Assembly: GCF_009914755.1 (NCBI RefSeq)
Contig: NC_060927.1
Strand: one strand, 5' to 3'
Length of the DNA stretch: 64,000 nucleotides
Source of the DNA: the human T2T-CHM13v2.0 reference genome, Homo sapiens
Shown here one piece after another: positions 1 to 64,000 of the stretch; the stretch's first letter is position 1; each line of letters opens with the position of its first letter. Position numbers and translations under genes: made by a program. The notes beneath the pieces are model-generated. The model saw nothing but the letters and a program-made list of their open reading frames with translations, did no database searches and was not told the origin of the DNA.

Positions 1-385
1 CACCTCTTGCATCAATGTGCCCTGAATATGAGACAAGGAGTCAAAGGAGATCATTTTGGAGTTTGAAGATTTGACTGCCTTGCTGGATTTCAGACTTGCA
101 TGGGGCCTGTAGCCCCTTTGTTTTGGACAATTTATCCCATTTGGAAAGGGTATATTTACCCAACTCCTGTATCTAGGAAGTATCTAACCCATTGTATCTA
201 GGAATTAACTAACCTGCTTTTGACTTTACAGGTTCATAGGCAGAAGGGACTTCCCTTGTCTCAGATGAGGACTATGGAATTTTGAGTTAATGCTGAAATG
301 AGTTAAGACTTTCGAGGACTATTTGGAAGGCATGATTGGTTTTGAAATGTAAGAACATGAGATTAGGGAGGGGCCAAGGGCAGAA
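1..385 (+). mobile_element. THE1 (ERVL-MaLR) internal sequence, 3' end, truncated by the window edge
   Basis: MaLR-int motifs (gtcaaaggagatcattttgga, ttgtctcagatgag, gagttaatgctgaaatgagttaagacttt) ending in the purine tract gggaggggccaagggcagaa directly before the LTR. Confidence 0.88.
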
Positions 386-724
386 TGATATGGTTTGGCT
401 TTGTCCCTACTGAAATCTCATCTTGAATTGTAGCTCACATAATCTCTGCATGTCATGGGAGGGACCCAGTGGGAGGTAATTGAATCATGAGGGTGGGTTT
501 TTCCTGTGCTATTCTTGTGATAGTGAATAAGGCTTACAGGATCTGATGGTTTTATAAAGGGCAGTTCCCCTGCACACACACTCTTGCCTTTGCTTCTCCT
601 TTGCCTTCCACCATGATTGTGAGACCTCCCCAGCTACATGGAACTGTGAGTCTGTTAAACCTCTTTTTCTTTATAAATTACCCTATCTTGGGTATTTCTT
701 CATAGCAGTATGAAAATGAATACA
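386..724 (+). mobile_element. THE1 3' LTR (THE1D-like)
   Basis: Starts tgatatggtttggct and ends ttcttcatagcagtatgaaaatgaataca; TG...CA termini. Confidence 0.9.
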
Positions 725-974
725 GCATATAATAAAATAAATCTGTACATAAATGCCTAAAAACAAACATAAATTTCATCTCACCATTCAAACCATTTTT
801 TCAGGACCATTTCATGTAGGTGTTAGAAAAATTTTAGTATATCATTATAGAAAAAAATGTATATACATATACCAGCATACATATACATCATATTTGGACG
901 AATGAAAGCATACTACTCCACATACTACTTTATGTCTTGATTTTTAATGTAATAAAAAATATATGTTTACTCAT

Positions 975-1160
975 GAAATTGTCACAACAACATTATGAGA
1001 TAATTACCATGATCTATCTCCCCAGACAGATGAAGAAAATAAAATTCCTAGCAATGAGATGTTCAGTAACTTGCTCAAGGTCTCAAAGCTTTTATGAGGC
1101 AGAGTTATAGTTTAAGAACTAACATTCTTGACTCCACTGTCTGTGTGCTTAACTCATTAT
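975..1160 (-). mobile_element. MIR SINE fragment
   Basis: Degenerate MIR core: cacaacaac...cagatgaagaaa...agtaacttgctcaaggtc. Boundaries approximate. Confidence 0.55.
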
Positions 1161-1359
1161 AATGTCTTAGTGATCATTCTCCATCAAAAAAATATAGCTT
1201 TAAACATTATTTTTTAATGATCATATGGTTTCAGAGATAATTTTTGAATAATTGATTATTTTCACAAGTTATTCAATAAAAGTATTTAGCATTGTCAGCA
1301 TCCTTATGGTGGAGCAATAGGAATGAGATACCACCTGAGAAACTTATCAAGTTGACTTT

Positions 1360-1431
1360 CTAACTTGGTTACAATTGTTCTAACTTAATTAAATCTAACT
1401 TAGTTAAATCTAGCATCTAACTTAGTTAAAT
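1360..1431. repeat. Short imperfect tandem repeat of ctaacttagtta(aat), 4 copies
   Basis: Units at about 1360, 1380, 1395 and 1417. Confidence 0.7.
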
Positions 1432-4140
1432 TGATTGTTGATGTTAGCTGTCTCAACATGTTTTTAAATGACTAAGTTGGACAAAGTTTGTAAAATAGGA
1501 GTAGAATCTTCCTTAAGTGTCTCAAGGTGTACCCTTAGGATGGTGGGTCAGAGAGTGCCCATACAGTTGCTTGCTGTTTTCTTCTAGTTGTTTATATTGT
1601 GACTATCACAGTGACCTTTTCTACAAACTATGAAAAGCTATTTCAAATTAAACCTCCTGGCCAACTGTCCTCTTCCTTCAGATGAGGGCTTCAGACCCAA
1701 ATCTGAGGTGTATGGTAAGAAACTGTAGATAAAGCTATCTTGCATATGAAGATTTTTCTCTAGTTGAAGGCTTAAAGAAGACAATCGATGCTCTGCTTGT
1801 CTAAAATATTCTGTCAAAAACTTTCAAAAATGAGCCCCAAAGTTACCTTTTCATCTTCAACAATACCTATCTTAATGGTTATCTTTGTTCGGATAAGATA
1901 AAATGGAGTTTAATTTTCTTTTCCTCGGCAAAAATAATGAGAACAACCCAAAAGTTGCTTTAAATTTACTTATGGTGAATAAAATAAAACTTTATGCAAA
2001 ATATAATGGGTATAGTAAAGTAAATTGCTAAGGCTGACACAGTTCTCAGAAAGCCAAAGTATTCCCTAGCTTGTTCTCTCCCACATGGGAAGGGTGGTAG
2101 GCTCCTAATAGAAGAGCTGAGGAGACACAGCATTTTGCCAATTATTGCTTTTCATGTTTCATTTAATTTCTTACTACCAGATTTAATAAATTCAAATTAT
2201 TCTTCAAATTCTGATTTTTTAGAATAGTAATTATACTTTATATTAAAATCCTTTATAAGTTGAATATTAAATGTATTACCCTTTCTCCACATTCTCCAAC
2301 TTTTCTTTCCCTAAACATGTATTGCTTTTCTAATAAGAAGCATGCACCACCTTGCAAATATTTCAAAGTATTTGAAAGTGGCATCTCAAGATTAATAAAT
2401 AGTCCTTAGAGAGTGTACTTTTGACAGATAAACAGCTATGGAATCTCTAATAAGCACAAACATATTTTGCATTTGATATTAACTTTAGTACAGTTACTCC
2501 ATAGCATAGTTCAAAGCTACAGAAAAAATAACCATTTACTTTAATAATGTTCTAAAAATACAAACTAATACTCCAGAAGATACACTATTGTTCTTTCTAC
2601 TTTTACTACAGCTGTGCATAAACTCACCTGTTTATGGCAGATTAATATTATACAAGAAAAATGTAATGTTTAAGAAATTTACAGGTCGAGAATATTTTTA
2701 ATCCAATTTTTATATGTGTTCTTTAACTTTTTGAATGCTATATATTTTTTTGAACTGATAAAATATGTATTAATGGTATACTTCCACTCTCAAAAGACTT
2801 TATCTCTAAACGGGGAATACAAATCTTTGAAAGAAATGACATTTTACCAAAAAGCTTGATCTTTCGTGACATACCATCTAACTCTCACATCGGGTGTAAT
2901 TTACCAAATTGGTTTGAAGGCATTTCAGAAAAGTACAGAAGCCATGGTCTGCATTACTGATGGATTTATCCAAGTACTTGATAGTCCATTAGGAGAATGA
3001 TTCATCTGAAAGCAAGGGCAGACCAATATCCACACAGCGCTTCAAACACACAACCAATTTGAGAAGCAACCAGACAGCTGTTTCCTACTTAGAGTCTGCC
3101 TGCGACCACATAAGTAATGCTTCAGATTTCCACTTCTACCAAGATTGTATTTGCTACTTTAAAAATTGCTATTTCCCCTTGAAGAGATGAATGTCACTTA
3201 TCCTGTTATTAGAAGGAAGCTAAGGAATATCCAATTCAGTGAAAAGAGGCATGGAGGTAGGGGGAAAAGAAGTGCTTGGATACAAACAGCAGTATTTGAA
3301 CTAATGAATCAAAAATGCCTGCAATGTCTTAGATGATATTGTTATATATCTTAATTCACAGTACTCAAAAAACCCTATATCTTTTTGCCTGTACTCTATT
3401 TTTCCAGGTGTTTACACAGAATCTTAAACTTTCACTTTTATAATAGCCCATAATCATACTACATGATCAGGTAGCCCTACAAATACAGTTACAGATAATT
3501 GCAGTTGTATTTGTATTAAGTGCTAAGATATTTATTAATGCTCAATGATGAGTAAATCATGAACAAAGTACTCTCAAATTTTATTTTTAGCTTTTGAATT
3601 ACAAGTTTCAAAAGAAAACATAGTGATCCATATTTTATTTTAATGATCTAATAGCCTCCTTTGCTTGCAATTTACTTATCCCTAGCTCTAAATCTTGTAA
3701 ATTTCTGACTATAGGTTTGTATGGACTCACTTCCCACAACTCTTCAAGTAATTCCAAAGTTGACTGAACACTATGCCACTGTGTTTCCCACCTCCAGTAT
3801 GTATATTCATATGGCAGGTTATGTGAATGGTGTCCCTCGGAGCTACGCAAGGCACAGTCCTTTATATAGACTGCAATTGGAATATGCCTTCTGGATTTGT
3901 ACACTAGTCATGGCTAGACTAGGGGTATGGCTAGACTCATCACACCTTTTTTTTTTCATCAGTTCTGCTTATGTTACATGTCCTGTGCCAGTAACCTTAC
4001 CCCTAAACTTACAGGTTACCTAAGGAAGTAAAACCCTCTTTATTTCAATGCTCAAGTTAAAGATTGCCATGTCTGTTAAGCACACCTGATAAAGCTATGT
4101 TCTCTTCTGTGCTTCCATGGCCATTTGCTCCTACAGGAGG

Positions 4141-4526
4141 TATATTAGTCCGTTCTCACACAACTATGAAGAAATGCCCGGGACTGGGTAATTTATGTAA
4201 AAAAAGGTTTAATTGACTCACTGTTTCGCATTGCTGGGCAGGCCTTGGGAAACTTACAATCCTGGTGGAAGGCAAAGGAGGAGCAGCCATCTTCTTCACA
4301 GGGTGTCAGGACAGAGAGACTGCCAGCAGGGGAAATGCCAGACACTTATAAAACCATCAGAATTCATGAGAATTCACTCATTATCATGAGAACAGCATGG
4401 GGAAAACTGCCGACATGATCCAATTACCACCACCTGGTCCTGCCCTTGACACATGATGATTATGGGGCTTATGGGGAGTACAATTCAATATGAGATTTTG
4501 GTTGGGGACACAGCCAAACCATATCA
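4141..4526 (-). mobile_element. THE1 solo LTR (THE1D-like) with 5-bp TSD
   Basis: tatattagtccgttctc...ggggacacagccaaaccatatca, flanked by ggagg at 4136-4140 and 4527-4531. Confidence 0.92.
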
Positions 4527-4821
4527 GGAGGTCAGCATTTCCTGTACTGCTTTGTCTGTAGGTGTATGTTGCATGTGTGCTTTAGCCTTTCCTACTTCAG
4601 AATGAGATATTTCAGGACAGGGATCTTATGACTTGTTACTCTTTGAACAAATATGTCATGGTTCCTGCTACATGGTTGGGCTAGAAATTGTCTGCTGAAT
4701 TAATTTCAATAAGCTGAGAGTTCTTACAAGACAGGTGAAAGTACTTCAAAAAACCCATTAGCCTGTAAGGTTTAAAGGAAATATCTCAAAACATCTACTT
4801 AAAATTTCATTCTTAAAAGGC

Positions 4822-5140
4822 ATTCAGGTGCAGTGGCTCATGCCTGTAATCCCAGCATTTTGGGAGGCCAAGGCAGGTGGATCACGAGGTCAGGAGTTCA
4901 AGATCAGCCTGGCCAACATGGTGAGACCCCGTCTCTACTAGAAATACAAAAATTAGCCAGGCGTGGTGGCAGGAGCCTGTAATCCCAGTTACTTGGGAGG
5001 CTGAGGCAGAGAACTGATTGAACCCAGGAGGTGGTGGTTGCAGTGAGCCGAGATCGCACCACTGCACTCCAGCCTGGGTGACAGAGCAAGACTCCGTCTC
5101 AAAAAAAATAAATAAATAAAATTAAAAAAAATAATAAAAA
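4822..5140 (+). mobile_element. Alu (AluS type)
   Basis: Complete dimeric Alu consensus with central A-rich linker and A-rich tail at 5101-5140. Confidence 0.95.
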
Positions 5141-5804
5141 AGTCATTTCGGACTTCAGAAAACATCGATTCTGTTTCATTTATTTTATTGAAGTCACTCC
5201 TTGCACAATATCAAATACAGAATTACCAGACTCATAACCAGGTTCCCTGGAGCAATGCTTCCCTATCTCCCTGCTTAATTACTCCTTCAATGGTCACAGC
5301 AATGCAAAACTAAACCCACAAAACTTACATAATTCTCTTTTTTAGTAATCCTTGCAAAGACTAGGCCTGCCCTTTATAATACGAATTAAAACTTGCACAT
5401 CAGAAATGCAGAGCATTATTATCTTAAAGACCAAAAAATAGAAAGTAATCCTCTATTAAATGCAGAATTGGTCCTTGTTTTAAATAATCCTCTATGGTCA
5501 ACATATGGTAAGGCATACAGCTCCCAGTTTTCTAGTGTACACAAGAATTTCACCATGGTAATGGTGAGCAGATGGATCAGACAACTGGTCATTTTTTAAT
5601 TAAATCATACACCAAAGAAGGCTTAGAGTGGCTCTAAGAAAGACTATGACAATACAAATAGTTAATTGATCTTTAATTATTAGACATCAAGAAAAATCGT
5701 AGAAGGCCATATAGGTACCATTTGGGCAGCCAGTTCCAAAAAGCTGATACATGAAGAAATATATAAAAGGAAGGCAAAGCAAGTTCTGAGACAATGGTAG
5801 ACAG

Positions 5805-5935
5805 TTTGGATTTAATGGATACTTATGGAGAACCTATTATAATGCCAGGCCATATTACACAACTGGAGTTAAAACTGAAGAAAACAGTCAAAAATCTCTT
5901 CCTTCATGAAGCTCATAATCTACTGGAAAGATAAA
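5805..5935 (-). mobile_element. L2 3' fragment
   Basis: Weak match to the L2 end: tacttatggagaacctattataatgccaggc...ccttcatgaagctcataatcta. Confidence 0.4.
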
Positions 5936-6959
5936 TTAACCATGGATAAATACGCTGGGGCTTGATTATAAAATGAATTAACATTACAGATAATTTTGTT
6001 CTTCCTAAACCAATCCCTGTCCTTTTGTTTTTTTTTTTAACAGAAGTCAGCCTTTACTTTATTCTAAGGTGACAACAAACAGCAATAGTTGTCCCATACT
6101 TCCTGGCACAACAGAGTTACATCAGCCTATGCAATTCAAACTACAGCCTTCGTTTATGCCTTGCCATGTGACAGCATGTGATGGAGACGGAGACGCCAAC
6201 AGACCCCAATAGATTGTGTTCACGTGAAAGCCAATTCCAACAGTTAGAAGCTGATCTGGCAGACATCCTTCCCTAATGACTCTTTCTAACATCTGAACAT
6301 GCATTTTTCTAGATGCTTGCACCTTTTCACACTGTAAACACAAGCTTTCTGTCAAACACTGGTGTTAAATAATCATCCTTCCCCAGCCAACAGTTACTCG
6401 TATAGCAGAACTTGCCAATGAGTCTCTCAACACTGATTATCAGCCACACTATTTCCAAAGAAAACAGGGATGTTAACCCTGTTAGAATTTGTTCATTTTT
6501 TTCTTATGCTAAGTAAACACTAGCAAGGATGGAAGAAATAGGTTACCTTGGGCTTTGAATTTAAAGACACCATCATTAATGCAAAAAAACCACTTGTGTT
6601 ATAAGTTCAGTTTTAAAAAAACATTTTTTAAAACAACTTTCATAACAATCATAGTGAAATTCCTTCAGGGTCTAATTCTGCACATACAACAGCAAAGTGA
6701 TGAAATTATTTGTTTTTCAAGATAATGTAAAATAAATTGATTTAACTTTTTCTGAGGGCATTGAAAGATTCATTAAAATAAGATACAGCAAACACAAGAG
6801 ATGACAAAGTGTTAAAGAACTTGATACTCTTCAAGAAGTTTGCATAACTGCTTAAATTGTTATAACTCAGAATCCCTTCTACCTACCTTTAGAACATAGT
6901 AAGGATGAGAAATGTAATTATCTGATCTAAATAGACGCTTTTCTCTCTTGTATCTTAGA

Positions 6960-7283
6960 GTGATGCCATCTATTAGAAATATAATGCAAGCCGCAAAAGT
7001 ATTTTAAAACATTTTAGTAGCGATACTTTTAAAAAAGTAAAAACAAAGTAAAATTAATTTAAATATGAATTTTATTTAACGCCCTTTATCCAAAATGTTA
7101 TCATTTCAACAAGTGTTCATTATAAAAAATCAAAAGACGTAACTTTTCCTTTTGTTGTTCTGATTCTATATTTTCAAGTTCTGGTGTCAATTTTATATTA
7201 ACAGTACTTGTAAATTCAGACTAGTTACATTTTAAGTGCTGAATAGTCCCATATGACTAGTGGCTACTCTATTGGACAGTAGA
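6960..7283 (+). mobile_element. MER33-like hAT-Charlie DNA transposon relic
   Basis: ctattagaaatataatgcaagcc...ttttaagtgctgaatagtcccatatgactagtggctactctattggacag. Confidence 0.7.
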
Positions 7284-9196
7284 GTTTTACAAGATTGAAA
7301 CTATACCTGTATCACTGATAGGTACAATGCCAGGACAATTTTTATGTCATATCAGGGCCTGAAAATAATATAACAATGAAAGACATTTGTGAACTAATGT
7401 ACAATTGAGGTGCATGTCATGTGATAATTTATCACAATATCCCACAGTGAAAGTGTTGATTCATGTTCCAATGGTAAGCAATGGACTACTGCTTACTGGT
7501 TGAGGAAGTCTAATATTCATCAATACTAAGAGCTGTTCAGAAAAAAGACATTTTAAGACACCAATCTTTTAAATTTCCTTTTCCCTTTATGTAACTTTAA
7601 AACAACTTGAGCAACAAATGTCAGAGTTTTAGAACCCCAATCCCTAAGAAGTAAAAATGAAGTAAAATAATTAAGGACTAGTCAACATATTCAGAAGTAT
7701 CATTGCTTAACAGAAATGTCAAGTTTTGGGATGCTGCCTTCAAAATTCAGGGTTTATCTTTCCCAGAGTATTCCCTCTAGAATAATTCCTTTCGCCTTCT
7801 CTTTCATGTGATCCAAATGTCTTAAGCCTTATCATCTCGTGGCTGTAAATGATTAGTCATAAATGTATTTACTGGCTTTGGCTCACATTTGCTCATGCTA
7901 TAGCTTTGGTTTCCTGTAAATTATCCTTTCAGATTTTTTTCTTGTGTCACAAGGTGTGTCTCATTGGTGCTCAGAAACCACCAGCATGCATTCCCTGTCC
8001 TGGTCTTCCACAAGCCCAGCTTTCCTCTTGGGTGTCTGGCTTTTCTCCATTTAATGTTTGAAGGTAACTTGCCCTTTTGATGGGCCTTTCTATAGGGTAT
8101 TTTTTTAACACCTTTGAAGCGTATATAGCAGTAAAATTGCTGTTTTCTCCTGTTGTCAACAAGACAAAGCAAGCTTCTGCATATGGCTGTCCTAACAACT
8201 TATGTTGCCAAAACTGCTTTTGTACAATGCAGAGAAGATTGTCCTCTCCCTGGTGCTATGTGAGTTACTGTTTTAACTGGGCCCTAAGGTGATTCTGAAT
8301 GTGTATTGTGTCTTATGTGGTTCTTAGCAAAAATGGCCACTTAACCTTCTATTGGAAGCTTCTCTTTAGTGGGTCAGATCAGGTCCCCAAGGCCAAGTGG
8401 TAATTTCACACCATCTTGTCTTCCAATTCACCATAAACCTGGTTTTCCTCCTACTATGCATTGCTTGTTATATTCCCAGTGCCAACAAAGGGGCTAAACT
8501 TACAGTAGGCAATAAATAAATTGAATAAATAATTAAAATTTTTTTTATAATTCCATTTTCATATTATCTCTATAAAACAATATTTATTTGAAATGTCTTA
8601 ATTATTTTGACATATTTTAATTTTATTTTTCATAGGAGATTCTGAATGATTTTTTAAATGAAAATGGCTTTATTATTTTATTGGTGAAAGCAAGAGAAAT
8701 TCATTGCACAAAATAAATCAAACTATAAAGATCTCTATAAAATTTCTTGCAATCCCTTACAGTGAAAATTTCTGTAATGGCTTGCTTAAAATACTTTCAG
8801 AGTTCTTTGTGTATTCTCTTTCTCATGAAGATTATATATTACATGTTGTATAATATGCCTTTTCATTCATTTTTATATAGTAGATATAATAAATACTTCA
8901 AGATTTTTAAAATGCCTAATATTTTATTATATATATGAACTATGAATAATAAATCATTTCCTATGGTGAATAATTTGTCTTTACTTATTTTTCCTTAAAG
9001 TCTCACTGTGAAAGATACATATCGTACTGTATAGAAGTTGGAGTTTGTTACTTATTATACCCTTTCAAGAATCTCATCAATGTAAGACCCTTGTGTAAAA
9101 TGTTATCACATTGTATCTATTTACTCTTCCCTTTTAAGTATGTTGTTTAAAATTTTTAAAATAATGCATACAATTTATCATTAAAATGTCAAATTT

Positions 9197-11342
9197 GAGC
9201 ATTTTTTCACATGCCTGTTGACCACGTGTGTGTCTTGTTTTGAAAAGTGTCTGTTCATGATCTTCTGCCCGCTTTTTAACGGAGTTATTTTTTGCTTGCT
9301 AATTTGTTTAAATTTCTTGTAGATTCTGGATATTAGACCTCTGTCCAATGGACAGTTTGCAAATATTTTTTCACATTCTGTAGGTTTTCTGTTTACTCTG
9401 TTGATAGTTTCTATTGCTGTGCAGTAGCTCTTTAGTTTAATTAAATCCCATTTGTCAATTTTTGCTTATGTTGCAGTTGCTTTTGGTATCTTTGTCATAA
9501 AATTTTTGCCCATTCCTCTGTGCAGAATAGTATTGTCTCCATTTTCTTCCAGGGTTTTTAAAGTTTTGGGTTTTACATTTAAGTCTTTAATCCAGCTTGG
9601 GTTGATTTTGTATATAGTATAAGGAGGGGTTCCAGTTTTAATCTTCTACATATGGTTAGCCAGTTATCTCAGCACCATTTATTGAAAAAGAGTCTTTTCC
9701 ACGTTGCTTGTTTTTGTCAACTTTGTCTAAGCTCAGATGATTGCACGTGTATGGCATTATTTCTGGGCCCTCTATTCTGTTCTATTGGTCTATGTATATT
9801 TTTGTACCAATACCATGCTGTTTTGGTTACCGTTGCCTTGTACAATAGTTTGAAGTCGAGTTTCTTTTTGGTTAGGGTTGCTTTGGCTGTTTGGCTATAG
9901 GTTGCTTTGATTTCATATGCGTTTTAGAATAGTTTTTATAGTCCTTTGAATAATGTCATTGGTAGTTTGCTAGGAATAGCATTAAATCTGTAAATTCCTT
10001 TGGGTAGTATAGCCATTTTCACAATAATGATTCTTCCTATTCGTGAGAATGGAATGTTTTCCCATTCATTAGTGTCATCTCCAGTTTCTTTGAGCGGTGC
10101 TTGGAATTCTCATTGTAGAGATATTTCACCCCCCTGGTCAGCTGTATTCCTAGCTATTTCATTCTTTTGGTGGCTATTGTGAATGACATTGCATTCTTGA
10201 CTTGGCTCTTAGCCAGGATGTTGTTGGTGTATAGAAATGCTACTGATTTTTGTGCATTAATTTTGCATGCTGAAACTGCTGAATTTGTTTATCAGATCAA
10301 GAAGATTTGAGGCAGAAACCACGGGATTTTATAGTTATAGAATCATACTATCTGCAAAGAGAGATAGTTTGACTTCTTCTCTTCCTATTTGGATGTTTTT
10401 ATCTTCTTTCTCCTTTCTGATTGCTCTGACTGGGACTTTTAGTACTATGTTGAATGGAAGTTGTGAGAAAGGGCGTCCTTGTCTTGTTCTGGTTTTCAAG
10501 AGGAATACATCCAGCTTTTGTCCATTCAGTATGATATTGGCCATGTATTTTTCATAGCTGCTCCTTCTTATTTTGAATTATGCTCTTTCACTGATAACTA
10601 CAGAAATGCCGCTCAAAATCACAATGAGATACCATCTCACACCAGTAAAAATTGCTATTACTAAAAGGTCAAAAATAACAGATGCTAGCAAGGTGGTAGA
10701 GAAAAGGGAACTCCTACACACTGTTGATGGGAATGTAAATTAATTCAACTATTATGGAAAGTAGTTTGATGATTTCTCAAAGAACTTAAAATGGTATTAT
10801 CATTTGACCCAGCAATCCCATTATTGGGAACATACCCAAAGGAATATAAATTGTTCTACCATAAAGACACATGCAAGCATATGTCCATTGCAGAACTATT
10901 CACAATAGCAAAGACATGCAATGAACCCAAATGTCCATCAATGGTAAATTGGATAAAGAATGTGTGGTATATATATACAGTGTGGAACACTATGTAACTA
11001 TGTAGCCATAAAAAATCATGTCCTTTGCGGCAACATTATGGAGCTAGAGGCCATTATTCTAAGCAAACAAACACAGGAACAGAAATTCAAATACTGCATG
11101 TTCTCACTTATAAGTGAGAGCTAAATGTTGAGTACACATGGACACAAATAAGGCAACAACAGACACCAGGGACTACTTGAGAGTGAAGGTTGGGAGAAGA
11201 GTAAGGATCAAAAAATTACCTGTTGAGTACTATGCTTATTACCCAGGTGATTAAATCATATGTTTACCAAACCCCTGTGATATGCAATTTACCTGCATAT
11301 AAAACTTGCACATGTACTACTATACCTAAAATAAAAGCTGAA
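9197..11342 (+). mobile_element. 5'-truncated, 5'-inverted L1 (L1PA15/16-like): minus-strand ORF2 segment 9197-10587 joined to plus-strand 3' end 10588-11342
   Basis: ORF2 RT-like translation on minus ([10 protein letters not shown]...FPL-type motif region, LSLFADSMI; ORF 10335-10544), ORF2 C-terminus and 3'UTR on plus; TSD taaaatgtcaaattt at 9182-9196 and 11343-11357. Confidence 0.9.
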
Positions 11343-11758
11343 TAAAATGTCAAATTTAGCATACATGTTTACCCTTTTTTAGATGTTAAAGAATTTTTTA
11401 AATTTTTTAAATAATAAAAAGAAGAGTAGTGTTACCCTCATTAAAATAAAAATGTCAGGAATAGGGTAGAATAAGATGGCTGTACAGAACCCTCTAGTTA
11501 TCATCCTCCACCCACGCTACACAAACACCAAATTGGATTATCCACACAAGAAATCACCATCATATGTACCAAAATTTAAGTGAGAAATCACAGTACCTGG
11601 TTTTAACATCGTAGCAAGGACAGAGGCATTGAAGAGGCATCTTTCCTCTATCCCCTGGCAGCAGCCATGTGGCACAGAAAGAGACTCCCTGTGTGTGGGA
11701 GAGGGAGAGTGAAGAGATAGTGGGATTTACTTTGGAACTCAGTGCTGCACAGTAACAG

Positions 11759-12277
11759 TGAGAGGTGAAGCCAGCTGGACTTACTGGGTGGAGTGGGGAC
11801 TTGGAGAACTTTTCTGTCCTACAAGAGGATTGTAAAATGCACCAGTCAGCACTCTGCAGCTAGCAAGAGGATTGTAAAATGTACCAATCAGCGCTCTGTA
11901 AAAACGCACCAATCAGCACTCTGTAAAAGGCACCAATCAGCGCTCTCTAAAACGCACCAACCAGCAGGAGTCTAAAAGTAGCCAGTTGGGGGGAGGATTG
12001 AAAAAAGGGCACTCTGATAGGACAGAAATGGAACATGGGAGGGGAAAAATAAGGGAATAAAAGCTGGCCACCCCAGCCTGTAGCAGTAACCCACTCGGGT
12101 TCCGTACTACGCTGTGGAGGCTTTGTTCTTTCCCTCTTTACAATAGCGCTTGCTACCAATCACTGTTTGGGTTCATGCCATCTTTAAGAGCTGTAACATT
12201 CACCACAAATATCTGTGGCTTCATTTTTGAAGTCAGTGAGACCATGAATCCACCAGGAGGAACGAACTCCAGGCACT
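11759..12277 (+). mobile_element. LTR12 (HERV9) solo LTR, LTR12F-like, with 4-bp TSD
   Basis: Starts tgagaggtgaagccagctggac, contains tandem caccaatcagc repeats and aataaa; TSD acag at 11755-11758 and 12278-12281. Confidence 0.9.
11825..11966 (+). promoter_or_regulatory. LTR12 U3 tandem CCAAT-box array (NF-Y-type sites)
   Basis: About five ~23-bp units of (a/c)accaatcagc(a/g)ctctgtaaaa; three have an intact CCAAT. NF-Y binding to LTR12 U3 repeats is established for the family, not shown for this copy. Confidence 0.6.
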
Positions 12278-14053
12278 ACAGCAGACAAGGGAGAATCCAG
12301 CCAAAGCCCATAGAGGGAGCGTTTACACTAGCTATCCATCCCAACAGTTAGAACCTGAGTTCGAGCCAGCTCCAGCACCAAAATATAAAGTGTTCTAGGG
12401 TTCTAAATAAATTTCAAAGGCAGTTTTTCAAGATATTTACATAATTTGTCTTCCAATGGCTGTAGAATACCCACTCTTCTCAGCACACGGGTCAATCGCA
12501 AGGACAGACCATATAGAGCCAAAAAACAAGTATTAAAACATTCAAAAAACTTGAAATCACATCAAGTATCTTCTCTGACCATAATGTAATAAAACTGAAA
12601 ATCAATAACAAGAGAAATTGAAAAGTAAAATTAGAAATACAACATACCAAAACCTATGAAATACAAAAGGAGTACTAAGAGAAAAGTTTTCAGGAAAAAG
12701 TGCCTACATCGCAAAAGTAGAAAAGCTTCAAATAAACAACCTAATGATACCTCTTAAAGAACTAGAAAAGCAAGAGCACATAAAATCCAAAATTAGTAGA
12801 AGAAAAGAAATAAGATCAGAAGAGAAACAAATACATTTGAAATGAAAACAATACAAAGAGCAACAAAATGAAAGTTGCTTTTAGAAAAGACAAAATAGAG
12901 AAAATCTTTAGAAAGAGTAGCTAAGAACAAGAGAACAACAAAATACGATAGAGATGAAAAAGAAGGTATTACAACTGATACTGCAGAAATTCAAAGGATT
13001 ATTACAGACTACTGTAAGTAAATATATGCCAGTAAATTAAAAAACCTAGAATAAATGAATAAATTCTTACACATGTACAACTAGCTAAGATTAAACTATG
13101 AAGAAATCCAAAATCTGAATAGACCAATAACAAGTAATGAGGTCAAAGCAATAGTACAAATTATCCTATTAGAGAAAAGCCTGGAATCTGTTGGTTTCAG
13201 TGCTGAATTTTACCAAATACCAATTCTACTCAAACTATTCTGAAAAAGAGGAGGAGGAAATATTTCCCGACTTGTTCTATGAGGCCAAAACCAGACAAAG
13301 ACACATCAAAAAAGAACACTATAGGCCAATATCTCTGATGAACACTGATGCAAAAATTTTCAACAAAATATTACCAAACCAAATTTAACAACACATTAAA
13401 CATATCATTTATCATGACCAAATGAGATTTATCTGAGGGATACAAAGTTGATTCAACATAAATCAATCAATGTGACACATCATCGCAACAGAATGAAGGA
13501 CAAAAACCATATGACATTTCAATTAATGCTGAAAAGGTATTTGACAAAATTTAATATTCCTTTATTATAAAAACCCTTTAAAATCTAGGTATAGAAAAAA
13601 CATACCTCAACACAAGAAAAGCCATATGTAAGAGACCTACATTTAATATTATACGGAATCAGGAAACTGAAAGCCTTTTCTCTAAGATCTGGAACAAGAC
13701 AAGGATGCCCACCTTCATCACTGATATTCAACATAGTACTGGAGGTCATAGCTAGTGCAAACAGACAAGATAAAGATATAAAGGCCATCCAAATTGGAAA
13801 GCAAGAAGTCAAATTATCCCTATTTGCAGATGATATGATCTAAATGTGGAAAACCTATATATTTCTCCAAAAAAACTGTTAGAACTAATAAATTTAGTAA
13901 AGTTGCCGGGTACAAAATCAACATAAAAAAATCAGTAGCCTTTTAATATGCCAACAGTGAACAACCTGAAAAAGAAATCAAGAATGCAACCCTATTTACA
14001 ATAACTACAAATAAAATTAAATAACTCGGAATAACCAAAGAAGCAAAAGACCT

Positions 14054-14427
14054 TGTATTAGTCCATTTTCACACTGCTGATAAAGACATACCCAAGCCTG
14101 GGCAATTCACAAAAGAAAGAGGTTTGTTGGACTTACAGGTCCACGTGGCTGGGGAGGCCTCACAATCATGCTGGAAGGTGAAAGTCACTTCTTACATGGT
14201 GGTGGCAAGAGAGAGAATGAGAACCAAGCAAAATGGGTGTCCCCTTATCAAACTATCTCATGGTAGTGAGACTTATACACTACTACGAGAACAGTGTGGA
14301 GGAAACTGTTCAATTATCTCCCCATGATTCAATTATCTCCCACCGGATCCCTCACGCAACAGATGGGAATTATGGGAGTACAATTCAAGATAAGATCTGA
14401 GTGGGGACACAGAGCCAAACCATATCA
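14054..14427 (-). mobile_element. THE1B-like solo LTR nested in L1MA ORF2
   Basis: tgtattagtccattttcacactgctgataaagac...ggggacacagagccaaaccatatca; degenerate TSD gacct/aatct; L1 ORF2 sequence resumes in register. Confidence 0.9.
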
Positions 14428-16289
14428 AATCTCTACAATGGAAACTGTATAACACTATTAAAGAAATCGAAAGAGACACTAAAAAATGGAAAAATATTCC
14501 ATGTTCAGGGGTTGAATCAATATTGTTAAAATGCTCATACTACCCAAAGGAATCTATAGATTTAATGCAATCCCTATCAAAATACGAATGACATTCTTCA
14601 AAGAGTAAATAGTCCTAAAATGTATATGGAAACACAAACAATCAGAATAAACAAAACCATCTGAGAAAAAAGAACAAAACTGGAGGAAGCACATTACCTA
14701 ATTTCAAATTATACTACAGAGCTACAGTAACCAAATCAACATGGTACTGACATAAACACAGAAACATAGACCAATGAAACAGAATAGAAAAACAAAAAAT
14801 TAATCCCTACATCGATAAACCATAAACTCATATTTGACAAAGGGCCAAGAACATAAATTGGAGAGAGGACATTCTCTTTAATAAATGGTGCTGGAAAAAA
14901 TTGACATCCATATGCGGAAGAATGAAACTAGACCCCTATCTCTTACCATATACAGAAATCAAAATGAATTAAAAACTTAAATCTGAGTCCTGAAGCAATG
15001 AATCTACTAAAAGAAAACTTTGAGGAAACTCTCCAGGACTTTGGCCTAGGCAAGCATTTCTTGAATGATAATCCAAAAGTACAGGAAAAGAAAGCAAACA
15101 TGGACAAATGGGTTCACATAAAGTTAAAAATTTCTGTACAGCAGACTAAACCATCAAAAAAGTGAAAAGACCACACACAGAATCCAAGGAAATACTTGCA
15201 AACTATGCCTCTGACAAGGGAATAATAACCATAATATATAAGGAGCTCAAACAACTCAATAGGAAAAAAAATAGTAATCTGATTAAAAATACACAAAAGA
15301 TTTGAGTAGACATTTCTCAGAAGAAAACATACAAATGGCAAACAAGCATATGAAAAGTGCTCAATATCATTGATCATCAGAGAAATGCAAATCAAAGCTA
15401 CAATGAGATTTCATCTCACCCCAGTTAAAATAGCTTTTATTCAAAAGATAGACAATAATGAATATTGGTGAGGATGTGGAGAAAAGGGAACTCTTGTACT
15501 CTGTTGGTGAGAATGTAAATTAGTATGGTCATTATGAAGAACAGTATAGAGGTTGCTCAGAAATCTAAAAATGGAACTACCATATGATACAGCAATCCCA
15601 CTGCTAGTTCTACACCAAAAAGAAAGGAAATTAGTATATTAAAGAAATATCTGCATTTCCTTGTGTATTGCAGCACTATTCATAATAGCCAAGATTTGAT
15701 AGGAATGTAAGTGTCCATTATCAGACAAATAGATACAGAAAATTAGAGTACTGTTCAGCCATAAAAATGTATTAGATTCTGCCGTTTGCAACAACATGGA
15801 TGGAACTGGAGGTCATTATGTTAAGTGAAATAAGCCAGGCACAGAAAGACAAATTTCACTTGTTCTTTATGTTTTATGGGAGGTAAAATTTAAAATAACT
15901 GGACTCATGGAGATAGAGAGTAGAAGGATGGTTATCAGAGACTGGGAAGTGTAGTGTGTATTGGGGAAGTGGGGATGGCTAATGGGTACAAAAATATAGG
16001 TTGATGGAATGAGTAAGATCTAGTATTTGAAAGCACAACAAGGTTACTACAGTCAACAGTAATTTATAGTACATTTCAACATAACTAAAATAGTATAACT
16101 GGAAGGTTTATAAAACAAAGAAATGATATACGTTTGAGGAGATGGATACTCCATTTTCCCCAATGTGATTATTATGCATTATATGCCTGTATCAAAATAA
16201 ATCATGTACCCCATAAATATACACACCTACTATGTACCCACAAAATTTAAAAATTTAATGAAAATAAAAATGTCAATATCATTGAAGTA

Positions 16290-16368
16290 ATATTATATAT
16301 GTGTGTGTATATATATATACATGCATACACATACCATATACACACACACATACACATATATATAGATA
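16290..16368. repeat. Compound (TA)n/(TG)n/(CA)n microsatellite
   Basis: Directly visible dinucleotide runs. Confidence 0.85.
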
Positions 16369-16435
16369 GTATTATTAGAAAAAGAATACTATAGCTTGAT
16401 CATCTCTTGACACGGATGCATATAAGTCTACCTAA

Positions 16436-17097
16436 TTCTTTTTAATGACTTCATAGTATTTCATTCCATACATCTACCATAACTCATATTCTAATAATTG
16501 ACTTTGAAAATGCTTAGTTTATATTCTATTAAATACCATAATAAAATATCCTGATGTATATATCTTTATTCTTTTGAGTGAATGTAAGTATATCATACAG
16601 GTTTGGCAATACAATTGCTATATCAAAGAGGTCATGTTTTTTCAATTCTGATGGCTATTGCAGAAATGTCTAAAAAATTTATGCAGTTGCCAAAAACATA
16701 TGAGAGTGTCTGTTTCTTAATATCTGAAAACTGGAAAATGATGAAAATGTTTTATATTCTTTTTAATGACTAATTAAAATCTTTTTAATGACCTCATAGT
16801 ATTTCATTTCATACATCTACCATAACTCATATTCTAATAATTGACTTTGAAAATGTTTAGTTTATACTCTATTAAATACCATAATAAAATATCCTGATGT
16901 ATATGTCTTTATTCTTTTGAGTGAATGTAACTATATCATACAGTTTTAGCAATACAATTGTTATATCAATGAGATCATGTTTTTTCAATTCTGATATTAT
17001 TGCAAAAATGTCTAAAATATTTCACACTTGCCAAAAACATATGAGAGTGTCTATTTCTCAGTATCTGAAAACTGAAAAATGATGAAAATTTTTTATA
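16436..17097. repeat. Direct tandem duplication of about 320 bp (16436-16756 and 16780-17097)
   Basis: Both copies run tctttttaatgac...catacatctaccataactcatattctaataattgactttgaaaatg...gccaaaaacatatgagagtgtc...gatgaaaat, with scattered substitutions. Confidence 0.93.
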
Positions 17098-17133
17098 GTT
17101 GTCAAATAGGTGGCAAATCATATCTCCTTCTGA

Positions 17134-17529
<396 letters not shown>

Positions 17530-17599
17530 TACATATACCAATATTTATATTGTTCAAGTTTTTAAGTTCTTGAATCAAATAGTCATTACAAATTTATTT

Positions 17600-20937
<3,338 letters not shown>

Positions 20938-20941
20938 GTTT

Positions 20942-21705
<764 letters not shown>

Positions 21706-21783
21706 GTTTCAAAATAATTTGTTAAAATGACACTATATATGAGATTCTATTTCTATCCTATAGATCTATATGTCTATCTTTTT

Positions 21784-22085
21784 TGTTTGTTTGTTTGTTT
21801 TTGAGATGGAGTCTGGCTCTGTCGCCCAGGCTGGAGTGCAGTGGCGCGATCTTGGCTCACTGCAAGCTCTGCCTCCCGGGTTCACGCCATTCTCCTGCCT
21901 GAGCCTCCGGAATAGCTGGGACTACAGGAGCCCATCACCATGCCTGGCTAATTTTTTTTGTATTTTTAGTAGAGACGGGGTCTCACCGTGTTAGCCAGGA
22001 TGGTCTCAATCTCCTGACCTCGTGATCCGCCCACCTCAGCCTCCCAAAGTGCTGGGATTACAGGCGTGAGCCACTGCGCCTGGCC
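21784..22085 (-). mobile_element. AluY
   Basis: Diagnostic gcaagctctgcctcccgggttcacgccattc; TSD tatatgtctatcttttt at 21767-21783 and 22087-22103. Confidence 0.93.
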
Positions 22086-22249
22086 GTATATGTCTATCTT
22101 TTTGCCATTTATGTACTGTCTTAATGAATGCAACTTTATGATAAGTCTTGAAATCAGGTACTATGAGTCCTCTAAGTATTTTTATAAAGGCTATTCATGG
22201 GCTTTGCACTTTTAATATAATTTTAGATAAATTTTATAATCAGAAATAG

Positions 22250-22940
22250 TATACACTAGAAGACAATATATTGATATTGTCTAAACAATGAAAGGAAGAG
22301 GAAGGAAAATGTTGACTCAGAATTCAGTATCTGGTGAAAATATCTTCAAAAACAATGGCGTAAAAATACGATTTCACATAATTGAAAGCTGAACTAATTT
22401 GTTAATAACACACCTAAATTACCAGCAAAGTGAAAGGGAATATGTGAGTGTGAACATAAATTATTCCAGAAGGAAACTTGGATCTATGGAAATAATAGAG
22501 AGCACCATTATTTCCCTGTATGTGTCATTTTTCTCTGACTGCTTTTATGACTTTTTTCATTGGCTTTAGTTTTTAACAGTTTGACCATAATGTGCTTACA
22601 ATGTGTGGTTTTATTTCCATTTTTTATCTACATGGTTTGTTTAGTATGATTCAGCAGGTCACATATTTTTCTTGATAAATTTTTCTCTCTAATGTTAAAT
22701 TGTATGGTTTCTATGACTTTATTTTAAATTCACAAATCCTTTCTTCTGCTGTCTCTACTCTGCGATTATGTCCTTTCAGGGAAGTTTTTATGTCAATTAT
22801 TGTTCTCTTCAATTCTAGAATTTTCATTTGGTTTTATAAGTTTTTATTTCTCTGATTCTTTATCTCATTAAGACTATACATTTCATTAAATATATTTATA
22901 ATAAGGGTTTTAAAGTTCCTTTTTGCTAGTTCTACATACA
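22250..22940. mobile_element. Old L1M ORF1-region fragments in opposite orientations (plus to about 22505, then minus)
   Basis: cagaattcagtatctggtgaaaatatcttcaaaaacaatgg (plus) followed by T-rich ctttcttctgctgtctc...ttctagaattttcatttgg (minus). Confidence 0.45.
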
Positions 22941-24900
22941 TATACTTCTTCAATTCATGCCTGAAATATATACAGGATGGAATTATATGGGTGGAACTTT
23001 TTGCTAGATGAATGTATTAAAATAGGCCTGAATTTAAGAACTACTTTTACTCTTCACCAGTATATGGTCTGAAACTCATGATTCCTGTGGAGAAGATATA
23101 GGTCACTTGGGAGCCAGTCTTGAGATATATTAAATCATGCCTAAGGAGGCCAGTAGGAGACGGAAGATAATTTCAGAAGTAAGGGGTTGGGAAAGTACTT
23201 TTTGAAGTTCAGCAGAGGAAAGAATTTTGAACGACTCTCCAGGGTGATAAATTTGTCCATGTCAAGAAAGCTGATGGTGAGGGATTCTAAAGTGAAAGGA
23301 TAATGTTTCAGCTATCTGAGAGTGTGCCCATAAGAAAAAAAAAAATTAACATTGCTGATTCCTAGAAGAAATCAATGCCAGATTAGTGAAAGTCAAGTAA
23401 AAGCTTTTCTGCATGCCTTCTTTTCTTTTCTTCCAATTTAACCCTGGAGGAGTTCAAAGTAATGTAATAATTGAGAAGCATAAAAATGTTAGACAATGAT
23501 GCAGAGAATACCTCAATCGAGGCCTACCTTTTTCACCAAATTCTCTTCATTTTAGGAGATTTGGGCTGGGCAAGGTGCAGTGGTAGAGATAGGGCAGTGA
23601 GAGAAAAAGACATGATTATTTCTTTGCAAATCTATACATTTGTAAAGAAATTAATAATTCATACGTTTCTTCACAGATCTCCAATTTCTAAGTTTTTGTA
23701 TTTTGTTTTGTTTTCTTTTGCTTTTTTAAAATCTTAAATGAGACAGTTATTTTCTTAGTTAAGACTGTTCTGTGTCTAAAATAATAGAATATTTTAAATT
23801 ATTACTTTCAAATAAAAACAATTTATGAGGTCTTGTAGAGATCAGTCAGGAGCAAGACAGGAACTAACCACATAAAGTGAGTATGAATAGGATGGGATTA
23901 TATGTGAATAAAGTTGTTTTCCAATTGTCCCTTACAAGTACATATTGTTGAACTTCATTGGTGTGTTTTGCTCAAAATAAAATTTGCTTTGCCAGGTAGT
24001 GATAACAGCCTAGGACTGTTTTAAATTAAACTGTTGGGCTTTATTGTTTCATTTACTTATAAGGATTGATATATATTTATGATTCCTGGGGAAAGTCTTT
24101 TTGTTTTCTCCTGCCTAGAGCCAAGATAGGAGTCTCTATGCTCCCCCCTTTTTAAAAAATGACATCTTTTAAAGTTTAGTAACAAGAAATTCTGGCCTTA
24201 TATGGGGCTTGAAAAACTGATTCCCCATCTTGCCTGGGCCCAAGACTTTGCCTCCTGTCCCTTTAAACAGAAGGGCTAATGTACTAGAGATAAGACGTTC
24301 CCTTCATTATAGCTGTCTACCTTGAAACTAGCTTGTCTTTGAATTCCTGCACATATTTTGATGTGGTCTCTTAGAATTGTTTTTAATTTTGTTGCAAACT
24401 GATTCATGGTTGGGAGGGAAGAAGAGAGGTTTTTTTAAAATGTTATTTAGCCTTTTGGTGTATTTTGTGGTTAAATTAATTTTCAGTATACCTTGTTGGT
24501 CATATTTCTGGTAATTGAAGCACTTTCATCTCTTTGAGGATAATTATCATATTTTTAAAATTCTTGATCAGTATCTTCTACTACAGTTTGTTTGGATTTT
24601 TCTCTCTCACTCTCTCTCTCTAAGTTCCTTAGATATCTGGTTGTTTGTGCCTCTCAGCTTACTTTCTTTTTGTCATTTTGTTTTATTATTATTATACTTT
24701 AAGTTCTAGTGTACATGTGCACAACATGCAGGTTTGTTACATACGTATACATGTGCTGTGTTGGTTTGCTGCACCCACTAACTTGTCATTTACATTAGGT
24801 ATTTCTCCTAATGCTATCCCTCTCCCATCCCCCCACCACATGACAAGCCCTGGTGTGTGATGTTCCTCGCCCTGGCCCTGTGTCCAAGTGTTCTCATTGT

Positions 24901-28751
<3,851 letters not shown>

Positions 28752-28814
28752 TATGATGTTAGCTGGTTATTTTGCCCGTTAGTTGATGTTGTTTCTTCCT
28801 AGCATCGATGGTCC

Positions 28815-29820
28815 TTACAATTTGGCAAGTTTTTGAAGTGGCTGGTACTATGTGTTCCTTTCCATGTTTAGTGTTTCCTTCAGGAGCTCTTGTAAGGCAG
28901 GCCTGATGGTGACAAAATCTCTCAGCATTTGCTTGTTTGTAAAGGATTTTATTTCTCCTTCACTCATGAAGCTTAGTTTGGCTGGATTTGAAATTCTGGG
29001 TTGAAAGTTCTTTTCTTTAAGAATGCTGAATATTGGCCCCCACTCTATTCTGGCTCGTAGGGTTTCTGCAGAGAGGTTTGCTGTTATTCTGATGGCCTTC
29101 CCTTTCTGGGTAACCTGACCTTTCTCTCTGGCTGCCCTTAGCATTTTTTCCTTCATTTCAACCTTGGTGAATCTGACAATTATGTGTCTTGGAGTTGCTC
29201 TTCTCAAGGAGTATCTTTGTGGTCTTCTCTGTATTTCCTGAATTTCAGTGTTGGCCTGCCTTGGGGAATTTCTCCTGCATAATATCCTAAAGAGTGTTCA
29301 CCAGCTTGGTTCCAGTCTCCCTGTCACTTTCAAGTACACCAATCAAATTTAGATTTGGTCTTTTCACATAGTTCCATATTTCTTGGAGGCTTTGTTTGTT
29401 TCTTTTTACTCTTTTTTCTCTAAACTTCTCTTCTCACTTCATTTCATTCATTTGATCTTCAATCGATACCCTTTCTTCCACTTGATCGAATAGGCTACTG
29501 AAGCTTGTGCATGCATCACGTAGTTCTCCTGCCATGGTTTTCAGCTCCATCAGGTCATTTAAGGTCTTCTCTACACTGTTTATTCTAGGTAGCCATTCAG
29601 CTAATCCTTTTTTAGCTTCCTTACAATGGGTTCGAATATCCTCCTTTAGCTCAGAGAAGTTTGTTATTACTGACTTTCTGAAGCCTACTTCTGTCAACTT
29701 GTCAAAGTCCTTCTCCATCCTGCTTTGTTTCATTGCTGGTGAGAAGCTGTGATGCTTTGGAGGAGAAAGAGCACTCTGCTTTTTAGAATGTTCAGCTTTT
29801 CTGCTCTGGTTTCTTCCCAT
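28815..29820 (-). pseudogene. ORF1: L1 ORF1 (RNA-binding protein), disrupted
   Basis: MGRNQSRKAE N-terminus and coiled coil (29434-29820); RRATPRHIIVRF...REKG...ELLKE C-terminal part (28848-29207); premature stops. Confidence 0.93.
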
Positions 29821-30850
29821 TTTTGTTTTGGTCTTCGGTGATGTTGACCTACAGATGGGGTTTTGGTGTGGATGTCCTTTTTGTTAATGTTGATACTATT
29901 CCTTTCTGTTTGTTAGTTTTCCTTGTGAGAGTCAGGTCCCTCAGCTGCGAGTCTGTTGGAGTTTTGCCGGAGGTCCACTCCAGCAAACGCTTTTTGCCTG
30001 AGTATCACAAGCAGAGGCTGCAGAACAGCAAATATTGCAGAACAGCAAATATTGCTGCCTGATCCTTCCTCTGGAACTTTGTCTCAGAGGGGCATCTGGC
30101 TGTATGAGGTGTCAGTCGGCTTCTACTAGGAGGTGTCTCCCAGTTAGGCTACACAGGGTTCAGGGACCCACTTGAGGAGGCAGTCTGTCCGTTCTCAGTG
30201 CTCAAACACCATGCTGGGAGAACCACTGCTCTCTTCAGTGCTGTTAGACAGGGAAGTTTAAGTCTGCAGAAGTTTCTGCTGCCTTTTGTTCAGCTGTGCC
30301 CTGCCCCTGGAGGTGGGGTCTAAAGAGGTGGGCAAGCCTTGTTGAGCTGTGGTGGGCTCCACCCAGTTCGGGTTTCCCAACCGCTTTGTTTACCTACTCA
30401 AGCCTCAACAATGGCGGATGCCCCTCCCCCAGCCAGGCTTGCCGCCTCGCAGTTTGATCTCGGGCTAGCAGTGAGCAAGTTTCCTTGGGCATGGGACCCA
30501 GTGAGCCAGGTGCGGGATATCATCTCCTGGTGTGTCGTTTGCTAAGACCATTGGAAAAGTGCAGTGTTTAGGTGGCAGTGTCCTGATTTTCCCAGTATAG
30601 TCTGTCACGACTTCCTTTGGCTAGGAAAGGAAATCCCTTGACCCCTGGCGCTTCCCAGGTGAGGCGATGCCCTGCCTTGCTTTGGCAAAGCATCCCCTTT
30701 CCATGGACTGCATCCACTTTCCAACCAGTCCTAATGAGATGAACCAGATACCTCAGTTGGAAATGCAGAAATCACCAGTCTTCTGCGTTAATCATGCTGG
30801 GAGTTGCAGACAAGAGCTGTTCCTATTAGGCCATCTTGGAATGGAACCTC
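29821..30850. promoter_or_regulatory. L1 5'UTR: internal sense promoter (minus) and antisense promoter region (plus)
   Basis: Locally GC/CpG-richer; YY1-type aagatggcc at the 5' end; plus-strand donors cag|gtgcgg (30510) and cag|gtgagg (30659) at the positions known for L1 antisense splice donors. Activity of this copy is unknown. Confidence 0.65.
30411..30545 (+). pseudogene. ORF0: L1 ORF0 remnant (44 codons, frameshifted after about 10 codons)
   Basis: acaATGG Kozak context; MADAPPPARL resembles the ORF0 N-terminus MAGAPPPASL. Confidence 0.65.
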
Positions 30851-31188
30851 TCTTTTTGTCTTATTTTTAAGAGGGGTGAGGTGCATGCCCCAAGGCAGAC
30901 AGCTCACATCTCCCTGAGACTGGCTTAATTCTTTCTCTTCCATTCACTTTCCCGTCACTGGGTAATCCTGTCATCCTGTGACTCTCTGTATGTCAGACCT
31001 AGACACTGCTCTAGTCAGAGCACTTAATGTTCTAAAGGTGTTAGTTAGGGAACTAAAATGCTTAAGGACAAGTGGGTCAACCTATCTTATTGTCATTTGC
31101 TTGTCAGTCCCTAACCAGCCCTTAGTAACATGTTCTCAGGCCAATCTCTGCAGTGGTGGAGAAGCAGGCAGTGACATTCCTAAGGAAA

Positions 31189-31326
31189 TGTGATACTCAG
31201 GCAAAAAGCGTTTGCTGGAGTGGACCTCCAGCAAAACTCCAACAGACTCGCAGCTGAGGGACCTGACTCTCACAAGGAAAACTAACAAACAGAAAGGAAT
31301 AGTATCAACATTAACAAAAAGGACAT
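31189..31326 (+). repeat. 138-bp inverted copy of L1 5'UTR segment 29872-30009
   Basis: Base-by-base reverse-complement comparison gives 137/138 identity; no poly(A) tail and no TSD. Confidence 0.95.
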
Positions 31327-31444
31327 ACTATTGTGGGACTGCAGGACCAGTCTTGGCTGTGTCTTGGGCTAATACTATTCTCACCAGCATTCAACTGCCC
31401 TGTCTCTCCCAAGGTTTAATTTAATTAATGCCCCAGGTAGGAAG

Positions 31445-31611
31445 AAGCAGGATAGTGTGAGATTTTATCATGTTACTTAGAACAGCACGCAATTTAAAAC
31501 TTAGGAATTGCTTATTTCTGGAATTTACCATTTAATATTTTTGAACCATGGTTGACCATGGGTAAATAAAACATTGGAAATTAAAACTGTGGATAAGGGG
31601 GAATTACTGTA
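31445..31611 (-). mobile_element. MER44 (Tigger) fragment
   Basis: gcaatttaaaacttaggaattgcttatttctggaattt...gtggataagggggaattactgta terminal sequence. Confidence 0.75.
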
Positions 31612-31639
31612 TTTTAATGGATTTAAGTGAAAAACTAAT

Positions 31640-31885
31640 AAACAGTTACTGAGCATTTAGCATGTTTTAGACAATAAACTCATTATTTTCTATACATGAT
31701 CTCAATTTATTTTGGCTAAAATCCTCCAAAACAAAAGTAATTATTTACTTTTTAAATGGAATGAGAGGAGAGAACAGAATCAAGGTAAGTAACTAGGAAA
31801 GGATCAAACTCACAGTTTGTGGTATAGCCAGAATACTAAATCCAGATCGCTTTGATTCCAAAATTGTTGCTCTCAACATATGCTA
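31640..31885 (-). mobile_element. MIR fragment
   Basis: ttactgagcattt...aaggtaagtaact...tttgattccaaa; very degenerate. Confidence 0.4.
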
Positions 31886-34596
31886 TAACCAACATGGGAA
31901 CCAGATCATACCACATAATACCTAAATGTTCTGTGGTACAGTGATATTGACTAAAATGAATTTGGAGGTCCTTTAATTCTATAAATTCAATGTTAAACTT
32001 GTTCAATATTTGCGAAGTAAGATATACCTGTAATCATGAAAACATTCCACTTGTTTCATTGCAGGAAAAAAAATTAGTAATGCATATAGAACATTTTCTA
32101 AGTAGACATCTAATTTGTGATATACATTGAAGGATATTTGTTTATAGAATTTTTTTGTTAAAAATTAGAATTAAGGATTTAGAACCTAAATACTTTATTA
32201 CAGTTAAAGACTTCTGTGGTCTTTCTTTTTTTAAAATAAGGGAAAACTCAAGTAGGAATAAATTATTTTAATGCAATAATAAAAAAATTATTTTTAATTA
32301 TTCATATATAAGAAAAAATTCAAAACAAAATCTGTATAGACTTACTTTAATCACATTGATTACGTTTAAATACATTTAAAATTCCTTATTTCTTGTTTAG
32401 TAGCAACCCAACTAAAGTTCCTGTGCATATTTTTAATGTGCTGCTAGATACGGATAAACAAATCAATGATGCTGCCATAAACTTCACTGGGGAAGTTCTT
32501 GGTTTCAGCTAAAGTGATTTGTCATCTAAACACTAAAGTTCCATTTTTGGTGGAGTCTATGGTCAGATATAAAAAACTACTTAAAAGACAAGTAGCTGAT
32601 CACTATTACACTTTTACCAATTTTAAATTTGGTAAATCCCAGAGAATCAAATTCATTCACTGAGATAAGTGATTGACAAATACTTTAAAAATCCCAGAAA
32701 ATTTCTCCAAAGTGTCACTAAAACCAGAATGCTAAATAATAGTACCTCTAACAACAATAATGAACTCTTCCTACCAGTTAGTACACTATAAAGTGAGAGT
32801 TTTGTCTTATTAGCGTCAGAGAGCTCTGAAATGAAATGACTCTATGAGCCTTAAAAATTTCTTGGCACAGGACAATAGTTCCTTGTCATCTACACGGTAA
32901 ATCAATGTTATATAAATCAGACATCACAAATTCAAATGCTGGTGAGTCCTGTCCTATGATACAAATGAAGAAACAGACATGAGACAGAAGAGGCAATTAA
33001 AAACTTCAAAGTACACTGTTTAAAGGCTACTGCCATTATTCAGCTTAAGCTGACTATTATCATGCAGAAACATGGGTCCAGTATTGTTAGACATGGTCTT
33101 TAAGAAAAGTTGCTAACCTGAAATTTTATAAAAAATGTCCAATTTTGAAAATGTTATGTTGAACAAATATAACACCTCCATAGGTTTCATACTAATTATA
33201 TGACCTATGGATATATTATATTTTAAATAACTCAATATTTGAAACATGTATTGAGACCACAGGATTGAAGCAAGAGAAAATCTAGGAATAAGAGACAGGA
33301 AAAAATTTGCTCCAGTAGAGAAAGTTGGTCCCAAGGGCTAAATTTGTATTAAAACAGGGAGAAACTGATGAGAAAAAGCAGGAATTGAATTTGTGGTAAA
33401 GAGCTAAGTGTCAGGTAAAGGTAGATTTCTTGAAATTATATTTTGTTGGATTTTGGAGTCCAGTAATCCTGGCTTCTGCTACTTACTTACTTACATAAGC
33501 TCTTTTATTTTGGGCATATTAATTCAATTTCATAACTGACTTTTCTTATTTGTAAAATGGGAATAATTAATTCAGCTTCCTGGAACTTTATAAGATTATG
33601 AAAAAGAAATGTTATTAATACCCAAAAGTAACAACAAGAATGTCTGCTACAGAAGATAGACTTGAAGGTTGTTAACCCATCTTTTTCTATCTTTTGTTGT
33701 TTGCTCTTATTTACTTTATGTCTGGAATTATGGAAAGTGGTTTGCAACAGGAAATATAAATCAATGATTTAGTTTGCATGCAAAATAAATAGGAGTTTAA
33801 GAAATAGCAAGCTAATATTCATAACTAACCATTGTACTTTTTCTCCTGAATAGCCATTCAAATAAAGAAATAATAAACAGGCATTCAAGTGATAAACCTG
33901 GACAGTGGTCATCACTATATGGGCACTGGCAGGGAGCACAAGAGATACAAAAACTGATTGTAGATTTTGCAAACTTCAGAAACTTGCTTACAGTATCATT
34001 TTCACTAATATAAAAAGAGCACATTTTAATTTATAGGAATTTTAAAAATATGGGTCCTATAATTTAATAATGTATGAAGGGAAAAGTGGGCCAGGTAACG
34101 CCTAAACACACAATGAGTTCTGTTATAGAATTGGGAAGCCTATGATTAGAGAACCCAAATCTTTTATAGTAGACAGTAAACCTGCCTGATGTTTGCTCCA
34201 AAAGGATATGTTATCTTTATTATACTGGACAGTAAACAAATCTGCCCTTTCTTCTACAAGGAAATACTACCTCTATCTTCCAAGTGTCTTCACTATACAA
34301 ACATACTTGAAAATATAGGTCAAAACAAAAGCAGTCAGTATTTCGATAGACATGCAGAAATGACAGATTTGACAAAAGACATACACAAACTGGAGAATTA
34401 TTTACCAATATTCTCCCATTAATAACTCTATCACACAATATAACTGTACCCAACTTTTATTATTGGTAGTCTTCTGAATTTCTCAATAATTATTTTTCTC
34501 TCTCCACTATAGAAAATAAAAATAATAGGTTTTATAACCATGGAGCATCATATCTTTAGTCCCTACTTTTCTGACTCCGTGTATAACATTGAGGAT

Positions 34597-35047
34597 TGTG
34601 AAAGGAAAATAAATTTGGGGGCCTCAAAATCACTAAGCTAAAGGAAAAAGTCATGCTGGGAACCGCTTAGGGCAAACTTGCCTCCCATTCTATTCAAAGT
34701 CATCCATCTGCTCACTGAGATAGATGCATATCTGATTGCCTCTTTTGGAAAGGCTGATCAGAAACTCACAAGAATACAACCATTTATCTCCCAACTACCT
34801 GTGACCTGGAAGCCCCCTCCCTGCATCAAATTGTCTATCCTTTCTTCACAGGACCAATGTACATCTTATGTATATTGATTAGTGTCTCATGTCTCCCTAA
34901 AATGTATAAAACCAAGCTGTACCCTGACCACCTTGGGCACATGTCATCAGGACCCCCTGAGGCTGTGTCACAGGCACACATCCTCAACCTTGGCAAAATA
35001 AACTTTCTAAATTAACTGAGATCTGTCTCAGATATTTGGAGTTCACA
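34597..35047 (+). mobile_element. MER4A-like ERV1 solo LTR with 4-bp TSD
   Basis: tgtgaaaggaaaataaat...cactaagctaaagg...aataaac...gttcaca; TSD ggat at 34593-34596 and 35048-35051. Confidence 0.88.
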
Positions 35048-36934
35048 GGATTAAATAGTAAACTAAGCAAATCTTTGGCCTAAGGTGGCTCGTAGTCAAG
35101 AAAAGGAGCTAGATATGTAGGTAAGTCATGAATTGTATTGTAAAAGAAGTGCATACAAGGTTAAAACAGTAGAAAGGAAGCACTCGGTTTTGCGTAAGAG
35201 GCCCCTCTCTGCATGGTTCTCTATCTAGAAAAGCAGACTCTTTGTTTTTCAGAGGAGGTAAATTTCAAGCTGTGTTTTGAAGGATAAGTAGGTTTTTAGT
35301 AAATAAGGTAGAGGGATGGGATAGGAAAAAAGGTGCAGGCAATAGAAACAGACAAGACGTGCTTTAAGAAAAAGCACGATACATTATAGGATTTGTAAAG
35401 GCTTGTTATATTTAGAACATATGGTAAGTATGACAGGATAGAAAATGATTCTGAAAATTATAGGCATGCTGCATCACAAATGACATTCCATTGTAAGGTA
35501 TGTGGACTTCGATCTAAGATAGCAGAAACCAATAAAAATTTAAGTAAGTATATCAATTTGATATGACACTACCACTTTCCAGCCCAGGGAGAGTAATGGC
35601 GATTCCTTATTCTGTATATGCATGGCCCTTTACTTGATGCACAGATGTTAATAAAAACTACAAGAGATAATTTCTTATTCTTCTTGAAATCTAGTTCAGA
35701 AAAATTATAGTGCATTCTGATAGCAAAAAAGGAGGTGGAGAATTTTGCTTGCAATTAAGTATTCAATAAGCTGGTTCATTCACACATGGTTGGAAAAGGT
35801 AAAATACTTAAGGTTTCTGACAATTTAATCACAGTAGCACTGGCTTGCAATGGTAGTAGGAGTGGTAGGCCAAAAAGCCTATTCTAGTTGACTCGGACTA
35901 GTCAAGGTTTACTGTCAATGAGCCCTTCGCTATATAGGGTTAGTTGAGTGTATTTCTGACGTTTATTTTGGAGTGGTCAGGCAAGGTATTGAAAAGGCAA
36001 CTCAATGATATCAAAAGTGACCAGATGTTTAGGGATTATTTTCCCCAAATGCATCAAGTATATGCAGACATTCAGGGAAAAATATTTTTTTAGGAGAAAC
36101 AGAACAAACAACAACAACAAAAAACTGCACCTATCCTTTAAAGAGCACCCTTGAAAAATACTAGTTGTCATTTTTGAGCACATGCAATGTTCAAGACACT
36201 AAAAGAGTGATGAGTTTTATATATATTTAATGTAATTATTGATATGGCCAAAACAAAATAGGTATGGTTTTTTACACTTTTTTTTTTTTTACAAATGACA
36301 AAACTGAGACACAGGTGTTAAATTATCTTCTTCAAAGTCATAAAAGGACTAAATCAAGATTCAAAGATTCACAATAAGATAGTCTGCCTCCAGAGGCCAT
36401 ATTCTTAAAAGCAGTTACGTACTTAAATAGAAGACAATGATCACATTGAAATTTCAAACACTGTTGATAGCTATAATGTAAGCTATCAGCCACTTTACAA
36501 GTTGCTTGTTGATCGGCCCCTTTATTTCTAAGGCCTACAGTCTTTAATTTCTCTAGGGCAGAGTGTAAGAAAAAAAGACTTCTCTATTTGAAAGTGGGTT
36601 TTGCTTGGGAATTGTACAGAGAGACTCCTTACCAAGATGAGTTGTGACACAGAGCTGTTTGGTTTGGGGAACATCTCTGAGTTGCACTGTGGAAGTAGGT
36701 TTGGTAGGGATGGGCAATGTTATACACAAGGAGATTGGATAGTCTCTAAAGTGAAAAATCAATGTGTATTTAAAGAAGTTAGTGATAGAAATAGAAAGGC
36801 ACAAATTACAATCGGTATCTTGGCGATAAAACCAGAAAACTTAGTAATTAATTAAATTATGAATTTATAAAAAGAGTAAGTAGGTCCTGTGATGACTGGA
36901 AAAACTATGTTCTCAATGTAGAAGAGTTTCCTCA

Positions 36935-37360
36935 AAAGAAAGAGCAGGCTTCAGGTATTTCTGTTGCTGGATTTCTGTTGCCTGTTGGTAATCCAAGTAG
37001 AGGTGTCCAATGAGTAGCTTTTGAACATGTTCTTGGTGAAAGAGTAAAATCTAGGATGGATCTCAAATGGGTAGCCACAAGTCTATTTTGAGTGTTAGAA
37101 GCCATAGGAATGGGAAGATTACCTAGAAACAGGGTGCAGAATGAAGCAAAATAATTCTGAGGAGCTCTGAGGAATGTCCTGGTATCAAAAGAAGATGGGA
37201 ATGGATATTCATAGAGAAGAGATTGAAAATAGCATAGTTTCATAGACACCAAAGAGGTTTCTAAAAGCGAAATGCTTTCAACCAGGTTTGACTCTGATAA
37301 GAAGTAAAATTATTTTACTAATTGTGCCAAATATAAGATTGCTGGTGACCTTAGCGAGTG
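36935..37360 (-). mobile_element. L2 fragment
   Basis: Purine-rich degenerate L2 phrases (gcctgttggtaatccaagtagaggtgtc, gaagccataggaatgg, ggtgaccttagc). Confidence 0.4.
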
Positions 37361-37862
37361 GCTCCTACTAGTCCTTTAAAAGGCACTTGCTAAAGCCACC
37401 AACAGTCAATCTGTGTAAATATGAATTAAAAACGTAAGAAAGAATTAAATTACTCTTTCAAGAAGTAAAAGCATTAGGTAGAAGAATAATAATAGAGTTA
37501 TATCACTAGGGGACACACTGTCAAAGAATATTTTTGTTAGTTTTAGAGACAAAATATCTGAAAAATTTTTAGAGATGTGAAGAAGCGGTATAAAGTGGCA
37601 GTTTGAAATTAGGAAACATGATAATTTATGAAGCATAAAATGTCTTAGAATAGAGCTAGAACACTAATATTCCATTTTTTTCATATATGTTTACATTATT
37701 ATCTCCAGTTTAAAGATGAGAAGGCAGAGATATGAAGCAAAAGACTCTAACAAAGGAACATACCAAAAAAAGTGTGAGAGAAAGAGAAAACCCAAATGTG
37801 AATTAAACCATTAAGGTTTGCTTTTCTATTATACAATGTGCTACAATAAGAATATAGGATTG

Positions 37863-38210
37863 TAGCCTGGGCAACATGGCAAAACCTCATCTCTACAAAG
37901 AAAAAAAAACACACATATATATATATATATATATACATACACACAAAATTACCTGGGTGTATGGTGGTACATACCTATAGTCACAGCTACCTGGGAGGCT
38001 GAGGTAGGAGAATCATTTAGCCCAGGAGACTGATGCTGAAGTGAGCTGTGACGATGCCACTGCACTCCAGCCTGGGCAACAGAGTGAGACCCTGTCTCAA
38101 ATATATATAAATATATATATATATAAATATATATATTTATATACAAAACATTTATATATAAAATTTACATATATATCCTTATATATTTTATATATAAAAT
38201 ATATATATGT
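37863..38210 (+). mobile_element. 5'-truncated AluJ with (TA)n expansions in linker and tail
   Basis: agcctgggcaacatggcaaaacc...ccactgcactccagcctgggcaacagagtgagaccctgtctc; (TA)n at about 37915-37936 and 38100-38208. Confidence 0.88.
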
Positions 38211-38921
38211 GAGTCAAGATTTGTATACTGCCATATGTACACACACACACATCATGCTGACAATATAAAACAACATACACGTTCACTTAACTAAAAAGTA
38301 TTTAGTTCAAACCACACTTCAAGAGAAATCAATTGTCACTTTCTCTTTTTGAGCCCCTATATGATTTAAATTTTCAATCAACTATATTTCTTCAAATTGA
38401 CTACTTTGATATTTGAAATTACTTAAATAAGCTTATATATGTGTACTCAAATAATGTTGGTCTTAAAATGATCACTATATATTTCAGTTTATTTGCTATG
38501 CAAATATTTGTAATCTATTATAGCCATTCTTCCAACAGCAAAAAATAAATATAAAACATACAATGGCCATTACATTATAGCTGCTCTTCTATACAGTAGA
38601 TGTGTATAAAAATGTATGTATCACCTTACATTAGTGGGTGCAGGGGACGTGGAGAGTAAGATGTACCACCATCTCCTCAAACAGCTTGCAAACTGATTTA
38701 AAAATATATATATACTCAGCATTTGTAGGACATTCTTTTCATCCCATTTTGTTTGCAAACAAGTTTATCTGCGTGACTTATCCAATGCCAGGTGTGGATA
38801 GGCTGCTAAATTTGCATTGATTTATTTAAAGTACTTTTTGTGATCAAATGCAGATATTTGCAAGAAGGCTAGCTGAAATGAAAATCTATTTGTAGCCAAG
38901 TAACAAAGTGAGGGAAGGCCA

Positions 38922-38977
38922 CATCCATGACTTTGACCTTATTAGCATGGTGTTCTGAACCACTCCATTAACTGGCC
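38922..38977 (-). pseudogene. Degenerate tRNA-Ile(AAT)-derived sequence (pseudo-tRNA or ancient SINE head)
   Basis: Minus strand ggccagttaatggagtggttcagaacaccatgctaataaggtcaaagtcatgg resembles tRNA-Ile GGCCGGTTAGCTCAGTTGGTTAGAGCGTGGTGCTAATAACGCCAAGGTCGCGG; T-arm lost. Confidence 0.4.
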
Positions 38978-41119
38978 ACAGAGATATTGATAAATATGCA
39001 CATATATAAAGACAGAGTGCCTAACATAATGTGTTCTAAACAGATTCTCCTATGAAGCAATTTGCATTTTCAAAAATATATGAATCTATTCATATTTTCA
39101 AAGTTGATAAGAAGATACTGTAAAAATATCCCTTTAACTTTCTACCAAATTAAATGCCAATGCAAATAAAATTGCTGAGATTTGAAACACAATAATCTAT
39201 GTTCTTTGTTTAGACAAAATGTAATCTCTATTATACAAAAATGAACACCAGATTTCTAGTAAATTATTTATGTTGACTGATACACATGATGGTCAGAGTT
39301 GGAGATACTGTCAAGCCAAAGCACCAGAATAAGAAATGGTATCAAGCACTATCAATAATGAGTTGCTTCCCTTTTAGGTTTCCATATTACTTTGTTCTCA
39401 TATATACTAGTAAATGTCCATGTTGTACTCTAATTTGTTGCTTACATTTTATGCCATGAAGGGATGAGTCTCTAAATAGCTGTACCATATCTTTGTCTTC
39501 TTGAAATTTCTGTCATTTTCCAATGTTTCTGCCTATAGTATATTTTCAGTTAATGCTAATTTTATAAGGCAGTGGATTAGTATTTCATTCTGTCTTTCTA
39601 TTATCATCATCAATAATCATAAGACATTATAATAGACCTTATACTTACAAAGACTGTAACAAAAACATATATTCACATATTAAGAAAATATTTATGGTGG
39701 AGGTTTCAGTTATATCAATCTGGTCTGATTTAGAAACTGATAATTATTTTTAGAGGTGCCTCCAATATGTTGCTTTTTTATTTTTTATTTTAACATATTC
39801 AGAAATAGATATCTTATTTAATCATTGTGTCAGTTATGATAAAGTTGTCTATTGCTGCCCCTAGAAGATAACTATTTGATCATTAATCCATAACTGGATA
39901 CTCATCCAGTCCTATATATTTCCTCCCACTGAGAGATTAAGTTGTCTTACTAAGATTTTGTTGTTAATATTTTTCTTGTTCTTTTTTTTTCTTTTTCCTT
40001 TTCTTTTTTATTTGGCTTAAAGAGCCATGTAATAACATGGATTAAACACAGAAATACATACATATTGACATCGCTGTAACTAATCAGGATAAGAACAACA
40101 ATACAGTTTTGTCTTTATTGATTAGAGACATTGGAAAGAGAACAAAGGTTAATTTAATGCAATATTGGTTAGGAGATTGGAAATATTTTTCTCTAAAGAC
40201 CATAAAGCCAACTATCATAATAGGATTCTCACTTTGCCTTAAAACAAGTCAGAATGAATCCATTCTATTTCACAAATGGCAACAAATCTCTTAGATTTAT
40301 TGTAATATTTTAGTCAAATAAACATCTAAAAACTTAGCACACAAAAGACTAAACATGAGGCATAAAACTGAAAACAGAAGTGTAAAAATAAATCAGAGCA
40401 ATTGTTCCCATCTCCATGGAATCTCAGGATTGCCAGGCCTTACAAGGTCCCTATGATGATCAGAGAGAGTAAAGTAATTCTCTAACTAAGCCTGCATGTC
40501 AAGGAAGTCACTTTACTCTGCCCACAGCCCAATTAACTAGCTTTGGATTCCAAGAGGTAATGATCAGCTAATTAAATTACCTTTGGATGATCAACAAGAA
40601 AACTGCTTCTACCACATTTACTCACCTCTTTTTCAGCAAGAATAATGCTTCATGATTTAATTGTAAACATCATTGACCTGATGGAAGGATCAGAGAAAAT
40701 TCCTTAAAAGATCTCAAAACTCATTACTATGGGTATTTTTTCCCTTGAAGTAAAAATGACAATCATTTGTTTAGGCCTACAAGGTGAACCTGGGACCAAT
40801 GGGAGAGGGTGTATAGACATAAATACGATATCCCACTTTAAAATCCAATTTTGACCAGTGAGGTGAGAAATAATGGAATACTGCTCACATTTCCTCCTTT
40901 TAAATGCAATCAATCTGGGTAAATGGGAAGAGGAGAATAGAACAGTTTTTTTTCCCTTCTTTGCATAGATAATGACTAATCATTATTTAAGTCCACTACC
41001 TGTATCAAAAACAAGCCTGTGATTCTTAATGCTATAATTCTTTACTTTCACTGGCTTTGCTTCTGTATTTTAAGGTAATTCTCATCATCATCAAAATTAT
41101 CATTATCAGCACCAATTCA

Positions 41120-41318
41120 CAATACAGTATTTATTGAATACTTACTATTTGCCAAACTATGCTAAATAATTAAAATGTAATATCTGGCTTAATTCATAAT
41201 TTACCATTGCTTTCTCCATTTTAAAATGGAAGAAATTGAGGCCTATGAAGAATAAATTGTAAATCTAAAAAATTGACTTGAACTCAGAATGATCCAAGAA
41301 CCTGATTTTTAACCACTT
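41120..41318 (-). mobile_element. MIR fragment
   Basis: tatttattgaatacttactatttgcca...ctccattttaaaatggaagaaattgaggcc...ttgaactcag. Confidence 0.6.
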
Positions 41319-44224
41319 CCCAAAAATATAATGTAAATGGCTGAGCTATATTATGAGGGGGAAAGGAAATTATAATTACATAGCTAAAAGTACAGTGTCT
41401 TCATACATAAGAAACTGTCAGAAAAAAAGGCAAGATATCCAAAATCCATTCTGTTTGTCTTTGTTTTAGCCTGTTAATGGTCTAGCATCTGTCACTTTTT
41501 GGCCAATTCTAATGAGAAGTTAAAATGATCTGTAATAATAAGTCACTGGATACAGAGTTAGATTTCTTTTAACTACAGACAATAGAACCCTCTAATACTT
41601 TACACTATTATAATGTGCATCCATATGTTATTCTAAAGAGCTTTAAAGGATAAAAACTGATCTGCTACGGAAAATTATATAAAGATTGCCAAACAAAACA
41701 CACGTGCTTTGACTCTAGAAGAGAGCATTTCCCAAGATATGTTTCTACTCTTTAGCTAAATGCTAAATATTCTCCATATATTCCTCCCAAAGAGGGAGAT
41801 TTAAGACAATAATTAATGTCTATTCTAGATCACACAATTTGGTTTATAGCTCCCAGGTGATGGCTAGAAAATGTGAAATTTATTTCTGCAGACCAAAAAC
41901 ACACTGAAAACACACTGATGACTGCAAATCTGTTTAGAGGGTAGAATGCAGCTAGTTGGAATGGAATAGGGTTGGAAAGTAGAGGGACATCTGGGATAAT
42001 TCAATGTAAGTTGTGTTCTTTCTAGAGAGGAATCCGAAATTGACTGGAAATTATTAAATCTAAAAGATGAATCACTATACATACCAATGTTCTTGTCAGA
42101 TTTTGTTCGTGTGTATTGAAAATCATAGTTTCATTTTAATATGTGAAGCTCTTTTTATAATACAATAATATAGGTTCAGCAGAATATTATATAAATTGAA
42201 CGAATCCCTCCAAATAGGAGTAACTTACTTAATAATTATGTGCAGAATTGAGAAATTACCTGCAAGCAGAAAAATAAACAGAACACTTCACACAGATTAT
42301 CCAGCAACAGCCTCCACATATGCACGCACACACACTCTCGAACTCTTCTAACATGGGCATGTATACACTCACACGTGAAAGTAAGAGATGCATATGTCAT
42401 TTCCGTTTTCTAGATTAATAGCTAAAAATATAAAATTGCAAATAAATGGACTACCATCTGGTAAGAAAGTAAGTACGATGATCCTAGGTATACCCTGTTC
42501 CTTGGTCTACATCATTAAACTATATTTCTTCCTTTTATTGGCTTCAATTACCTGTATTGCATCTTCTAAAGTGCAAGAATAAATACTTGTTTAGATGAGA
42601 GTTGGTGCTATTTTGTTTAGAAGAGTGAAAGCAGAGAGGCTTTATAATGCAGAATAAAATAGAGACAAACTTAAAATGTAACAGGCAGTTAGTGAGGAAT
42701 CCTGTTTTAGATAAGCTTATACTAAAAAAGTATACAGAAAATGATGCAGAGTTTTTCTCATTCTGTGTAGGATATTTTCATCTCTGTTATTTCAAATCTT
42801 TAACAATTCTAAGTGTTTCTAAAATCCCAAATGTAGCAAGTAAGGAGATTTTCAGTTATATAATAAACTTTTTCTTTCTCAGGGAAAAGTATTTCACTTA
42901 AATAATGTAAGGATGACAAGGAACATATAACAGTAAATAAAATATAGCAAACTAAGTATTTCTTATTTAACGGCATTCTTACTCTATAATAATCAGTCCT
43001 AATTTTTCTTCTATCAAACGATTTATGTAGTGTTATGAGCTCCACTTGGAAAGCTATTTTATCCATTTTATATTCTTCCAAGAAGTCTAGGAGCCTACTT
43101 AGGCATCTATAATCAGAAACATTGGATCTTGGCAAATTAGACTTAATAAATCCTCATTCTCTACTCACTAGAAAACAATCATGAAGGAATGAAAGAGTAT
43201 TGGCCTAAATCTCTGTCAAACCTCACCTTTAATTTGCAGGACCCTTGAGAAATGTGAAACTATCCTATAAGAGATTTGACTTTTTAGTCCAAGAAACATG
43301 AAAGAGACCAAAGTTGAATGTGCAGTCAAGGAGGGAGTGGAGGCCACTCTGGCAGGATGCACACCCACAAACACTTGTGAACAAAGTAAATATTGGTTCT
43401 AGGTTTTCTTTTTAGAGTTATTTGAGTATCTAGTAATGCTAGAAAATAATGAAGGTTTTCACATCAGCAAATGTTCAGGACAAAATCCTAGCTATCAAAT
43501 TAGAATTCACACATATACTCACGCACACATATATCAAGAAACTTGGTAAATGATGCTATTAGTTATTTAGAATTTATTTCTTGTTATTCTTAAATCAGAA
43601 TTATAGAATCTCTGAGCCAGGAACGTCATCAAATAAATTATCTATTTTATTTAACTTACAATCAATTTTCTCTTACCTCTAAAAATATATACTTCCAAAA
43701 CATCTCCTTTTTTTAATCTTTTTCGATTTTTACTGGTTAATTCCAGATTATATTTCCATCAAAAATTATTTTTCTTAAATTGATTTCAAAAAGAATCATG
43801 GGGAGAATGTATAGTACTCTCTTCACACAATAAGAAAGATGACTTTGACAGATGGTCCTTCTGTGTTTATTAGTAGGTGAAGCTGAGTTTGAACACCCAA
43901 GAGTTAAGAGCTGAAACTGAAGAATTCAGATGTTATCCAAAAATATCCTTCAGCCCAAACTCATTCCAATTTCCTACATTTTATTCTTTAACAATGTTTC
44001 TTCCAGAAAGATAATGGTATACTTTTCTGTCTTTAGTAAGTGCTAGATGAACCAAAAAGGAGTGACACATTATTGATTACAATCTGAATTTCTAATAAGA
44101 ACCCAAAGTTTACATTTAATTCAAAAATACCTAATCAAATAAAATGAATTAAGAATAAAACAGTTTTGTCATTATTTTCTGGTTATGAAAAATATAGAAC
44201 TTATAATGTCAGGCAAATTGACTG

Positions 44225-44577
44225 CAGGTGGCCCCCAATTTAAGATAGTTTGACCTAAGAATTTTCAGCTTTATGATGGTGTGTGAAGGTGGTATACATT
44301 CGATAGAAACTGTACTCTGAGTACTCATGCAACCATTCTGTTTTTCACCTTCAGCTCAGCATTTAATAAGTTATATGAGATATTCAATACTTTATTACAA
44401 AATCAGCTTTGTATTAGATGATTTTTTTCCCAATTGTAGGCTAATGAAAATGTTATGAATCACATTTAAGGTAGGCTAGGCTAAGCTATGATATTTGGTA
44501 AGTTAGGTGTATTAAATGCACTTAATTATATTTTATGATGGGTTATTAAAACTTCGTTATAAGTTGAGGAGCATCTG
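44225..44577 (-). mobile_element. MER47A (Tigger) DNA transposon relic
   Basis: Both degenerate termini (caggtggccccc...aagttgaggagcatctg+ta) and internal taggctaggctaagctatgatatttggtaagttaggtgtattaaatgca. Confidence 0.82.
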
Positions 44578-47500
44578 TAAGCATATTTGAAGTGATTTCC
44601 AGTGATTTTTATTGTAATACTGTCTTTAAATTTATATTTTATAGGGTATATTCTATGATATCTTATCCTTCATAAACATTAGCAAGTGTTATATATCTAC
44701 ACAAGGGTATTCCATTATATGATGGCATAAAATATATATACATGGATAAGTGGATATGGGGTTCATGAGTTGTTTTGGGTATTCTATCTAACTTAGTTTA
44801 TAAATTATTATTTAAATTGTAACAACACGGAAATCAACTGACATTTTTCAACCAAACGTCAGTTTGAAGGGAATTTGTGTTCTGCATGGTAAAGGCAATG
44901 ACATTTACTTGTGATTTTTAAAAGTAAGCCTAAAAAACTTCTGAAATCAGTTTATTTTCCCTGAAGTTTACCAAATTTATTGTATATAGCTCTGAACTAT
45001 TACCAAGAGAGAGAATTATACTACTATTGAATTATTTGTCTTTTATCCATGTATATCAAAGCACTTAGTAAACATAAAGTTCTTTTTTAAATAAAGTATA
45101 TAAAAATGTGTTGACTTATTAAGGCACTGCCTCTGGCAGAGGCAAAGATTACTAAAATGGATTATTCATTGGCTTGATATTCAAGACTACCCATTTACTT
45201 ATCCATTGACCGACTGTCTCTAAGGCAACAAGAGCTTTAGCACAGCATTGTGAGCAAGTACCCATTAAGAAAATGCTTTTCACACAAGAAAGCCCATCTG
45301 ACTCTTAAACACGTTCTAATAGAAGAGATCTCAAAAGCTCATAGAAAATTGCCTTGTTTCCAGTAAACGGAACCACCCTTCAAGTATGTTTACTGAATGC
45401 AGTAAGGCAACTCGTGCCCAGATATGAAAAGTTTCCACCTTTTGAAAAGTATGTCTAGAGCCTTGTAAAGTATAGAAACGTATGAAGATTTCTCACTTTT
45501 ATTCCTTCGGAAAATTAAGATGGAACTTTAAAAAAGGTCACAAGAAAGACCAGTGAAAGCTTTTATGGAGAGTTTCTACTTCCCTGAAGAATACATAATC
45601 TGTCAAGAGATGGATCAGATTACTACCATTGAAATAACTGCTTAGATTTAGTTCAACTAGAATCACTAAAGATACATATCCTCAGGTTTTAATAAAGAAA
45701 ACAACTAAAATTGTACTTAATATTTCACATCCAAAGTTTTAAATGTACAGATTAATCTGTTGCCTACAAACTACATATTACCACATATAAGTATATTCTC
45801 ATTATGCTTTAAAATTTGAGAGCTTACTGTATGTAATTATGTTTAAAAACTGTCACAAATTATGCATTTTTCAAAAACCCAGCAATGTAGCAAAATTTAA
45901 TATTGTATAAATCAACAAGAACATATTTGAGTGTTATTGTGAGCCATCTGATTGAGGGATACTATTTTAATGATGTATCTTTATTTCCTCCATTTTAGTA
46001 AACAATATATGTTGTTCCAGTCAAAAAGTTTACTTATATACACATTCACATAATTTCAGAATGTTTTAGAAAGTTTTTTTAAAGTGCTGGCCTCATAGTA
46101 TTAAAATGTGACAATTATTACACAAACTATACTCAAAGTTTTTTTTATAAAACCTTACCCAAATAAAAGAGATCAAAAGAGTTTAAAGCTATAGGTGGTA
46201 ATGAAAACCTAAATGGAACACAATGGATGTATAAGCCTAATTTCAAATGACCAATATGATTTATACACATATATTATCTACATTTACATAATTGATAGGT
46301 AGCCATTCTCAAGTCTTTCAGAGAGATGTTTATGATACATAGGTAACTCATAAAAACATGTTACAAAAGGCCATTTGCAGATGATCATTTATAAATTAAA
46401 ATATTTGGAATATATAGAGATGAAGTATAGGAATAACATTTTGAAGTATTTTTTAAAGTTCAGTTATTGGTTATCTAATTCGATTTCACATCCTTTATCA
46501 GCAACAAAACTGGGAGTTCATGCTAACATGTTGCAGAGAAAGGATAATAAATTATCACATACTACTGCAAAAGAAGCTAATTCATGACATTTAAATTCTA
46601 GGTAAGCTTGGAATTCCTAGCTATTGCTATGAGGAAAAGTTTTTGTGTGGCAAGAACCTGATTTTTTTTTTTTAATTTAAGCGTTTAAGCCTTACAAAGT
46701 TCCAAGATAAGCCATATGGTGTACATGAAGAGGTAGTGTATGCTATCACATAAATCAGATTTTCCAAAAAAATCTTGGTTTGGGAAGCAGAAGGGAATGT
46801 ACTGAGAGGTCCTGTACCCTATACCCTGTACCCATTCCCCAGACCCACATTTCTGCAGACTTCATCTGTTGAAGAAGGGATTATGAAACTGGTACACGAG
46901 TTTGAGTATCTGAGCACAAATGAGATGTGTATCTTTCTTTTTTAGGGGAGTCCATGAAATAAGATCTAGAACAAACTTCCCCCCAAAATCTCCTCAACAA
47001 CCATGTGATGATCTAGGATTGATGGATGTAGTGGCATGGAGTGCCTAAAGAATAGTTCAAAAACAGTCTGTTATATTTTCTAAGGTCCCAGAATGACAGA
47101 GACCAAAATCTAACATTTTTACACTCTCAAGGGAGAATGAAAGCCCAATAAAATGTGAATACCTGAGGCAGCAAAACAATAAAAGCTAGAGATTTTGCCT
47201 TCTTCAGCTTGTGTCCTGAGAACATTATTTTCTCTGTGTGTGGTGTGTATATGTGTACATGTGTTATTAGAAATGTAGAAAGGCTACTGTAAGACAAGTG
47301 CTGAAATGTTAAGAGTAGTATTCTCTTGGTGGGCAATCATGTATGATTTTTATTTCCTGCTTGTTTCTATAACTTAATTTTCATATATTTCCTTCCTAAT
47401 AAATTTAAATTAATGTAAAAGCTAAATTGCTAGCTACAAAGATTGCCTGCTTTGTACTCCTTATTATCATAAATTTATTTTTTAATAAATACAAATTAAC

Positions 47501-48274
47501 AATTAAAATTAAGGGGAAAGCTGTGATAATGACACCAAGAACTATAAGCCAACAGAAGATATGGGCTTCTTTTCTTGGAATAATTTACCAGAGACTGAAT
47601 AAGGTAATTTTTCTTATCCAGCTGGAAAAAGAAAAGAAAAATAATGGAGTAACTTTTTATAATGTGCGAAGACATTCCTTGATTGTAGCCATCAAGGAAC
47701 ATTTGTAAAATTAATCAGGAAAAAAATAGAGAGTTCACCCAATGAAGCAATCTGTTATTTGGAGCAATCTTTAGAAAATTGTCAATAAAAAGAAAGTAAC
47801 AAATGTGCATAATAATAAAATAACACCAATATTTTAATTATAAAGACCTAAACAAGTTTACAAATTAATGCAGATAAACAAACATTACCTTTAGCCCAAT
47901 AGTAATAACTTATTATGTTCCTAGATAGTTCATGGCATCCTAAAACTTTCTATGTCAGTAATGGTTAGTCATTACCATCTCCAAATACACATCCATTTAC
48001 TCTCAATGTAGTTTCACATAGTTTTAAAGGATGTGACATCCTTTAGTCCTAATTTCCCTGGTATCAGATTATGCTGGCCATTATTTCTTTCCCATAGAAA
48101 ATAAGAAATTTTGCTGTCTAAATGTATCATGTTAAGTTATTTCTGTCTGATATCTACTATTCTCCTTTAAACTCGATTATGTTTTTTATTATTTCTGAGA
48201 GTTCTTTCTTTCTCTGAATACAGAGGTTAACATTTTTCTACACTAAAATGAGCAACATAGACACAGAACAAAGA

Positions 48275-48650
48275 ACATAGAAACAGAGAGTCGAAGGGTG
48301 GTTACCATCGTTCTGGGGCTAAGAGAAATAAAGAGATGTGATCCAATGGTACAAAGTTGTAGTTACAAGAGGAATAAGTTTTGGAGAGCTAATGTACAGC
48401 ATGATGACCATGAATAGTAACAATGTCTTATATACTTGAAATTTGCTGATAGAGTAGATCTTAAGTATTGTTACCACACACACAGAAAAGGTAACTATGT
48501 GAGGTGATAAATATGTTAAGAAGTTTGATTGTACCAATTATTTCACAGTGTAAACATCTATCACTACATCACATTGTACTTCATAAATACATGCAATTTT
48601 TATTTATCTGCTATACTTCCATCAAGCTGATAAAACACATGTAAATAAAA
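48275..48650 (+). mobile_element. L1MA/MB 3'UTR fragment
   Basis: gtggttacca...ggtacaaagtt...ctaatgtacagcatg...tacttgaaatttgct...aactatgtgaggtgat. Confidence 0.8.
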
Positions 48651-48845
48651 TAAAGCAAATAATTCATCAGGTAAAACAGAAGAGGGGAAGTTGAAGGAAA
48701 TACTTTCCATAAATAACAGTGAATAAAATCACAATCTGGGCTGAAATATTTTTTTATTAATGGGAAATATCAGAAGATTATAGGGAGCACATGGTTTATA
48801 TAAGGCCACCTTGAACAAAAATAAAGCATTAAAAAATTAGAACTT

Positions 48846-49120
48846 GGCCACGCTTGGTGGTTCACACCTGTAATCCCAGCACTTTGGGAGTCCGGGAGTT
48901 TGAGACCAGCCTGGGTGACATCATGAGACTCTGTCTTTACAAAAAATACAATAAGAAATTAGCCAGACGTGATGGTACCTGCCTGTACTCCCAGTTATTC
49001 AGGAGACAGGAGGATTTCTTAAGACCAAGAGTTTGAGGCTGCAGTGAGACATGATTAGGCCACTGCACTCCAGCCCGGAGACCTTGTCTCAGAAAAAACA
49101 AAAAACAAAAAACAAAAAAC
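48846..49120 (+). mobile_element. AluJ with internal deletions, (A5C)n tail
   Basis: cacctgtaatcccagcactttggga...gtttgaggctgcagtgag...ccactgcactccagcc. Confidence 0.88.
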
Positions 49121-50739
49121 GGGGGGAACCCTTTTATTTCAAGTCAGTAATTACATAGTGCCCCTCTATGTAGTGAAGATAAACATTCTAGTGTTCATAG
49201 ATCATGTGGTGGAAAGAGTTCAAATGAACTTGTGAAGATAAACCTGGAGAGAATAAGCAGAGCAAATTGAAAAACTATGGCATTGAAGGCTTTGTCCTTT
49301 GTCTTTTTGAAGATAATTTTACTTTCTCTATCTCCCTCTGATGTAATATAAGTCATAAAATGTTTGTGACCTTAAAGATCTTCTTAGGTTTAATCCATGG
49401 CAATAAGCATAACATAAATAGAAATATACAGACCATGCCTACTCAATGTTCTCCATTCTGAAGTGCGTAAATCAAGTGTGCTGAAACAATGAATGGAACC
49501 CTTTCAGATCCATAAGTTGTAATCACTATTAATTCTCTTTCATTTTTATCATGCCATTCTGTGCTTGATCTTTGTAGAAAAGACACAGAAAACTGTGTTT
49601 AGAATATCCAAAAGTCATGAAAAAAGAAATAAAGAAGAACCGCAAATCTCATCAGAACTTCTGTTTTGTGAGGTTCTGGGATCCAGTTTTTTTCACTTGA
49701 CAGCATTGTTGTAGATAAGCTTTAATTAAATTTTCTGACATTTTACTTGGCTGAACTGAACTTAACCCAGTCAATAGATTTCTATATGTTACTTGAAGTT
49801 TGTTTATCTAATAGATGGATTTTAAGTAGAGAGTATATGTAGAAAAACATAAATTAACATGTTGGCCAGAATTACTTATCTCAAGGTAGAATGTGCACCA
49901 TATGGCTGCTTCGCTCCAAGCTAATATGTTATAATTGAATCATCTCCATATCTAATAAAACAGGAAGTCAAAAGGAATATTCATGTATAATTTAACAAGC
50001 ATTAGGTCTGTGTACAAATATTTTATGGCAGAGTAAGGGGAACAATACTGACAGAGTATATCACTATAATGATAAATCATACTGTGAATGATTTGTTTCA
50101 AGAATAATGATTGAAGCTCAACTTGCAAATCTAAGGCAAATCAATATTTTAATTTCATTCCTTGATGCATTGATTTCAAAGATTTTAATTTCATTCCTTT
50201 AAAGCACTTATTCATATTTGAAAATTCCCTTCCCCAGTGAAAATCATTAACTGCATTCAAACTACTTATATTGTTTGAATATATAAAAATATATAAAATA
50301 GAAAGTCAATGTTATGCACACAATGAAATGCCTTAGAATATTAAGGTCATTCATTAGATGTCATAGAGAAAATTGTAATGTGATTTTGCATATACATTGA
50401 TAGTGAATAAATGACTAATTTCGCTATATTCACCATATGCCCAACATTGGTAGATATAAATTTTATTTCACAGGCTATGGCTATTAAATTTCAGGATTTT
50501 AGAAATCAAGTTACTACATCACTCAGGATGCATATATACACATCTTTGACATGAGAAACTAAATATAATCAATATTGAGGCAACTGATTACAATCATGGA
50601 AGAGGCTCTATATTTACGGTGAAATCTGCTCTATTTTATTATACTAAACCCAGTAAAGCAATATGACGCAGGGCCATAACTAGCCTACTCGAACTATTTT
50701 CTCTTATTCGTCAATTTCATGAGCAAAACACCATGCACA

Positions 50740-52155
<1,416 letters not shown>

Positions 52156-52869
52156 TCACTAGAAACTCCAAACAATTTTTAAATTCCATAGTTGCTTGAT
52201 TTTAAGCATGTTTCATTTTCAAGTGGTAAAACTTTAAACCAGGAACAACTCATCGCAAATTGTTTGATTATCAACTTTCATAAGAAGTATTTCGACCTTT
52301 TAGTGAGACAGGAATTTATGTTAAGGCTGATTTATAACTACAGAGCTAATATTTCTTTTTTTTCTCATTCATTTTAGGTTTAGAGTAGCTGATCTTCATG
52401 AATACTGGATCAGAATCCATAAGCATACTCCCTATAGTGCATGTTTTATTTCTGAAAGCCTGGGGAAGAGGATTTTGTAATTAATAATTATGTTGTCTTT
52501 CCAGCTATACCATATATTGTAATTGAAAATGCAGTACATAAGAGTATGGTATTCTCCAGAACACTGTTGATCTGGGCCCTCATTCCTACTTGGGTGAAGA
52601 TTGCTCAACAGCCTTTATTCCTCACATCACTCTTGCATGGCTTCAATAGCAAGGAAAAAAGTACCTTATGATAGCACTGCTTTTGTTTATTCTTTTAATA
52701 AAAGTAATTATTAATAAAATTCCTCTTCAGTAACCCTCACATCTTGCCTCAGAAGATCTTCCTTAAGACAACTCGTGAGTATCAGCTTTTAGAGCAATCT
52801 GATAACATCAGGAAGTCTTCATCTGACATGTAAAAAAATACATACATTCAGCGAGTTAAATATTATCTA

Positions 52870-52915
52870 AGATAGATAGATGATAGATGGATAGATAGAT
52901 AGATAGATAGATAGA
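52870..52915 (+). repeat. (GATA)n tetranucleotide STR
   Basis: About 11 units with two interruptions. Confidence 0.92.
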
Positions 52916-55729
52916 GAAATTCTGCAAGAGTTAGGGAAAATATACTTAGCACTAATTTTTATTTCTATAACATATTCATGCTACAATGCTGAAGTTTTGT
53001 AGCTATTTACATGACCCCAATACTAGGAATAATGGCATATGGGAGAAGTAGCTCTGTAAGAGATATTTGTTATTTTTCACAAAATATTCATAGCCATAAA
53101 TAGTCAACCATCTTAAATGTAATCTTTTGATTATATTATTTGTTAATAACATCAACAAAGATTGTGTAATGAAGGCATTAAGTTCATATATTTGAGTAAA
53201 ATTCACAACATGTCATTTCAATACTAATTTCACTAAGTTCACAGTCTGTTAACTCAGGCTTAGTATTTTAAATGGTAGTAGCAGTATTTCTCATAATGAT
53301 AATAATACTGATTATCATCATTGTCATCTTTTTAATTAAAGAGCCCATTCTTCCAATTGCCATGCATTTATGGGCTATAGAAAATATAGCTGCATAACAT
53401 TGTCTTATTAATTTAAAACTGGTAACTTTTGTTTGGGATTCATTTGTACAGGAATAAGTTTGGAGTAATATTTTCTAAAAAAGAATATGATTGAAATTTG
53501 GTTCTCAGATCAGTTCCTCAAGGTCAGAGTAAAGAAGTTCTGTCACTGAGGAGTACTTTGCTTTATTTCTTCACAGGCTTCTTTCATAGGATGCTACAAT
53601 TCTACATTATTCCTCATGCAGAATATGTGTACAAAACTGTTCAGAGCCCCCAAACCTTACAATACAATGGAAACGGAAATGGTAGTAAGCAGTTAAAAAC
53701 TGATAAATACGTATTTATCTAGAAAGTCATTAACTATATATTTTTAGGCAAAATAATTTTAAAAATTACAAAATTACATGTGAAATATGAGTAAATTTGT
53801 ATTTTGAAAATAATATGTGTAAATATATAAGTAAACAGCATGCTAATAATAAGTTTTCCTGAGTGATGTAATTGTAACTTTTAGATATAAGTATAGATAT
53901 TTGAGTACATTATAATTTTATTCAGTGGATATAGATGTGTGGATATAATTGTAAAAACTATTTTAAAAAAGAACACAACAAAGATGCAGAGAGTTAATTT
54001 CCATCATCTACATTTTACACCGTGCTACTAACAAACAGACTGTGTTGGCTGTAATGCGGAAAGATTTTTAAAACTCGATAACCTCCTTCCATCAGTCACC
54101 AGAATCAAGAAGGGACCTTAGCCTAATATCCTGACCGAAGGATGACACCACTAGAAGTGCAGTTCTCACTCCCCCTGCTTCTAGAAAGGTCCTGCTGTAT
54201 CAGCACAACAGCAACACAGAGGAATGAAAGCAGAAGAGACCTGCCTCGCCTGTCTGTGATATTCTATATAACCCTTACCCCTGTAAAATTGCTTTTATCA
54301 TTGAACCTTAACTGCATTGCAAACTAAAAACATAGTGCAATCATTACCTACACAAAAGGAGTGCCCATTTGTGTCCTGTTATTATAGGAGCTCCCATTTT
54401 TTGTCCTGTTCTTGTAAAAACAAATGACTGACCTGAAGCATAGAGAAAGGACATTTTCATGATTTTGCATCATTTAGTTTGCATGTGGTTGTTTTCATTG
54501 CTTCAACTTTAACATTTGTGTTTTCAGTGAAGACATTTTTAATTCCTAAGAAAACTATTAATAGACTCCTCACATTAAATCATTTTATAATTGTGCTGGT
54601 AAAGGTTGAATTTGGAGCGTATGGTTTATAAATATGTCTTGAAATGACCCTTAGTGGAGTATGTATCAGCACCGAAATTCTTAGACTTTCTGGAACCAGT
54701 TTCAGTTCCTGGCAAGACGGACATAGCTCCTTAATTTTCTGAGAGATCAGATACATTCCTTATAGTCCAGTTTGTTTGGGTCTTCTGAAAAGAAAAAAAA
54801 ATTCTTGTTTCCAAAGTTCTGAGTTAATCACCTGATTAATGATGAATTTCTCACAGGATTTTTTTCTTAAGAATGATCATTTTTAAAATCCTAAATCTTC
54901 TCAGAGCTCGACATTTTTTTAAATGTGAAATACTTTAAATGTATAGAAAAGAATATAACACACTCTTATGCACCAAACACTATCAATTAGCAGATGTCAA
55001 TATTTTACTATATTGGCCTCAGTTTTTTTTAATAATTTATTTAAAGACAAAATATTTGAGATACAGTTTAAATCTCATATTGGTTTCAACCTTACTAAAT
55101 CCATTGTGTATTATTTCCAAAATTGTTTTAAACTTTCATCACACATTCATATTCATACACAGTATGAACAAAGATGGAGTTTTTTCTTTTATTTATTGTT
55201 TATATTCAAAAAAATTGTTTTCTATGGTTTTAACTTTATCTAAATAGAGTCAACATTACACAAACCCTTTGGACACATCATGTTATTTTAGCTCAACAGC
55301 AGGCTTTGGCAATGTATCTATGCTGTTACTTGTACCACTATTCAATTTAGGTTCTTTAATATATTCCTTTGTATGTCTTAACTTTTTATCACAGTTGGTA
55401 TAATTATTGAATAGAAGATTCATTTTATTTAATTATTTCAGTCTTTCATTCATTCATCATCTCAGTCTTTTTTTCGAATTATTTCTCTCCATCACATTAC
55501 CCTAACTCTCCCTATCTACTTATAATGGAAATCATACTAGACATGCTAAATCTCACTTTATTCCCCATATCTCTTACCCACTCTTTTTTATTGCTATCTC
55601 CTTGTGCTGTGTTCACGGTAATTCTATCCACGGCTCTATCTATTTAGCTGGTAAATTCATCTTTGTGTTTTTATTACATATTGACCTCAAGCAAAGAGAA
55701 AGAACATTTGTACTGTTATGATAGTGAAC

Positions 55730-55910
55730 TTGTATATATATGTATTTGTATATTACACATATATCTATGTATGTACTACTATAATAATATGCTGGTATTA
55801 TATATAAGATATATACACATATATACACACACATACACAAATATATAATATACCAGTACATTAATACATATGTAAATACATACTTGCATCTAGTACATAC
55901 TTGCATCTAA
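55730..55910. repeat. TA-rich low-complexity tract ending in a 16-bp direct repeat (tacatacttgcatcta x2)
   Basis: Directly visible. Confidence 0.7.
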
Positions 55911-55971
55911 TAAGATGCATTAATATGTTATGTTTTCATAAAAATATGCTTCTTATATTGGTTTTTAGGGT

Positions 55972-57020
55972 TTTTGAAATTTTTGTGGGTACAGAGTAGG
56001 TGTATATATTAGTAGGTGTATAAAATTTCAGTGGGTACATTGTAAGTGTATATATTTATACATGGGGTACATGAAATATTTTGATACAGGCATACAATGC
56101 ATAGTAATCACATCAGGGAAAATAAGGTATCCATCACCTCGAGCATTTATCCTTTCTCTGTGTTACAAACTATCCAATTACACTATTTTCATTTTAAAAT
56201 ATACAATAAATTATTGGTGACTGTAGTAACTGTGTTGTGCTATCAAGTACTAGATCTTATTCATTCTATCTGACTGTAATTTTGTACCCATTAACCATTC
56301 CTACCGCCCCCCATCCCCATTACCCTTTCCAGCTTCTGGTAACCATCATTCTACTCTTTATCTCCATGAGTTCAGTTGTTTTAATTTTTAGTTCCCACAA
56401 ATAAGTGAGAACATGCAAAGTTTGTGTTTCTGTGGCTGGCTTATTTCATCAAACATAATGTCCTCCAGTTCCATCCATGTCTCAAATGACAGGATCTTAC
56501 TCTTTTTTATGGCTGAATAGTACTCCATTGTGTATAGGTACCACATTGTTTTTACCCTTTCCTCTGTTGATGAACACTTAGGTTGATTCCAAATCTTGGC
56601 TATTGTGAATAATGCTGCAGTACACATAGGAGTGCCGCTATTTCTTCAATATACTGATTTTTTTTTTATTTTACGTATATATCTAGCAGTGGGATTGCAG
56701 GTCATATAGTAACTCTATTTTTAGTTATTTGAGGAGCCGCCAGATTGTTCTCCACAGTGGCTGTACTAATTTACATTCCCACCAACAGGGTACAAATGTT
56801 CCTTTTTCTCCACACCTTTGCCAGCATTTGTTGTTGCCTGTTTTTTTAGACAAAAGCTACTTTAACTGGAGTGAGATGATCTCTCACTATAGTTTTGATT
56901 TGCATTTCTCTGATGATCGATGATGCTGAACACGTTGTCATATGCCTGTTTGCTGTTTGTACTTCTTCTTTTGAGAACTTTCCACTCAGATTTCTTGCCC
57001 ATTTTTAATCACATTATTTA
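55972..57020 (-). mobile_element. 5'-truncated L1MA (L1MA2/3-like)
   Basis: ORF2 C-terminus on minus (ALFTIAKIWNQPKC...MFSLICGN, 56388-56627) plus L1MA 3'UTR. Confidence 0.9.
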
Positions 57021-57149
57021 TCTTACAGTTTTATGCTTTTTAACAAACATTTTATAGTTTCTGTTACCTCGAAGTCTGGCTAGTACTTGTTTTATTCTTT
57101 GCTTCTTCAACATGGAATTATAATAATGATGATATTAATACTATTAAAG

Positions 57150-57368
57150 ACAGTGATATTAATCTACTTTTACGGAATACCTACTATATGCTAGGTATCA
57201 TTCGAAGTGCTTTATACACATTTATGCTTGCAATTATTAAAACAACTGAATATAGTCACTTTTATTATCCAATTTTGCAGATAAAAGAACTGAAATTTAG
57301 AAGACTGCATGGCTAACAAATAGATGTGAAATATATCTTCAAAGCCCTTGCTCTTAACCAGTAGGCCA
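57150..57368 (-). mobile_element. MIR fragment
   Basis: cctactatatgctaggta...ttattatccaattttgcagataaaagaactga...gctcttaacca. Confidence 0.6.
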
Positions 57369-58517
57369 TGGTTCTCCTAATTATGTATATATGCATATTT
57401 TATTAATTCAGTTCATTGGTCTTTAGTTGGTTCTTAAAGATTGATCTATTAATCGAAGACATTCAGCCAAAATATATACAGATAAAGACTGTATATAAAT
57501 ATTATTTAAATATGTATTTATATATCAACACATTTGTATAGAGAAATTGTTGTATGAGATATCATGAAATTATTGTATTCTATCTATTAGAATTTAAGTT
57601 GAGTAAAGCTAAAGGATACACTGTTTATGCCAATCAACAAGTTTAATAATATGATATTTCTATTTAATTTACTTTATCAAAATAGATGTAGACATAAAAT
57701 TTTACATTTGGAAATATAATTTGCTTTACTTTCTTGCTGAAAGTGTGCATTTGTTAATCTTTCTCAATTCTAACATAAAATATTTGGAGTAATCTAATAA
57801 AATCTGTTATCAGCCATAGATAAGTAATTGTTTTTGATTTCAAAGTACTTTCTACTTATGGCAGCTTTGGGCAGAATCTTAGTTTTAATTTACTTACATC
57901 ATTCATGAAAATTAACCTGAAAAATTATGTCAGTTTCAAAGAGAAAATCATATAACCAAACAACTATTTGTTAATAAAATACTCTTTCTTTCCTAAATTA
58001 ATGCAATGAAAGTAGAAAAATAAGTAAAACTTATCTTGACCCAAGGAGAAACCAGGAAAATATCCTTGGCTGCCTGAGATGCAAAAATTTATTTTTGAAT
58101 AAAATCATGGTAAGTGTTCTACAAACTTTTAGAAACAATATTAGAATTTTGAAATATTCAGACCTCATTTGTTTTATGAAAAAAAGTATAAATATGACTT
58201 GTTTGCTTACCTTTTCATTACTAAGGGAATATCCTTTGGGTGAGGCAAGTTCACCGTTTGAAGCTTAAATGACTCCAAGGAGGCTTTCCGGTTTATGGGC
58301 AGCACTAGAAGGCACGTGACTTGAAGAATCTCAGAGAAGGATGTGGGAAATGAATGCAAGGTCAACCCTATGTATGTAAGAATTAAAAGAAAGTCCAGCC
58401 TCCTTAATTACTAACCATCATTTAAGGAACCACCTATAGCTGGATATGTGAAATAATTAATCCATTACAGTTAAAGCAATTTTCAATTGGATGTAATGTA
58501 ACCAACAGTATAAAATG

Positions 58518-58735
58518 AGACTTGGCAAACTTTTTCTAAGGACTATATCACAAATATTTCAGACTTTGTGGGTCCTAAGGTCTCTGTCACAACTACTATG
58601 CCCTGCTGTTGTAAAGCAAAGTCAGCTATAAACAATGTATCAATGAATGAGTGTGGCTTTCAATAAAACTTTTTATTTACAAGAAAGAAGATGGTCAGTG
58701 GCTATGGTCTGGGGGCTGTAGTTTGCTGCACCCTG
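58518..58735 (+). mobile_element. MER58A hAT-Charlie relic
   Basis: ttggcaaactttttct...ggtctctgtcacaactact...caataaaacttt...gtagtttgctgcaccctg. Confidence 0.8.
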
Positions 58736-59599
58736 GAATACAGCATGCTAAATGTTACCTACAATTTGAAAATATCACCAAATACCCTAGTTTCCCAAAT
58801 AAGGAAGCTGAGATGGAGTTTAAATAACTTGTTCACAGTTACAAGTGTATCTAAAAATTATGTAGATATTATCTCTTAGAAGTGAATCAGTATTACTTGA
58901 GTTTCCATGTGATGAAGGATTCATACCCAACATCCTTAGGAATGACAAAAAAGGGAAGGGATTTTCTCACTAAATATAAACTTTGTCATTAGTCTATTAA
59001 AATGACAAAATAGGTACATGAATATATTAAGACTGCATATTTCTCTTTCCCAAAGCTGAAATATCTTTACTGCACTTAATAGAAAAGAATATGAAAACAT
59101 TATTCCTTCTTTGGTGTCCAAAGGGGAGGGACAATTTTCACCGACACCGTCAACTTTCATTCACAAGAAGTCAGTAAGTACAGCTCTGAATTGCTGTTTT
59201 GCCACAAGCATTTTATTGCTCTTTCCCCCATTATAAAAATGGCAAAGTGCTCTGAAAATGAAAGTATTTCCTCAGGGACAAATTCATAGAGATTTATTAC
59301 CTTGCCTCAAAGGGATGGGTTTGAGCCATTTTTATAGCCAAAAGTTACTTTTATTTTCAGTATTGGAAGTATTTCTCTGCAGTCTTGAAATGTGTAAAAA
59401 GATCGTTCTCCTGAGGACTTCTGCCACTGATACAGCCACCAAGAAACTATCACGAGATATTAGCCAAGTGCTTTGGTAGCATTTAGTGACTCTCAGTCAG
59501 AAATATGAATACACTCCCAGGCAGCATCTGAAACTCTTGTGAAACACGAAAAATACATAGTCCTGGGCCTTTCGTTCCTTACACTTCTTGGACTACCGA

Positions 59600-60063
59600 G
59601 TCCCAAGATAGGCCATCTGCAAGCTGAGGAGCAAGAAAGTCAGTCTGACTACCAAAACTTCAAAAGTAGGGAAGGCAACAATGCAGCCTTCAGTCTGTGA
59701 CCAAAGGCCTGAGAGCACCTGGCAAACCACTGGATGTAAGTCCAAGAGTCCAAAAGCTGAAGAATTTGGAGTCTGATGTTCTAGGGCAGGAAGCATCCAG
59801 CACGGGAGAAAGATGAAGGCCTGAAGTCTCAGTAAGTCACGTCATTCCACCTTCTTCTGCTTGCTTTATTCTAGGCATGCTGACAGTTGTTGATTAGATG
59901 TGCCTACCCATATTGAGGGTGGGTCTGCCTCTCTCAGTCCACTGACTCCAATGTTAATCTCCTTAGGCAACAGCCTCATGGACATACCCAGTATTGGGTA
60001 AAGTATTGTTCTACTTTACATCTTTCAATCCAATCAAGTTGACACTGAATATTAACCACCACA
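59600..60063 (-). mobile_element. MLT2 (ERVL) LTR, partial, apparently within a MER5-like relic (about 59485-59575 and 60065-60178)
   Basis: catctgcaagctgaggagcaag...ggagtctgatgtt...caatccaatcaagttgacac...attaaccaccaca. Confidence 0.82.
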
Positions 60064-60947
60064 CACACCTTACCCCAGTCACACTGAGCTACACTTTTCA
60101 GAGATGACTTCTGGATACCTGTATATTTTAAGCAATTCTTTCAATGGTTCTCATGCACAGCCAGCATTGAGAACCATTATTAAAAAAGAAAAAAGCAATT
60201 TACTTGATAACATGTAATTTTGAACAGTCAATGTCTAAACAACAGTTATCAGCTTATAAATAATGCTGTATCTAGAAAATGTGAAAAACTACACACCTTC
60301 ATAACATTCATCAGATTATCAAAGGCAGCATCTGAAGCTGATGGCATAGGTCCTGTCAGGGCTTCCATGAGATCTGCCCTTGGGTCATTCCCTTAGGCTC
60401 TATCTAACACAGTGCTGATTTCACTTTGTTCTGGGAAAACTAATGTCAGAATACTCTTCTGTTTCCCATGCTGGGTCAGTTAGAGCTACTCTTAAAAAGG
60501 GGAAATCTGAGCACTTCCAGAAAGTACTCCCACCACAGAAGTATATACGAGCCAACAATAAACAAAATGCCTTGCCAACAGCCCGTCATATCTGCATTAT
60601 CATTAGAACAATTTTTGAATACGAAAGATAATTGATCTTTAGAGGTTTCTCCGTAGTAGGAAAGTATACCTATAATACAACTCTTTTGAGCCAAAGAGAT
60701 CCCATAAAAAAGGTGCCTATCCTTGGAGTGAGACTCACATGGAATTTACCAAAGAATGCTTTATGAATTTATCAGGCACATATAAAGTAATAATTTATGT
60801 TTAGATTTATCATCTCTCTTACTTCACCGGGAATATAAGGGTACTGTATGAGCTGGCAGACTTCCAGTGCTTAGCCAATTGTCTGTATCCATAACTGTGA
60901 CTGACAGCTGTGAAATATCATTCTAACAAATTTGGATAAATTCCAAA

Positions 60948-61262
60948 TTCATTCCATTCATGCTGCTGTCACAAAATACTGGAGAGTGATGATATATAAA
61001 CAACAAAATTTATTTATCTCAGTTCTGGAGGCTGGGAAGTCCAAATCAAGGCCCAGGCAGATTTGGTGTCTGGTGAGGACTGCTCTCTGCTTCTAAGATC
61101 ATACCTTGGCGCTGCATCTTCCTAGGGTGATGAACACTGTATCCTTACACTGTAGAAAGGACAGAAAGGCAAATAGAAAAGTGAATTCACCCTCTTGAGC
61201 CCTTTAATAAGGGCTTTAATCTAATCCATAAGGGCTCCACTAATCACCTTCTAAAAGACTCA
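60948..61262 (-). mobile_element. MaLR LTR (MLT1A/MSTD-like)
   Basis: cagttctggaggctgggaagtccaaatcaagg...gtgtctggtgagg...ctaatcacct. Confidence 0.75.
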
Positions 61263-62416
61263 CATATATATCATAAAGTGTACTTAACCATTTCACAAAA
61301 CTCCTCCTCCTCCAGCATTCCCACATTCAATAAGTTTCACCACAATCTACCTAATCACTGCAGTCAGAATCTTGAGAGTGACCCACATCTATTCCCTCTT
61401 CTCATCTTCAGTAATGTAATCATATCTGAGCCATCTTCTACAGCCTCCTTTAACATTGTCTTGCTATAGTTCCAAGTATCACCTTTTCTGGTTGGGAGTG
61501 TCAGTATCAATCTAAATGATCTCCCTGTTTCCATCCTTGCTTGTCTCCTGTCTGTATTCAGCAAACGGAGTATGAATCAGTCGTTCAAATCACTGCTTAC
61601 AAGCTTTCGGTGGACTCCCATTCTCAAAATATTTGCATAGTTAAAAAAATGGTATTGCTTGGTTCTGGCCTTCCTCTAATGTTGTATGGCTTGCCATTCT
61701 CCTGGAGCTACCTAGGCTGCAGTTGCCTTCTTTTATTAACTCCTCCATTTACTCCCCAAGCTGTCTTTTTTGTCTGGCACACTCTTCCTTCCATGCTTCT
61801 CTTGTAATGCTCTTTATTATTCTAAAATTTTGAATTTCAATCCTCCTTTCTTCAGGGAAGTGCTCCCTGTATTCCCAGAGAAGCTGAGATGCTTATGTTC
61901 CTCCTGGAGATTTTTTACTTCCGTTTTTGTTATGCTACATGTGTAATAACTGGTGCACTTTACAAATGTTATAATAGTAGGAACCTGTGAGCATAGGGAG
62001 CATGTTTGTCATGTTCTTTGCATTTTCTCTGAGGCCTACTTTTATCCTTAGCCCTAATTCATATTTTTGACAGGACAAATGAGAGAATACATGATGCTCC
62101 CATATGTACTGCTTCATGTTCACCAGAAAATTATGTATGCTTTTTGGTTCATAATTGTTAGGAAGAAAGAATGAAGCATGTATTCTGCATATCTGTGGAT
62201 TTATGTTCATATTGACCCATACTGGACATCATTGTCAGTAATATTTTTCATTTAACACCTTACAATGTATTATTCATGTATTTGGAGAATAAGGTGAAAG
62301 CAAAGCTGAGAAGAATTGAAAGGGAAGATAGGAGAAGATAATAGACAATTTGTTCTTTGATTGTCATTGAATGCCAGTTACTTTACTCATTTCCCAATGC
62401 ATGTTTCAGAATATAA

Positions 62417-62910
62417 AGTAGTCCCCACTTATTTGGGAGGAATAAATTCCAAAACCCTTAGTTGATGCCTGAAACTGCAAATAGTACTGAATCCTATACA
62501 TCCTATATTTTTCCTATACATATAAACCTATGATAAAGTGTAATTTATAAGTTAGGCAGAGTAAAAGTTTAACAATCACTAATAATAAAATATGAAAATT
62601 AAGTAAAATAAGGGTTACTTGAACACAGGGGCTGTGATATTGGGATAGTTGATTTGATAACCGAGATGGCTCCTAAGTGACTAATAGGCAAGTACTGTAG
62701 ACAACCTGGATACGCTGGACAAAGGAATAATTTTGAGCAGGATGAACAGGATGCTACAGGATTGAATCATGCTACTCAGAATTGTGTGCAATTTATAACC
62801 TACAAATTTTTTATTTCTAGAATTTTCTATGTAACATTTTTGGACCACAGTTAACCTCAGGTAACTGAAACCATGAAAAGTGAAACCACAAATAATGAAG
62901 GACAGTTGTG
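62417..62910 (-). mobile_element. MER44B-like Tigger relic
   Basis: agtagtccccacttat...atgataaagtgtaatttataagttaggcag...aagtaaaataagggttacttgaacaca...ggtaactgaaacc. Confidence 0.8.
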
Positions 62911-62913
62911 CAG

Positions 62914-62917
<4 letters not shown>

Positions 62918-62952
<35 letters not shown>
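62918..62952 (+). repeat. (TG)n microsatellite
   Basis: About 17 uninterrupted TG units. Confidence 0.95.
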
Positions 62953-62954
<2 letters not shown>

Positions 62955-63197
62955 ATGTGTGCATGTGTGAAGACTTCATCAGACACAAAACTATGGTCAA
63001 GTCAATTACTAGCTGTCTAACTGTGATCAAATGACATACATTTTCTAAACATGTTCAACACTACCATACCAAAAAAAGAGAGAGAGAGAAATAGGCAAGA
63101 AGCAAAGGGCAACAGGTACCAAGTAAGTTCAAAGCCCAACAGAGAAAGCAACATTAAATCTTGTCTTAATGCTTGAGAATAATCTTCATCCCTATGT

Positions 63198-64000
63198 CTA
63201 ATCTTCCAGACAGACTGAGGCATGGGTTGGAAACCCAAGGCTCCTAGTGGCCCTGCTCTCATGGATTTGTTGGATACAGCCACTGCACATATGTCAGGAG
63301 TTGGAGTCAGGTGCCCGCAGCTCACCAAGGCTGGCATGGCACATTGGGGACCTTACAGGTCAGGGTTCTTACGGAAAACCTTGACACCATGGTTCCACTA
63401 AGCATTGCCATAGTTGAGGCTCTCTGCAGTGGCCCCAACCATGGCTCTGCTAGACATTGTCCTGGGGGAACACTATAAGGTTGCCCCACTTTTGTGACAG
63501 ATCTCTGCCTGGACCTTGAGGCTCACTGAGTAACTTTCAAAATCCTGGTGGAAAAAGTCATGCCCCCACAACTCTTGCACTCTGCACACCTGCAGAGTTG
63601 GCACCTTGTGGATGCCAACAAGACTTACTGCTTGTACCTTCTGGAATAGAGGCCTGAGTCACATTTGGGCATTCTTGAGCCACAACCGTGGCGGCCAAGT
63701 AGAGCTACATTGAAAGAGACTTGAGGCAGCCATGGCAAGTGATCCCCAAGTTCCCATGGGTACCCTGGGACCCTCCAATTTCCAATAAGATATTTCATAT
63801 TTCTGTCTAAGACCTCACCAGAATGGCTTTTACTCTTCATACTTCTACCAAGTTTCTGTTAATGACTACATCTATAATCTCTAAGACTAATGCTTTCTCT
63901 ACAGCTCTCTTTTAAGCCCTCACCAGAATTTTCTTTAATGCTTCGTACATGGCAATGCAGGCTTTTTTTGTGGCTTTTTCTGAAGGCTTTTTTCAGCATT
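63198..64000 (-). mobile_element. MaLR internal sequence (MLT1/MST-int like), runs off the window
   Basis: ccactaagcattgcc...ctctctgcagtggcccc...ctcttgcactctgcacacctgcag...ttcatatttctgtctaagacctc. Confidence 0.7.

What the first reader, a model, noticed from the sequence alone, without database searches (positions are those of the whole stretch)
29872..31326. Near-perfect 138-bp inverted repeat brackets the L1 promoter: candidate invertible or gene-converting cassette
Seen: 31189-31326 is the reverse complement of 29872-30009 with one mismatch (ccgg vs ccag). It has no poly(A) and no TSD, and lies 338 bp outside the L1 5' end. The 1179 bp between the arms holds the first ~840 bp of the L1 5'UTR (YY1 site, antisense promoter region, ORF0, splice donors) plus unique flank. 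Established: L1PA7-age copies differ from each other by several percent, so an independent insertion would not be 99% identical, and inverted repeats can mediate recurrent inversion and gene conversion. Inference: the second arm is a local template-switch copy that is either very recent or kept homogeneous by conversion. Recombination between the arms would detach the promoter from ORF1/ORF2 and rebuild a continuous ~980-bp 5'UTR pointing into the opposite flank, swapping the directions of the sense and antisense promoters.
Basis: partly seen in the sequence, partly recalled or inferred. Interest (0 to 1): 0.82.

Follow-up and report, generated by a model that had tools for sequence, protein, structure and literature searches.

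The report
Recent inverted copy beside old L1
A 138-base piece of an old, dead L1 retrotransposon was copied backwards into unique DNA about 340 bases upstream of that same element, most likely as a one-off DNA replication or repair accident with no shown function.

Summary
Window 29872-30009 and 31189-31326 are reverse complements over 138 nt with one mismatch (29968/31230). It is the only near-perfect inverted pair among the 26 of at least 60 nt in the window; the others are 72-88% complementary. Arm 1 is the last part of the 5'UTR of a full-length, minus-strand, decayed L1 (about 24680-30847) bounded by a candidate target-site duplication. Arm 2 lies in single-copy flank. Arm 2 was copied from this very L1. 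Its next-best matches in the 3.1-Gb genome are 91% or less. It shares 15 of the 16 rare states of arm 1. A 30-mer carrying some of those states occurs only at the two arms. At the one mismatch, arm 2 keeps the family-typical base, so arm 1 changed after the copy was made. That also argues against an assembly artefact. The arm edges are sharp, and there is no poly(A) or TSD. None of 35 related L1 loci has such a repeat. Best reading: a single local inverted templated insertion, young relative to the L1. It is not twin priming. The "invertible cassette" idea is untested, and 138 nt is shorter than the repeats documented to drive human inversions. No ape or other human haplotypes could be examined.

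The parts
24680..30847 (-). Full-length, decayed L1 (old L1PA type; subfamily not assigned with tools)
   Evidence: The 3' end with its degenerate A-rich tail was read. 5' homology to other copies ends at 30838-30848 in 23 of 28 alignments. It is 86-88% identical to the best other copies over 361 nt. ORF1 is open for only 128 aa.
24662..24679 (.). Candidate 3' target-site duplication of the L1
   Evidence: Local alignment to 30848-30867 scores 24, the 95th percentile of 1758 random window comparisons. It sits directly next to the A-rich tail.
30848..30867 (.). Candidate 5' target-site duplication of the L1, directly outside its 5' end
   Evidence: In L1 sense it is preceded by TT and begins with AAAAA, as read; that this fits the L1 endonuclease site preference is recalled knowledge.
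29872..30009 (-). Arm 1: the template, the last 138 nt of the L1 5'UTR segment ending about 50 nt before the ORF1 ATG
   Evidence: It is contiguous with L1 sequence on both sides.
30010..30847 (-). First ~838 nt of the L1 5'UTR, lying between the arms; overlaps the RefSeq 'enhancer' 30407-30907
   Evidence: homology to other L1 copies. The enhancer row comes from the hub annotation, not from a call.
30868..31188 (.). Single-copy flank between the L1 (plus its TSD) and arm 2
   Evidence: A search of the whole genome with 30851-31188 returned only the self match: 1 candidate, 1 scored. None of 35 L1 copies aligns here.
31189..31326 (+). Arm 2: the inverted templated copy of arm 1
   Evidence: 99% identical to arm 1, while the 38 other-locus matches among the 40 scored (of 1781 candidates) are 89-91%. 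It shares 15 of 16 rare states. The 30-mer is found only at the two arms.
31230..31230 (+). The only arm difference: arm 2 keeps the family-typical A (33 of 35 copies); arm 1 has a private G at 29968 (complement C on the + strand)

Best explanation
Arm 2 is a one-off, local, inverted templated insertion. Long after an L1 inserted on the minus strand, a DNA strand being made in the unique flank about 340 nt upstream of the element left its template. This happened during replication or break repair. The strand copied 137-138 nt from the opposite strand of the L1 5'UTR about 1.2 kb away and then returned to the place it had left. The result is a 138-nt inverted repeat enclosing 1179 nt. It is a mutational scar, not a device. 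Its only near-certain physical consequence is that any transcript spanning both arms can fold into a 138-bp double-stranded stem. Shown: the repeat exists, the copy came from this L1, the copy is younger than nearly all of that L1's private changes (or was converted after them), the spacer is single-copy, and the L1 has its own candidate TSD inside the spacer. Inferred: the template-switch mechanism, the date, and the lack of function.
For: (1) Source. Across the 3.1-Gb genome, arm 2 matches arm 1 at 99%, and the 38 other-locus matches among the 40 scored (of 1781 candidates) are 89-91%. Against 35 other L1 copies it is 85-90.5% identical.
(2) Private states. In 16 of 138 columns, arm 1 carries a state found in at most 10% of 35 other copies, including a 3-nt and a 1-nt insertion. 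Arm 2 shares 15 of these 16. A 30-mer covering several of them occurs exactly twice in the genome at up to 2 mismatches, at the two arms; the reversed-pattern control found 0.
(3) Order of events. At the single mismatch, arm 2 has the base carried by 33 of 35 copies and arm 1 has a private base. Arm 1 therefore mutated after the copy was made.
(4) Sharp edges. There is no residual similarity beyond either end.
(5) Not part of the L1 insertion. L1 homology ends at 30838-30848 in 23 of 28 alignments. A candidate TSD pairs 24662-24679 with 30848-30867. The 338 nt between L1 and arm 2 are single-copy.
(6) Not a family feature. 0 of 35 related L1 loci (about 1.5 kb on each side) show any inverted self-match at E<=1e-5, whereas the window's own locus does.
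(7) Junctions, read. There is no TSD and no poly(A). The 8 nt ending at the left junction (AAGGAAAT) match the last 8 nt of the insert (AAGGACAT) at 7 of 8. This fits a return of the copied strand to the point it left. My hand estimate of chance is about 4e-4 for one fixed register.
(8) Precedent. Template switches that create inverted repeats are documented in great-ape genomes, with median copied length 12 nt and maximum 128 nt (PMC7954356, passages read).
Against: Only one haplotype of one species was available, so the derived state and the age are not directly shown. Microhomology at the outgoing switch is only 1 nt, and it is 0 nt at the right junction in the strict sense. Simple end-joining capture of a fragment therefore fits as well as a replicative switch. 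The copied length (137-138 nt) and the distance (about 1.2 kb) exceed the largest event and the search range in the great-ape template-switch study. The TSD score is only at the 95th percentile of a general null; its weight comes from its position. The window's L1 copy has more rare states (about 10-12% of columns) than the 35 comparison copies (mean about 3%). That is partly a selection effect of how the copies were chosen, so some 'private' states may predate the L1 insertion, which weakens the relative dating.
Confidence: 0.75

Rival explanations
1. Old copy kept alike by gene conversion. Arm 2 arose at or near the time of the L1 insertion, for example through a second priming event on the L1 RNA at a nearby nick, or as an unrelated old L1 fragment. 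Repeated arm-to-arm conversion, in either direction, has since erased the differences.
For: The arms are 99% identical, while this L1 differs from its closest relatives by 12-14% and arm 2 differs from other copies by 9.5-15%. Conversion would also spread private states to both arms, so one search does not exclude it. The geometry (the ORF1-proximal end of arm 2 faces outward) is the one a second priming event would give, as read.
Against: Identity runs to the very ends of the 138 nt with no eroded margins, and rare states are shared at the 9th base and at the 14th base from the end. Conversion needs flanking homology and should leave decayed edges. The tract is short and would have had to be converted in full and recently. 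Rare-state density does not differ between arm and flank (16 of 138 versus 24 of 238 columns, Fisher p=0.73), so nothing marks the arm as having a separate history. No poly(A) or TSD supports an independent old fragment.
Confidence: 0.1
2. Working invertible cassette. The arms mediate recurrent non-allelic homologous recombination, so the 1179-nt segment holding the L1 5'UTR promoter/enhancer exists in both orientations among people or apes.
For: A near-perfect inverted repeat is the required substrate. Inverted Alu and L1 pairs have produced 49 inversions between human and chimpanzee, with a median size of 1452 bp (PMC2603318, passages read). Inversions flanked by inverted repeats are often recurrent (PMC6748972, passages read).
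Against: No second orientation could be looked for. 138 nt is below the 200-bp cut-off chosen 'based on experimental data' for recombination-prone repeats (PMC11794170). It is also well below the 654 bp-24.2 kb repeats of 24 NAHR inversions (PMC6748972). Only 49 such events arose genome-wide in two lineages despite very many inverted Alu pairs, so the per-pair rate is very low. The L1 is contiguous in the present orientation, which is the ancestral one.
Confidence: 0.05
3. L1 twin priming or 5' transduction. The whole block (arm 2, 338 nt and the L1) entered as one retrotransposition product with an inverted 5' piece.
For: Twin priming is the commonest source of inversions under 2 kb in human genomes (10.1101/2021.12.20.472354, abstract and passages read). 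The outward-facing end of arm 2 is the end expected for a second primer.
Against: The candidate TSD lies between the L1 and arm 2, at 30848-30867, not outside arm 2. The best alignment of the 3' flank to the DNA after arm 2 scores 14, below the null median of 16. The 338 nt are single-copy, with no source locus elsewhere. An insertion-age copy should differ from arm 1 by roughly 10%, not 0.7%.
Confidence: 0.03
4. Assembly artefact: arm 2 does not exist in the CHM13 DNA.
For: Only the assembly was seen, not the reads.
Against: An artefactual fold-back copy of arm 1 would carry arm 1's private G. Arm 2 instead carries the base typical of the family, found in 33 of 35 copies. That is what a real, earlier copy would show. 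Both junctions are clean, and the flanks on both sides are single-copy and continuous.
Confidence: 0.02

Closest known systems
Template-switch mutations that create inverted repeats (four-point model; FoSTeS/MMBIR-type templated insertions)
   Same: A stretch is replaced or extended by the reverse complement of nearby sequence on the same chromosome. This leaves a perfect inverted repeat with no TSD and no poly(A), and the strand returns to the original template (PMC7954356, passages read; PMC8421209, search listing and start of abstract only).
   Different: The copied tract (137-138 nt) is longer than the largest event in the great-ape set (128 nt; median 12). The template lies about 1.2 kb away, rather than tens to hundreds of nt. 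Microhomology at the outgoing switch is 1 nt at most.
Class 2 templated sequence insertion polymorphisms (break-repair patches)
   Same: An insertion of templated sequence without a TSD, poly(A) or endonuclease site, consistent with double-strand-break repair (PMC5110952, abstract read).
   Different: TSIPs are defined as templated from distant genomic regions. Here the template is the neighbouring element, 1.2 kb away, and polymorphism is unknown.
L1 twin priming (5'-inverted L1 insertions)
   Same: An inverted L1 piece lies next to a sense L1, with the 3'-most L1 position of the inverted piece facing outward.
   Different: The inverted piece is separated from the L1 by the L1's own candidate TSD and about 320 nt of single-copy DNA. 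It duplicates rather than replaces L1 sequence. It is far younger than the element by divergence.
Retrotransposon recombination-mediated inversion and NAHR inversions between inverted repeats
   Same: A high-identity inverted repeat pair brackets a kilobase-scale segment (PMC2603318, PMC6748972).
   Different: Those pairs are independent insertions of about 300 bp to many kb. Here one arm is a 138-nt copy of the other, and no inversion has been observed.

Membership tests
Local inverted templated insertion (template switch / break-repair synthesis) | The inserted tract is the reverse complement of nearby sequence on the same chromosome | tested here: met
   138 nt, 1 mismatch, 1179 nt apart.
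Local inverted templated insertion (template switch / break-repair synthesis) | The template is the neighbouring copy itself, not another member of the repeat family | tested here: met
   99% versus 89-91% for the 38 other-locus matches among 40 scored of 1781 candidates; 15 of 16 rare states shared; the 30-mer occurs only at the two arms.
Local inverted templated insertion (template switch / break-repair synthesis) | No retrotransposition hallmarks (TSD, poly(A), endonuclease site) at the insert | tested here: met
   Read; no match beyond the arm ends.
Local inverted templated insertion (template switch / break-repair synthesis) | Microhomology at the switch points | tested here: inconclusive
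   1 ambiguous nt at the left junction and 0 at the right. There is a 7-of-8 match between the flank end and the insert end (read).
Local inverted templated insertion (template switch / break-repair synthesis) | An ancestral empty site exists in an outgroup or other haplotypes | not testable with these tools
   Only the CHM13 genome is held. Scans of genome contigs and viral contigs for the 30-mer found 0.
L1 twin priming | Inverted and sense pieces abut inside one TSD-bounded insertion | tested here: not met
   The candidate TSD at 30848-30867 lies between them, together with 338 nt of single-copy DNA.
L1 twin priming | The inverted piece is as old as the element | tested here: not met
   1 of 138 differences between the arms versus 12-14% between this L1 and its closest relatives. 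This could be met only if gene conversion is added.
NAHR / retrotransposon-mediated inversion locus | A high-identity inverted repeat pair flanks the segment | tested here: met
NAHR / retrotransposon-mediated inversion locus | Repeat length lies in the range documented to mediate inversions | tested here: not met
   138 nt versus a 200-bp catalogue floor (PMC11794170) and 654 bp-24.2 kb in 24 validated cases (PMC6748972). Alu pairs of about 300 bp are the shortest class seen in PMC2603318 (the Alu length is recalled).
NAHR / retrotransposon-mediated inversion locus | Both orientations are observed among haplotypes or species | not testable with these tools
   No other human or ape assembly is available.
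Class 2 TSIP | The template is a distant genomic region (often via RNA) | tested here: not met
   The template is 1179 nt away on the same chromosome.

The most novel reading that the evidence does not exclude
The 138-nt arms are a live recombination substrate. Under this reading the 1.2-kb segment carrying the L1 5'UTR promoter/enhancer flips recurrently, or is polymorphic in orientation, in humans or African apes. That would make it the shortest inverted-repeat-driven inversion known in people, and it would be created by a templated insertion rather than by two independent repeats. A milder version is that the arms form a 138-bp double-stranded RNA in the lncRNA intron that is edited or sensed.
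Probability: 0.05. Interest if true: 0.55.

Novelty: new member of a known kind. Interest (0 to 1): 0.17.

Why it matters
As read here, it is a clean, datable example of a mid-sized local inverted templated insertion in the human germline. It is larger and longer-range than the events usually catalogued. It is shorter than the repeats that inverted-repeat catalogues record (200-bp floor), so this class can be missed from both sides. It shows how a dead retrotransposon can seed a new near-perfect inverted repeat. It has no demonstrated effect on genes: the site is a gene desert inside an intron of a predicted lncRNA. It would matter more only if haplotype data showed inversion or if the RNA stem were shown to be edited.

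Tried and rejected

(2) The pattern search with 3 mismatches failed on the machine. It was repeated with 2 mismatches.

(3) I scanned genome contigs and viral contigs for the locus-specific 30-mer, hoping for stray human contigs from another haplotype. Both returned 0 hits, so there is no information on other haplotypes.

(4) I looked for a TSD around the whole block (L1, spacer and arm 2). The best alignment of the L1 3' flank to the DNA after arm 2 scored 14, below the null median of 16. Rejected.

(5) I tested whether the spacer is a 5' transduction or a repeat. It is single-copy. Rejected.

(6) I asked whether the 17-bp tandem repeat at 30019-30055, next to arm 1, was part of the same event. 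It is present in the other L1 copies shown, so it is a family feature. Rejected.

(7) I asked whether the arm carries more rare states than its flanks, which would hint that arm 2 converted arm 1. A first count gave 16 of 138 versus 10 of 223 columns. Once a 13-nt deletion in the flank is counted, it is 16 of 138 versus 24 of 238, p=0.73. No signal.

(8) I looked for an old repeat spanning the arm 2 insertion site that could reveal the empty site. The right flank is single-copy for 97 nt, and an old interspersed repeat begins only at about 31424. Not usable.

(9) A staggered-break inversion that leaves inverted duplications was considered. It is rejected because the L1 is contiguous across arm 1 in the present orientation.

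(10) Literature: the search for LOC107986108 found 0 papers.

Full report
OBSERVATION. Arms 29872-30009 and 31189-31326 are 138 nt long and 1179 nt apart, with one mismatch at 29968/31230. Similarity stops abruptly at both ends: 2 of 14 positions match outward and 1 of 14 inward. A scan of the whole 64-kb window found 26 inverted pairs of at least 60 nt. Of the 25 listed, the other 24 are ordinary Alu-Alu or L1-L1 pairs at 72-88% complementarity, and this pair is 99%. The useful null is therefore not random sequence. The question is whether two L1 pieces of this age should be this alike, and they should not.

ANATOMY. The sequence from about 24680 to 30847 is a full-length L1 on the minus strand.
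- Its 3' end with a degenerate A-rich tail is visible at about 24676-24700.
- Homology to other full-length copies ends at 30838-30848 in 23 of 28 alignments.
- The element is dead: ORF1 is open for only 128 aa.
- It is old: it is 86-88% identical to the best 39 other copies over 361 nt.
- A candidate target-site duplication pairs 24662-24679 with 30848-30867. The score of 24 equals the 95th percentile of 1758 random comparisons, so its weight comes from lying directly against both L1 ends.
- In L1 sense, the 5' copy of that duplication is preceded by TT and begins with AAAAA (read). That this fits the L1 endonuclease preference is recalled knowledge.

Arm 1 is the last part of the L1 5'UTR, ending about 50 nt before the ORF1 ATG. 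The 338 nt between the L1 and arm 2 are single-copy in the 3.1-Gb genome. The 97 nt after arm 2 are also single-copy, and an old interspersed repeat begins at about 31424. No L1 homology exists between 30849 and 31189 in any of the 35 comparison copies.

WHERE ARM 2 CAME FROM. A genome search with arm 2 and its flanks returned arm 1 at 99%. The 38 matches at other loci, among the 40 scored of 1781 candidates, were 89-91%. Against 35 non-redundant L1 copies, arm 2 is 85-90.5% identical. For those 35 copies, two duplicate loci and the three loci covering the window itself were dropped.

In an alignment of those 35 copies, arm 1 carries a state found in at most 10% of the copies at 16 of 138 columns. 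These include a 3-nt and a 1-nt insertion. Arm 2 shares 15 of the 16. A 30-mer spanning several of these states occurs exactly twice in the genome at up to 2 mismatches, at the two arms; the reversed-pattern control found none. Arm 2 is thus a copy of this particular L1.

At the one differing column, arm 2 has A, like 33 of 35 copies, and arm 1 has a private G. Arm 1 therefore changed after the copy was made. This same fact argues against an assembly artefact, because a spurious fold-back copy of arm 1 would carry the G.

WHEN. If the shared rare states arose after the L1 inserted, 15 changes preceded the copying in one lineage and 1 followed it in two lineages. That places the event in roughly the last few percent of the element's residence time. 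One difference in 138 nt, at a recalled neutral rate of about 1-1.7e-9 per site per year, gives about 2-3 million years. The Poisson range is wide, roughly 0.1 to well over 10 million years. This is inference, not a tool result.

There is a caveat. The window's copy has more rare columns (about 10-12%) than the comparison copies (mean about 3%). This is partly because the comparison copies were selected as best matches. Some "private" states may therefore predate the insertion.

HOW. Arm 2 has no poly(A), no TSD and no endonuclease-type site. The first base (T) is ambiguous between flank and copy, so the outgoing junction has 1 nt of microhomology at most. The 8 nt ending at the left junction (AAGGAAAT) match the last 8 nt of the insert (AAGGACAT) at 7 of 8. 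My hand estimate of chance is about 4e-4 in a fixed register.

This fits a nascent plus strand that left its template, copied the opposite strand of the L1 1.2 kb away for 137 nt, and re-annealed at the point it had left, with no loss of target DNA. A fragment captured by end joining during break repair fits nearly as well. The two cannot be separated without the empty site.

Template switches that create inverted repeats are documented in great apes, but with a median of 12 nt and a maximum of 128 nt, and with templates sought only within tens to hundreds of nt (PMC7954356, passages read). This event lies at or beyond the upper tail of that class.

RIVALS.
- Twin priming. It is the main source of sub-2-kb inversions in human genomes (10.1101/2021.12.20.472354, abstract and passages read), and it predicts the outward-facing end that arm 2 has. 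It fails because the candidate TSD and single-copy DNA lie between the two pieces, and because the copy is far too similar.
- An insertion-age copy homogenised by gene conversion. A single genome cannot exclude this. However, identity runs to the very ends of a 138-nt tract with no eroded margins, and rare-state density is the same in arm and flanks (16 of 138 versus 24 of 238, p=0.73).
- A family feature. This is excluded: 0 of 35 related L1 loci have any inverted self-match at E<=1e-5, while the window's own locus does.

THE INVERSION IDEA. Recombination between the arms would indeed flip 30010-31188, which holds the first ~838 nt of the 5'UTR and the RefSeq "enhancer" (hub annotation). Nothing here tests whether that happens.
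- Published maps of recombination-prone repeats start at 200 bp (PMC11794170, passages read).
- 24 validated NAHR inversions have repeats of 654 bp-24.2 kb (PMC6748972, passages read).
- Inverted Alu and L1 pairs produced only 49 inversions in the human and chimpanzee lineages genome-wide (PMC2603318, passages read).

So a 138-nt pair is a possible but weak substrate. Because the L1 is dead, flipping its promoter would affect only local transcription.

A PHYSICAL CONSEQUENCE. Folding the minus-strand RNA of 29860-31340 pairs the two arms along their whole length in both the minimum-energy and the centroid structure. The minus strand is the strand of the predicted lncRNA, whose intron contains this region according to the hub annotation. 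Whether that RNA is made, and whether the stem is edited or sensed, is unknown.

LIMITS. Scans of two public collections for stray copies of the locus found nothing. No paper mentions LOC107986108 in the searched library. I made no search for this locus by coordinates. Supplementary tables of the inversion papers were not opened, so a listing of this site there cannot be excluded.

VERDICT. This is an ordinary kind of structural mutation, nicely preserved and of low general interest unless population data show inversion.

Noticed in passing
window 16434-17097: Two direct repeat families (219 nt at 95% and 84 nt at 87%), both with 341-343-nt spacing, indicate a two-copy tandem duplication of a ~343-bp unit.
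   Followed up: no
window 21461-21651 and 21779-21969: A closely spaced inverted Alu-like pair: 191 nt, 81% complementary, only 127 nt apart. This is the classic double-stranded-RNA-forming arrangement.
   Followed up: no
window ~29826 (just upstream of the L1 ORF1 ATG at ~29820): This L1 copy lacks 13 nt that are present in all 7 other copies shown, just before the ORF1 start. It also has more rare states (about 10-12% of columns) than the 35 comparison copies (mean about 3%).
   Followed up: partly
Homology to ORF0 was not tested.
   Followed up: no
window 31424-31617: An old interspersed repeat with many genomic copies at 77-84% identity lies 97 nt beyond arm 2. Its family was not identified with tools.
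   Followed up: no
window 9324-9857 and 10588-10978: Further L1 fragments, 75-84% identical to parts of the full-length L1 at 25045-26097. One set is direct and one inverted.
   Followed up: no
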